Shown here piece by piece: positions 1 through 64,000 of a stretch of 64,000 bases of DNA. The notes under the pieces are model-generated. The model had not been told where the DNA came from and searched no databases. It was given only the letters and a program-made list of their open reading frames with translations. How positions within the stretch are numbered: position 1 is the first letter of the stretch; the number at the start of each line of letters is the position of its first letter. The stretch covers positions 24,862,001 to 24,926,000 of the forward strand of contig NC_135806.1 of the NCBI RefSeq assembly GCF_964213995.1. The letters are read 5' to 3'. The DNA is from Mustelus asterias (Eukaryota). A program made the position numbers and the translations under genes.

Positions 1-545
1 GGAGTGCGTGGGGTCCATGATTATGCTGGCTACTTTTCTGAGGCAGTGGGAAGTGTAGACAGAGTCAATGGATGGGAGGATGGTTTGCATGATGGACTGG
101 GCTTCATTTACGACCCCTTTGTAATTTCTTGCGGTCTTGAATAGAGCCGGAGACATACCAAGCTGTGGTACAACCAGAAAGAATGATTTCTATGGTGCAT
201 CTGTAAAAGTTGGTTTGCGTCGTAGTGGAAATGCCAAATTTCCTTAGCCTCCTGAGAAAGTGAAGATGCTTTCTTAACTATAGCATTGGCGTGGAGCGAC
301 CAGGATAGGTTGTTGGTGATCTGGACACCTAGAAACTCGACCATTTCCATTTGTCCCCATTGATATAGACAGGGGCATGTCATCCACTCCACCTCCTGAA
401 GTCGATGACTATCTCCTTCATGATGTTGACATTGAGGGAGAGATTATTGACATTGCACCAGTTCACCAGATTCTCTATCTTGTTGCTGTACTCCGTCTCA
501 TCTTTGTTTGAGATCCGACCCACTACAGTGATGCCATCAGCAAAA
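1..545 (-). mobile_element. Rex1/Babar-type non-LTR retrotransposon, decayed RT C-terminal fragment
   Basis: Minus-strand translation gives FLGVQITNNLSWSLHANAIVKKA, followed (after a frameshift) by an LRKFGISTTTQTNFYRCTIEIILSGC-like motif typical of the Rex1/Babar RT 3' end. Same family as 18885-19175. Confidence 0.75.
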
Positions 546-1625
546 TTGTTACAGTCATAGCTAAGGTATGGAGAAAGATTAGAGAGTTTATAAGAGTTAG
601 AGTTTTAAAAGCATAGAACAAGAGTAAAAGATAGAATTAGAAGGTATTCTGGGGATAGCTTGCAAGAAGTCGCCTCGTTCCAGCACCATCCTTTGCAACT
701 TAGCCGCTGCTATTTGAAAATATCAACATTGTAGATAATTTACATATAAAATCAATTTACCAAAAGATCAAAATCCTTTTTCCAAAGAAATCAACACCAT
801 TTCCTTCAACCTTTATCTGATAGCTTATTTTTTTTATATATGGAATCATTATTTCTCACCCCTTCTCTCTTAAAGGCAATAATATCCTTTGTGTTTATGT
901 AAGCAGAACTATCAGCAGGTTCCAGATGGAACATAGAAAGATATCTGCCAAGCTTAAGTAATAAAGAATAAGCATCTGTGTAGAGTCTGAATGTAACAAA
1001 TGTCTCAGTAGATTCTGGAGCTCTTAGCTAACTGTAATCAGAAATCTTGAGGCAAATGTGCAGATAATCACTCTAAAATATTTCCTTTGAATAAATATAC
1101 TCTTTTAAGGTAGTGCAATAAACCTAAGATCAACAACTTTTGATTTATCCTGGCTTATTGAACAAATTGGGCCAAAGGAACTCCATGTGTGGAGGCAGAA
1201 GATGTGGGCATGTTTCTTAATTGATGCTTTACATTTGTCTTCACAACAGAGGGAATGAAGCAGACACTAAAGTCAGGAGGAGGAGTGTGAACTATTGGAT
1301 GGGATAAATATAATGAGAGAGGAAATATGATGGGGTTTATAAAATATATTCTGATTGCCATTTCTTATTTTTAAACAGGACTTTTCATCTTGGCAAAGAC
1401 CATTAAAATGGCTGACCTTCTGTCTGTGAGTCACCAGAAGAAAATAATATATTTCTCAGTTTCAGGAATGTCAGACCTCATTATGTACTCGAAGTGCCTT
1501 GATCTTCTACCAGACAACTTGGCCACAGTTCAGCACAGCCCAACTTCAAAGGGAACTACCAGGAGGCCATTTTCATTTGATAAACCACACTTGCTAGAGG
1601 GGTCTGTGAGTCTACAAGGACAATT

Positions 1626-1750
1626 GAGCAGGATTTTCCGGTCGCGCCCATCCAAGACCGGAAAATTCCCGCCTGAGCTCTTCAGACCCTTAAGCGGTCT
1701 GTCTCACCCGCAATGATTCCCACAGTGAGTGGAACCAGAAAATTTACCCC
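1626..1750. mobile_element. ~125 bp non-autonomous DNA transposon (MITE), probably Harbinger-type
   Basis: Imperfect terminal inverted repeats (GAGCAGGATTTTCC ... GAAAATTTACCCC). Related copies at 4240, 23768, 37307 and 63368. Confidence 0.55.
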
Positions 1751-1924
1751 AATCATTCCCAATCACCAGATCCTCAATAAATAGCACCTCTTACAACCCA
1801 TAATGGCTGAGACATTATCAGTCTGGAAACACAGACCCAATTTCCAGACACTGAATAAACATCCTTTTTGAAGACATTGTGGAGAGATAAGATCACATGA
1901 CCTAAGACTCTGTCTTGTTAAACA

Positions 1925-2075
1925 AAGTTGAAGGCAAATTACTGCAGATGCTGGAATCTGAAGCAAAAGCAGAAAATGCAGGAAAATCTCAGCAGGTCCG
2001 ACAGCATCTGTGGAAAGAGAATAGAGCCAATGTTTTCAAGCCTAGATGTTCCTTCGTCAGAGCTGACGAGGCATC
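1925..2075 (-). mobile_element. Penelope-like element pseudo-LTR fragment
   Basis: Sequence 'gatgctggaatctgaagcaaaagcagaaaatgcaggaaaatctcagcaggtc...' recurs at 23680, 29875, 40240, 43756 and 55455 and adjoins GIY-YIG coding sequence at 23660-24880. Ends in the palindrome TCGTCAGAGCTGACGA. Confidence 0.6.
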
Positions 2076-2376
2076 TGCAGGCTACAGATGGGGAAAATAT
2101 ATTTTGGGGGCTTCTGAGGGGGTGGGGTCTTATATATTGAACTGTTCAAATGGCCTCATGATGGAGAGAGGTGAGGCCCACATGAAACATAGAAACATCT
2201 ACTTCAGAGTGCTCAGATATCTCACACAATCAGGATGGATCAAAGAATACAAGGGGAGGACTGAGGGGTCTTGGAGAAAGGGAAATCTGATCATTAAGCT
2301 CCTCCAGGACAATAGGAGGGTTTCCACACTTACACAGGAAGGGTCCAAGCTGGTCTGGTAGTGAGAACTCAGCAAC

Positions 2377-3455
2377 AGAAGGAGTTGAGTCTGCACCAAC
2401 CCTCCAACAGAGCACCTTCCCCAGGCTCTATCTCCATAACTCCATGCATTTACCCCACTAATCATCCCAATGTAAACATCTTAGGACATTAAGGGGCAAT
2501 TTAGCATGGCCAATCAACCTAACCTGTAGAATGTACAGGGTAAATGGTAGGACTCTGAAGAGTGCAGTTGAACAGAGGGATCTGGGAATACAGGTACAAA
2601 ATTCCCTAAAAGTGACGTCACAGGTGGATAGGGTCATAAAGAGTGCCTTTGGTACATTGGCCTTTATAAATCAGAGTATCGAGTATAAAAGTTGGAGTGT
2701 TATGGTAAGGTTATATAAGGCATTGGTGAGGCCGAATTTGGAGTATTGTGTACAGTTTTGGTCACCTAGTTACAGGAAGGATGTAAATAAGGTTGAAAGA
2801 GTGCAGATAAGGTTCACAAGGATGTTGCCAGGACTTGAGAAGCTGAGTTACAGAGAGAGATTGAATAGGTTGGGACTTTATTCCCTGGAGCGTAGAAGAT
2901 TGAGGGGAGATTTGATAGAGGTGTATAAGATTTTGATGGGTATAGATAGAGTGAATGCAAGCAGGCTTTTTCCGCTGAGGCTAGGGGAGAAAAAAACCAG
3001 AGGGCATGGGTTAAGGGTGAAAGGAGAAAAGTTTAAAGGGAATATTAGGGGGGGCTTCTTCACGCAGAGAGTGGTGGGAGTGTGGAATGAGCTGCCGGAT
3101 AAAGTGGTAAATGCGGGGTCACTTTTAACATTTAAGAAAAACTTGGACGGGTTCATGGATGAGAGGGGTGTGGAAGGATATGGTCCAAGTGCAGGTCAGT
3201 GGGACTAGGCAAAAAATGGTTCGGCACAGACAAGAAGGGCCAAAAGGCCTGTTTCTGAGCTGTAATTTTCTATTGTTCTTTTCTATGGTTCTATCTTTGG
3301 ACTGTGGGTAGTAACAGGAGCACCCGGAGGAAACCCATGCAGACACAGGGTGAATGCGCAGACTCCACAAAGACAGTCACCCAAGGCCGGAATGAAACTC
3401 GGGTCCCTGGCACTGTGAGGCAGCAGTGCTAACTGCTGTGCCACCATGCTGCCCA
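2377..3455 (-). mobile_element. HE1/V-type tRNA-derived SINE, split by a CR1 insertion
   Basis: tRNA-like head (revcomp GGGCAGCATGGTGGCACAGCAGTTAGCACTGCTGCCTCACAG) at ~3410-3455. The body CCTAACCTGTA|TCTTTGGACTGTGGG is interrupted at 2528/3294. Confidence 0.85.
2529..3293 (+). mobile_element. Young 5'-truncated CR1 LINE (RT C-terminus plus 3' UTR)
   Basis: Uninterrupted ORF 2531-3208 (EQRDLG...LYKALVRPNLEYCVQFWSP...LERRRLRGDLIEVYKI...FFTQRVVGVWNELP), the CR1 ORF2 end. Terminal TTCTATGGTTCTA microsatellite. Confidence 0.95.
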
Positions 3456-4239
3456 GGCATGCCTTACTAGTGGACCACATGAGGATGATGACATTCAACC
3501 ACTTGCATGCCAGTTATTAAAATGCCTCCTCTTTAAGACACACGTTGTATTCACATGGCCATCCCGACTCTTATGAACTCCAAGATTCTCAGACAGCGCC
3601 AAGCCCTCAAGGTCACGAGTGATTGCTAATGAAGACCAGACTTCAGCTTCAGTACATCCACACTCCTATCCCATTGCTACCCCCCACATTGTCTATAGCT
3701 ATGATTTGTGCTTCCTGAGTATGCCCAAAGGCTCTATTGACCACCTATTACCACCATTTGCAATTGGCAGCACTTGTCTTGGCAAGTGTTTAGGTGATGG
3801 CCACGTGCTGCTTCTCAATAATGTGATGAGAGCCTTGTGGCCACAATTCAGACAACTACAGGTTGAGAAACACTCACAGTTGTAGGTTTGAGCACAAGGG
3901 CAATAATGTGGCTGAGAGGGGCAGAACCTCAGCATCTTGAGGTGGCAATATACTCCAATTTATGTGCACCACTCAGTCAAATGAAGTATAATGCATTTGT
4001 GGAGGTCATAAAAGACAAATGAACACATTCGGATACTGATAAGTGTAGAACAGCAGATCCCTTAAGGCAGTAGAACAGGAGGCTTAGGGTAGGTTATAAC
4101 AGAACAGTATAAAACACTAGCTGTATCACCATTAGGGTAATGCATACACTGGTCACATTCTGAAGGTCCTAAATAAAATGGATCGGAAGGAAACATTCCC
4201 CTTAGCAGAGCTTCTATAAGCAGTAGATAAAGATACGGT

Positions 4240-4366
4240 GGGGCAAATTTTCCCGTTCTGCCCACCATGGGAATCATAGCGGACAAGGGGCAGATCATGG
4301 AAAAGTCCGTTGATGTCGGGAAGAATTTTCCGGTTTCGGGGCGATCGTGACCAGAAAATCTCACCC
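4240..4366. mobile_element. ~125 bp MITE (same family as 1626)
   Basis: GGGGCAAATTTTCCC ... GAAAATCTCACCC imperfect TIRs; reverse orientation relative to 1626. Confidence 0.55.
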
Positions 4367-4635
4367 ATAAAGATTATATAAAGATAAAGAAGGGGTTTGG
4401 AAGGGAGCTAAGGATTTGGAACTCACTATCTGAAAGGGTTCTGGGGCAGAAACCCCATTCCATTTAAAAATTATGTGGATATGTATCTGAACTGCTGTCA
4501 CATACAAGGTCAATAGCTGGAAAGTGGGATTATGCTGGATAGCTGTTTTTCAGCTGGCATAGACATCCAAAAGACCTCCTTTTCTGCTGTAAAATTTCTC
4601 TGATCCTATATTTTCTTTTTCCATTGTTAATGCCC

Positions 4636-4935
4636 GCCTAGAGTCCAGCACTGCTGCCTCACAGCACCAGAGACCCAAGTTCGATTCCGGCCTCAGGTCA
4701 CTGTCTGTGTGGAGTTTGCACGTTCTTCCTGTGTCTGCGTGGGTTTCCTCCGGGTGCTCCAGTTTCCTCCCACAGTCCGAAAGACGTGTTGGTTAGGTGC
4801 ATTGGCTATGCTAAATTCTCCCTCAGTGTACCCAAACAGGCGCTGGCGTGTGGCAACTAGGGGATTTTCACAGTAACTGCATTGCAGTGTTAATGTAAGC
4901 ATACTTGTGACGCTTATAAATAAACTTTAAACTTT
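4636..4935 (+). mobile_element. HE1/V-type SINE with alternative 3' tail
   Basis: B-box-like GTTCGATTCC and V-type core TGTGTGGAGTTTGCACGTTCT...GGGTTTCCTCCGGGTGCTCC. Tail GGATTTTCACAGTAACT...GTAAGCATACTTGTGAC. Confidence 0.85.
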
Positions 4936-5890
4936 AGCAACCTTACAGGATCAGGAGGGAATCCTTTCATTTAAACATAACATCCAGGGTTTCAACCACC
5001 GCTTGGGATTGTGCAGAAACCCTATTCAGTGAGTACGACAGTTTTCCAGATCTTTAGGTCTTGGTACATACTGGTAAAAGTCCTGGCCTTCAGAGAAAGC
5101 ACTTGGATGTAATATCGCGCTTCACCCAGCATTTGGTAATTATATCGCATGTGCAACATTGAGGACTATTACCTACTCCTTCAGGCCACTATACAATTTT
5201 TATTTGCTGCATAAAATCAACAACTGAATGGAGTATAAAGTCAAATCCACCATTTCAATGTGAAATTATATTCAGTGAAATGATGCAATTAAATACTTGG
5301 TCAATGTCTGTAACACATATTGAACAGTAATTAATATTTCCATTGTATGGAATAACCAGATACTTCTTTAACAAACTAAAGAATTCAGATTTCATGAGTC
5401 ATTAAAGGCTATAATTTATCAGCCTTGGTATTTTAAGAAAGATCTGGCTGCCAGAAGTGCATTTTCTTCCTTAACTGTTTTCACAATCTTATAAAATGAT
5501 AAATGTGGCTATAAATTCAATCCGATCGCAATGGAATCAGATCAGGCAATCTGTGAAAATGCATATTTTCACACAAGAGCTCTGTTTGTGCTAAAGCTTT
5601 TCAAATGGTTAAAATCATCCATGAAAAAGCAGAAAAAACAAACACAGAGACCAGAATCTCAGGGGAATTCAACTCGGACAGCATAAGCCCATGTGTGATG
5701 TGTATAAACCATATCACTCGGCAATGCTGTCACTTTGAGTTGAGCCATATTAAAGTTCAGAGTGTCATAGAGAATCTCTGATGAAAAATATCTTTATATG
5801 GCTTCTGCAATATTTCAGAGCTTGCAGGAGTGATTGTTAATTAGCCTCTGTAGCCTGTTACTGAGGCTACAGGGAACGCGTTTAAATGTT

Positions 5891-6255
5891 TCATAGAATC
5901 ATAAAATCCCTACAGTGCAGAAGAGGCCGCTCAGCCCATCGAGCCTGCACCGACTGTCCCACAGAGTGCCTTACTCAGATCCTCTCCACCACCCTATCCC
6001 AGTAAACGCACACATTTACCATGGCTAATCCATCTAACCTATACATCTTGGGACATTAAGGGGCAATTTAACGTGGCCAATCCATCAAACCACCACATCT
6101 TTGGACTGTGGGGGGAAGCCGGTGCACCTGGAAGAAACTCACGCAGACAGGGGGAGAATGTACAAACTCCACACAATTGCCCAAGGCCGGAATTGAACCT
6201 GGATTACTGGAGCTGTGTGGTAGCAGCGCTCACCACTGTGCCACCATGCTGCCCA
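5891..6255 (-). mobile_element. HE1/V-type SINE
   Basis: Full head, core and CR1-type tail (CATAGAATC repeats) on the minus strand. Confidence 0.85.
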
Positions 6256-8303
6256 TGTCTAGAAATTCTGCAAATTATCCAAGCCAAGTATCTGTTGGTC
6301 TGTTAGCTTTTGAGGGTTAATGCATTTAGTATTTTTTAAAATTCGGTCACATAACACAGTTGAATTTCTACTAGCTTGCTTGTGGAAATGCATAGAAACA
6401 TTGATATTCTTTATGATCTGTGCCCAATAGCTTGCCTTGCATTTTACAGCAAAATATTTTCCACTGGTAATTGATTTGTCCTCATTTTACTACTTGGAAA
6501 CAATGGTTGCTGACAAAGTATCTTGATGCTCCCCAGCATCAAATTTGGAGATACCCCAAAAATGCACTGGGAAATCCCTCCAAGAGTTTCCCAGGTAAGC
6601 ATTGTATGATAATTGTCCAGAAGTCCTAATTTCGCCTGAACAGTTGAGCTGTGAATCATCTAGAAATGTGATTTAACTTTGGATGGTTCTGCTAGGGTTA
6701 CACGATAGTTACTCTGAAAAAGTTAGAATTAAGACCTCTTCTAACTTTTGGGTAACTATTTTAAGCAGCCAGGCTAATCCCGCATGGGACTCAGCCCACA
6801 ACCCCGACATATCAGGGGACCCCCCAACCCCCTGACTAACCCTCCCACCTCACCATGTTTCCCAACTCCAAACATGGGATTCCCCCCCAACCATTCACCC
6901 CCACCCCAGCCTGCAAGCCTGACTCTCAACCTTGATCCAACACAACCTGATCCCCTAAACCTGGCTGGAAGCCACCTCATCCCCACCCCACCTAGGTTCA
7001 CTCCACATTCCGATGTCCCAACCCAGCTGGACCACCCACCCTCGACCCAACACCTTCCCCCACCCCCAGATCCTCACGCAACCCATCCCAGTGTCCTATC
7101 CTCCCCACCCTCCCGATGCCGGCCCCTCACCCTCAATATCTAACTTTAAACTTCTCCCCTCAAAGTCAGCCCTTCAACCACTCCCCCCCACCCCTAATAC
7201 TGCACCCCCCCAAATCCTATCCACTTACCTTAGACACTTACCTTCTCCTTGGCCTGTAATTTTTAATCAGACATTTAAACTAACCTGCTCTCTCAGACTT
7301 TGATGCTGGAAACTGCACGGGCTGCATCTTGCTTGACCTTAATTGGGAGGTCAGGCAAAACAGGCATGGAAGACATTTCTATGCAGTGTGGCAATCCGAT
7401 GCTGATTGCTAATCCAGGGAAATTACAGCCCAATAAGACAAACTCACATTATGATCCTGAGTGAATAATGGCACATGTTTGATGAAGCAACAGTTTGCTG
7501 CATTTGTTGCAGCATCTGTAATAAAGCTGCAACTCTCCTTTCACGATAAACCAAGAGACTGAAAACGCGTGGCGCAGTCTGAAAACGTATTTGATATTTT
7601 GGGTGGGATTCCACATGCTAATCATTTGTTGCAGAAAGATACTTTTCCTAATGTTACTCCTGGTTCATTTACCAATCACCTTTAATCCATCCACATTAAA
7701 CCTAAGTGTTAAAGAAGAGGTTTTGAGGTTGTCTATACAAGCAAGTGTAAGTGGCAAAGTTCACTACACACATTATACGATTTGTGTCCTTTTAATCACA
7801 ATATATTCTGAAATGGTAATTATACAGCTGTTATTTTAAATGATGAACAATGTGCTGTTTGTCAGCGTGTGAAGAGAGCTTGGTCTTGCCCGATTACGTC
7901 AACTCATTGAATTTCTTGCAGCATTGCTCATTGCTAGTGCACCTCTCTTCTCATGGCCTAAGATTCTTTATTTGAAGATCCCATCCATGAAAAGCTAACT
8001 TTTTGTCACGCCTCTGTTACATCCACTTCAAGGAATGTTTGGATGTCTAGATCACAGATATTCTGAGCTCTTTATCCATCCAACTTTTTAAAGGTACTGT
8101 CACCAAATCAGACTTGTGTCACTTTTTTTCCACAGACATGTTTCAGAATAGCAAGGAGCTTGGAAGCATAACTGTTATATCAAATTAAATTGAAGGAGAA
8201 CTTTGGATATCATGCTTGTGATATGCTGCGACATGCATTGGTACATTTTTGCAGTCAGTCATTCTTCATGTGTGTACCCAAATAGTAAATAGTTGACCAG
8301 TAT

Positions 8304-9447
8304 TGCGGACCAGACCAGAAATTCCAATGTATATTATGCAGTTTGCTAAACCCCAAATTTTCCATTTGATTTTGTTATTAGGGTGAGCATAAGGTGTTTC
8401 ACTCTTGGTATGATGCAATAGAGGTGATGGCCTAGTGTTTTTATCACTAGGCTATGAATCAAGGAACTCAGCTGATGTTCTGGGGACCCGGGTTCAAATC
8501 TCACCACGGCCGATGGTCAAATTTGAATTCAGTAAAGAAATCTGGAATTAAGAATCTACTGATGACCATTGTTGATTGTCAGAAAAACCCATCTGGATCA
8601 CTAATGTCCTTTAGGGAAGGAAATTAGCCACCCACACCTGGTCTGGCCTACGTAGGACTCCAAACCCACAGCAATGTGGTTGACTCTCAACTGCCCTCTG
8701 ACATTCCCTAGAAAGTCATTCAGTTCAAGGGCAACTAGAGGTGGGCAACAAATGCTGGCCAGCCAGCGACACCCATGTCCCACAAATGAATAAAATAAAG
8801 TTGACCCACGAGGAAGCTTTTATCAAAACAAACTTTATTTAAAAACACAGTTGGAATATAACAAAAAGAATTAGTGTAACTTTTACCAATCATAATACTT
8901 AAATAGGACAAAGTATAATTCTTAACAGCTACCAATCTCCATTGTTCCAATTTAAAGCAATATCCCCACAGACATACACCCTTCTTCAGAATTAGTTAGC
9001 ACAAAAACAAGAGTGCTCATGTAGTGCTAGATTTCCAACCTTTTAACACTTCTGGACAGAGATCCAGACAGCAGTTTCTAGAGAAGGACATATCCTCAAA
9101 CAGCAACTCTCAGAAAAAGAAACACTCTCATTCAGCAGAATCTCAGAGAAAGAGACTTATCTCATGACAGATTCCAGTCTCAACTTCAGAGACAGGAAAA
9201 GAGATGCACTACTCACTCTGAACTCCAAGCAGCAGCTAAATAGCAACTAAGCTTGAATTCTCTGTGTAAGCCTAGCTCCACCCAGTCATATGGCCCTACT
9301 TGTCAATCAACCTAATCAAGCCCTACTCTGAAAAACCCTAGAGGAAATCTCAAAATAACTACCCTGCATTAGTCCAGATTAAAACAAACATTGTAGCAAT
9401 TAAGATCAATTATGCTACTGCAGTAGCAATACAGGATGCCGGTCACA
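8304..9447 (-). mobile_element. Probable decayed solo LTR, interrupted by a SINE
   Basis: TG...CA ends with imperfect inverted repeat (TGCGGACC / GGTCACA) and AATAAA on the minus strand at ~8835. No TSD recognised. Confidence 0.4.
8420..8797 (+). mobile_element. Second tRNA-derived SINE family
   Basis: A box TGGCCTAGTG and B box GGTTCAAATC. The 3' tail (GGGCAACAAATGCTGGCCAGCCAGCGACACCCATGTCCC...GAATAAAA) resembles the 3' end of the LINE at 21040-21120. Other copies at 16595 and 39660. Confidence 0.8.
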
Positions 9448-9496
9448 GACAAAACAGCACCGAAGTCTCAGCAAGTCTCAGATTCCTAACTTCTTT

Positions 9497-9826
9497 AGTG
9501 GTACAATGGTTAGAACTGCTGCCTCATAGTGCCATGGACCTGGCAGCGACCTAGCAGGGACCCAGGTTCCATTCTGGCCTAAGATGACCATCTGTGTGGA
9601 GTTTGCACATTCTCTCCCTGTGTCTGCGTGAGTTGCCTCTGGGTGCTCCGGTTTCTTCCCACAGTCCAGAGATGTGTAGGTTCGGTGGATTAGCCATTGT
9701 AAATGTGTAAGGGTACGGGGATGGGGTAGGGGACTAGGCCTGGGTAAGATGCATTTCAGGGAGTTGGTACAGATTCGAAGGGCTGAATGGCCCCCTTCTG
9801 CACTGCAGATATTCTATGGTTCTATG
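9497..9826 (+). mobile_element. HE1/V-type SINE
   Basis: Head, core and CR1-type tail ending ATTCTATGGTTCTATG. Confidence 0.8.
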
Positions 9827-9839
9827 GACAATAAAGGAT

Positions 9840-10800
9840 GCAGAGTTGGATCATGGGGGACAAGGACAGAGAACATGGCTGATGAAATCAGTTCGGCAGC
9901 CTTGGACTCCTGCTGAGAGAAGTTACAATGAGACTTATGCTGCAAACTGGAGTTTGGTGGAGCACATAATTGGAAACTGAAAATGAGGTTTCAGTGCCTC
10001 GACAGATCTGCTGGAGCACTGGAATACAGCCTCCAATGGGTGTCACACATCACTGTGATTTGCCTTCTCCTACACAACCTGGTAATACAAAGGGAGGAGC
10101 ATTTGGATGATGAGAGATGGAAGAACAGCACATCTCCTCCAATGAGGACAAGATTGAAGGGGAAGAGGGTGCTGAGGTCCGAGAAGACGAGTATGCCGGT
10201 ATGTATTTTTAACGCTGTATCATTTTATTTGACAATTCTAACAAATAACAATACCAGCAAGAGGGTCCAAAAAAGTTTCTAGAAACTAGATGGGCATGGC
10301 TTGGGGACACTGGCACACACCTTCCTTTCCTCAGCTCCATCTTTCCCATACTGCCATCCACACCCCCAGGAAGCGAATCACTATCCCTCTGCCAGACTCA
10401 CAATGCCCAGCTGTGTGGCATCTCACCCACCCTCAAATGCCAACTTTCACCTTTAGTGCTGCTTTCTTCTGAAGGAACAGCCTTCTGTTGACCTGACTTT
10501 TCCTCTGGTGGGCATGCAGAGCACAATGGAACATCCAACACACAGCACGACAGTCTGTGCGTGGCCGAACACTGTTGTGATTTTGTAGCTATCAGGACAC
10601 TTGACATCCATGAAGTAGGAATTGGGAACTTGCATCAGATGTTTCTCCTTGTGTTTCCTCTTCTCCTCCTCAGGAGACGGATGCAACAAATCTTTTGCCA
10701 GAGGCATCTTTAGCGTTGGCTCACTAGCGTGGAAAAAGGTGTTGAGGCCATTGTACTGGCCAAACGAGGCAAGTGTGTTCATGAGAACCTCATCATCACA
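9840..10800 (+). mobile_element. Harbinger/PIF transposase (HARBI1-like DDE_Tnp_4) C-terminal remnant, interrupted by the RPS27 retrocopy
   Basis: TWLMKSVRQPWTPAERSYNETYAANWSLVEHIIG / KMRFQCLDRSAGALEYSLQWVSHITVICLLLHNL matches the Harbinger transposase C-terminus. An acidic tail follows, and the protein appears to resume after 10740 ([20 protein letters not shown]). Confidence 0.8.
10205..10739 (-). pseudogene. RPS27: Processed (intronless) retrocopy of 40S ribosomal protein S27 (eS27); CDS 10453-10707
   Basis: [84 protein letters not shown] (84 aa, no introns). 5' TOP tract CCTTTTTCC at 10731-10739, AATAAA at 10224-10229 and residual A5 at 10206-10210. Could derive from RPS27 or RPS27L. Confidence 0.93.
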
Positions 10801-11349
10801 AGGATGATGACAAGATGCATTGAAGACAATCCTGAGATCTTCACGTTGTATCTAAGATGTCTGACACGTGTCTGGCTAAGAGCAGCGCACAAATGCTCTT
10901 CTCATAGTATAGAGATGCTATTGAGATACAACGGACACATGGATAGCCTTCAGCACCGATTCCCTTCAGCAGCACACCTTCATTTGTCTGGAATGCTGAC
11001 AGGATAGTGGGCAACCCCACTGCTAAGATGCTGAGAGGACACAGAGAGCATCACCGAACCCGGTGACGCTTGGGTACAAGATTCTTGCAGAAAACGCAAG
11101 CCAGATGCAGACCTCACTGATCTGGAGAGTGGCTTTGAAGCCGAACAGTGACTGTGCTCAGAAGGTTACGCACTGCACAGAGGAGAGACCCTAGACCACA
11201 ACACTAGCCCTCATTTTGTGCAGGAACCAAGGTTTCACATCTGATTGATCATAACAAGGACCAGCCATAAGAAGACATTCTTGGTTATGTACCTACAATG
11301 GTCAACATTCCATACAAGTGATTAACATCCGTGCCCATGTTATGCAACT

Positions 11350-13260
11350 ACATCTCTTGATCTTTCTAACTCTGTAACTATGTCTGTGTGCATTCCTAAT
11401 TTCCACAGTGGATGTAGAGGCAGTCTGCTGACTGCTAAGCCTGTGATTACCTTGGCGGGCATCTTCTAGAGGGCTGAGACCTGGAGGGGCCTGGCCTTCT
11501 TTCAGGGTCCTGCTGTGTGGTAGTGCCTTTCTCCTCAGACTGTGGAACTAAAGCTGCTGGGGTCACAAGAAGAGGGGATTCAGAACAACTCCCTGAGTAA
11601 CCTGGGTGGTTGGCCGTGGGATGTGCACCTGTTGATTCTCCTCCCTACCGGTGCCCCAGGGCTCCTTGCTGACTCCTTAAGAGGGAGGTGCAGCTGAAAT
11701 GAGCTCCCATGCCCTCTCCCCATTTTGTGTTACTGATGGATGCCAGTAAGTGCCTCAGCAACAGAGTGCAGCTCCTGCAGCAGTGCAGGACTGAAGTCTT
11801 GCACCAATGTCTCCACTGCGGCCACCACCCTACCAATGTTGACCTCAGTAAGTTGACATGCCAGCACTATCACCTCAGTCTGAAGGTGGACTGACTTCTC
11901 CATTTTGTCTTCCAATCTGAGGAGTGCAGCGCACATTGCTTCCCAAGGTTCCAAGTTTGTTATTGCAACTACAGCAACTGAAGTATGAGCGAGTCCAGAG
12001 GCTCGTCATCTGATCAGAATCAGCAGATTCCTGGCCTCCAGCAGGATGCTGGCACCCGAAGATATCCCTGTCTCCCTCCGCCTGCTGCGGATCAGACAGT
12101 GCGATGTGCTCACCAGAGTGTGACTCTAGAACCAGGTCCCACTGAGGTGTGTCTCTGCGCTGGTGGAGGATGTGGATGTGTGCTGTGGCCTCTTCTGTAG
12201 TGTTATTGGGCTGGAGTTGAGGACCCCCTCAGCTGCTTCCTAGATGTGCCTGTGAAAGAGAGGTGATTAGTGCATGGAAGGTGCCTTTGAAACAGGAGAC
12301 ATCACTCATAGCATTATTGCCTGATGGATGTTGCAGTGCTGGATCCTCACTTGACTGAATGCCTCCGAAATTACTGTCATCACAGGAATGGTTCATATCC
12401 TCGCTGGCCAACTGAGTCACTCCATTTGCAAAGTATGTCAGGATCTTGCAGTTGGCTATTCCTCCACCTGACTGGGACCTCTTGTCAATCATAGAATCAT
12501 AGAATCCCTACAATGCAGAAGGAGGCCATTCAGCCCATCAAGCCTGTGCCGGTAACAATCCCATCCAGGCCCTATCCCTGTAACCCGACATGCTAACCAC
12601 TCCACCCCACCCTGACACTAGCGTGCAACTTAGCATGGCCAATCCACCTAACCTGCACATCTTTGGAGTGTGGAAGGAAACTGGAGGAAACCCATGCAGA
12701 CACAGGGAGAATGTGCAAACTCCACACAGACAGTGAGCCAACACTGGAATAGAACCTGGGTCCCTGGAGCTTTGAGGCAGCAGTGCTACCTACCGTGCCA
12801 CCGTGCATGAAGGCAGATGAAGGGAGTGTAAGCAGGCTAAATGAGAAGGATACATGGCATGTGTGGGTGGTGAATGGTGCCATGGAAGGGATGAGGTCAT
12901 GATCCACAGGGCAGATGAAAGTTTGTGTGCGAAAGCGAGTGGTGGTATGCCTTGAACTGGCAGTGAGTGAAACCCCTATGAATCTGTGATGGGTGTGTGA
13001 GTTGAGAGTGCTGAGAAGAGTGACTTACCCAGGCAGAACAGAGGAGATCATTTATCCGGTTTCAGCACTGGGTGGCTATCCTCTTTAGGAGTGCGTTGGC
13101 GCTGACCAACACTGCCACCATTTCCCATGCTGGATTGGTGGTCTTGCTTGCTGATCCTCACCCAGGGCAGAGGGAGAGGGCATTGTGGCAGGCCCCACTG
13201 CATCTGAAAGGCGCTGAAGGGAGGAGTTGCTAAATTTGTGGGCAGAATGTTTCCTAACTT
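11350..13260 (-). mobile_element. Harbinger second gene (Myb/SANT-like DNA-binding protein), decayed
   Basis: 13030-13250 reads KFSNSSLQRLSDAV...PAWEMVAVLVSANALLKRIATQC*NRINDLLCSAW followed by a GTAAGT donor. A coiled-coil-like exon lies at 11730-11954. It is convergent with the transposase at 9840, as in two-gene Harbingers. Confidence 0.65.
12489..12806 (-). mobile_element. HE1/V-type SINE
   Basis: Head, core and CATAGAAT tail repeats on the minus strand. Confidence 0.85.
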
Positions 13261-13650
13261 TGGCAGCTATCAGTTCTCAGCAGGTTTCTATCCTTTAGAG
13301 AGTTCTAGCTCTGTGGTAGGGCAGCCTGTAAATATGGTGCCTCGATTACTAAAGCTGTGAGGTCAGCGATCCGACATGAAACCCATGGATTTTTAAAACA
13401 AAGTGCTGCACAAAACAGCAGAAAAAGCCATCATTGGCATTGGCAGGTCAAATGCTGCTTTCCCTTTCCTGCCCAAATTCCGACTGCCATTTTCTGGGAT
13501 GATTCCACTCACCGGGACTGTTTCATGTTTTCGCTTTTTGCTTTGGGAATGTTCTTCATCTTGGCTGTTCCGTGACTTTTGCAACACCACTGCCCTCTGG
13601 TGGATTGCCAGCTCTGGCTGCACCTCCCTGTTGCATCACCCTCACTCATT

Positions 13651-14799
13651 GGGCCCGATTTTACCATTGCGTTGCGCCTGTTTTTGGGCACGAAAACTTG
13701 GTAAAGTTGAGCGTGAAGCGAATAGCACGATCCGTGCCCAAATCCGCGCTGATTCCTCCTTTACCAAGGCCCGAAAATGGACGCGATCAGGACCGCGTCT
13801 GAAATGGACGCGGTGCAATTTAAATGGATTTGCATGCATTTAAATTGGCTTAATGAGCTGGACGCCCAAAATTACCGACATTTCCCCCTTTACCATCGCG
13901 TTTTCCCATCCAGATTCGGCGCAAAACAGACATGCTCGGCAAAAATCTGTTTTGGACGTTCTGGCTTCTGAAGGGACAGGTTCAGAGCTTTCAGCGGCTC
14001 TCTGACTCAGATCGGTGGTGGGGGGGAGGGAGGCGGGCCAGAGATGTATCTCTGGTGGTGAGGGGGGTGGGGGGGGAAGGAGGGAGGCCAGATCATTCTC
14101 TGGTAGGCGGGGTGGGGGGCGGGGGGAAGAGGAGGGCCAGATTGTTATCTGGTTGGGGGGGGGGAGGAGGAGGCAGGTCAGATGTATCTCTGGTGGGGGG
14201 GGAGGAGGAGGGAGGCCCGATCATTATCTGGTGAGGGGAGGGGGAGGAGGAGGGCCAGATGTATCTCTGGTGGGGGGGGGAGGAGGAGGGAGGCCCGATC
14301 ATTCTCTGGTGGGGGAGGGGGAGGAGGAGGGCCAGATGGATCTCTGGTGGGGGGGAGAGGAGGCAGGGGGGGTAGGGGTAGGGGGGTCCACTGCCACTCT
14401 GCGGGCGATCGATGGTGGGGAAGTGGGACAGAGGGGTCATGATCAGTCTGGGTAGTGGGGAGAGGTGGGTGGATAAGGGGAACAGTTATGTTATGGTGGT
14501 GGGGGCGATGTCTGTGGGGGCCATCACTTCCAAGCCACTTTACCCGGGCCAGGAGCGATGTGGCAGGGGAGCGTTTTTCAAATTTCTTTTTACTGCACGT
14601 GCACAGTTGAAGGTTCTGATCAGAGCAGCAGCGTATCGGGCCGTGATAAGCCCAGCCCACAGCGCAATTCAGAATCGCTGCTTTTTTTCAGGCAGAGTGT
14701 GTATGCGGGCGCCGGAGAACAGGTTTACAAGTTGGATCTGAATCATGCCCAGAATTTGCATGAATCAGCACTTTGAATTAAAATTGTAAAATCGGGCCC
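13651..14799. mobile_element. Non-autonomous Harbinger-type element (1149 bp), TSD ATT
   Basis: TIRs GGGCCCGATTTTAC / GTAAAATCGGGCCC flanked by a 3-bp duplication ATT. Internal G-rich minisatellite (AGAT...TCTCTGGTGGGGG...GAGG). Confidence 0.88.
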
Positions 14800-15299
14800 A
14801 TTAAGAATTTTCCTGTTCCCAATTTAAATTTTCCACAAAGCCAGTATCTTTGACTTGCTAGTGGGTAGTCTCCTAACCTGTTCCATATTCCCTTGAACAC
14901 TTCTCTCATGTGGAGGGTCAATTCTGGCTATACTTCTTCATAGTGTTTCAACTGGGCAAGGCATCTCATTCCCTATCTGTTCATCTATTCGGGGGAATCC
15001 TTTGGTCCATTTTTTAATTTGGAAAGAAAGTTTCTGTCAGTCATCTTTCGGGAAATTACTTAACTTTTTGCTTTCCTGTTTTAATAATTTGCCTTCCTTC
15101 AGGATCTTCAATGATGTGGGGCATTTTCCTCATTACTAATGTCCCTGCTCTGGGACTTCTCCTGTCCCTGTTAAAGTCAGGGATGTTCTATTTTAAATTT
15201 TATTGGTCCTATCTGGAGCTCCTTTAGCTTTCCTGGCCTGGCTTTATCCTTGTTATATTCAAGCAGATGTCGCTCAATGGTTATGGGTTCTATTTCACC

Positions 15300-16590
15300 C
15301 TTTTGGGCCTCTGTGATGCTGGGGAATTCAGGGGTAGGCTGAGGTGGATCATCCACTGAGCACTTCTGGGTCAAGATGGCGGCAAATGCTTCAGCTTCGT
15401 CTTTTGCACTGATGTTCTGGGATCTCCCATCATTGAGGATGTGAGTATTTGTGGAGCTTCTTCCTCCAGTTGGTTGCTTAATCATCCACCATGGGTGTGG
15501 GAGGTCTGCAGAGCTTAGATCTGATCTAATGGTTGTGGGATCACTTAGCTCTGTCAAAATCATAATGCTTCTGCTGTTTGGCATACATGTAGTGTTGTCA
15601 CTTCACTTGATACCTCATGCTTGGTGCTGCTCCTGGCATGCCCTCCTGAACGCTTCATTGAACCAGAATTGATTCCCCAGCTTGTTGGTAAGGGTAGAGT
15701 AGAGGGTATTCTGGGCCATGGGGTTACAGATTGTGTTGTATACAATTCTGCTAATGATGATGGTTCACAGCACCTCATGGATGCCCAGTTTTGAATTGCT
15801 AGATCTGTTCAAAATCGATTCCATTTATTACTATGATAGTGCCACACAACACGATGAAGGGTATCCTCAATTTGAAGATGGATCTTTGTCTCCATATAAA
15901 CTGAGTAATGGTCGCTCCTACCGATATTGTCATGGGTAGATGCATCAGTGGCAGGCAGGTTGGTGACGTTGAGGTCAAGTATGTTTTTCCCTCTTGTTGT
16001 TCCTCACCACCCGCTGCAGACTCAGCCTAGCAGCTTTGTCCTTTAGGATCCAGCCATCTCAGTCAGTAGCGCTGCTACCGATCCACCCTTGGTGATGGAC
16101 AATGAAGTCCCTCATCCAGAGTATGTTCTGTGCCCTTGCCGCTCTCAGTGCTTCCTCTAAGTGGTATTCAGCAAGGAGGAATACTGATTCATCAGCCAAG
16201 GGGGAATGGTTGGTGGTAGTCAACGGGAGGTTTCCTTGCCCATGTTTGACCTGATGCCATGTGACATCATAGGGTCCAGAGTCAAAGTTGAGGGCTCTCA
16301 GGGCAACTCTATCCCGAGTGTACATCACTGTGCTGCCACCTGTGCTGGGTCTGTTGGTGGGACAGGACGTGCCCAAGGATGGTGGTGTCTGGGACATTAT
16401 CTTTAAGGTATGGTTCCGTTGAACATAGCTATTTCAGACTGTTGCTTGACTGGTCTGTAGGTCAGCTCTCCCAGTTTTGGCACAAGCTCCCCCCCCCCTC
16501 CCCAAGATGTTAGTAAGAAGCATCTTACAGGGCCAATAGAGTTTGGTTTGCCACTGCCATTTTCAATTCTTAGGTCAATGTTGGGAGGTC
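15300..16590 (-). mobile_element. CR1/L2-group LINE (APE endonuclease and linker region), decayed
   Basis: EVxWHQVKHGQGNL..., EEALRAARAQNILWMRDFIVHHQGW and TNTHILNDGRSQNISAKDEAEAFAAILTQKCSV. Same family as 21040, 46450 and 51880. Confidence 0.75.
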
Positions 16591-16594
16591 CGTC

Positions 16595-16910
16595 TGGCTT
16601 CATTCCATTTTGACTTCATTACAGTTTGATGCAGAAGAATGACTTGCTAGGCCATTTACGCGTCAGCCACATTGCGATGGGTCTGCCAGACCAGGTAAGA
16701 ACGGTAGGTTTTCTTCCTTAATGGGTATTTATTTTTAATTTTTACGACAATGGTTTCAGGGTCATTATTACTGAAACAAGTTTTTAATTCCAGATTTTTA
16801 AAAATTAATTTAAATTCCATCAGCTGCCGTGATAGATTTGAATCCATTTCCCCATAGCATTCTGTTGAGCCTCTGGATCATTAGTTCAATGAATTACCAC
16901 CATACCACAG
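16595..16910 (-). mobile_element. Second tRNA-SINE family copy
   Basis: Reverse-complement similarity to 8420-8797. Confidence 0.6.
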
Positions 16911-17191
16911 CATTGAATTAGTTGAGTCTGGAAGTGACCAAGTCATGTATCTGGGTTTCAATAGTGCAGGGCTGTGAGGGACTGAGGCAGAAAACGCTGC
17001 AGTGGTAATAAGAGGTGATCATAATAATGGGTAGAATGCAGCTTTAAAACTTAGCTTAGGGTTGAACATGACAGCAACCTTGAGAACAGTGGTTCAGCCT
17101 GAAATAGTAACTGGACAGAAGTATGGAATCAGTGAGAAGGAAACAGAATTTGTTGCAAGGACCAAAAATCATGCTTTTATGTTCCCAACAT

Positions 17192-17534
17192 GGGGGGCGG
17201 CATGATGGCACAGTGGTTAGCACTGCTGCCTCATAGCGCCAGAAACCTGAGTTCAATTTTGGCCTTGGGTGACGGTGCGGAATTTGCACATTCTCCTTGT
17301 ATCTGGGTGGGTTTCCTCTGGGTCTCCAATTTCCTCCCACAATCCAAAGATGTGCAGGTTAAGTTGATTGGCCATGTTAAATTGCCACTTAGTCCCAGGA
17401 GAGGTAAATTAGAGGGATTAGCTGGACAAATACGTTGGGTTACAGTCTTAGGGTCGGTTAGGGATGCTGTATTGGAGAATCGGTGCAGACTCAATGGGTT
17501 GTAGGGCTTGCTTCTGCACTCCAGGGATTCTATG
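17192..17534 (+). mobile_element. HE1/V-type SINE
   Basis: GGGGGCGGCATGATGGCACAGTGGTTAGCACTGCTGCCTCA head; tail GGGATTCTATG. Confidence 0.85.
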
Positions 17535-17676
17535 AATATACATCGAATAGGCAACCTGGCACTGAAGAAAAAAGACAGCAACTGTCTCTAATGATTGTTT
17601 CATTTACACTTCCTCTGGACTAATCTTCTCTTTCTGGACTCATGTCCTTTTGCCTTGCTCCACAGCTCTTTGGTAT

Positions 17677-18345
17677 GGGCGGAATTCTCCCCCAAAAATT
17701 CCAAGTGATGAATTCGCGGGAAAACTGGAGTAATTCACTTTGTTTTTTTTCAGTGGGAGTTCACACTAGAATCTCCAACATTCTGTGCAATGCAGAAGCC
17801 ACCAGCGCAAATATCATTAAATTTCCAGGTCGGGGCCTATTCCCGCCCAAGAGGCTGAAACCAGCGGGCCTCTGCGCATGTGCAGTGGCCCTAAACGGAC
17901 AGCCCCCCGTTTACTGGCCAGCTCAATCGCTGGCCAGCCCGGGACACCGCAGTGCTACTCCCCAATCCCCCCATTGCCTGATCACAGCCCCCGCGACCAT
18001 TCCTGGGCCAGCCTCGACACCCCCCTTCCTGGACCGCTCCAATCTCCAGCCCTCCCCACTGCCCCGCAGTGCCAATCCCCCCATCCCCCGTAGTGCAGAC
18101 GTCCCCGTAGACAGATTACTCCCCGGAGGACCCGCCTTCTCCCCAGTAGACACCCCCCCACTCCAGCCCGTCCCGATCACTGGCCTCTCTCCTGCCCCCA
18201 TCGATCCCAATGGCAGAGAGGCAGTGGGACCCCTCACCCCCACCGATCACTACCAGGTCTTGCCCCCTCCCATATGCCTTGCCCCTTTGGCACTGCCCCA
18301 TGCCTGGCCCGCAGTGCCAAGGTGCCGCCTGAGCATGGGCACTTT
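17677..18345. mobile_element. Truncated GC-rich DNA-transposon (Harbinger-like MITE) fragment
   Basis: Starts GGGCGGAATTCTCCC (TIR-like) and has a C-rich interior resembling the other MITEs. The second end was not found. Confidence 0.4.
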
Positions 18346-18884
18346 GTCCATAATCTCTCCTGCCTTTCATTCTATAATTTCCTTCTCTTTTGTTCTTCCA
18401 CTGTCACTGTAATTACTTAAAGCATGTTACATGTGTCCAGTCGAGACAGGAGGGAAAATATATATATATTTCCTTCAGCCGGAATGATTTATACAATTAA
18501 TAATTTTCTCTGTTTTTTTAAATGGACAATTGCTAACAAGATAACTCCAGCTGATCATGTGCTGGCTTCTGGAAGTTTCTGAGCAGTTTAAAAGTGAACA
18601 AAGGTTAACACCTCACACCTCCTGGAATGTAACAGTCCTTGCATCACATAAACATTCCAGCCAAGCCAACCCAATGGTTTCCCAAATCATTTTATTTTAC
18701 CTCCCGTTTACTGTGCATGTTATTCATAGAGGATTGAAAAACTCCAAGAGAAAGGGTTGGGGAAAACACACCACCATTTATAAAGGGGGAAAATCAAAAT
18801 TAAAATTTAAAGAAACCTTTCTGTTTGCAGATGTGTAGTGAGATGAGAAATCAGGGCTGTTTAAATTAATCCCCCTCTTGTCTG

Positions 18885-19175
18885 TTGCAGAAAGCTCACC
18901 AATGCCTCTACTTTTTCAGGAGGCTAAGGAAATTCAGCATGTCCACTACGACTCTTACCAATTTTTACAGATGCACCATAGAAAGCATCCTATCCAGACG
19001 TGTCACAGCTTCTGCTTATGGCTTCTGCTCTGACCAAGACCGCAAGAAACTTCAAAGGGTTGTCAACATAGTCCAGTCCATCACGCAAACCAGCCTCCCA
19101 TCCATTGACTCCATGTACACTTCCCACTGTCTCGGGAAAGCAACCAGCATAATCAAGAACCGCACGCAACCCCAG
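18885..19175 (+). mobile_element. Rex1/Babar RT C-terminal fragment
   Basis: KAHQCLYFFRRLRKFSMSTTTLTNFYRCTIESIL...DRKKLQRVV...LPSIDSMYTSHCLGKATSIIK. Confidence 0.8.
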
Positions 19176-19180
19176 ATATA

Positions 19181-19355
19181 GGGCCCGATTTTATCATCAA
19201 GTTGCGCCCATTTTCGGGCGCAAAAACTTGGTAAAGTCGGGCGTGAGATGAGTTGCGCAATCCGTGCCTGCCTCTGTGCTGGTTCCCCCTTTACCAAGGT
19301 CTGAAAATGGCCACGATTGGGACCACGCCTGAAACGGGTACGACAGCCATTTAAA
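19181..19355. mobile_element. Truncated left end of the GGGCCCGATTTT MITE family
   Basis: First ~175 bp align with 13651-13830 and 42475-42630. Confidence 0.75.
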
Positions 19356-19854
19356 TCATAAATCAAATCAAATCAAAACACATGTCTAACATTTTCCAGT
19401 TTTGACAAAAGTTTATCAACCTGAACTACAACATTTTTCTCACCACAGATGTTGCCTAACTTCTCAAATCTTTCCAGCACTTGCTGTTCTTACTTCAGAT
19501 TTGAACCATTCACTATATCTTGCTTCTGTGTTAGCGTTTAATTCACTGCAACTCCTGTTCCAGGAAAGCCTGTCTTGAAAAAGTGTTGCTTTTTTTCTCT
19601 GATAGGATTCCCATTTGTCTCTGTTGCTTTGTTCATCTCCGTTGGTTTGTTTTCCTCTATTCATATTTAATTTAAGTATTTCCTAAAACACGTTTTTACA
19701 GCCACATTTCGTTCCTCGGTGATTGTCTCTGGCTAAAGTAGTCCCAAGATATTCAGCGTTCCTTGAACCACACCCTGATATCCATGCATACTCTCCACCT
19801 TTCTCTTTGGCAGAATCAACTCACTCCCAGCTATCTTGGTCTGCAGTTCCATTT

Positions 19855-20160
19855 CATAGAATCATCGAATCCCCACAGCTCAGAAGGAGGCCATTCAGCC
19901 CATCAATCGTGCATCAATACCCAGGCACTATCCCCGTAACCCCACATATTTACCCTGCTAATCTCCCTAACACTAAGAGGCACTAAGTGGCCAATCCACC
20001 TAACACATACATCTTTGGACTGTGGGAGGAAACCAGAGCACCCAGAGGAACCCACACAGACACGGGGAGAACGTGCAAACTCTCCACAGACAATGACCTG
20101 AGGCCAGAATTGAACCCTGGCACTGTGAGGCAGCAATTCTAAACACTGTGCCACCTTGCC
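19855..20160 (-). mobile_element. HE1/V-type SINE
   Basis: Head, core and tail on the minus strand. Confidence 0.8.
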
Positions 20161-21039
20161 ATCCTAAATCATCTTTCAACTCATCTGGTGCTTGGACAAA
20201 TATCTATCCTTCCAGGAGTCAGTAATCACAAGCTTCAATAGATTTTGCATGATGGTATTTCTCCAGATCCTTTCTCCCATTCACTTTCATCTGACCCCAT
20301 CCATTCTTCCAATTTCATCCCTTGCGTGTTTTCATTACTCCCTCTGACCTTATCCTCTCGCATCCAAAATGATCCGTCCTTTGCAAGGGCTTCAGCTTCA
20401 TCCCCTTACACTCCCACCTCAATGAATTTCAAACTCTCTGTTTTTATTTTAGATTTCTAGCATCCACAGCATTTTTTTGCTGTTGAGCAAAAAAAGCCTG
20501 TTTTGTCCCCAAAACCCAACTGTTAAAAAGAGTCATAGACCCAGAACTGCACACATCACTTAGTCAGTTTGCTGAACTGGAATTGAACTTGAACTTGTGT
20601 TCTCTGCTACTTCATGTTTTGTGTCTGAACTGAAACTGACTGGATGTATTAAACTGGATCCTCCTCCATAACGAGACCCAAGGAACTGTAAAAATAAGTG
20701 TATTGTAGCTAGAGGATACTACAGAAATTATGTTTTATGTTTCTCATTAAAGAGGAAAGTTATATAGCAATCAATGTAAGTTAAATCAGAGGCCACATTG
20801 CATCAAAAAGCATTAAATGACAGAGTTCAAAGGTAACCTGCTAATTTGCAGCAATATAGAATACTTTAAAGTTAAAGTCTGGACTGAGTAGCATAGGGGT
20901 TTGGCAGGCTGCCTTTCAATCCCCAAAAACCCAAGTTCAACTCTAAACCTGACTGATGGGGTCAAAATATCCCATTTGACAGCTGTAGTAGATTTAGCAT
21001 CCAAGCTTAAACTTTACAGATGGATTTTCACCAGGGATT

Positions 21040-21958
21040 TATCTTTTAATTCATTTACAGGATGTGGGTGTCCCTGGTTAAGCCAGCATTCATTGTCGAT
21101 TTGTATATGTCCTTGAGAAGGCGGTGATGAGCTGTTTTCTTCTGAACCGCTGCGATCCATGTGGTGTAGGTACATCCACAATGCTGTTAGGGAAGAAGTT
21201 CCAGGATTTTGACACAATGGCAATGAAGGAACGCAATATATTTCTATGTCAGGAAGTTGAGTGATTTGGAGGGGAACTTCCAGGGGTTGGTGTTCCCATG
21301 TGTTTGCAACCCCTTCAAGATGGTAGTGGCCGTGAGTTTTGAAGGTGCTGCCTAAGGTGCCTTGGTGAGTTCCTTCAGTGCATTTTGTAGATGGTACCCC
21401 ACTGTTCATCAGTGGTGGAGGGAGCAAATGTTTGTGTAAGGGGCGCCAATGAAATGGGCTGCTTTGCCCTGGATGATATTGGGCTTTTTGAGTATTGTTG
21501 GAGCTGCACTCATCCAGACAAATGGAGAGTATTCCATCACACTCCTGATTTGTGCCTTGTAGATGGTGGACAGGCTTTGGAGAGCCAGGAAGCGAGTTTC
21601 TTGCTGCAGAATTCCCAGCCTCTCACCTGCTGTTGTAGCCACAGTATTCATGTAACTAGTCCAGTTCAGTTTCTGGTCAATGGTAACTCCCAGGATGTTG
21701 ATAGTGGGGGAATTCAGCATCGGTAATGCCATTGACTGTTGATGGTTAGATTCCCTCTTGTTGGAGATGGCATTGCTTGCCACTTGTGTGGTGCAAATGT
21801 TACTTGCCACTTATCAGTCCAGGCCTGGATATTGTCCAGTTCTTGCTACATTTGGACGTGAACTGATTCAGTATCCGAGGAGTGGCAAATGGTGCTGAAC
21901 ATTGTGCAATCATCAGCAAACATTCCCACTTCTGACCTTGCGATGGAAGGAAGGTCAT
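21040..21958 (-). mobile_element. CR1/L2-group LINE 3' part (RT C-terminus)
   Basis: PTINILGVTIDQKLNWTSYMNTVATTAGERLGIL...LSTIYKAQIRSVMEYSPFVWMSAAPT. Confidence 0.8.
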
Positions 21959-21959
21959 A

Positions 21960-22955
21960 GAGTTTTGCAGCTCAGAAAGAGACTCCTTGGCCCATCATAT
22001 CCGCACCAGCCATCAAGCATCTATCTATTCTAATCCCATTTTCCAACATTTGGTCCACAGCCTTGTATGCTGTGGTGTTGCAAGTGCTCATCTAAATGCT
22101 TTTTAAATGCTGTGAGGGGTCCCACCTCTATCACCCTGAGAGGCAGCGAGTTCCACATTCCCAGCACCCTGTGGATGAGAAAGCTTTTTCTCAAATTCCC
22201 TCTAAATATCCTGCCCCTTACCTTAAATGTATGCCCCCAGTTTTTGACCCTTCCACTAAGGGGAAATATTTCTTCCTATTCACACTATCTATATCCCTCA
22301 TTATTTTGTACACCTCAATCAGGTCTCTCCTTTATCATCTCTGCTCTCAGGAAAACAACCCCAGCCTAACTAGCTTCTCCTCATAGCTGAAATGTGCCAG
22401 CCCCAAGCAACATCCTGATGAACCTCCTCTGCACCCTTTCTATTGCAATCACGTTCTTCCTATAGTGTGGTGACCAGTGCTGCATAGAGTAATCTATGTG
22501 TGGCAAAACAAGCATTTTACACATCATAACCTCCCTGCTCTTATATCCAAACCATAACTAAGACAGGCAAGTATTCCATATGCCTTCTTAACCACATTAT
22601 CTACCTGTCCTGCTGCTTTCAGGGATCTTTGGACACGTACTTCAAAGTCCCTCTGGTCCTCTGTATTTTCTAACATCTGACTGTTCATTGTGTATTCTCC
22701 CTTGCCTTATTAGTCCTCCTAAAATGCATCACCTAACATTTTTCAGGGTTAAATTCAATTTGCCATGTTCTGCCCATCTTACCAGCCTGTCTATATTGTC
22801 CTGTAATCTAAAGCTTTCCACCTCGCTATTTACCGCACTATCAATTTTTGTATCATTGGCGAACTTACTGATCATACCTTCTACATTCATGTCTAGATCT
22901 TTAATGTACACTACAAACAGCAAGGGGCTCAACACCGATCCCTGCAGTGTACACT
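21960..22955 (-). mobile_element. CR1 LINE 3' part, decayed
   Basis: LSPLLFVVYIKDLDMNVEGMISKFANDTKI (FADD-type region) through a CR1 3' UTR. Confidence 0.8.
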
Positions 22956-23659
22956 GGACACAGGCTTCCAGTCACAGAAATGAAACCGGGGGCTGAGTGA
23001 TCCTGACAGAACCCAAACTGGACGTTTGGCAGGCTTAGGGTTAAGAAGGTTTGTTGCCTCTCTACTATTCTTTTTAATATCAATGTAACATGATCATGTC
23101 TCATTAATTTGACTCTAGACAGAGCACAGAAATATTTGGACAAGTTATACTGAGGTAACAGCAGACAAACGTATTTCCTATGACTGAAGCATATATAATG
23201 GGGATCCACTATAAACATAATTACTGCATTCAATGTTTCTTTATATCCTTTACCACCAAAACTAGGTTCAACTTTATATAAGAAAAATGTATTTCAAACT
23301 GCTTTTGCTAAATGAATTCAAACTCTATTCTGAAGCTAAAGTGGCCTGAATTGAGAACATTTGGGTAATTTGCATAACATGATTAATGTCTCTTACATCA
23401 TTTAAAATAGTATTCAATTGCCTAGGATCATTTTTCATATGACCTGATAATGGTCTGTTTAGATTGGAAGATGAATATTTGTACAGAAGGGAAAAGAAAT
23501 CTTATGCAGGAATAAGTCCTTCCAATGACACCTAATGTAATTGAACCTTTACCATATGTTAAAATGTTTTTGAAATGACATTATGAATTTTGGTAATGAT
23601 GATGAACTTGAATATGATTTAAGTCATAATATAATCTAAGTGACAATCTGAACAAGCCA

Positions 23660-24882
23660 ATAAAGGTCATGCAAAAAGTCGTGCTGGAAAAGCTCAGCAG
23701 GTCTGGCAGCATCTATGGAGGAAGGAAGAGAGTTAACAGTTCGGGGTGGGGTGGGGGTGGGGGAGGGGGGGAGGGATTTTCCCATCCCACCTGCCACAGG
23801 AATCATGGTGGGTGGGGAGGAGGAGGGAGGGGCTGCATGCAAAGGTCCGTTGTCCTCAGGCGGGATTTTCCGTCCGCGCTTGCCCCAAAACCAGTAATCC
23901 CACTCTTCAAGTCTGCATGATTTTTCTTCAGAGCTAAAGAGAGGGAGAAATGTAATGGGTTTATACTGTTTAAGAAGGAGTAGAGCAGGTCAAGAAAAAT
24001 AGAAGGTTAAGGATTTGACCAAGATATCATGAGCACAAGACAAAGGGAGTGTTACTGATGGTGTTAAAGACATTTGAAGATGCTGACAGTGGCATAAAGG
24101 TAAGATAGCAGAACAAGGGTTCTACTTAAGAGCAAGTGACAGATGACCCTACAGGGGAGTTTGGGGGGGTGGCCTTGGGAAAAAATATTGATTTAAAAAG
24201 GGGGGTTAAGATGGAGGTTAGAGTTCACAGTCTGAAGTTGCTAAACACAATGACAAGTCCAGAAAGCCATAAAGTGCCTAACCAGAAGATGAGGTGATCT
24301 TGCTTCAGTTTGTGTTGGGCTTCACTAGAATATTGTAGCAGGCCAAGGATAGACATGTGGTATGAGAGCAAGATGATGAGTTGAAATAGCAGGTAACGAG
24401 AAAGTGGGGGTCATGCTTGCAGACTAAGCAAAGGTCTTTTGCAAAGCAGTCACCCAGTCTGTGGTTAGTCTTCCCAATGTAGAGGAGACTGCATTGAGAG
24501 CAGCGGATACAGTAGACCAAAGTGAAGGAGGTGCAAGTGAGGTGCTTCACCTGAATGGACTGTTTTGGGCCTTTAATGTTGAGGAGGGAGGAGGTAAAGG
24601 GGGCAGGTTTTGCGATTGCATGGGAAGGCGCCGTGAGAAGGGCATGAATAGTTGGGAGTGATGGAAGAGTGCACCAGGGAGTGGTCCCTGTGGAATGCTG
24701 ACAGGGGGCTGAGGAGAAGATTTGTGTGGTGGTGGAATCATGTTAGAGTTGGCAGATATGGCAGTGAATCACCCCGTGAATGCAGAGGTGGGCGAAATGA
24801 AAAGTGAGAACAAGGGGGACCCTATCATGGTTCTGGGAGGGAAGGGGTGAGGGCAAATGTGCATGGGATGGGTTGGACACGG
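23660..24882 (-). mobile_element. Penelope-like element (GIY-YIG endonuclease end); resumes at 29413-29487 after the Gypsy insertion
   Basis: HLTCTSFTLVYCIRCSQCSLLYIGKTNHRLGDCF...HF-like GIY-YIG motif. The sequence is continuous across the CACGG TSD. Confidence 0.8.
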
Positions 24883-25124
24883 TGATGCGCTATCAAGAAG
24901 GCGAAAGACGACCGGTGTGCCAATACAAGTGTAGGCTTTTATCCACAACAGAATCAAGAGCAGATCCCAACAAGTAACCGACCTGGACTGAACAAGGGGG
25001 AGGAGACAGCCACCTTTATACTAGGTGCCGAAGGGAGGAACCAAACTGGAAGGGGATGTGTCCAGGTATGACAAGCTCACACAACGGTGGTCCATATAGG
25101 ACAAAGGCACAACTGAGGTCCACA
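24883..25124 (-). repeat. 3' LTR of Gypsy element 1
   Basis: Direct repeat of 29163-29407, preceded by the PPT. The poly(A) signal is mutated to GATAAA. Confidence 0.95.
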
Positions 25125-25175
25125 TTCACCCCTTCCTTTAAAAAAAAACAACACGGGGATGAAGCGGAAACAATA

Positions 25176-28100
25176 TTACAAGTTCAGACGAACCAGTGGC
25201 TTGATACGCCGCCGCGATTGTTGTAGTGCAGGTCGCAGAGTCGTCCGAGCAGGGAGCGATGTCGGCCCAGGCTCCGTACAGTGAGCGTCGAGAGAAGGCG
25301 CCAGATGGTGTGAAGCGGACCGATCCGTCATCCCGTCCAGTCGTCGGGTACTGCGTGGCAACGGCTCTGGCGACTCAAGCGAGCTGTACACAGGGGCGAG
25401 AGGAGTGAGCAGTGGCCCTGGTGGCGTATGGGGAACAGTGGGAACCGGAGCTAGGGGGTGGGGGGCCGCAACAGGCTCTGGGCGCACTACATTGGAGACA
25501 GGGACTGAGGGAGGAAGAGGCGCAGCAAACTCCGAGTGGACAACACCAGGGACTGTGGGGCGGAAGGACGTGGTGACCTCAGGGGCACCCGCGGGTGCCA
25601 AGTCACGGACAGAAACCGTGTCCTCCTGCCCATCAGGGTACGCTACGTAAGCGTATTGAGGATTAGCGTGGAGCAATTGGACCTCCTCGACCAAGGGATC
25701 TGCCTTATGGGTCTGGACATGCTTCCAAAGCAGGATGGGCCCCGGGGACATCAGCCAATCCGGGAGCGAAGTACCCAAGGAGGACATCCTGGGAAACGAA
25801 AACATCCACTTGTGAGGGGTCGTATTGGTCGCTGTGCACAAGAGTGACCTAATGGAATGTAATGCGTCCGGAAGGACGTCTTGCCAACGGCTGACTGGAA
25901 GGCCCCTAGACCGTAACGCTAATAGAACGGCCTTCCAGACGGTTGCGTTCTCCCGCTCTACTTGACCATTGCCCCTGGGGTTATAGCTAGTGGTGTGGCT
26001 GGAGGCAACGCCTTTGGCGAGCAGGTACTGCCTCAGCTCGTCACTCATGAAAGAGGACCCACGATCGCTAGGAACATAGGCTCGGAAGCCGAACAGGGTG
26101 AAGAGCTTATTCAGGGTCCGAATCACTGTAGCCGTGGTCATGTCCGAGCAGGGGAAGGCAAAAGGGAAACGTGAGTATTCATCAATGATATTCAGGAAAT
26201 AAACATTGCAGTTAGAGGGAGGGGGCCTTTAAAATCAATGCTAAGGCGCTCAAACGTGCGAGTGGCCTTTACAAAGTGTGCCCTACCTGGCCGGTAGAAC
26301 TGCGGTTTGCACTCAGCGCAGAACCTGCATTGCCTGGTAATCGTCCGGACTTCCTCGAGGGAGAAGGGCAGGTTACGGGATTTGACAAAATGGAAAAATC
26401 TGGTGACACCCGGATGACAGAGGTCGTTATGGAGGGACTGTAGCTGGTCTAGTTGGGCGCTGGCACATGATCCACGGGACAGGGCATCTAGGGGCTCATT
26501 GAGCTTCCCGGGCCGGTACATGATGTCATATCTGTAGGTGGAGAGCTCAATCCTCCACCGCAAGATCTTGTCATTCTTAATCTTGCCCTTTTGCCTGGTG
26601 TTAAACAGGAAGGCAACTGACCGCTGGTCCGTAATTAAGGTGAATCGTTGGCCCGCAAGATAATGGCGCCAGTGCCGGACGGTTTCCACGATGGCCTGGG
26701 CCTCCTTCCCGACCGAGGAGTGTCGAATCTCAGGGCCTTGTAAGGTCCGGGAAAAGAAGGCCACCGGACGGCCCCTCTGGTTAAGGGTGGTGGCTAGGGC
26801 AAAGTCAGATGCATCACTTTCCACTTGGAATGGGATGGATTCGTCCACAGCATGCATTGCGGCCTTCGCGATGTCCGCTTTGATGTCGTCGAAGGCCCGA
26901 CGGGCCTCCTCCGCCAGGGGAAAAGAGGTCGATTTTAGGAGCGGACGGGCTTTATCCGCGTAACGGGGAACCCACTGGGCATAATAGAAGAAGAAGCCCA
27001 GGCATCTCCTCAGTGCTTTGAGGGTAGTAGGAAGGGGAAGCTGCATAAGGGGACGCATACGGGCTGGGTCGGGGCTAAGGACACCATTTTCTATCACGTA
27101 CCCAAGGATGGCGAGGCGGCGTGTCCGGAAAACACACTTCGCCTCATTATATGTGAGGTTCAGGAGAGTGGCCGTACGTAGGAATTTTTGTAGGTTGGCA
27201 TCATGATCCTGCAGGTCATGGCCGCAGATGGTGACGTTATCCAGATACGGGAAAGTGGCCCGTAGCCCATGCTGGTCTACCATTTGATCCATGGCCCGCT
27301 GGAAGACTGAGACCCCATTGGTGACACCAAAGGGGACTCGGAGGAACTGGTAGAGGCGGCCATCCGCCTCAAAGGCAGTATATGGGCGATCCTCCGAGCG
27401 GATAGAGAGCTGGTGGTAAGCCGATTTCAAATCGATCATCGAGAAAACCCTATAGTGCGCGATGCGGTTGACTATGTCCGCGATACGGGGAAGAGGATAC
27501 GCATCTAGTTGGGTATACCTGTTTATGGTCTGGCTGTAGTCAATCACCATGCGGTGTTTCTCCCCCAATTTAACTACGACCACTTGCGCCCTCCAGGGGC
27601 TGGTGCTGGCCTGGATAATCCCTTCCCGGAGCAACCGTTGTACCTCGGACCGAAAGAAGGCCCAGTCATCCGCACTATAGCGCCTACTCTTGGTGGCTAT
27701 AGGCCTACAATCCGGGGTGAGGTTATCAAATAAGGCGGGGCGGGTGATCTTGAGGGTCGAGAGACTGCAGGTGGTGCGCGAGGGGCGCTGCAGTGACGGC
27801 GCCTTGCAGACGGAAAGCGGGGGGTAAGGGCCATCATACTGCAGGGTGACGCTCCTATGATGGCTGAGGAAATCTAACCCCAGCAGTACAGCTGCGCAGA
27901 GTCGCGGCAGCACAAGGAGCCGAAAACACTCGTAGACTGTGCCCTGTACCGTCAGCGTCACCAAGCAGCACCCGAGGACCTCCACCGAGTGGGAATTCGA
28001 GGCCATGGAGATGGTCTGGCTCCAGGGTCGCATGGGAAGGGCATATTGACGCACTGTGCAAGGGTGTATAAAACTTTCCGTGCTCCCACAGTTGAACAGG

Positions 28101-29137
28101 CAGTTTTCTGCATGACCATTTACGTTGATCTCCATTATTGACTTGGAGAGTTGAAGAGGCTGCGACTGGTCCAGGCAAATCGATGCCACCGTCGAATCAA
28201 AGAAGAATCTGTCTTCGTTGCCGTCTGATGACGTCACGGATAAAGCTTCCTGCTCAGCGCGTCTTGATGCCAGTCTCAAAGATGGCGATTCCCGCACTTC
28301 CGGTGACCGCATCAAAGATGGCGATTCCCGCACTTCCGGTGACCGCAATAAAGATGGCGATTCGCGCGCAGCCGCCGCCTCCATTAAAGATGGCTGCGCC
28401 CGCGGAACACACGTGGCGCCACGAGGCTTCGGAAGCGGCTTTGACCGGCAGACTTTAGCGAAGTGGCCTAGCTTACCGCATCCGGAGCAAATCGCGTCCT
28501 TCGCCGGGCAGCGACGCCGGGGGTGCTTGGGTAGGCCGCAAAAGTATCATTTGGGCCCCGCCGGAACAGCCGTCGCGGTGGAGCCGTCAGTAGAACGGGA
28601 TGCAAGGTATGACCCGAGATTGTGAGAGGCCGTTTCTAACGTTTCAGCCATCGTGGCTGTTCTTCGGAGATCTAGGTCATCTTGTTCCAGCAGGCGCTGC
28701 CGGATGTATGTAGACTCAATGCCCGCGACGTAGGCGTCGCGGATCAGGTCCTCCGTGTTCTGAGCTGCTGTAACAGCCTTACAGTCACAAGCTCGAGCTA
28801 GGACCCGCAGGGCGCGCAGAAATTGGGCGCACAATTCTCCTGGCTGCTGCTTGCGGGTAGTTAGGAGATGTCTGGCGTAAACCACGTTAGGGCTCTTTCG
28901 GAACTGCCCTTTTAGGAGTTCGATAGCGTCCGCGTATGTAGCAGCGTCCCGGAAGATTCCATAGACTGCTTCGCTTACCCGGGCATGGAGCACGTGGAGT
29001 TTAGCGTCGTCGGTGTCGATGGCCGTAGCGGTGTCGACGAATGCTACGAAGCAGTCCAGCCAATGATCGAATTTATCAGAGGCTCCAACCTCTTGAGGGT
29101 CTAATGCTATCTTGTCAGGTTTTAGAAACTGCTCCAT
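25176..29137 (-). pseudogene. Gypsy gag-pol polyprotein, originally one ORF, with one nonsense codon (28547-28549) and one frameshift (~26200)
   Basis: Gag MEQFLKPDK...; zinc-knuckle region *YFCGLPKHPRRRC / CSGCGKLGHFAKVC; protease CLFNCGSTESF; RT IDLKSAYHQ...PFGVTNG...YLDN; RNase H ESDASD...TDQ; integrase HNDLCH...CRFC, DFKGP, SDRGSSF, NGQVER. ORFs 28547-29176 and 26192-28384 are in the same frame. Confidence 0.92.
28278..28395. repeat. 36-bp tandem repeat between gag and protease (SPSLxRSPEVRE)
   Basis: AAAGATGGC recurs at 28278, 28314, 28350 and 28386. Confidence 0.9.
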
Positions 29138-29162
29138 GCTGGTCAACTGTTGTGAATAAAAT

Positions 29163-29407
29163 TGATGCGCTATCAATAAGGCGAAAGACTACCGGTGTGC
29201 CAATACAAGTGTAGGCTTTTATTCACAACAGAATCAGGAACAGATCCCAACAAGTAACCGACCTGGACTGAACAAGGGGGAGGAGACAGCCACCTTTATA
29301 CTAGGTGCCGAGGGGAGGAACCAAACTGGAAGGGAATGTGTCCAGGTGTGACAAGCACACACAACGGTGGTCCATATAGGACAAAGGCACAACTGAGGTC
29401 CACCACA
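29163..29407 (-). repeat. 5' LTR of Gypsy element 1
   Basis: TATAAA (29295-29300, minus) and AATAAA (29218-29223, minus). Confidence 0.95.
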
Positions 29408-30366
29408 CACGGTTGACTGCCCTGTCAACCACAATTTGGGGAACTCTCGGCTCAGGAAAAAGGGAGATATATCAGAAACGCTGTTTTGCCCGCTTTAGCT
29501 AATTGTGCACTTGTAAAAAGATCAAACCATCCAAAACCTCATTAATTCTCTGTCTAATTACACATATGTGTTTAAAAGAAAGGCAGAACTCTCTTCAAGG
29601 GTTTCTGGAGGAAAATTGGAATGACTTATTTTTTGAATTAAAGGTCAATACAACATAAGCTGGCAATTAAACATCAATTGAAATAAATGACATCACCCTT
29701 CAACTTTTTTCATTGGCCCATCATATCGAGATCTTAATTGCCACGACTTCTGAGGTTTGGAAGCTGAAAAAGGATCACAAGATTTTAATTATTCTTGGTT
29801 GAATATGACAACCCTTGTTTTATCTTTCGGCGGTATCTATGGATCTATAAAGACAGAAACAGAGTTAACAAAAAGATAAAAGCAAAATACTGTGCGGATG
29901 CTGGAATTTGAAACAAAACCATAAAATGCTGGAAAATCTGTGGAGAGAGAATAGAGTCAATGTTTCGAGTCTGGGTTACCCTTCGTCAGAGCTAACAGTT
30001 CAGGTTGATGATATTTCTTCAAACCTCAGTGACAGGAGTGCAGTTTTGTAGCCAAGCTAAAGGCTAGATGAAAGGTCATCGACCTGAAACATTGGGTAGA
30101 CAAAAACGGTCTTAATTCCCAGTCGGAAACACAGAAGTGGCCATGGCAGCGCATCAGTTGTGATCCAATTCCAGTGGAGGTCAATTGAGAAGCAGTCTCA
30201 GGGAACTTGTCCAATTAAGGATGGTGGGCAGATCAGGGAACCAGCAGTACCAGGAGGAGGGTTCGCAGAGTGGCAGCCCCACTGGTAGAGGTGAGTACTG
30301 CTGAGGCAGACAGGACAGCGAAGGCACTTCAATGAAGGGGTGCCTTCTGAAGCATTGTGAAATTGT

Positions 30367-30668
30367 CATAGAACTCCTACAGTGCAGAAGAGGCCATTCA
30401 GCCCATCGTGTCTGAACCGACTCTCTGACAGAGTATCCTACCCAGACCCTCTTCCCCGCCCAATTCTTGTAACCCCACACATTTACCATGACTAATCCAC
30501 CTAACCTGCGCATCTTTGGACTGTGGGAGGAAACCGGAGCACCCAGAGGAAACCCACGCAGACACTGGGAGAGTGTGCAAACTCCACATAGACAGTCACC
30601 CAAGTCCAGATTGGACCTGGATCCCTGGAGCTGTGAGGCAGCAGTACTATCCATTGTGCCACTGTGCT
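30367..30668 (-). mobile_element. HE1/V-type SINE
   Basis: Head, core and tail on the minus strand. Confidence 0.85.
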
Positions 30669-31251
30669 GGAAATTGTGACTAATGCCCATGGCTTTGGGA
30701 GTGGGGGATTTAAGGGAGGTTGCCTCCAAACCCATCTCTGCAAGATCAGGAAAATTCAGCCTGTTAATTTGGCTTCTTCCTTCATGGATGCTGCCTGACC
30801 TGCCGAGTGTTTGCCAGTATTTCCTGTTTTTATTTCAGATTTCCAGCAACTGGGATATTTTGCTTTTGTTTTCTCTGCAGCAGCATATTGCTGAGTCATA
30901 ACTTGAAGGAAAAGATACAACCCAGGAATAGAGTTGTGGATGGAAATTTAGGGCTATGTAGAGCTCTGGTTTTAGAGTGTTAAGGTTTGAGTCAAATTAA
31001 AGTTCAAAACTCACCATTGTTTATTTCTGGGGCAAACATGTTTTCTAGTAATTTTTCACAGAACAAAACATGCTGAATGAACACAAAGTTTAATAAAACA
31101 GTTTATTTATTTCTTCACTGGTTATAAATTGACAGCCAAGTTGATTCATTTTGATGCCTTTTGATGTTCAGATCAGTCATTTGGGGAATTGTTAAAATTA
31201 AACAGCTTCTCTGGAGCTTGGATAGAAAATGTTACAATATTATCACATTAT

Positions 31252-31617
31252 GGGCAGCACGATGGCACTGTGGTTAGCACTGCTGCCTCAAAGCTCCAGG
31301 GACCCAGGTTCAATTCCGGCCCTGGGTCACTATCTGTGTGGAGTTTGCACATTCTCCCTGTGTCTGCGTGGGTTTCCTCCGGGTGCTCCGGTTTCCTCCC
31401 CCACTCCAAAGATGTGCAGATTAGGTAGATTGGCCATGCTAAATTGCCCCTTAGTGTCCCAAGACATGTAGGCTGGATGGATTAGCCATGGTAAATGTGT
31501 GGGGTTATGGGGATAGGGTGGGAGAGAAGGTCTAGATAAAATGCTCTGTCAGAAAGTCAATGCAAACTCGATGGGATGAATGGCCTCTTCTGCACTGTAG
31601 GGATTCTTTGATTCTAT
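31252..31617 (+). mobile_element. HE1/V-type SINE, full length
   Basis: GGGCAGCACGATGGCACTGTGGTTAGCACTGCTGCC head, GGTTCAATTCC B box, CR1-type tail. Confidence 0.88.
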
Positions 31618-32284
31618 GGAGAGACACATAGTTCTGCTAGTTCCTCTCCCTCTTCAAAAAGTTTACAATTTTCTTGATAAATAAAAGATTCTTTAAATTG
31701 AGAGAAACTTCCATCTTTCTGTCTGTTTATTTTTGTAGTTGTCAGACTTTTGAGGCATGACTGGGACCAGAGTTTCCAGTCTGCCTCCCAGGCCCTGTTC
31801 CTGAATACTGTCCTGTACACTGGGCTTTTGTGCCAAGTACAGGTACTTTCTCTTCATGGAGAGTTTTCTGGGCACTGGTTCCTGATTGGTGCCCTAACAT
31901 GCCAGCAGTCAAAGATATTTACTCACAGCTACTCCAGATATTGCTATCTTCTGTCCTTGAAGAGAAATGTCCCAGAGTTCATGGAGAATGTGCTGGACTA
32001 TCAGAATTGTCCCTTTCAGCAGAGACCCACAGTTATGATGGTAGCAGTCTATGCTACCATTTACCATGGCAGCAAATTTAGATCTCATTACTTCGGAGCT
32101 TCCATTGTAGCAATTACATATTGGGTGATTTCTACCCGCGCCGAATTGAAATCTGAGCCAGTGGACTTCCAGATGCTGCATTCTGGATCTCCAATTGCTG
32201 TCATGTCACTGGCTACCCATTTGCCTGCTGGAACGTATGGGCCCAAACGCATCATGACGCCCTTTGCCAAGTTGGATTTGGACT

Positions 32285-32860
32285 TGTAAGAGGGAAATAA
32301 AATGAGACGAGCCTTGGAGACTGTGTCGAACTTCAAGAAAAGTTTTTTATTCCACGTGCATGAGGGAGAGATGAACTCAGGCCTGAAATCCCAGGTTGCC
32401 TGCGAGTTCTCTCTGCCCATCATAGGTTCGTACAGGCTATTATACTTTTCCGTGTCACAAAGTTTTACATTATCGTATTAATTCCTCGAGTTGGATACAA
32501 GATGGTTCTTTTAATCTCATCATGCAAATACATTGTTCAGTATATCACTGCTAATCATTTCTCCGGACATCTCCCATATACTCGATTATAATGTCAAAGC
32601 ACTGTGTTTGCCAAACCGATCTACAACGATGTGCTAATTGCTCCCCCTCTGCTAGGTGATCATGTTTTCCAGAAGACTATGACCTCCCTAGACTATATGG
32701 AGCCTGGCTGTCTCAATGCCGCTTCTCTCATTGTCGTGATAACTCGGAAAGATCTCCTCCGCGTTACTATTGCTCGAAGTTGATAGCATATGTTAATCAT
32801 TATCTGTCAGCAGGAGCAGGCCTCTAACTGTCTGCGTTAACCCTTTTCTTCCCTCTGTTG
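32285..32860 (-). mobile_element. Probable ERV/Gypsy-type solo LTR
   Basis: Begins TGTAAGAGGG. Minus-strand AATAAA (32346-32351) and TATAATA (32438-32444) bracket a hairpin. The far end TTAACCCTTTTCTTCCC resembles the start of the LTR at 59912. No TSD confirmed. Confidence 0.55.
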
Positions 32861-32949
32861 TGGCCTGGCTCTCTGGGCTTGCCCTATGTAACTCTGCATG
32901 TATTACACTGAAATCAAACAAAATATGAACGGACACATAAATTAAAATA

Positions 32950-33895
32950 TAAAAGACATGATCCCTAATAGTGCCCTGCAACAGGGCTCCTCCATGCTCC
33001 TCGACATTGATAAGAGGTTGTATGGCAGATCGGCAAATGCACTGAGCATTATGTTGTGCACTTTTATCATGATTTTCCTGTCTGCTGCCCTCTCAATATC
33101 CTCATCCGATTCCCCAACAGCAGAACTTGTCTGTGACTTTGTCCTCCGATAAACTGGCATGTGAGCCTGCCACAGCTGAATAGCTGGAGGTACATGGAAG
33201 CAGTGATATTTGGGTATAAGGCTGACATTATTGAATGGTGTGTAAGTGTGACGGGGACTATCTGGATGTAAGGCCTAAGTCTTTACTGCGAGGGACTGAT
33301 GCTATGGTGCATTGAGCAAGACGAGAGGTTGGAATTGTGGTGGGCAAGAGGGGTCATGTGAAGACGCATTCACTGACCTTGACCACTGATGTGAGGTCAC
33401 TGAATATTTTCATGCCAAGGTCTTGGGGCCCAAACTCCTTAAACTGACTTCCCTGTCCATCTGCTCCCATTCTCTTCAGAAGGCATTCCTTGGTGGTCTC
33501 CAGACTGCTCATGGAAACATTACCTGTCTGTCAATAGACCCTTGAGTGGTACGTCCATGCGTGTGAGAGCCTTCTTTTTGCTCTGGCTTGTTTTCAAATC
33601 TAGATAATTGCAGTACTGGCAGTCAACAGCAGCTTCCTTTCAATCAGTGCTGCTGACATTTAAGAGGGACCGGCTGCCTCTTAAAGCTGGAGGCTAGCTA
33701 CAATATGTGCTGGCTTCTCATGCTGTTAGGTACCCTGTTGAATGGGTAGTGGTCATGCTTGACTGCATGCCACAATCAGCCAAAATGAAAAGGAAACACA
33801 AAGTTTGCATGCTGCCTGCTTTAACAGAACCAGACCTGGGTGGATCACATACCCCAACCCCCGGGCTTGAAAATGTGCAGGCAAATTTTTAGCCC
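32950..33895 (-). mobile_element. Harbinger remnant (Myb-like gene region and one end)
   Basis: RPPRNAF*REWEQMDREVSLRS-type Myb/SANT remnant at ~33380-33540. Ends AATTTTTAGCCC followed by TAA. Confidence 0.5.
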
Positions 33896-34219
33896 TAAAT
33901 TAATCTATTCAGCAGGTTGCACTGTGTCCCTAAGGTGTTAAGGTAAGCCTGGTCTCTTGTGCCTGATGCACAATAGAAAGCTGCAGACAATCTGTTGTAC
34001 TGCCTCGAAAATACTCCTGTTCCAAGAATGTTGCTGCACTCAGAGATAACTACATAGGTTTGCAAAGAGAACAGAGCACAGCGCTGGGTTGAAAATTTAA
34101 ACAACATGCCTTGTCATTCAGTGGGACTAAATCAGAAACTGTGAATTGTTGCCCTCCTATTTAATCCTGAGCTGAGATTCAAATCCCACTTGCATTTTCA
34201 ACCTGTGGACTGTGTCCAT

Positions 34220-34910
34220 TAGCCCTTTCATCATGAATACTCTTATCAACGCTTTTATCACCTTTAGACTCAATTATTCGACTGTTCTCCTTTCTGGCAT
34301 CTTCACCCTCCATAAAATCCAATTTACCAAGACAAATCCACTCATATCCAAATCTGTATGTTCATCAGCATATACTGATTTTCTGGCCGACAGAAATTAA
34401 ATTCCTCACATTTAAGCCACTCCATAGTCTTTCTCTACACTCTTATCCAGCATGAATTCCATGATGTGGAGATGCCGGCGTTGGACTGGGATGGGCACAG
34501 TAAGAAGTCTCACAGCACCGGGTTAAAGTCCAACAGGTTTATTTGAAATCACAAGCTTTCGGAGCACTGCTCCTTCATCAGGTGAAGGAGCAGCGCTCTG
34601 AAAGCTCGTGATTCCAAATAAACCTGTTGGACTTTAACCTGGTGTTGTGAGACTTTTCAGCATGAATTCCCACCACCGCACAACTGCCAGTCATTGGCAG
34701 TGTGAAGTCTGCTGAATCTGGCTCTTTGATGCACCCCCCTTTTTATACACCAACAGTGATAGCAGGGCCTTCAGCCTGGCCACACTTTCTGGAACTCCTT
34801 CTCTAAATCCATTCACCTCTCGACTTCAACCTCCTCCTTTAAAGGCCTTCTCAAAATCCATTTTTTTAACCTAGGTTTCCATCACCCTACTTAATCTCTC
34901 CTTCTATAGA
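34220..34910 (+). mobile_element. L2 LINE 3' fragment, interrupted by a Penelope hairpin
   Basis: NTLINAFITFRLNYSTVLLSG corresponds to the L2 ETLIHAFVTSRLDY motif; 3' 'SFKGLLKIHFF'. Confidence 0.65.
34461..34657. mobile_element. Penelope-like terminal palindrome, 13-bp TSD CAGCATGAATTCC
   Basis: ~73-bp inverted arms around a 5-nt spacer. TSD at 34448-34460 and 34658-34670. Related to 54327-54856. Confidence 0.85.
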
Positions 34911-35479
34911 TCACCAACTGTTTCCCATCATGAAGTACCTCAGGAGCTTTTTTTGTTAACTCTAAAGCCACTATATAAAGACAAATTTATTAATAATATT
35001 GTGTTATGTAATGTGTGGAGAAGAAGATGAAATTTGACTCTAACAAGATTTACAATAGCGCTGGGTATAGCTCTGAAAGAACTAATGTTCTTCTCTGGTA
35101 ATAAATATGTTAAAAAACCCATGCACAGATAAATTCCTGTTTATAGATTCTTATTTCATCCAAGAATAAGTGTAGTTATTGCGATGGAGAATTTTCACTT
35201 AGTTTGATTTCTTTCTATCTAACAAATTAATTCAATGGTATGACTCATTACTCAGTTCCTTATGCTGTGTTGCATCAACCAGATGACTCAGCTATTTTTT
35301 AAAATAAGGTGACTCGGTGCTAATAACGTTAGTAACTGATAGATCTTTGTTTTATTATGGTTAGTTCTGTGAAAATTCACCAAGATGATACTTCTTGTAC
35401 TCCATGGATTGTGCCTGTAATTGGGATTGAAATATTTGTGATATCTCAACATTGAGTCCTGATTTAATAATTAAACATG

Positions 35480-35691
35480 TCCAAAGATATGCAAGTTAGG
35501 TGGATTGGCCATGCTAAGTTGCCCTATACTGTGCAAAGGTGTGTAAATTAGGTGGATGAGTCATGGTAAATGTGCAGGGATACAGGGATGGGACAGGGTG
35601 GGCCTGGGTTGGATGCTCTTTTGAAGAGTCGGAGCAGACTTGATGGGCTGAATGGCCTCCTTCTACACTGTAGGGATTCTATAGTTCTATG
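35480..35691 (+). mobile_element. HE1/V-type SINE 3' half
   Basis: GTCCAAAGAT...GGATTGGCCATGCTAA...GGGCTGAATGGCCTCCTTCT...GATTCTAT. Confidence 0.75.
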
Positions 35692-36363
35692 TAAGGTAAA
35701 AGGTTGTTTGAAGATGAGTGATTTGTGATTGAAATCACAGAAATTATTGCTATGTCTGTTTCTTTTTCCATTCTGTTGTTATATTGTTCCTTTTCACACC
35801 AAACTCTAACTGAAATAATATTTTGGCCTAGCAATTTAGAGGCATCCGTCTTTTAGCACTCAGTGTTCCCAGGCCCCATGCCAGAATGGTGGGGTTGGAG
35901 ACCCCCTGATGTTAAACCTCAAATCTCATTTAATGGAGCCAACTTGGAACAGGTTAAAAAGTCATGAGGACTGCAAAGAAATCAGACCATTGCTAGCATT
36001 GCACCGCCCTTAAATAAATAGCTGTAAATGGAGGTGGGGAGGGAGTGAGACGACTTGGAATAATGTCCATGGTTTGGCCTGGGAGATGCATAGGAGAAAT
36101 TGCAGTTGAGGGGCTCAGAGCTGGGGTAAAGGGAGGCATGATCAGGGTTTAGATCTAGTTGTGGGAGATTGGGAGAGGATTTAAGGGCATGAGTAAAAGG
36201 CATCCTGTTTGTTCTTTGCCAATATGGTAGGTAGCACACCTTCATTTGGGAGATGCCCTTTCCTGCCTTCTATTATGGGGTCATAGCACAGCTCTGTGGT
36301 AATGTGACCCCTTTGAGGGCCACGTGATCAGGTCGGACCCTATGGAAAGGCCGAGTGCTTTCC

Positions 36364-37258
36364 AATCGAACCCACAGACTTAGTTTAGTATTGATCAAGG
36401 AATGAATTTTGTAGCCAGTGATTTACTCTCAGTGGCAGAAAATATTAACACAAAGGAATTATCCAGTTAAGCGGCTTTCTGGTTCATGCAGTATAATGAT
36501 GTGATTTTCTTTCCTCTGTTTGTGACTTCCAAAACCTTGTCTGTGCCAGGAAGCCGAGCCAATCAGGAGCAAGTGTGCACATCCTGGGATGTGGAGGAAC
36601 CTCGGTTGGAGCCAGGGAGGCAGTTCGGTCAGACCCTTGACTTGTCTATACAGTATTGTTAATGAATTAATTATTACTTGAAGCCACAAATCAGCTTCGA
36701 CTTTACTACAAACAAAACTACTACAGCAAAAAATGTACATAGCTACTGCCTCAGTACTCACCTATGAAAAAGAACTCCATGTATTAATATTCTTCTGAGG
36801 AAAATACTCTAACTTCTGACAAATGTGTTTATCAATATGTAGGGACCATACGACGTCAGCCAACGATTCAAACATATCTCACCACAGACTGTGATGAGAT
36901 ATTATTTGTTTATGAGTAAAAGTTACTGACTCTTTTGTGTTCACTCGCTGAGTGAGTTCCAGTGCATGTTTCAATCACTACTACTAAAACTTATCCGATG
37001 TCTGAACCATTTCATCCAAAACTAATATTATTCAGATGGTGTTCAAATTCTATGCATTCTTTATGTGATCTTTGTTGTCTTAAAGGTTTTGGAAGTCACA
37101 AACAGAGGAAAGAAAATCACATCATTATACTGCATGAACCAGAAAGACGCTTAACTGGATAATTCCTTTGTGTTAATATTTTCTGCCACTTAGAGTAAAT
37201 CACTGGCTACAAAATTCATTCCCTTGATCAATACTAAACTAAGTCTGTGGGTTTGATT
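36364..37258. repeat. Inverted repeat, ~175-bp arms (36364-36538 and 37083-37258), ~545-bp spacer
   Basis: Arms are near-identical reverse complements. The ORF track shows the same peptide GFGSHKQRKENHIIILHEPE on both strands. Confidence 0.93.
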
Positions 37259-37306
37259 ATAACCATACAAGTAAATAGTTTTGTACAAGTTAAAATCTCA
37301 CTCTGT

Positions 37307-37433
37307 GGGCGGGATTTTCCGGCTGCTTTCGCCACAAGGTTGAAAAATCCCACCCGACGTCAACGGATGTTTGGATGGTCTGTGTCCTGCCTGCTATGAT
37401 TCCCGTGATGGGCGGGATGGGAAAATTCCACCC
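37307..37433. mobile_element. ~127 bp MITE, TSD TGT
   Basis: GGGCGGGATTTTCC ... GGAAAATTCCACCC flanked by TGT on both sides. Confidence 0.75.
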
Positions 37434-39659
37434 TGTGAGTTTGTCTCATATATCAAATACCCTTGATTGGTTAAAAAACAAATCCTCACATGAAGTTAGA
37501 ATTTTGTCCGGTCGATCTTATTGTCAGCTCATGGAATTTTGTTTATCCTAGCAGAGCACTTAAGATTGGAAAAAAATGCCTTAGCTGTTCTAAAATTGCA
37601 TAATGGTTCCATGATGTGTAAGTACTAAGACATTTGGTCCAAGTTTGGTAATGTCAAATTTTGAAATAAACTTGAAATTATTCAAGGCAATCATTTTGTT
37701 CAAAATTCATCCTCCCTTCTTAAACTACAATTCCACGGTGGGCACAATCTAACTTCAGACAAGCAAATTGTGATAAGCTTATCTTTCAATATTGAGTCTG
37801 CAGGTAGTTACAGAGAAAATGTGGCGATCACTTTCCAGGCTTTGAAATCATTTTGAATCTTCCTAATAATGGCCATCGCATTACTTTTGCATGCTGGTTA
37901 TTTGATTCTGATCAGCAGTGAAGTCTTTCAATTTTTCTATGTATAAAACTGGGTGTGTATTGATTTTTCTGTGGAAATTGTATTTTTTGGGGTAGACTTC
38001 CTTTGTTAATGCAAATGCTCACGGTGGCAAATGGAGATGAACGTCTGCTAATCTAATCCCCTAAGGTTTATCCCTTATGTGGAATCTACCAATCTTCCCT
38101 CATCTAGCCATATGCGTCCATGCACTTCAAATAAATTGATTATTTGGCAGCATGTTTGCTGGCACTTTAGAATCCCTGTGGGTCTCTCTGTATTTTCTCC
38201 CATCTGGTACATTCCTGGCTTGCTATCCTTTTTTTGCAGGAAAATGGATTTGGCAAATGGCAGGCTAGGAGAATTGAGACTTTTTCAAATTTATTCTTCA
38301 TGGGTGACCTTATATTGGATGGATCAACATCAATTTTTTTCCTACAGGCTTCAATAAACTTATTCCACTGTGTTGTTTAGTCATGCAATAATGTGCAGAA
38401 TTAAATCAGCTTGCCTGCACCTATTTTTCTAAGTTAAAGTATAAGAGAGAAAATGTTATGTCAAGTACTAGACTGTATTGCTCGCCATGGTGCAAGGCAG
38501 TGTTTAAGTCAATGGTCTTCTAGTTTTCATCCTGGAGGTACAATTAGAATGACTGGCAGGTTTCTGATTTCTTTCTCTGTCTCAAGTGGTAGAGATGGGA
38601 ACCACTGTTGGAGTTTGGGGAAGGTGACAGCTGGTCTAACAGAGGATATTGACTCACCAGCTGAGTTTTCTATTAAGCGAGGGGCTTTGATGAGCTACAG
38701 CCTTCTTTTATCCTCACCAAAGTATTTTACTTATATTTCTTACATTTGCTTTTGGCTGAATTATTTTCAATGGGATTACATTTCAAACATGCATTCTGAA
38801 AGCAATTTGTCAAAGGTCAAAACACATCACAAAAATTGATAAAGGTTGTATATGGTGCACTGCTGGCCCACGATAACTTGTGGAAGGTTTAAGGGCTTAT
38901 TTTAAATCCTGGCAGAAAACCCACTTGGGAGTTTGAGTTGGAGGCCGAGCAGAATTTAGCTGCTGCCTCACTTGAATGCTGCTCTGATTTGAATGCAACT
39001 CACCCATTATAGGCTACAGGTGGCAACTGGCTGTCAAGTGAGCAACAAAGACTAGATGGCATGGAGGCCATACATTGCCAATAAGACATTGCTACTAGCA
39101 ACAAAGGGTGGGGGTTGTCCTTCGAGATGCTTACAATAGGGGCTAAATCCAGCTGCTGGGTTGTAGAAGCCTGAACATTCCTTGTGGGACACAGAGAACT
39201 TTTGTCCCTCCTTGCCCTATAAAAGAAACTTTTAAATTTCTTTAAATTGGCTGCTGGACAGCTTTATCAGCAGATTAAAATGTTGTTGGCCTGGATTCTG
39301 AATTCTCCTACTAGAATTTGGTGGGAACATCGTCCGCCATCACATCCAAAGAAGTTAAAATGGGGAACTGTTGGCATTGGAGCAGGAAATAGATCTGCTC
39401 CTTTTAACTGTGCCCCTCTTCCATTCCAGTTAAAATTCTCCAATTAATTTACCTTTGTAAATTACTCAGAAACTTTCCAGAAACCCAACAAATGGAGAGA
39501 TCAAGATGGCATAAGAAGCGTATTATGGTCATAAAGATTGAGAGTTTGGTGCCAAGAGGGAGATTTAATCAGAGCAGTGGTTGCCACTAAAGATTTCTCC
39601 CCACCACCCCGGCATTAACCCATTAGCAGGCAGGATCGCACCATTTGGGGAGCACAACA

Positions 39660-40012
39660 TGGGGAGGCAATGGCCTAGTGATATTATCGCTAGGCTGTAA
39701 ACTCTAGTAATGTTCTGGTGACCCGGGTTCGAAACCCGCCATGGCAGATGGTGGAATTTGAATTCAATATCTGAAATTAAGAATCTACTGATGACCATGA
39801 AATCATTGTCGATTGTCAGGAAAAACCCATCTGGTTCACGAATGTCCTCTAGGGAAGGAAATCTGCCATTCTAATCTGGTCTGGCCTACATGTGACTCCA
39901 GAGCCACAGCGATGTGGTTGACTCTCAACTGCCCTCTGAACAAGGGCAACGAGGGATGGGCAATAAATGCTGGCCAGCCAGTGACATCCATGTCCCATGA
40001 ATGAATAAATAA
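39660..40012 (+). mobile_element. Second tRNA-SINE family copy
   Basis: TGGCCTAGTG A box, GGTTCGAAACC B box, and the same body and tail as 8420. Confidence 0.82.
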
Positions 40013-41829
40013 GAAACCCGTGGTTCCAGTGGGATGTTAGTGGGCTGGATACCAGTGCCTGATTGAGGGACCTGTCATCGAGAAGGGCGGTGGGGGTAGC
40101 CACTAACAGCCACACTCCTGTCCTTGCAGTTGACCCCCTTCCACTGCAACCCCCACCCCATCATTGCCTCCTGCTATCACTCACTTCTGGTCTGAGTCCT
40201 GGAACAATACTGGGTCCAGCACCAAAATTAAAGTTCCAGCATCTCTCTCTACAGATGCTGCCTGACCTGCTGAGTATTTCCAGCATTTTTTGTCTTTGCT
40301 TTAAATTTCCACCATCTGCAATATTTTGCTTTTCTAACATATGATCCATTGCATAACAAATGCAACTAACTGTCATCAATAGAATAAATTAGACCCAGAC
40401 ATTCATTTGGTTCCTATCACGTTTACTTGCTTTTGAAGCTACAGGTAAGATGAATAATATTTCCGATCACAAGGGTAACTATTTCCATTTATAGGTCATT
40501 AAAGCAATAGTTTGGTTTGTTCCACACCATGATGTTAGAATGCTAAACAACTGGCAAGCTGACAGTTTTTTTATGTGTGGTCTGGCAGGATGGAAACAAA
40601 ATTCACATTTCCACAACTGCCATATTATTAGCCATACACTGGCGCTCCGTCCCCATGAGACAGCTTGCCTAGTAACTAGAAGCTTGTATAATTGTTCTTT
40701 GTACCTGTGTTCAGCACATTTGTCCTCTACCATATCAAACTCATGGTGACTTACTGATGAAGTGAGCTGCATCTGGATTGAAACTTTGACTTTGAAACAC
40801 ATATGTAATGCTTGCTATGGGGGTATCTCTAGCAATCAACAGGGAATTACAATGCACAAGCCATTCAGCATGATATAGAGATACTTTATAGATGAACAAT
40901 TGTGCAGCACACTGATTTTATATGTTGGTTCAAATCAGACTGAAACAGGGCTTCCCACCATTGACATATTGCCAGTCTCCCAAAAATGGGAGGTAATTTT
41001 TCTGTTTGTAGCCATCCAAAAAAACATTTTATCAAATACTTTTTTCATGTAATCTGTGTCCCATTATAGACACAAATGCCTGTAAGAGTTCTCGCTGAAA
41101 CTGATTAAAAAAATAAACATATTTAACAAAAAAATTACAAGATTATATGGCTGCTATAAATACAGCATCCAAGGCAGCGAAATGACGGTATTGTCATTTG
41201 TGGGGCAGCTTATGGTTCACATTGAAATAAAATCATATTCTTTTGACTTCCACTCCATATGCTCTCCATATGCTGAATGAAACAAAAGTTGGCAGTAAGT
41301 GAAACTCTGGAACATTGCACCTCAGTCCAATTACATGCTGCAACATGAAGTGGTTGATACACGTTTTCTGCCTCTCCTCACCCCTTAGTATTCACCATGT
41401 CACTATCGAGCCAAAGTGTTGGGTAGGTTTGAAACACAGAAGAGAGGAAAAAATTAGAGCATATTCATCTCAGTGGACTTAAAGAGTGGCTTTGCTAACA
41501 GTTAAGCAATTGTTGAACGATGATGAATATCTAATTCATGGTTCATGTTAGTATTTTGGAGGTAGTCACTTAGTAGCACACAGTATTGCTAAAATGAGAG
41601 ATATGTCAAAGATTTTCATCTTGAGCTCATCAGATCCTTTCGCACGAATACAAATCCAAGGGAGACAACAAATTTATACTGTATGAGCCAATGCTGTTTG
41701 ACTGGCAAGTAGACTCTGATTGCTAGAGGCATTGCCATGGAGAATGCACCAGTTAATGATGACTGATGCTTACTGGACTTGTGTAAGAGATGAATTGGCA
41801 TGACATACATGACAAGGTTCATCCTCGTA

Positions 41830-42275
41830 GCTCGTCACATCCACAAATGTATGGGCTACCCAAGACACACAAAGGTGATGACCCTTTACTCCCTATCTTA
41901 TCTATGGCTGGGTCTGCACACCATTAATTGGCCAAGTGGCTGGATGAATTGTTACAACCAGTTTTGATCATGTTTTCCACATACATGCTGAAGGATTCCT
42001 TCACATTCGTGAGGACCATTCAGGATTTGCATATCAATAGCAATATTGCGTCCATGTATTCATTTGACATTGCTGCTCTGTTCACCAATGTTCCACTTAA
42101 GGAACCCATAGATATTTGCACTGCAGCACTGTATCACGGTGATCTAGACCCACCACCATTAGGTGAATCAGTATTAATTGAGCTTAGGAACTTGGCAACA
42201 CGTTATCTCCCTTGAATTTGTCCTGATGAGTGCAAGACAAAAGCTTTGGCAAAATCGTCTCTTTTTCAGCAATAT
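41830..42275 (+). mobile_element. Penelope-like RT fragment joined to a terminal segment
   Basis: LAKWLDELLQPVL...KDSFTF...SFDIAALFTNVPLKEPIDI is a PLE RT motif. A degenerate CTGATGA...AAAGCTT motif lies at 42223-42247. Confidence 0.75.
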
Positions 42276-42474
42276 TTTAGAGGTAATGTTTATTTCTGGA
42301 AAGATTAAAAGTGTAAAGGGTAAGGTAACTAAAATGCTAGGCTTTAGAGATTGCCAAAAATCTCAAAATATGGTAGTACAGAAAGTTACCCCTATTTGTT
42401 CAGTAGAGCCAGAGTGGAAGGGAAGAAGCCATGACACAACAGGTTAACTTACTTAGCTGGAGACTGGAGACATG

Positions 42475-43414
42475 GGGCCCGATTTTATTGCGTGGAAACT
42501 TGGTAAAGTTGGGCGTGAGGCGAGAAGCGTGATCTGCGACTGCCTCCGCAGCCGTTCCTCCTTTACCAATGGCTGAAAATGGCGGCGATCAGGACCGCGA
42601 CCGAAATGGGCACGACGGCAATTTAAATGCATTTGAATGCATTTAAACTGAATTAATGGGCTAGATGCCCAACTTTACCAGCATTTCCCCTTTTATCACT
42701 GCGTTCACCCGTCCAGATTTGATGCGAAACAGACATGGTCCGCAAAGGTCTAATTTGGGCGCCCACCTTCTGAGGAAGTACGTTCAGAGCTTCTGAGGGC
42801 TCTCTGACTCAGATCAGTGGTAGGTGGGGGGGAGAGAGGCGGGTCAGATGGCTCTCTGGTGGGGGGGAGGGAGGCAGGTCAGATGGCTCTCTGGTGGGGA
42901 GGTAGGGGGGGCGGGGGGGCAAGGGGGGCTGCTGCCACTCCGTGTACAATTGATGGGGGGGAAGGGGGGTCTGTTGCCACACTGCATGCGATCGGTGGGG
43001 GGGAAGGGGGGTCTGCTGCCACTCTGCGTGCAATCGGCTGGGGAAAGGGGCGCAGGGGGCCACGATCGGACTGGGTGGTGAGGGGATAAGGGCAACAATA
43101 ATGCTGTGGGGGTGGGGCAATGTCTGTGGGGGCCAGGGGCAGGCATTATCCAGCCCGGGAGCGAAGTGGCAGGGGAGCGCTTTTCTATTTTTTTTTACTG
43201 CGCATGCGCAATTGAAGGCTCCGATCGGAGCTGCAGCGATTTAGGCACAATAAGCCCCACCCACAGGCTTGTGCAGCACAATTCAGAATCACTGATATTT
43301 TTTCAGGCAGAATGCATATGGGGGTGCCTGAGAACAGGTCTAAAAGTCAGATCTGAAACACTCCCAGTTTCAAGCCCGCCCAGCACTTAGAAGCAAAATG
43401 GTAAAATCGGGCCC
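42475..43414. mobile_element. Non-autonomous Harbinger-type element (940 bp), TSD ATG
   Basis: TIRs GGGCCCGATTTTA / TAAAATCGGGCCC, with ATG duplicated at 42472-42474 and 43415-43417. Same family as 13651-14799. Confidence 0.88.
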
Positions 43415-43997
43415 ATGGTGCCTACATTGCTTGTAAAGAAGTGCATTACAGAGAGATATTTTGTTTTGGGAGTTAGGGCTAAATTAGTTTAAAAGCATTG
43501 ATTGAACCCTGAAAATACATCATCATGGAGTTTTGGGGAGATTAAGAAGGCTCTCTGGGTTTCATGGTACGACTAGAAGGAAAGTTTTCATGTGATCCAG
43601 TCTGCAAAAGAGGAAGTAAAACCACTGATTTCCTTTGCAAAACTACAGCTGTCATTCAGGCTTAGAGTCTTTGTAAACATTGCAGTGAGGAACAATGGGG
43701 GTGCTTGAGATGCATTCAAGCATGAAGGGAAAGGTAAATAAACACAGCTGATTAGATAAAAGCAAAATACTGTGGATGCTGGAATCCGAAACAAAAACAG
43801 AAAATGCTGGAAAACAAAATGCTGAAAAAAAGCATTGAATTATTTTCAAGATTAATGTAAAATAATTTCAAAGTAAAGAGGGGAGAAAGCGGGAGAATGC
43901 CACAAAGTGAATTGCCCACTTGGAAAGTCGGTACAGATATGATGGGCTGAATATAATAACTTTGTGATTCTCTGATTAAACAAATATGCCAGCTTTA

Positions 43998-45169
43998 GGC
44001 GGGGATTCATTGGCCCCATTTGCTGATGGCGGGAATCACAATTTCCCCCTGAATTGGATGTAAGGGCTAAAAATGAAAAACGGGATTACTGCCGGGCATG
44101 AGGACTATCATGATTCACTTGACCCGCCCCGTTGTCCCCAATCAGGTTCCCACCTCGAGCAGGCAGCAATCCAATTAATATGCAAACCCAGTATTGTAAG
44201 CGGATTTGACGGTCCATTCCCTGTCTCTACCCCGCGCCATTAACTCGCTTCTCTAACGGGAAATGCACCGGATTGGTTTTGGTGTTCGGCTCCGAGGGTC
44301 CAGTGGAGCACCACCACCCCCTCAGCAAAGAGGGGCATCTCCCCCCCCCCCCCCCCACCACTCAAATAACTGATCACCCTCCCCCACACCACGCAGGCAT
44401 GAGGGTGACCCAACCCCCCTCTCAGCCCCCTCCCCATCAAACTCCCCACTCAGTACACTCTCCCCTCAGATCCTCACTCAAGCCCACCTTCAGGCCATGT
44501 GCCTTGGCAGTTCCAGTGGTGCATTGTCCCTGGTACTAACATCTTGGCTTGCCCGGAGGAGTATCAAGCAGGTAAGTCCAATGGCCATTTGCCTCTCTTT
44601 CACTGCTAGGCTGCAGAGGATGTGTCCCCCTGGGGGTTAGGTGGTCCTGGGCTGGAGGTAAGGGGTTGACCTTGCCACTCTCTCCCAGGATGGGGGTTAT
44701 GTGGCTGGACTGTCCCTTCTAACCCTGGCAGACCTGAAGATCATCCCTGACAAGACAGGAAGGCAGATTATTATTTGAACGGGTGCAAATTGAGAGAGGT
44801 GGATATGCAACAAAATTTGGTTGGGGAGGGAGGATGCCCCTCTTTGCTGAGGATTTGGTGGTACTCCCCGGACTCTCGGGGTCCAACACCACAGCCCATC
44901 CGGTGCATTTCCCGCTAGAGTGAATGGTGGGGGGGGGAGGGGCAGTGAATGGGCCATCAAGCCCGCTAACTGTTCTACAATTACTGGGTTTACATATTAA
45001 TTGGGTTGCGGCCTGCTCTGGATAGGAACCTGGTCAGGGCCAATGGGTGGGTCGAATGAACCATGATAGCCCTCATGCCTGGAACTAATCCTGTTTTTAG
45101 CCCTGACATCCAATTCAGTGGGTAACTGTGATTAGTGCCATCAGCAAATGGAGCCAGTGAATCTCCTCC
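43998..45169. mobile_element. Harbinger-like element with long imperfect TIRs, TTA/TAA flanks
   Basis: GGCGGGGATTCATTGGCCCCATTTGCTGATGGC ... GCCATCAGCAAATGGAGCCAGTGAATCTCCTCC. Inverted similarity extends ~350 bp inward. Confidence 0.6.
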
Positions 45170-45379
45170 TAAAGATGGCATACTTGTTTAATCAGAGCAT
45201 CACAGAATTGTTACATTCAGCTCATCATGCCTGCACTGACTCTCCAAGTGAGCATTTCACTTTGTGCCATTCTCCCACTTTCTCCCCTCTTTAATTTTGA
45301 AATTATTTTATATTATTCCTGAAAATAATTCAATTTATTCAGCTAAATAAACTAACGAATTGACAAATTTTTAGATGTG

Positions 45380-46445
45380 ATAATCTGGAACAAAATTAAC
45401 AGTCACTTGGTCAAGTGTGGATTGATTAGCGTCAGCTAGCATTGATTTGTTAAAAGCAAATTTGATTTAACTAACTTGATTGAATTTTTTGATGAGGTAA
45501 CAGAGAGGGTTAATGAGGGTAATGTGGTTGATGTGTACATGGACCTCTGAAAGGTGTTTATAAAATGCTGAACAAAAGGCTTGTCAGTACATTTCCATAG
45601 AATTCATAGAATCCCTACAGTGCAGAAAGAGGCCATTGAGTCTGCACTGTCTGTCTGAAAGAGCACCTCACATAGGCCCAACCCTTCGCCCTATCCCTGT
45701 AACGCTACACATTTAACATGGCCAATCCACCTAACCTATACATCTTTGGACACTAAGAGGCAATTTAGCATGGCCAATCCACCTAACCTGCACCTGGATT
45801 CTGGGAGGAAACCAGAGCATTTGCAGGAAGCACATGCAGATATGGGGAGAACTTGCAAACTCCATACAGTCACCCAAGGCCAGAATCAAACCTGGCTCCC
45901 TGGCAATGTGAGAGAGCAGTGCTAACCATTGTGCCATCTTGCCACCCAGTTGAAGCTCTTGGTAGGATGGATAGGAATTTGGCTGAGTGACAGGGAACAG
46001 AGAGTACTGGTGACCACAAAAAGGAATACAGTAGGTCCCCCAGGATCTGTACTGGACCACTGCTTTTCTTGATAGATAAATTATTGAGATTTAGGTGTAG
46101 AGGGTAAAATTTCAAATTGCAGATGATGTAAAACTTGGAAGTATTGTGAAATGTGAGGAAGTGAATGGTAGGTTTTAAAAGGTTGCAGAGGGTTCTGGTT
46201 GAATGCTCAGATACATGGCAGATGAAATTTAATGCAGAGAGGTGTAAAGTGATACATTTTTGTAGGAAGAACAAGAAGAAGCAATAGCAAATAAAGTACA
46301 AAAGCATGGGCCTTATGATAAAGCTTTATGAGACACTGGTTTGGCCTGTTGCATCCAATTCTGTGCACCACACTTTAGGGTGGATGTGAAAACATTAGTG
46401 AGAGTGAAGAAGGATTTATGAGAACAGTTCCAAGAATTAGAGACT
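45380..46445 (+). mobile_element. Decayed CR1 RT region with an HE1/V-type SINE inserted at 45596-45946 (minus)
   Basis: LTNLIEFFDEVTERVNEGNVVDVYMD, VPQGSVLGPLLF and WQMKFNAERCKVIHF motifs. Confidence 0.75.
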
Positions 46446-46449
46446 TCAG

Positions 46450-48210
46450 TGGCTGCTTTGTTTCTGGATGGCGTTGAACTTCCTGAAAGTTATTGGAGCT
46501 ATATTTATCCAGGCATGTAGAATATTTCATCACACCTCTGACTTGTGGTTGAGTCAGGAGGTGATCTGCTCACCACAGAATTCTCAGTCTCTGACCTGCT
46601 CTTGTAGCCACAGTATTTGTATGATTGGCCCAGTTCAGTTTTTGGTCAATTGTAACCCTCAGGATGTTGATAGTGGGGGATTCATTGGTGGCAATGCCAT
46701 TGCATATCAAGGGCAAATGGTTAGATTCTCTCTTGTTGGAGATGGTTATTGCCTAGTATTGCTGTGCACAAAGTGGTTGGCACTTATCAATCCAAGCCTG
46801 AATGTTGGCAAGGTCTTGCTGCATATTGACATGGACTGCTTCAGTTTCTGAGGAATTGTGAATGGTATTGAATGTTGTTCAATTATCAGTGAATATCCAC
46901 ACTTCTGACCTTATGATGGAGGGAAGGTCTTTGATGAAGCAGCTGAAGATGGTTGGGCTGAGGGCACTATCCTGAAGAACTTCCATAGGGATGTCCCAGG
47001 GCTGAGATGATTGGCCTCCAACAGCCACAAACATCTCCTGTTGTGCTAGATACGATTCCAAGCAGTTTAGAGGTTACACTATGACTTGCATTGATTTCAA
47101 TTTTGCTAGTGCCCCTTGATGCCAGAGTCAGTCAAGTGCTGTCTTGATGTTAAGGGCTGTCACTCTCAGTTCATCTCTTTAATTCAGCTCACCTCCATGT
47201 TTAGACCAAGGCTGTCATGAGGTCAGGAAACAAGTGGCCCTGCGAGAACCTAAAATGAGCACAATGAGCAGGCCATTTCTTCGTAAATGCCAGTTGGTAG
47301 CAATATAGATGATACCTTCTGTCAATTTGCTGATGATCGATTATTGATGGGACAGTAATTGACTGGTTTGGTTTGTTCAGCTTTTAGTGGCCAGGTGATT
47401 CTATGGACTACCTGACCACATTGTCAGGTAGCTGTCATTGTTGTAGCTGTACTGGAACATCTTAACTAGGAGCATGGGTAGTTCTGGAGTACAAGTCTTC
47501 ATTGCTACTGTTGGGTTGCTATCAGTTTTTCAGCCTTTTCCTGATGTGGAATGACTTAAGTGGATGAAGATTGGCACCTGTTATGCTGTGCTCCCAGGAA
47601 GAGTCCAAGATGGGTCATCCATTTAGTACTTCTGACTGAAAATGGTCAAATGTTTCAGTCTTGTCTTTTATACTGATGGTTTGGGCTCCTCCATCACCGA
47701 GGATGAGGGTGTTTGTGGAAAGGTTCCTTCTCTGGCTAGTTGTTTAATTGTCCACCACCATTCATGATGAATGTGATACAACTGCAAAGCTTTGATCTGA
47801 TCTGTTGGCTGTGGGATTGTTTAGCCCTGTCTACATCATGCTGCTTCTGTTGTTTAGCATACAAATAATCCTGTGCTGTAGGTTCACCAAGTTGACACCT
47901 CATTTCTCGACATGCCTGATGCAGTTCCTTGCATGCCCTTCTGCACTCTTCATTGAATCAGAATTATCCCCCAGCTTGATGTAATGATCAAGAGTGATAT
48001 GCCGGGTGATGGAGTTGACAGATTGTGGTTGAATATAATTCTGCTGCTGGTCTACAGTGTCTCATGGATGCAGATGATAAATCTGTTCTAATTCTATCTC
48101 ACTTAGCATAGTAGTTGTGCCATGTAAAATGATGGAGAGTATTCTCAGTGCGAATAATGGACTATATCTCCACAAGGACTGTGCGGTGATCACCCCTACT
48201 TATACTGTCA
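46450..48210 (-). mobile_element. CR1/L2-group LINE, decayed; continues at 48498-48543 and 51330-51590
   Basis: VAVGGQSSQPWDIPMEVLQDSALSPTIFSCFIKDLPSII...FTDN RT region. Same family as 15300 and 21040. Confidence 0.75.
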
Positions 48211-48497
48211 TGTATTGTAGGGTGTTGGGTATCATTTGGTAGGTGTTAATGAAGTCTTCCTAGTCTTAAGTAGGTTAACTGTATATATTTATTAAGCATA
48301 AGAACAATGTATATATAGTACAGGGTTCAAGCTAAGAACTGTCTCCATACATGTTGTGCACAAGACTCTGTCTAACACTAGACTCACCACCTCCCCACCC
48401 CGCCTCCGAGGTGCAGGTCACATGTTCTCTTACATCATTGTGTGGGCAGTACATCAGTCCCACATTAACCCTATATATGCTAGACCTTTACACTACA
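48211..48497 (-). mobile_element. Short solo LTR (287 bp) inserted in the LINE
   Basis: TGTATTGTA ... TACACTACA inverted ends, minus-strand AATAAA at ~48288, apparent TCA duplication. Confidence 0.65.
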
Positions 48498-48543
48498 TCA
48501 TGGACAGATGCATCTGCCATGGGTAGATTGGTGAGGACAAAGT

Positions 48544-51324
48544 TGTGGTGAACCACTGTAACACTGTCTGTGTGTGGGATGTGCCTGGGCACGCCCCTGC
48601 TGCCTTGGTCCGGGGCTCCGCTCTCCTCGGGGTATAAAGGTGGCTGCTCTCCGCCCCTTTGCCTCAGTTCGAGTTGGCCATCGGTTTGGGAGTGCTTCTG
48701 TTCTTGTTAATAAAAGCCTGTTGTTCCGCAACCTCTAGTCTTTGCGTGTATCAATGGTGCATCAATTTTATTAACAACATTGTTGAAATGGAGCAACTCC
48801 TGAAACCTGACAAATTGGATCTGGATCCGCAGGCAGTTGGCACCTCTAATTCTTTTGATCACTGGCTGCACTGTTTTGAGACCTTCATCACCTCCTCCTC
48901 CTCAATCGTCGTAACAGACATAGACAAACTGCATGTGCTCCACGCCCGCGTCAGCGCTCACGTCTTCGCGATGATCCGCGACGCACAGACCTACCAGGAG
49001 GCAATCGATCTCCTCAAGGGCCAATACAACCGGCAACCGAACGAAGTCTACGCCAGACATCTGCTGGCCACTCGCAGACAGCAGCCCGGGGAATCAACTG
49101 AGCAATTCCTGCGCAAATTGCGTGCACTCGGCAGAGCCTGCAACTGCAAGGCCGTTTCAGCCGCCCAAAACGCCGACGACCTGATCAGAGATGCCTTTGT
49201 CGCAGGCATCAGGTCAACCTATATCCAGCAGCGCCTGCTGGAACAAGGTGGGCTGGACCTTAAGAAAACTGTGGAACTTGCCAGCTCGCTGGAGGTGGCT
49301 TTCCGGAACCTCGAGGCCTACACCCCCAACCACGAGGGCGCACTGTGGACACCGTGACCGCAGCCATCGCTGTACCCAGGAGGACCGCAAACCTACTCCA
49401 TGCCCCGTCCCGAAGTCGAACTGACCATTGCGTCAGTCCCCGGAGGCCCGAGATGCTACTTCTGTGGCCTGGAGAAGCACCCACGACGACGCTGCCCGGC
49501 GAAAGACGCGATCTGCTCTGGCTGTGGTAAGAAGGGTCACTACCTGAAGGTTTGCAGGGCAAAATCGGCCCCCAGGCCCAGCAGTGCCACGTGCGATCCG
49601 CGGGAGGGACCATCGTCGACGCCATCGACCACGTGCGATCCGCGGGTGCCGCCATTTTGGATGCCAGCAGCCGCGTGCGACCCACGGAGGTCGCCATCTT
49701 GGACGCCATCAGCCATGTGCGACCATGGGTGGACGCCATCAGCCATGGGTGACATCAGCCGACTCACGGGTGCCGCCATTTTGGGAACCGTCCACCGCAT
49801 CACCTAATCCGACAGTGGCCTCGGTCGCGTTGGACCAGTCCAGGCCTCACCAGCTCGTCTGGTCGATGATGGGCATCAAGGCAAACGGCCACACTACTAA
49901 CTGCTTATTTGACAGTGGGAGTACGGAGAGTTTCATCCACCCTAACACGGTGAGGCGCTATGCACTGCCAGTACTGCCCATGCAGCAATCAATCTCTATG
50001 GCTTCGACGTCCCGGTCAGTGAATGTCCTTGTGTACTGTGTAGCGAATCTGATTGTACGGGGCACGGTGTACAACAAGTGCAGGCTCCTCATGCTGCCAC
50101 AGCTCTGCGCTGCCGTACTACTGGGGCTAGATTTCATGTGCCACCTCGGGAGCGTCACTATGGTGTATAATGGGCCTTTTCCCTCAATCTCCGTCCAAAA
50201 TCCACAGCTAACAGACCAGCCACCGCGCACCACCTGTGGTGTCACAACCCTCAAAGTCGCCCCTCCCTTGCTTTTTAAGCACCTCACCCCCGACTGCAAG
50301 CCCATTGCCACCAAAAGCAGACGGTACAGTGCTGGTGATAGAGCGTTCATCAAGTCCGAGGTGCGACACCTCTTGGGGGAGGGGATCATTGAGGCCAGTA
50401 CCAGTCCCTGGAGAGCCCAAGTGGTGGTTGTCAAGACTGGGGAGAAACTTCGCATGGTCATTGACTACAGTCGGACCATCAACCGATACACGCAGCTGGA
50501 CGCGTATCCCCTTCCCCGCATATCTGACATGGTTAATTAGATTGCGCAATATCGGGTGTTCTCCGCCATTGATTTGAAGTCTGCATACCACCAGCTCCAT
50601 ATCCGCCCGGAAGACCGCCAATACACTGCCTTCGAGGCGGATGGCCGTCTCTACCACTTCCTTCGGGTCCCCTTCGGCATCACCAACGGGGTCTCGGTTT
50701 TCCAGCGTGAGATGGACTGAATGGTGGACCAGAACGGGCTGCGGGCCACCTTCCCGTACCTGGATAACGTCACCATCTGCGGCCACGATCAGCTCAAAAC
50801 GTTGTCCATGATGCACCAGAGTCACAGCATGCTCATTTAGCCCCTGTGTACGACACGCCTGAGCCCAGGAGCAGCATCCACATACCCGGCAGTCTGAAGG
50901 CGCTACGGATGGCACCACCGGTTATGGATTGACGCCTGACTCATCGCCGTGGCCTCCTGAACCGGCACCATGGCTGACACTGTGGCGGTCGCTGCGGCAG
51001 ATCAAGCCCCCGGAGAGACTGAACTTATAATTTGAATCAATAACTTGTGACTGTCATTTCCACCACCTCGCCCCTGCTGAACTCTTTTTAAACAGGGGGT
51101 GAATGTGGTGAACCACTGTAACACTGTCTGTGTGTGGGATGTGCCTGGGCACGCCCCTGCTGCCTTGGTCCGGGGCTCCACCCTCCTCGGGTTATAAAGG
51201 TGGCTGCTCTCCGCCCCTTTGCCTCAGTTCGAGTTGGCCATCGGTTTGGGAGTGCTTCTGTTCTTGTTAATAAAAGCCTGTTGTTCCGCAACCTCTAGTC
51301 TTTGCAAGTATCAATGGTGCATCA
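48544..51324 (+). mobile_element. Internally deleted Ty3/Gypsy LTR retrotransposon (2781 bp), TSD AAAGT
   Basis: 221-bp LTRs at 48544-48764 and 51104-51324 (5 differences by eye). TSD at 48539-48543 and 51325-51329. PPT AAACAGGGGGTGAA. Gag, PR (CLFDSGSTESF) and RT to YLDNVTICGHD are present; RNase H and integrase core are absent. Confidence 0.96.
48788..50790 (+). pseudogene. Gypsy gag-pro-RT, disrupted
   Basis: MEQLLKPDKLDLDP...; stops at 49355, 50538 and 50718; frameshift near 49750-49800; CYFCGLEKHPRRRC / CSGCGKKGHYLKVC. Confidence 0.9.
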
Positions 51325-53539
51325 AAAGTCTAGTAGGTTTTCCCTCTTTTTGGTTTCCTTCCAACTTGTTGCAGGCCCTGCCTGGCAGATTTGTCCAGCT
51401 TGGTCACTGGTGGTGCTGCTGAGCCTCTCTTGGCCCCAACCATAATAAATTCTGTGCTCTTGCCATCCTCAATATCCTGGTGTTAAATATAGAGGTCCAA
51501 TTCATCAGTTGAGGAAATGCAGTTTGCAGGATGAGCAGGAGCTTTTCTTGCTCATGACTGACCTGATGCCATGACACTTCATAGGGTCTGATGTCAATGC
51601 TGATTTGCCAGTGCAGAATGCTGGCATAGCATGACAGGCTAAATGTCTCTTTCTCTGCTCCAACCATTCTGTGGTCCCAATTTCACATTCAGCTAACAAA
51701 TACCATGTTTGTAGTTATGTGATGTATCCTACAACAACATTCCTTTCATCTTATCGTGTAATCAAATACAAGAGAACCCACTGTATCAAGAAACTGGAAG
51801 TCAAATCAGCCCACTTATGTCCCTATAAGGCTGGTAGAATTCCATTAGCATAGGCTCAATGCGTCATCGAATGCAAATCAAACCATTTAAACTTGACATT
51901 CAATGGCATTACCATCAGTGAATCTACCATCAACAGTATCTTGGAGTGTCACCATTACCCATTTACTGTTGACCAAAAATTTAACTGGATGAGCCACATA
52001 AGTGCTGTGAGCACAAGAGCAAGTCAGACGCTGGGTATTCTGCAGCAAGTAACTCACCTCCTGAACCTTGTAGTGGAAGAGTGGGGTGAATAACTAAAAC
52101 AAAGACACGTTATTTTTTTAAAATTCCAGTCTGTATTAAGCCCTTTATTCAGATGTTTTATTTAATCTATTTATTATTTCTGTACATGTATATATTTTAA
52201 AAAATCACTTACTATAATTGACTGGGCGCCGAGCAATACATAGTATTGCGATAACTCACTTACCAATACAAGAGTAATGTGGGTGAAAAATATTGTGACC
52301 ACCTGAGACTGATGTGGGGAAAGCTGATTTGGAGGAAGCTATGCATCAGTTGGTTAACTAGATGACTGATGGTGGGCAATCATCAGCCTCGATATGCTTG
52401 TTAATATGTTGTTTAAGTATAGTGTAAGAAAAAGTCATATCCAAATTATAGCTGCAAGCTTTGACATCAGATTCTGAACATCCTGTGCTAGGTTTAAATA
52501 TTATACGTACATTGCTTTGATGCAACACATCACCATTGTTTAATCTGTAGCAGACTTAGACTCAATAGGAGCCAGGTGGTATCTACAGAACTGCTGACCC
52601 CACTTTTCTGCTCCAGAAACCATTCTATAATTCTGCCAGGAGACATACACAATGTTATTTCTGACAGGAGAAGCAGAGATGAAGTGAAAAGGAAAATGTC
52701 TGAAACATTACTGTGTTTTGGTTGAAGCCAAATACAGTTCCAGCCGCAATTTTATTTAAAACTACGGAAAGCTGATTTCAGCCTTTAATAGGAAGTTATT
52801 GTGGAATTCAGAGTCCTAGAAAGTGCTCGAAAGTGGATTATGGGGTGTAACTTTGGGAGGTTAAGTGCTGACCTGTATAAAATACCTCTTATTGCACTCT
52901 CTGTGGTTAGCAGTTTGATAACATCCAGATGGTTGTCAGTAACTACCTTGAAGATCAGAATGGATTCATGTGTTGCCAGATCTTGTCAGTGGGACAGACT
53001 CCTTATGGAGCGTTGTGCGGATTTTCAATATAAGCATTGAAATGACTGTACCAGAAGTGAGCTGGTTCCAAGGGGCTAAATTAGATGGCGCAGTAGACAG
53101 TGAAGATTTGAGCATTAAGTTGCAAAGGAACATTGATAAATTAAGTCAGTGGGCAAAACTGTTGCAGATGGAGTTTAATGTGCAAAAAAAGTAAGGTCAT
53201 TCACTTTGGACCTGAGAAAGATTAATCAGTGTTTTCTAAATGGTGAGAGATTAGGAACTATGGATGAGCGAAGATTAGAGGTCCAAGTACAGAAATCACT
53301 AAAAGCTAGTGGATATACAAAAAAAACCTGAAAAGGCTAACAGAATAGTGACCTTTATTTCAAGATGATTAGACCACAAAGCGGTTGAAGTTACATCACA
53401 GCTGTACAGAGCTCTATCTGACCTATCTGGAGTGCTGTATTCACTGAGGGCACTACACCTTAGGGAGGATATTCTGGTCTTAGGGATGGAGGTGGAAATT
53501 TGGTGGGATGAGGGTGCAGTACAACACCCAAAATGGTAC

Positions 53540-53772
53540 TTTTTTAAGAAAATGTTTTACTCCATTCTTAAAGTTACAAAGCCAATGCCCAGAATGGACC
53601 AGGCAAACGCAAATCCATTCCTTGCTTGTTACAAAAACCAAATTCAAAATCCAATTGAATCCAATTCAAGGTTCCCACAAAGAAGACAACCAAGATCCAA
53701 GCTGACAAGATGAGGCATTGCACCCCATCTTGGGCATAACCTGATGCTTGATCTTAGCCAAAAAGCTGAGAT
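53540..53772 (-). mobile_element. Short A-tailed insertion with a U2 snRNA-derived 5' head
   Basis: Reverse complement of 53747-53771 is TCTCAGCTTTTTGGCTAAGATCAAG, 23/25 identical to U2 snRNA nt ~7-31. A ~200-nt non-U2 body follows, then an A6 tail. Confidence 0.65.
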
Positions 53773-54326
53773 GGGGCTAAGAGAGTTAAATTATGAGGTG
53801 CAGTTACAGAGACTAATGATCTAATTGAGGTGATTCAGAAGATCAAGGGAGTTAATAGGGTAAATAGGGACAAAGTGTTTCCTCTGCTGAGGAGTCCAGT
53901 ACAAGGGGACATAACCTTAAAGTTAGCACTAGGCCATTCGGAAGTTTAAAAGCACTTCTTTATACAAAACGTAGTCTGAATTTATGGATGTCACAAAGCT
54001 GAGTGGGAGTTTGAGCTGTGTTGAGGATGCAGAGGTGCTGCAATGTGGTTTGGACAAGCTGAGTGAGTGGGCAAATGCATGGCAAATGCAGTAAAATATG
54101 GATAAATGTGAGGTTATCCACTTTGGTAGCAGAAACAGGAAGGTAAATTACTATCTGAATGGCTATAGACTGAGACAGGGGAATGTGCAATGAGGCCTGT
54201 GTCCTCATACACCAGTCACTGAAAGTAAGCTTGCAGGTGCAGCAGACAGTGAAGAAGGCAAATGATATGTTGGCCTTCATAGTGAGAGAATTTGAACACA
54301 GGAGTAGGGATGTCTTGTTGCAGTTA

Positions 54327-54856
54327 GAAGTTTAACAACACCAGGTTAAAGTCCAATAGGTTTATTTGGTAGCAAAAGCCACACAAGCTTTCGGAGCTCT
54401 TAGCCCCTTCTTCAGGTGAGTGGGAATTCTGTTCACAAACAGAGCTTATAAAGAAACAGACTCAATTTACATGAATAATGGTTGGAATGCAAATACTTAC
54501 AACTAATCAAGTCTTTAAGAGACAAAACAATGTGAGTGGAGAGAGCATCAAGACAGGCTAAAAAGATGTGTATTGTCTCCAGACAAGACAGCCTGTGAAA
54601 CTCTGCAGGTCCACGCAACTGTGGGAGTTACAAATAGTGTGACATGAACCCAATATCCCGGTTGAGGCCGTCCTTGTGTGTCTGTGTCTTTATAAGCTCT
54701 GTTTGTGAACAGAATTCCCACTCACCTGAAGAAGGGGCTAAGAGCTCCGAAAGCTTGTGTGGCTTTTGCTACCAAATAAACCTGTTGGACTTTAACCTGG
54801 TGTTGTTAAACTTCTTACTGTGTTTACCCCAGTCCAACGCCGGCATCTCCACATCA
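54327..54856. mobile_element. Young Penelope-like element end with inverted pseudo-LTRs, 12-bp TSD TTGTTGCAGTTA
   Basis: ~135-bp near-perfect inverted arms (54327-54461 and 54680-54814). The spacer encodes the PLE ORF end (DGLNRDIGFMSHY, minus). TSD at 54315-54326 and 54857-54868. Confidence 0.9.
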
Positions 54857-56340
54857 TTGTTGCAGTTATACAGAGTCTTCGTGAGTTTGGTCTCCTTATC
54901 TAAGAAGGGATGTTCTCGTTATGGAGGGAGTGTAGAAAAGGTTTACCAGACTGATTTCTGGAATGGTAGGACTGACGTATGAGGAGAGATTGAGTTGGAT
55001 AGGATTATATTCGCCGGGGTTTAGAAGAATGAGAGGGCATCTCATAAAAAATTTGAACAGAACTGGTCAGGATAGATGCAGCAAGGATGTTCCCAATGAT
55101 GGGGATTCCCAAACTAGGGGTCACAGTCTGAGGATACAGGATAGACTGTTTAGGACAGAGATGAGGAGAAAGTTCTTCACCCAGAGACAAATCAGCCTGT
55201 GGAATACCACAGAAAGCAGTTGCGACCACAATATTGTATGTTTTCAAGAAGGAGTTAGATACAGATCTTGAGGCTAAAGGGATCAAAGGATATGGGGGGA
55301 AAGCAGGAACAGGTTACTGAGTTAGATGATCAGCTGTGATCATAATGAATGGTGAAGTAGGCTCGAAGGGCCAAATGGCCAACTCTTGCTCTTATTTTCT
55401 GTTTCTATGTTCCCATGCACGAATTAAGAAGAAGTACTTACCCTAAAGAGATGTCAAATAAAAACAGAAAATGCTGCATAAACTCAGCTGGTCTGGAGGC
55501 ATCTGTGGAGAGAGAAACAGAGTTAACATTTTGAGTCCAAATGACTATTCTTCAGAGCGGTTTGCAGAAGACGCGAATTTGTTGGGCATTGAGAATGTGG
55601 GAAAAATGGGGTGAAAGCCGCCGGGCCCAAGGGCGGCTTCCACCATGTGTTTAGCCACTTTGGCAAAAAAAGGTTCAGGGCCCAAACCACGATGTCACGC
55701 TGACAGCGCGGGATTAAATTAGGCTAAAGTTCAAAAAAGGGCCCATGGATTTTTAAAAATAGAAAAGCCCCCCACCACAAGGAAACTCCTCCCCATGGAA
55801 AACACTCGCCCCAGTGGTACCCTGACCCAAACAAAACCCCCCTCCTGCACCCATGCAACACCACTCCCCCCCCCCACCCCTCCCAGCACAGTACAAGGGA
55901 CAGTGCAAGAGTACTGTCCAAGCATGACACTCTCCCTCGTGGCAGCTGTACTCACCTGCGCAGCTTCAGCTGGTTCGACATGGTGCACGTCATGGGGGAC
56001 TTGTCGTGAATCACAGTACACCAACATTAATGGACAATCCAATGGGTGGGGAGACTAATAGGTGTAAAGATCTGATAATAATTAAATCTATTCAAATAAG
56101 CATCCCAACTTTCAAATTTCTATACATCATTGGTGGGGGGGATGTTAACAATCATAATGGGAAATCCCGTCAGCATAAAACATTTTGGAACTCTGGAACG
56201 ATTATCCGTCCCCGCCATCATTTCTGCCCCCCAAAATTGGGAGTGGAAACTCTTCTTGTTTACTCTGAAAATGCTGAGCATTTTTTGTTTTTATTTCAGA
56301 TTTCCAGCATCCGCAGGATTTTGCTTTTATCCTAAAGAGA

Positions 56341-56645
56341 TGGGCGGCACGGTGACACAGTGGTTAGCACTGCTGCCTCACAATGCCAGGTTCAGCCTTG
56401 GGTAACTGTCTGTGTGGAGTTTGCACGTTCTCCCCATGTCTGCATGGGTTGGTTTCCTCTGGGTGCTCCAGTTTCCTCCCTATAAAGGTGTGCAGGTTAG
56501 CTGGACTGGCATGCTAAAATTGCCCTTAGTGTCGAACCCAGGTCCCTGGAGCTGTGAAGCAGCAGTGCTAACCACTGTGCTACCGTGCTGCCCATTTGCC
56601 GCCCAAATTGCTCCTTAGTCTCCAAAGATATGTAGGTTAGGTTAG
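56341..56645 (+). mobile_element. HE1/V-type SINE containing an inverted second SINE head (56532-56595)
   Basis: Forward head at 56341 and reverse-complement head ending ...CCGTGCTGCCCAT. Confidence 0.75.
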
Positions 56646-56649
56646 GTCT

Positions 56650-57760
56650 ATTAGTTAGGGATGGTTCCCGCAGACTGGAAAACAGCAAATGTGACGCCAC
56701 TGTTTAAAAAAGGAGGTAGATAAAGGCAGGTAACTATAAGCCGGTTAGCCTAACTTCTGTAGTAGGGAAAATGCTTGAATCTATCATCAAGGAAGAAAAA
56801 GCAAGACATCTAGATGTAAATTGTCCCATTGGGAAGACACAGCATGGGTTCATGAAGGGCAGGCCATGTTTGACAAATTTACTAGAATTCTTTGAGGACA
56901 TTACGTGCGCGGTGGACAATGGGGAACCTGTGGATGTGGTGTATCTGGATTTCCAGGAGACATTTGACAAGGTGCCGCACCAAAGGCTGTTGCATAAGAT
57001 AAAGGTGCACAGTGTTACGGGTAATGTATTAGCATGGATAGAGGATTTGTTAACTAACAGAAAGCAAAGAGTGGGGGTAAATGGGTGTTTATCTGGTTGC
57101 CGATCAGTGACTTGGTGTGTGCCTCAGGGATCAGTGTTGGGACCACAATTTACAATTTACATAGATGATTTGGAGTTGGGGACCAAGTGTAGTGCGTCAA
57201 AATTCGCAGATGACACTAAGATGAGTGGCAGAGCAAAATGTGCAGAGGACATTGAAAGTATGCAAAGGAATATAGATAGTCTGAGTGGGCAAGGGTCTGG
57301 CAGATGGAGTACAATGTTGATAAATTTGAGGTTATCCATTTTGGCAGAATAACAGCAAAATGGACTATGAGGGGTTCTCATAGAAACTTGTAAAATTCTA
57401 ACAGGGTTAGACAGGGTAGATTCAGAAAGGATGTTCCCGATGGTGGGGGAGTCCAGAACTCGGGGTCATAGTTTGAGGACAAGGGGTAAACTTTTAGAAC
57501 TGAGGTGAGGAGAAATTTCTTTACCCAGAGGGTGATGAATGTGTGGAATTCACGACCACAGAATGTAGTTGAGGCCAAAACAATGTCTGATTTCAAGAAG
57601 AAATTAGATATGGCTCATGGGGCAGAAGGGATCAAGGGATATGGGGGAAAGAGAGGATCAGGATATTGAATTTGATGATTAGCCATGATCAAAATGAATG
57701 GTGGAGCAGGCCTGAAAGGTCACATGGCCTACTCCTGCTTCTAGTTTCTATGTTTCTATG
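56650..57760 (+). mobile_element. CR1 LINE RT region with an internal deletion
   Basis: NYKPVSLTSVVGKMLE...QHGFMKGRPCLTNLLEFF...YLDFQETFDKVPH...VPQGSVLGP...KFADDTK; tail TTCTATGTTTCTATG. Confidence 0.9.
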
Positions 57761-57852
57761 TCACAAAGTACAGACACTCTTGTGGCAATGTGGAAAGGTG
57801 TCACAGAGTACAGACACCCCTGTGGTGAAGTTGAAAGGAGTCACAGATTAAA

Positions 57853-58152
57853 TTTTATTTATTTATTAGTCACAAGTAGGTTTACATTAACACTGCAATG
57901 AAGTTACTGTGAAAATCCCCTAGTCACCATATTCCGGCACATGTTTGGGTACACTGAGGGAGAATTTAGCATGGCCAATTCACCGAGCATGCACATCTTT
58001 TGGACTATGGAGGGAAATCGGAGCTTCGGTAGTAGGGAGGAAACCCATGCAGACACGGGGAGAATGTGCAAACTCCGCACAGACAGTGACCCAAACCGGG
58101 AATCAAACCCAGGTCCCTGGCACTGTGAGACAGCAGTGCTAACCACTGTGCC
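57853..58152 (-). mobile_element. HE1/V-type SINE with alternative tail
   Basis: Same tail as 4636-4935. Confidence 0.82.
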
Positions 58153-58304
58153 AGACAGTCAAGGGGCTATGTGAGAAATAGGAAGTCAGAGATAGGAGAC
58201 AGACCAAGGGGGCAGCAGGCACGCAGCAGGAACAATTATTGGGAGCACTGTGTACTTCAGCTACAGGGAAAGGCAAGGGCTGTGCGCTCCTCAGAGAAAA
58301 AGCA

Positions 58305-58595
58305 CTGCTCTCACTCTCTCCCCACCCTCCCAGAACTAGAATAGGGTCCCCTTGTCCTCACCTTTCACATCACCAATCTCCGCATTCAAAGGATCATCCT
58401 CTGTCATTTCCGCCAACTCCAGCACTTTGCCACTACTCAACACATCTTCGCCTCACTCCCCCGTCAGCATTCCACAGGGACCATTCTCTCCGGGACACCC
58501 TGGTCCTCTCCTCCATTACACCCAACACCTCACCCTTTGCCAACAGCACTTTCCCATGCAATCGTAGAAGGTGCAACACTTGCCCCTTTCCTCTT
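58305..58595 (+). mobile_element. Penelope-like element fragment
   Basis: PPSAFHRDHSLRDTLV...TFPCNRRRCNTCP linker/zinc motif. Confidence 0.7.
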
Positions 58596-58634
58596 CCTGC
58601 GCAAGGTGCAATAGACTGCATCCATGTGGCTATA

Positions 58635-58882
58635 TGGTGGCATGGTGGCACATTGAGCACTGCTACCTCACAGTGCCCGGGTCCCAGGTTCAATTCCCAG
58701 CTTGGGTGACTGCCTGTGTGGAGTTTGCACATTTTCCTTGTGTCTGCGTGTGTTTCCTCCGGGTGCCCTGGTTTCCTCTCACAGTGTACCCGAACTGGCA
58801 CTGGAGTGTGGCAACTCAAGGATTTTCATAGTAACTTCATTGCAATGTTAATGTAAGCCTACTTGTGACACAAATAAATAAA
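58635..58882 (+). mobile_element. HE1/V-type SINE with alternative tail
   Basis: Head and core plus GGATTTTCATAGTAACTTCATTGC...CTTGTGACAC tail. Confidence 0.78.
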
Positions 58883-59109
58883 ATGAATATGTGCTCCATG
58901 GCAGCAGCCCCTAATGTTTATGAACTGCATTCCATCAATGTATAACTGGTGTGTGATCACTGCAAACACATACTGTCTGTCTATATAGCACCCTGGGAGT
59001 TGCCATGACTCTTACATCCTGAGTCATTCCCAGGTGCCTGAGATTTTCAAGGGTACAATATATCTGCAGGAATGGCTACTTGGGACAAGGGTTACCCACT
59101 GGCTGACGA

Positions 59110-59364
59110 CTCTTGTGCGTCACTGTCTCTGGAGTCTTCACTTTCTCCCCGTGTCTGCGTGGGTTTCCTCCGAGTGCTCCGGTTTCCTCTCACAGTCCAA
59201 AGATTAAGGTTAGGTTGATTGGCATGCTAAATTGACACTAGTGTGAGGGAATTAGCAGAGTAACTGTGTAGCGTTACGGGAATAGGGCCTGGGTGGGATT
59301 GTGATCGGTGCCGACTCGATGAGCTGAATGGCCTCCTTCTGCACTGTCGGGATTCACAGATTCT
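59110..59364 (+). mobile_element. HE1/V-type SINE (5'-eroded)
   Basis: Core and CR1-type tail. Confidence 0.72.
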
Positions 59365-59399
59365 AGAAGATAGAGCAGAGGTTCGGTGAAATGCATGTC

Positions 59400-60780
59400 C
59401 TATGTGTTAGTGAGCCCTCCCCAGAAGGGCTACAGGATGGAGTGTGAGCACCAGATGGGATAGTGATCATGTGAAAGTCTCCATGAGGGAATGAGTGCCT
59501 CCCACAAACGGATGTGTGAAACCACTGAAGCGAGTAGCCATTTGAATACATGATGCCATGATGAGAGTTTAATGGATGACTTGCTCTGGCAGAGCGGATG
59601 AGATCATTCATCCTCTTCTTTCACTGGATGGTACTACAGGCAGAGTTGCCAGCCGCGCTGACCTCCTTGAACGATGGTTTCCCAGGTCAGAAATGTGACA
59701 TTAGGGTGATTCCTCGAGCCATCCCTCGGATGCAGAACATGCCTGTGTGTCCGCATTCCCCTGATCAAGGCCTCAAGGCCTGGAGGCTGAATTGGGTGCT
59801 GTTATCTTCGTGAGGTGGCTAGCCTTTCCTTTCTGGCTGTCAGACATGTTTGATGGTCGCGTGAAGACAGGTGAGTTGGCAAGAGTGAGATGTACGCATT
59901 GAACTAGCATCTGAAGAAGGGAAAGGGTTAAGGTTTTTTGTACTCAATGTATTTTGTACCTAAAGGGTTAATGGATTTTGTACCTAGAATGTATCACAAA
60001 CATAACCCTTCATTGTGGCTCATCTCCTGCTCCTGGCAGGAGATTTATTCATGGTTTCATTCTTTAACTTTTATTCTTATAAAGAATGTAAATGTTGTTT
60101 GTAGAGTCTTACCTTTTCTGCAGGCTTGTGTGTGATTTAAACAAAGAAAGCAACTACGAGGTGTGGAGTACGATAACGGCCGTTTGAAGGAGGACTCCCG
60201 CTGCAGCAGCTGTATTCGTGTCGGTCACTTCAAAGGAAAAGCCGCGGGAAGAGCAAGAAACCAATGACTGCTTCGTGACCTGAGAATGCCAGATACACTC
60301 TGGTTTATGGTCAGAGGCTGCCAGATGCATCATGCTTCGTGATCAAGGACTGTTATATGAACTTTAATTCATGACCAGACCAGTGTTTGCGTCATGACTG
60401 GTGCTGGGAGCCATAATGTATAAATGTCCACACTTCTTGTGTTCAGTGAGAGATCTGGTGAACCGCTGTTAAGGTGCCAGGTCTCTCCCAAAAGCTTTTG
60501 AGAATAAAGCTCACTCTACTTTGACTTACTAACTATCTCAGAGGTATTATTTACCTACAACACATCTAAATATAGCACCAGGACCATCAAGCCACCTAAT
60601 AGCAAGCAAACAAATCAGCCCCTGACTCACCAAAAAATTGGCCCGATACTCACCTCTGTATAATTGGTGAGCTTCCAACCACGGAACCAGGCATGAGTTC
60701 CCGCTATTCCAGCCAGCGGGAAGGGTGCCACCGGAACAGCGCACTACCGCACTTGGTCTCATGAGTGGAAAATTGCTCCC
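59400..60780 (-). mobile_element. Harbinger remnant (Myb-like exon and one end), interrupted by a solo LTR
   Basis: KEVSAAG...TIQ*KKRMNDLIRSAR at ~59585-59670. TIR-like GGAAAATTGCTCCC at 60767-60780. Confidence 0.5.
59912..60562 (+). mobile_element. Solo LTR (651 bp), TSD CATC, ERV-like
   Basis: TG...CA ends, 4-bp TSD at 59908-59911 and 60563-60566, TATAAA at 60419, AATAAA at 60503. Confidence 0.85.
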
Positions 60781-61039
60781 TATGGACCACATCTTCCAAC
60801 AAGCTGCCTGTGAAGTTTTCTGTGTTCAAACTACACTGCACGTTTTCAGCGAGGACTTCTGAACCTGGTTGTAGCATAAATAAATCAACACAGCTTCTCC
60901 AAGGCAAGACCAGTGGTGAATATAGAATAAGAGAGGACATCCTCACAACTCCCCCTTCTTGTGACAACATATGCTGTATTCAGGTACATCTTTAAAGGTC
61001 TCAAGCCTTGCAATGAGTGAGTGGTAGAGTGAATGGGTG

Positions 61040-63885
61040 GATGAGTGAGTAGCAGAAGTAGTTTATAGGCCCCTAAAAGTAGCTACTGTCACAAAATGTT
61101 AGGATGCTATTAAAGTGATTTCTTTTTGCACAAGTAACATCAAACTGCCATGTCTTTTGTAAACCATGTCTGGGCAGCACCTAAGAGAAAGGAAAGAATA
61201 GGGAACAGGGTGGTATTTGCAATTGAATAATTAGTAGTCAGATTTCTGTGAGCCAGGATGCAGTTTCAATATAGATGAGGTGTTGAAGAAGCAGCAGCAA
61301 AAAAGAGAGAGAGGCAGCCATCCTCCGGGAGCAGCTCAACTCGAGATCAAGTGCTAAAGGCAAGCCAGTATGTGTAAAAGATTGTTTTCTTTGCTGAACC
61401 AAAGACCATTCCCAAGTCCTAGTCACTTAAACTTGAAGGTGTGGTAATCACTGGCGAGATTCGATTAGTAGGTTTATGGTTGTTGTTTGGAAAATGGAAA
61501 TCTCAGCAAAGTTTAGGTACGGAGGAAACAGATACTTTTGGGTTTTCAGCCTTTGAGGGATTAAATGCTTATTGTTAATTTGGCAAAGTATAAGATTGTT
61601 CTTAGCAGTGTTTTATTACTTTTCTTCCACTTGAAGAATTCTTTTATTTGTTTGTTTAACAAAAGAAGTCTGAGATCTCACTGCTTCCACAAACATTTCT
61701 CGCTAATATCCAAATAGATGTATACCATGGGAAACTAATATTTCAGATTGAGATTCTCTCGCACATAACATCAGTGGGATTTTGTAACACTACACAGTAG
61801 AATAATTAATGGGGGCTTGGAAGTAAGCAACTGTGTTAATCATGGGTGATTTCAATCTTGCTATTTATTGGGTGAATCAGATTTGCAAAGATATAATGGA
61901 GATGAATTCATAAAACATATTTGGGATAATCTCTCAGAGCAATATGTTCTCTGCCAACCAAGGAGTACACTATTGTTGCCCTTGTAATGTGCAATGAGAC
62001 AGGATTAATTAATGACCTCATAGTAAATAAACCTCTAGGGCACACATATCATAACTGAGTTTCACATTCAGTTTTAGGGTGAGAAGAGTGAGTCTAAGAC
62101 TTAAACCTCAATAAGTGTATGAGGACAGAGTTGGCTGAAGTAAACTTGGAAAATAGGTTAAATGGTACAACAGTGGAGAAGCAGTGGCAGACATTTAAGG
62201 AGGTATTTCATAACTCTCAGCAAATCTCGACCATGTTAAGAACCAAAGACCCTGTGGGAAAGATACACTTTTGATGGCTAACAAAGGAAGTTACCAATAG
62301 TATCAAGTTGAAATAAAATGCTCACAATACTACAAGTATTAGTAGTTGGTCAAAAGATTTTAAAAAACCAGCAAGGGATTATTAAGAAAAAAACAAGGAG
62401 ACAGAATTTAACAGAGAAAACTAGCTAGAAAAATATATATAAAAGAAAGAGTACGTTAGAAGGAAAATAATAGCTGAAGTGAGCACTAGAGGGTGAATGT
62501 GGAGAATTAAAATTGGGAACAAGGAAATGGCAGAAGTGTTGAACAGGCATTTTGTGTCTGTTTTCACTGTAGAAGAAAATAAACATCCCGAGAATACTTG
62601 AAAATCAAGAGGTAAAAGAGAAGGAACGGAAAACAATCACAACCACCAGGGAAAATGCGCTCAGTAAACTATAAGAACTATTAAGGCTGACAAGTCCCCA
62701 GGACCTGATGGTCAGTTCTGGAAAGATATGCACTCTGAAGAGTGGCTGCATTAGCTGTGATCTTCCAAAATTTCCTAGATTCTGGAAAGGTTGCAGCAGA
62801 TTGGGAATTTACCAATGAGTCACCTCCATTCAAGAAATGAGGGAGACAGAAAGCATGAAACTATAGTTAGTTAGCCAAACATCTGTCATAGGAAAAATGC
62901 TGGAATCCATTATTAAGCAGGTAATAACAGGACATTTGGAAAATCATAATAGAATTGAATAGAGTCAACATGGCTTTGTGAAAGCCAAATTGTGTTTGAC
63001 TATTTTATTAGAGATTTTGCGGAACCAACAAGCACGTTTGCTAAAGAGGAACCTGCAAATGTGGTGTAGTTGGATTTCCAAAAGGCATTCGATAAAATGT
63101 CACTTCAAAGGTTACTACACAAAATAAGAGATCGTGTTGCAGGGGTAAGATATTAACATGGACAAACAGGAAGCAGCAAATGGGTCTAAATGGGTCATTT
63201 TTGGGTTGACATGCCATTACTAGTGGAATGCTACAGGGTTCAGTGCTGGGGTTTCAACCATTTACAATCATTATCAATTATTTGGATGAAGGGGCCGAAT
63301 GAATGGTAGCTAAATTTTCTGATGACACAAAGATAGGTAGGAAAGTAAATTGCAAATAGGACATTAGGGGTGGGATTTTACAGCCTCGTTTGACCCTAAA
63401 TGGGTAAATCTCGCCCGAAGTCAACAGACCTTCCCACTGTCTGCCCACTCTGATTCCCATGACGGGTGGGCGGTAAAATTCTGGCATAGAAGTCTGCAAA
63501 ATGGGTGGGGAAAAATTTGGCAATGGAGTATAATTGGGAAAAGATGAGCTTCTCCACTTTGGCAGGAAGAATAGATTATTATTATTAGTTTTATTTGAAT
63601 GGAAAGTGATGGCAGAGCTCCACAACATCAAAGCATGTGGGTGTTGTGGTACATGAATCACAAAATAGAGTTATTATGCAGGCAAGTGATTAGGAAGGCA
63701 AATGGGAGGTTGGTGTTTATTGCAAGGAGAATCAAGTATACCAGTAGAGAAATTCTGCAACAGCTGTACAGGGTCTGAGTTAGGTCTCATCTGTGTACAG
63801 ATTTGACCTCCTTATTTACAAAGTGATATAATTGCATTAGAAACAGTTCAGAGAAGGTTAATTCAACTGATTCCTCGTATGAGGA
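61040..63885 (+). mobile_element. Long decayed CR1 ORF2 (APE plus RT) with nested LTR and MITE (63368-63486)
   Basis: VVYRP, IMGDFN, KSPGPDG, QHGFVK, LDFQKAFDK and KFSDDTK motifs in order, with many stops and frameshifts. Confidence 0.85.
61087..61789. mobile_element. Solo LTR (703 bp), TSD CTAC, inserted in a CR1 endonuclease region
   Basis: TGTCACAAAAT / ATTTTGTAACA inverted ends. CTAC at 61083-61086 and 61790-61793. Confidence 0.85.
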
Positions 63886-64000
63886 AAGATTGGGTGGGGG
63901 TAGTTGGGTCAGGAAGCTAGCTAGAATGGTGGTAGTCACGTGGCGGGGGTGGAGAGAGGGTGGTGTCTAGTGGAGAAGGGTTTAGTTAGGTCAGTGGGGT

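Follow-up and report, generated by a model that had tools for sequence, protein, structure and literature searches.

We find that element 1, a Ty3/Gypsy LTR retrotransposon in the window (the whole 64,000-nucleotide stretch of Mustelus asterias DNA analysed here), carries in place of a tRNA-type primer-binding site (PBS) an exact complement of a 15-nt segment of its own LTR, referred to here as the arm, and that this pairing is shared by its relatives. We consider it probable that the arm, which would lie inside the transcript, primes reverse transcription in cis. Self-priming had been suggested as the function of this complementarity by the original prediction, which was made from the sequence of the window, and it gains support here from the co-variation of arm and PBS, from haplotypes in which both have changed together, and from the turning points of aberrant insertions.

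Structure of element 1 and its primer-binding site

Element 1 has the TG...CA LTRs, 5-bp target-site duplication, polypurine tract and gag–protease–RT–RNase H–integrase domain order of the Ty3/Gypsy elements (Table 1), and among solved structures that of Ty3 is closest to its reverse transcriptase (RT). The two LTRs share 96% identity and the gag-pol frame is broken, both by a stop codon lying in frame behind gag and by a shift of frame ahead of the integrase core. No Pfam match to a chromodomain or a Tf2-like SH3 was found in the integrase ORF, and the closest named proteins to Gag are from sharks and rays (48–58% identity), followed by those of nematodes and a moth.

The 5' LTR terminates with ...CATCA at 29163 and is followed by a single spacer A at 29162 (minus strand). 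The PBS at 29161–29147 reads TTTTATTCACAACAG and is the exact reverse complement of 29231–29217, as had been predicted, with the run of complementarity being exactly 15 bp and with a mismatch at both flanks. The stem formed by the arm and PBS is present in both the minimum-energy and centroid folds (both predictions; z -1.89). The 3' LTR repeats the arm at 24937–24951, where it differs by one A>G substitution (24943), and among 100 copies of such elements that we examined, the 3' LTR arm was fully complementary to the PBS in 76 of the 82 for which a 3' LTR was located. The expectation that the stem forms only at the 5' LTR therefore holds for a local hairpin, but not as a claim that only the 5' arm can pair.

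The window also contains a second element of the same clade (48544–51324, plus strand) with LTRs that are 98% alike and a target duplication of AAAGT. It has lost an internal segment from within RT to the 3' region of integrase, and retains both LTRs as well as a 12-bp stem which differs from that of element 1 by one compensatory change (G-C to T-A). Elsewhere in the window, two plus-strand frames free of stops (2462–3208, 248 codons, and 17624–18412, 262 codons) gave no Pfam match, numerous SINE-like repeats are scattered about, and there is a G-rich 38–39 nt array at 14066–14370.

Table 1. Positions of features of element 1 and of the second related element in the window.
Feature	Position	Strand	Remarks
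Element 1 (Ty3/Gypsy LTR retrotransposon)	24883-29407	minus
5' LTR of element 1, TG...CA	29163..29407	minus	245 nt
3' LTR of element 1	24883..25124	minus	242 nt
Target-site duplication CCGTG flanking element 1	24878-24882 and 29408-29412
Polypurine tract preceding the 3' LTR of element 1	25125..25139	minus
gag-pol of element 1	25176..29137	minus	Protease, RT, RNase H, integrase core
TATA box (TATAAA)	29295..29300	minus	82-87 nt ahead of arm end in 28/30 relatives
Initiator-like TCAGT	29267..29271	minus	Predicted start A at 29269
Primer arm	29217..29231	minus	15 nt; includes AATAAA at 29223-29218
Arm 3' end / RCC, predicted cut region	29213..29217	minus	Turning points of aberrant insertions; RCC behind arm in 17/22 distant families
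Loop, predicted strong-stop DNA template	29162..29216	minus	55 nt; remaining R, U5, LTR-end CA and one-base spacer A
Primer-binding site	29147..29161	minus	Exact complement of arm
Arm and PBS of second related element	48704-48715 (arm) and 48766-48777 (PBS), within 48704..48777	plus	12 bp

Co-variation of the arm and PBS across the genome

A search of the genome for the LTR–PBS junction, using a pattern in which the only fixed parts were AATAAA, the LTR end and TTTTATT, returned 11,008 matches compared with 4 for a reversed-pattern control. The PBS was identical in all 28 copies read among the 30 best-scoring ones, a set which is biased toward the query. From an alignment of 31 junctions (27 of them distinct, with the fold-back locus L052 excluded), RNAalifold recovered precisely the 15-bp helix and no conserved structure inside the loop. 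In the 27 distinct rows, 97.5% of cells were paired compared with 41–55% in slid controls, and 68 of the arm/PBS changes were double-sided versus 2 that were one-sided; it should be noted that seven pairs were fixed by the search pattern and are uninformative in this alignment. The co-variation by which the original prediction proposed to check the helix across family members thus supports it.

When 89 ordinary junctions were compared, pairs 8–15 were Watson-Crick in 74–88 of them and pair 16 in only six, the commonest run of pairing was 15 bp (57/89), and 31 distinct PBS 13-mers were found, each of which tracked the arm of its own LTR. G-U pairs are nearly absent from the helix. In one family group of 1,481 copies, for which the search pattern left 12 of the 15 pairs free, 95 of the first 100 copies were paired at all 15 positions (counted by eye). 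Judged by these comparisons, the complementarity between arm and PBS is not due to chance. A short hairpin located right behind the arm was enriched only about twofold (13/22 versus 6.3 expected, and 12/21 versus 6.9).

The PBS changes with the arm

Amongst 44 ATTAAA-type copies of one family group, which represent four arm haplotypes of a single lineage, 40 were perfectly paired. When two of the haplotypes were compared (25 copies against 2), net divergence was 0.000 both in U3 plus R and over 1.3 kb of the internal region, but 3/15 arm positions and the matching three positions of the PBS were different; the new arm is present in both LTRs. In these sequences the PBS behaves as if it were a copy of the arm, and we propose that the two match because the primer is copied into the plus strand. 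Such copying would account for the match but not for the speed with which arm and PBS change.

This speed is apparent in L291–L320 and L405–L420, where change in the arm and PBS has greatly outpaced that in the remainder of the element (3/15 positions versus net zero in 1.6 kb). The changes are mostly A>T and AATAAA or ATTAAA is always retained; candidate causes are a transfer site prone to error, or selection favouring divergence from sibling families or from small RNAs. We also note five loci (L260, L277, L397, L401 and L402) in which the 5' and 3' LTR arms are from different subfamilies and the PBS matches one or the other, which fits intermolecular second-strand transfer or later recombination. 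The subfamily group used to map crossovers is a continuum of mosaics, and L049 was dropped as a candidate crossover as it differs by one base in the 5' arm only. The single-base change in L385 is confined to the PBS and is to the letter of a sister subfamily. The PBS complement has been lengthened to about 22 and 19 nt in L351 and L038, respectively, before the normal leader resumes, and a tandem duplication of 20 nt in L376 ends in the arm.

Distribution of the stem amongst distant relatives

An RT-based scan retrieved 80 metagenome and six genome-collection loci, and we restricted the stem test to the 39 with a gag start and sufficient upstream DNA. A perfect 10–18 bp stem adjoining the LTR end was found in 33 of these 39 loci, where shuffles average 4.3–5.8, and five of the six misses have an interrupted or shifted stem. 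Loss of pairing in most family members, which the original prediction had named as speaking against it, is not what these loci show. We grouped the distant loci into 22 families with unrelated LTRs, and in 17 of these RCC follows directly behind the arm.

In an RT tree, all 30 stem-bearing rows were placed inside one group of 72 rows, with 40 lower-identity Gypsy RTs outside (SH-aLRT 99); this was a quick tree with a midpoint root and included no named Tf1 or sushi sequence. The stem-bearing rows share their group with the nematode, moth and ray proteins. Elements of this clade are compact (4.2–4.5 kb) with a single ORF, and none of the 13 long in-clade polyproteins had a match to a chromodomain or Tf2-type SH3, whereas SH3_Tf2-1 was matched in 4/13 outside proteins. 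On the basis of the loci sampled, the arm/PBS arrangement is clade-wide.

Six complete or partial clade elements (L141–L146) were found within contigs of bacterial metagenome-assembled genomes and are probably host contamination, and no relative was found in viral contigs. Cigr-1 from Ciona intestinalis is a compact, single-ORF Gypsy element with LTRs of about 245 bp, and is a candidate name for the clade that may include the elements we describe. The Cigr-1 clade is reported from molluscs in the accessible part of PMC6238403, and a motif search of four of the five supplements to that paper found no sequences.

Aberrant insertions and the probable end of the template

Fold-back junctions, in which the PBS runs into the reverse complement of R, were found at least 160 times (146 + 14), with 14 seen in family 1 where there were 879 ordinary junctions. 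We read 84 fold-backs and these included 56 U3-to-U3 palindromes with 5-bp duplications (≤1 mismatch), eight with an inverted U5 start and a duplication, and 20 without a duplication by the motifs used. The U3-to-U3 palindromes terminate precisely where the LTR starts, and they fit a plus strand that would have ended in the PBS and snapped back on its own arm before integration. The fold-back LTRs, of which there are at least 160, show DNA ends at the PBS. Just one of the 84 stops at the predicted transcription start (L154, in which copying proceeds through the arm and R as far as the initiator before a jump; this is a single case with microhomology), and the other 83 run through the TATA region.

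The palindromic U3-to-U3 insertions with target duplications (at least 56 within L147–L230) amount to about 1.5% of junctions, and are stable inverted repeats of 200–300 bp with two outward promoters. In a further fold-back, L425, the U3 side ends at an internal CA and is flanked by a perfect target duplication, which indicates a cryptic attachment site.

Insertions of a second type open with the minus-strand strong-stop sequence and then double back. In the patterns used to find them, the turn could fall anywhere within a gap of 14–137 nt and the U5 end had to be TGATGCGC; 20 matches were obtained, representing 18 loci. We excluded two head-to-head products flanked on each side by a PBS, where the turn lies 10 and 15 nt into the arm, as well as a nested LTR end; the remaining 15 begin at an inverted U5 attachment end. 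For 11 of these 15 the turn is located at the junction of arm and loop, no more than about 3 nt from the arm 3' end; two turn within about 11 nt before the junction at long microhomology and two about 20 nt before it, and none turns between +5 and the predicted start. The turn window could be computed for 10 of the 11 and was always within -6..+4 of the junction, with 2–24 equally good snap-back sites lying further on. The sequence copied past the turn comprises U5, the spacer A and the PBS, which is to be expected of an arm that served as primer and was attached to that DNA.

It should be noted that the 11 junction turns represent about seven junction types in five family groups, and so fewer independent events than loci, and that each has 3–5 nt of self-homology. 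Two products found with other patterns (L155 and L190) extend past the junction into R or U3. As HIV-1 strong-stop DNA is known to snap back at its 3' end (the accessible part of PMC6088434), the turns would most simply mark the end of the template at the boundary between UAAA and RCC, and they suggest that the template is cut at the arm 3' end and that priming is by the arm in cis. At L431 and L435 the 5' end is a snapped-back inverted U5 piece followed by the PBS and a normal gag, with no U3 or R.

Proposed priming mechanism and alternative explanations

In the mechanism we propose, the leader RNA would fold the arm onto the PBS and be cut at the arm 3' end, between UAAA and RCC, to yield the primer, with the RNase H of the element's own RT as the candidate enzyme by analogy with Tf1. 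RT would then copy the 48–55 nt loop into a strong-stop DNA of only about 50–55 nt, the first transfer would rely on the short R segment that follows the poly(A) hexamer in the 3' R, and the primer would later be copied into the plus strand so that the PBS is rewritten from the arm in every cycle. This rewriting would account both for compensation being instant and for the scarcity of G-U pairs. Two points count against such priming in cis: a capped 53-nt primer would by itself leave the sharp 15-nt limit unexplained, and the homology available for the first transfer would be only about 15–25 nt.

The position of the arm within the transcript depends on where transcription starts. TATA is followed by an initiator-like YYAGT at a spacing of 31–33 nt in 27/30 copies, in which the initiator is 50–54 nt upstream of the arm end, and one further relative has its TATA 68 nt ahead of the arm end after a deletion. 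A start at 29269 is inferred for element 1; counted from there, the arm would span about +39 to +53 and the PBS +109 to +123. The arm would then begin 38 nt behind the predicted start, in agreement with the original prediction that the pairing partner is internal, unlike the first bases used by Tf1. Contigs from public runs presumed to be of RNA provided no start, end or poly(A) joint, and we draw no conclusion from them about expression.

The sharp end of pairing past 15 bp is what a 5' end would give, and a mechanism like that of Tf1 itself, with a second start at the first base of the arm and a primer consisting of the first 13–15 nt cut in cis at the same junction, would explain it. The accessible part of PMC5341516 describes alternative start sites in Tf2, and the turning points are equally compatible with a cut at the arm end in this case. 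We nonetheless regard a second start as unlikely, as the TATA and initiator are found at canonical spacing 50–54 nt before the arm end in 27/30 copies, no conserved promoter was found about 30 nt ahead of the arm in the 30 copies, and L154 copies the arm and R up to the initiator (again, a single case with microhomology).

Priming by the 3' end of a transcript, either full-length or terminated early, trimmed to the arm and acting in trans or by circularisation so that the whole template to the cap is copied, had been offered as an alternative in the original prediction and seems to us less likely still. It would draw on the full pairing of the 3' LTR arm with the PBS (76/82 copies), on the fact that in most families the poly(A) hexamer is where the arm ends, and on the change in L385 that affects the PBS alone. 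It also predicts stops at the cap, where none of the 15 insertions turn compared with 11/15 at the arm end, so that the aberrant products argue against it, and the exact coincidence of the palindrome ends with the LTR start is instead what plus-strand snap-back predicts.

The 5' AAUAAA of HIV-1 is occluded in RNA structure, and masking of the 5' poly(A) signal had likewise been suggested for the stem in element 1. The hexamer in the arm stays AATAAA or ATTAAA in this genome while its neighbours vary, which agrees with the suggestion, but among the 22 distant families a canonical hexamer is found within the arm in 14, is absent from the stem in eight, and is exposed in the loop in four. Given the eight families whose stem lacks a canonical hexamer, we consider masking to be at most a secondary function and not the conserved core; it might be a side effect where the arm holds the hexamer, though we hold this only tentatively. 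The further step, that the stem is no more than an RNA structure that hides the signal or circularises the genome while some other primer is used, is improbable. It would be in keeping with the hexamer conserved inside the stem here and in the 14 families, and with the short distance, about 50 nt, between the signal and the predicted start, but G-U pairs would be tolerated in a purely structural helix, which would require neither a fixed length nor a start one base behind the LTR, the eight families without a stem hexamer and the four exposing one do not fit, and no other primer site is present.

Finally, priming by a host tRNA or tRNA fragment, with the LTR complement incidental, has a negligible probability: because of the co-variation it would need one tRNA fragment per family, given that the 31 PBS sequences in 89 copies follow their own arms with rare haplotypes included, and no observed PBS begins with TGG, as the original prediction had concluded from the one in element 1.

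Comparison with known elements

Self-priming is usually tied to the Tf1/sushi chromoviruses and, to our knowledge, has been shown experimentally only for Tf1 of fission yeast. Tf1 and Tf2 (Schizosaccharomyces pombe), Tj1 (S. japonicus) and the Tf1/sushi group are likewise Ty3/Gypsy elements that have no tRNA site and a PBS complementary to their own LTR. According to the accessible parts of PMC7175516 and PMC4600332, the Tf1 primer is the transcript's first 11 bases and is released by an RNase H cut between bases 11 and 12. Release by a cut is also predicted for the present clade, in which the arm would be internal (+39 to +53 by the promoter motifs) rather than the first bases. Unlike in the Tf1/sushi group, the arm is 13–18 nt long, ends with TAAA ahead of RCC and usually holds the poly(A) hexamer, and the chromovirus-type integrase C-terminus of that group has no counterpart here, where neither a chromodomain nor a Tf2-type SH3 was matched. 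By RT the present elements group apart from the 40 lower-identity Gypsy RTs, in a tree which, as noted above, has no named Tf1 or sushi sequence.

Self-priming has also been predicted for the plant Tcn1 chromoviruses and TAR/Houba Copia elements from an LTR complement of at least 10 bp located 0–5 bp behind the 5' LTR (PMC6317226, accessible part). This is the same signature in other lineages and hosts, and the accessible account gives no overlap with a poly(A) signal and no strong-stop evidence. The 'conserved hairpin site' of the fungal GalEa Copia elements takes the primer position without a tRNA and has conserved complementarity (PMC5445492, accessible part), but that account places the hairpin outside the LTR and reports no complement of the LTR, whereas the partner in our elements is inside the LTR. 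HIV-1 shares the snap-back of strong-stop DNA, as far as the accessible source describes it, but uses a tRNA primer and its snap-back is a dead end; the snap-back products seen here run into the arm complement and are rescued and integrated. tRNA-primed Gypsy elements have a PBS that starts with TGG and matches a tRNA 3' end, a start which is not seen in the present elements.

We found no description of this arrangement in the literature, in a search to which Repbase, GyDB and most subscription papers were external and so a prior description is possible. The accessible parts of PMC3601003, PMC6238403, PMC11117352, PMC12471100 and PMC12801592 contain no account of the arrangement and no name for the clade.

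Significance

Taken as a whole, we tentatively suggest a large, animal-wide clade of non-chromovirus Gypsy elements with its own tRNA-free priming, in which the capped leader may be cut behind the hexamer, the helix may serve as primer, poly(A) mask and fast self-correcting family barcode, and the cut site may be read from integrated copying errors; this full picture is more doubtful than priming by the arm itself. An internal primer alters the expected length of the strong-stop DNA, the R homology available for transfer, and the way in which LTR finders should call the PBS. The strong-stop DNA is predicted to be about 55 nt, ending at the complement of GCC, compared with about 107 nt if copying continued to the cap, and the integrated snap-back products would allow strong stops to be mapped from genome sequence alone. 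Our results point to a second large lineage of Gypsy elements, with more than 11,000 junctions in one vertebrate genome, that replicates with no host tRNA and would evade silencing by 3' tRNA fragments.

Follow-up and report, generated by a model that had tools for sequence, protein, structure and literature searches.

Two related Ty3/Gypsy elements and their foldback

The window analysed in this study is a 64-kb stretch of DNA that carries two related Ty3/Gypsy elements, element 2 on the plus strand and element 1 on the minus strand (Table 1). The features of this class, namely the gag-PR-RT-RNase H-IN order, TG...CA LTRs, a polypurine tract (PPT) and a target-site duplication, were found across the window elements and their relatives. 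The two elements are 61% identical in gag and approximately 69–73% identical in DNA sequence around the LTR, and the hexamer in the 3′ LTR of element 1 reads GATAAA. Both carry YxDN instead of YxDD as the reverse transcriptase (RT) catalytic motif (at ~50450-50570 on the plus strand for element 2, and in the minus-strand RT of element 1). Element 2 is a dead, internally deleted copy that still carries the pairing signature discussed below. In both elements, short tandem repeats separate the zinc knuckles from the protease (49578-49784 on the plus strand and the gag-pol junction of element 1). The window also contains many dispersed SINE-like repeats (3293-3455, 4647-4815, 14066-14370 and further copies) and a G-rich 38-39 nt tandem array.

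Table 1. Coordinates of the two elements and their features in the 64-kb window; primer, cut, start site and promoter entries are predictions.
Feature	Position	Strand	Basis or remark
Element 1	24883-29407	-	gag, PR, RT, RNase H, IN, interrupted by stops and frameshifts; LTRs 96.3% identical
Element 1 foldback, 15 bp	29147-29231	-	LTR arm 29231-29217 with PBS 29161-29147
Element 2	48544-51324	+	LTRs 97.7% identical; 5-bp target-site duplication
Target-site duplication (5 bp)	left 48539-48543, right 51325-51329	+	sequence
Element 2 5′ LTR, TG...CA, 221 bp	48544-48764	+	97.7% match to 3′ LTR
Element 2 TATA-like box TATAAAG, also in element 1	48633-48639	+	putative promoter function
Initiator-like TCAGTT	48664-48669	+	predicted start A 48666
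LTR arm, predicted self-primer	48704-48715	+	AATAAA 48709-48714; predicted cut after 48715 (between A and GCC)
Rest of R and U5: loop	48716-48764	+	putative strong-stop DNA template
Single unpaired spacer base, LTR end to PBS	48765	+	
Primer binding site without TGG	48766-48777	+	exact complement of 48704-48715
Element 2 gag	48788-49558	+	in-frame stop 49355-49357 precedes two CCHC knuckles
Element 2 protease and RT remnant, interrupted	49548-50790	+	motif YLDN; RNase H and most of integrase gone
Element 2 polypurine tract	51090-51103	+	
Element 2 3′ LTR	51104-51324	+	same arm 51264-51275, no PBS partner behind

The LTR arm of element 2, TTGTTAATAAAA (48704-48715), is followed after a gap of 50 nt by its exact reverse complement (48766-48777). 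Since the LTR end is set by the 3′ LTR and the target-site duplication, the 3′ arm begins after a one-base spacer. For the bases from LTR end +2 onwards, the element 2 LTR holds a complement of 12 nt, whereas 8 nt was the maximum in 5000 dinucleotide shuffles of this LTR; the fold of the whole leader showed a modest excess over shuffles (z -1.88; 8/200). The perfect 12-bp pairing one base past the LTR end, as described in the initial annotation, was confirmed by the sequence, the LTR boundaries and the shuffles. The replacement of a G-C pair in element 1 by T-A in element 2 was likewise recovered, as the two 12-mers, when aligned on the hexamer, differ at this one pair.

The initial annotation went further and took this swap as independent within-window evidence that the pairing is under selection. 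The elements are related, so there is one comparison and one swap, and a lone swap is weak evidence: by our estimate, it would occur by chance in ~1 in 36 cases (about 3%), given one change per 12-nt arm with the two changes hitting partner positions and staying complementary. What survives of that argument is the covariation across many families presented below, which can itself come from copying. The 40 variant places listed from the contigs of four runs (74 more lie beyond the listing) include none in either arm, 4 in the loop and 4 directly past the primer binding site (PBS), which hints weakly at conservation of the arms among shark copies. No RNA record carrying element 2 was listed, an outcome that says nothing about its expression.

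The pairing across families

Related loci were collected with a gag-based scan that was blind to LTR sequence, which yielded 58 metagenome loci, or 60 with the two window elements. Fifteen of the 60 were dropped because they were without a gag start or enough upstream DNA, and 45 were kept. In a fixed-window test with windows set from the ATG, 27 of the 45 loci scored at least 9 compared to 4.2% of 722 random windows, none of which reached a score of 12. A second, wider window was added after two long leaders were seen, and the controls were given it too. The other 18 of the 45 loci scored below 9 and, in a post hoc judgement, are decayed, deleted, mismatched or mis-anchored. A separate set of 8 loci came from an RT-based scan; all five with gag upstream DNA pair over 10–14 bp, and three new families were added in this way. 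One contig, L059 (4023 nt), is a permuted single-LTR contig in a bacterial genome bin, like L060-L066, and is probably misbinned animal DNA; the junction remains unpaired here, with T as the spacer base. The L002 copy is inserted within a 36-nt tandem satellite.

To compare families, each of 13 was represented by its first member, the score not being a criterion. The complement score of each family with its own LTR averaged 11.1, compared to 6.7 for the 156 cross-family pairs (maximum 11), and a difference of this size was reached in 0 of 100000 permutations. At LTR end +2, at least 10 of 12 pairs were found in 15 of 16 families, in at least one member each, and the sixteenth (L031) is decayed and retains 9 of 12. 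The LTR end was fixed independently of the pairing by the 3′ LTR in 6 families and was placed by motif in the others; in this LTR-end-anchored comparison it is off by about one base in L025, L046, L050 and L060. Such a match could be a functionless by-product, generated if template switching or gene conversion homogenises the arms or if AT-rich sequences match by chance. Both arms are AT-rich, and the element 1 LTR scores 11 on the element 2 PBS, so the match is partly shared ancestry. However, the cross-family, shuffled and random-position controls all lie well below the observed values, and the register relative to the LTR end is fixed across families with a gag identity of only about 30–60%. 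We regard a by-product as barely credible.

For the analysis of covariation, 12 representatives hand-picked as well preserved were aligned with MAFFT and the alignment was cut around the arms; L016 and L059 are misregistered in it but were kept. On these 12 rows RNAalifold, unprompted, returned 14 pairs that form the same helix, with double changes in 10 of the 14. For the same chosen rows, the covariation score was 0.535 compared to 0.163 +/- 0.033 for shuffled alignments, and pairing reached 87.5% in the true register and 31–43.5% in slid registers. The multiple-alignment check for covariation that the initial annotation had proposed was thereby carried out on these 12 rows, and the arms change together. 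The pairing feature is real and lineage-wide and, as judged from the sequences, it is actively maintained, given the covariation across many families. A gag tree of 16 rows supports only L012 with L014 and L010 with L037 and leaves the rest mostly unresolved (rows L059 and L031 are out of frame, and their long branches are meaningless). Thus, independent changes are not countable.

A probable tRNA-free primer site and the alternatives to it

A tRNA-primed LTR element with a TGG-type PBS was ruled out, as TGG was found within 8 nt of the LTR end in none of 31 loci. The letters of the PBS change with the LTR of each family (half-tRNA primers are outside the scope of the TGG check), and Rfam returned no match in 48400-49000. 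Since no TGG stands behind the LTR and the 3′ arm occupies the position of a PBS, the arm is best described as a putative tRNA-free primer binding site. Across the 16 families, the base after the LTR arm is never paired and the spacer to the PBS is one base. The LTR arm is directly followed by GC in 13 of the 16 and ends in AATAAA or ATTAAA in 11 of the 16, with a helix of 11–17 bp and a loop of 28–64 nt between the arms. This geometry is that of a predicted primer whose 3′ end points into U5. An in-silico rule for self-primers, given in the available text of PMC6317226, calls for a complement to the element's own 5′ LTR of at least 10 bp that starts 0–5 bp after it; the window elements have 12 and 15 bp, in line with the pairs counted in 15 of the 16 families. 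In L010 (15-125) and L037, ~150 nt before the gag ATG, the LTRs are only ~90 nt long and have no canonical poly(A) hexamer. In the leaders of L002, L018 and L032 the PBS complement reaches or enters the gag ATG, so that the whole leader is primer site.

We consider it likely that the 3′ arm is the PBS of a tRNA-independent Ty3/Gypsy lineage, with the LTR arm as its predicted primer. TATA/Inr spacing in element 2 predicts a start that lies 33 nt downstream of the TATA box and 38 nt upstream of the arm, although only the two window elements and 1 of 28 other loci have a TATA box so placed. The primer is probably internal, ~38 nt into the transcript, with its end at the poly(A) signal. The transcript would start in the 5′ LTR, and its R segment up to the poly(A) signal would fold back across the loop onto the PBS. 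RNase H would cut the RNA at the helix end (between A and GC in most families), before the always-unpaired base, leaving a 3′-OH from which RT would copy the spacer base and U5 back to the cut, ~50 nt. The strong-stop DNA would jump to the 3′ end via the short segment that separates the poly(A) signal from the poly(A) site, and plus-strand synthesis would copy the primer back into the PBS, helping the arms stay matched. Where the arms contain AAUAAA or AUUAAA, the helix would form only at the 5′ LTR and probably hide the signal there too.

Self-priming could also be achieved by the identical arm in the 3′ R, either end-to-end or on a second packaged RNA, or by an LTR-derived small RNA acting in trans. 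The two LTR arms of element 2 are identical and so indistinguishable by sequence, and both copying and covariation would follow from such an arrangement too. On the other hand, the 5′ arm lies only a loop's length from the PBS and should fold first, and priming by a 3′ arm would require trimming of the tail at that same base. This variant has, in our judgement, a slim chance of being correct.

Priming by the 5′ arm also bears on how covariation is to be read. During plus-strand synthesis the primer is copied into the PBS, and a primer-copied PBS is retained in about half of Tf1 cDNA, according to the available portions of PMC7175516 and PMC11042837. Since plus-strand DNA ends in a primer-copied PBS, a self-primer can rewrite its own PBS. 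A change in the LTR arm is then copied into the PBS in one step, and therefore covariation need not mean selection on each change. G-U pairs, which are well tolerated in selected RNA helices, occupy 1 of 168 cells of the alignment (whose 12 rows were selected as pairing well) and, in the set of 27 loci, 2 of 16 non-Watson-Crick cells, and the G-C/T-A swap in the window is a double transversion. Copying would account better than stepwise selection on the helix for so few G-U pairs and so many double transversions, and it presupposes that the arm is the primer. At helix position 6, the same A-C mismatch occurs in L010 and L037, in which two neighbouring pairs have swapped; primer copying should erase this mismatch, which argues against copying as the sole cause. 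An A in the LTR opposite a C in the PBS is the commonest mismatch overall (6 of 16, at helix positions 1–11, 27 loci). These A-C mismatches may reflect A-to-I editing of the primer or ordinary transitions, the numbers being too small to tell. Possible copies of the PBS behind 3′ LTRs were also considered, and the apparent extensions in L001, L006, L009, L042 and L063 were rejected as chance matches to target-site duplications or flank.

Alternatively, the main function of the helix would be to mask the poly(A) signal in the 5′ LTR; ordinary selection would keep the helix and something else would provide the primer. Only the 5′ LTR has the PBS partner behind it, and the hexamer is therefore predicted closed at this end and more open at the other. 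Among 14 loci with two LTRs, 9 show an opening cost for the hexamer of 5.2–7.9 kcal/mol in the 5′ context compared to 0.3–3.1 kcal/mol in the 3′ context; the cost is 2.4–2.6 kcal/mol in two loci with mismatched arms, and in L061, L063 and L064 the AATAAA of the loop was scored rather than the arm hexamer. The frequent AATAAA or ATTAAA at the arm end also speaks for a hiding role, and there is a precedent in the HIV-1 polyA hairpin, likewise an AAUAAA-containing helix that is able to damp 5′ LTR polyadenylation (PMC2645353, in the text available). The HIV hairpin lies within R and forms at both ends, whereas the partner here lies outside the LTR, in the PBS position, and at the 5′ end only. Several observations do not fit hiding as the main function. 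L012, L014, L010 and L037, the two supported pairs of the gag tree, keep the helix and its register with arms that lack a canonical hexamer. The poly(A) signal, which the initial annotation had made part of the pairing, is thus not essential to it. A one-base register to the LTR end is needless for hiding, no alternative PBS is present, G-U pairs are nearly absent, and the loop of L061, L063 and L064 has a further AATAAA, ~10 nt past the arm, that the PBS does not cover and that stays open. We therefore consider it unlikely that the helix mainly hides the signal. Since the helix is kept without a poly(A) signal in four families, priming rather than hiding would be the shared role. Hiding of the 5′ signal is plausible from the predicted opening costs but not general, and the helix is possibly also a 5′-specific poly(A)-signal cover.

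Relation to known self-priming elements and implications

In the literature covered, as far as its text was available, self-priming is experimentally shown only for fission-yeast Tf1-type elements and, among animal Gypsy elements, is assigned only to sushi chromoviruses. Tf1 uses its own RNA as primer once RNase H has cleaved it (available portions of PMC7175516, PMC5341516 and bioRxiv 2022.12.06.519325). According to the same portions, Tf1/Tf2 of Schizosaccharomyces pombe, Tj1 and the Tf1/sushi chromoviruses share with the elements studied here the Ty3/Gypsy domain order, a PBS complementary to their own LTR and the lack of TGG. However, Tf1/sushi elements have a C-terminal chromodomain in the integrase, whereas all 10 full-length relatives here are without one. 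Priming would work as in Tf1, but since no chromodomain was found in these relatives, we did not file the lineage under Tf1/sushi. By analogy, Tf1-like self-priming in a chromodomain-free lineage is the best reading, and a probable one. The Tf1 primer is the first 11 nt of the RNA, whereas in element 2 the arm is predicted 38 nt inside the transcript. The lineage also differs from Tf1 in its 11–17 bp helix ending at the poly(A) signal, in its two CCHC knuckles (88 of 120 relatives) and in its YxDN motif (89 of 115 relatives). While Tf1 forms a three-duplex "pretzel", the predicted consensus fold here shows the central helix only, but the loops are unalignable between families. Among plants, Tcn1 (Ty3/Gypsy) and TAR (Ty1/copia) are predicted self-primers under the in-silico rule that also describes the elements here (PMC6317226, available text). 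They differ from the present lineage, which has animal hosts, belongs elsewhere and has an arm tied to AAUAAA.

[quoted passage not shown] Among named gag proteins the nearest, at 89% identity, is from a shark, the best match among solved structures is the Ty3 RT, and the Atlas match for gag is to a generic retrotransposon gag only. No chromo family was detected at E <= 0.01 in any of the 10 full-length relatives scanned (10 among the 120 listed), nor at E <= 0.001 in the integrase frame of element 1, and an RNase H domain was present in all 10 relatives. The knuckle count given above refers to the 120 relatives listed; the RT catalytic motif is YxDN in 89 and YxDD in 26 of the 115 scored relatives (among P0030-P0149). 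Mag A/B/C, Cigr-1, MolGy and Saci-2, non-chromovirus metazoan Gypsy elements that were compared by description only, likewise have short LTRs with AATAAA and no chromodomain, and the double CCHC gag of this lineage presumably resembles that of Mag-type elements. No self-complementary PBS is given for these elements in the accessible parts of the literature covered. A whole-word literature search for YLDN with reverse transcriptase returned no paper, and three RT motifs had no match in the readable supplements of PMC6238403. No relatives were found in the viral contigs scanned or by the gag scan of genome contigs. In the literature searched, no report of self-priming in this lineage was found; Repbase notes and most subscription papers lie outside that search, and a prior description is possible.

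Beyond Tf1-like self-priming, we put forward tentatively, as a possibility somewhat short of even, that this is a widespread animal lineage, unrelated to Tf1/sushi, with independently evolved self-priming and an internal primer cut behind the 5′ poly(A) signal. One helix would hide the signal and supply the primer, the cut would destroy the 5′ signal and redefine R as the stretch from the signal to the poly(A) site, and primer copying would keep the arms matched. Under the internal-primer reading, the YxDN reverse transcriptase may be adapted to a self-primed start.

The possibility that covariation in a PBS arises by copying, not selection, calls for caution where such covariation is interpreted. 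If these elements do prime themselves, control by tRNA fragments would not reach them, and they would be overlooked by pipelines that demand a tRNA PBS. An internal primer that ends at AAUAAA, if true, would link polyadenylation control and priming in one helix. A second, chromodomain-free lineage would, if true, make tRNA-free priming a recurrent solution, and it would bear on whether hairpin priming is ancestral or derived.
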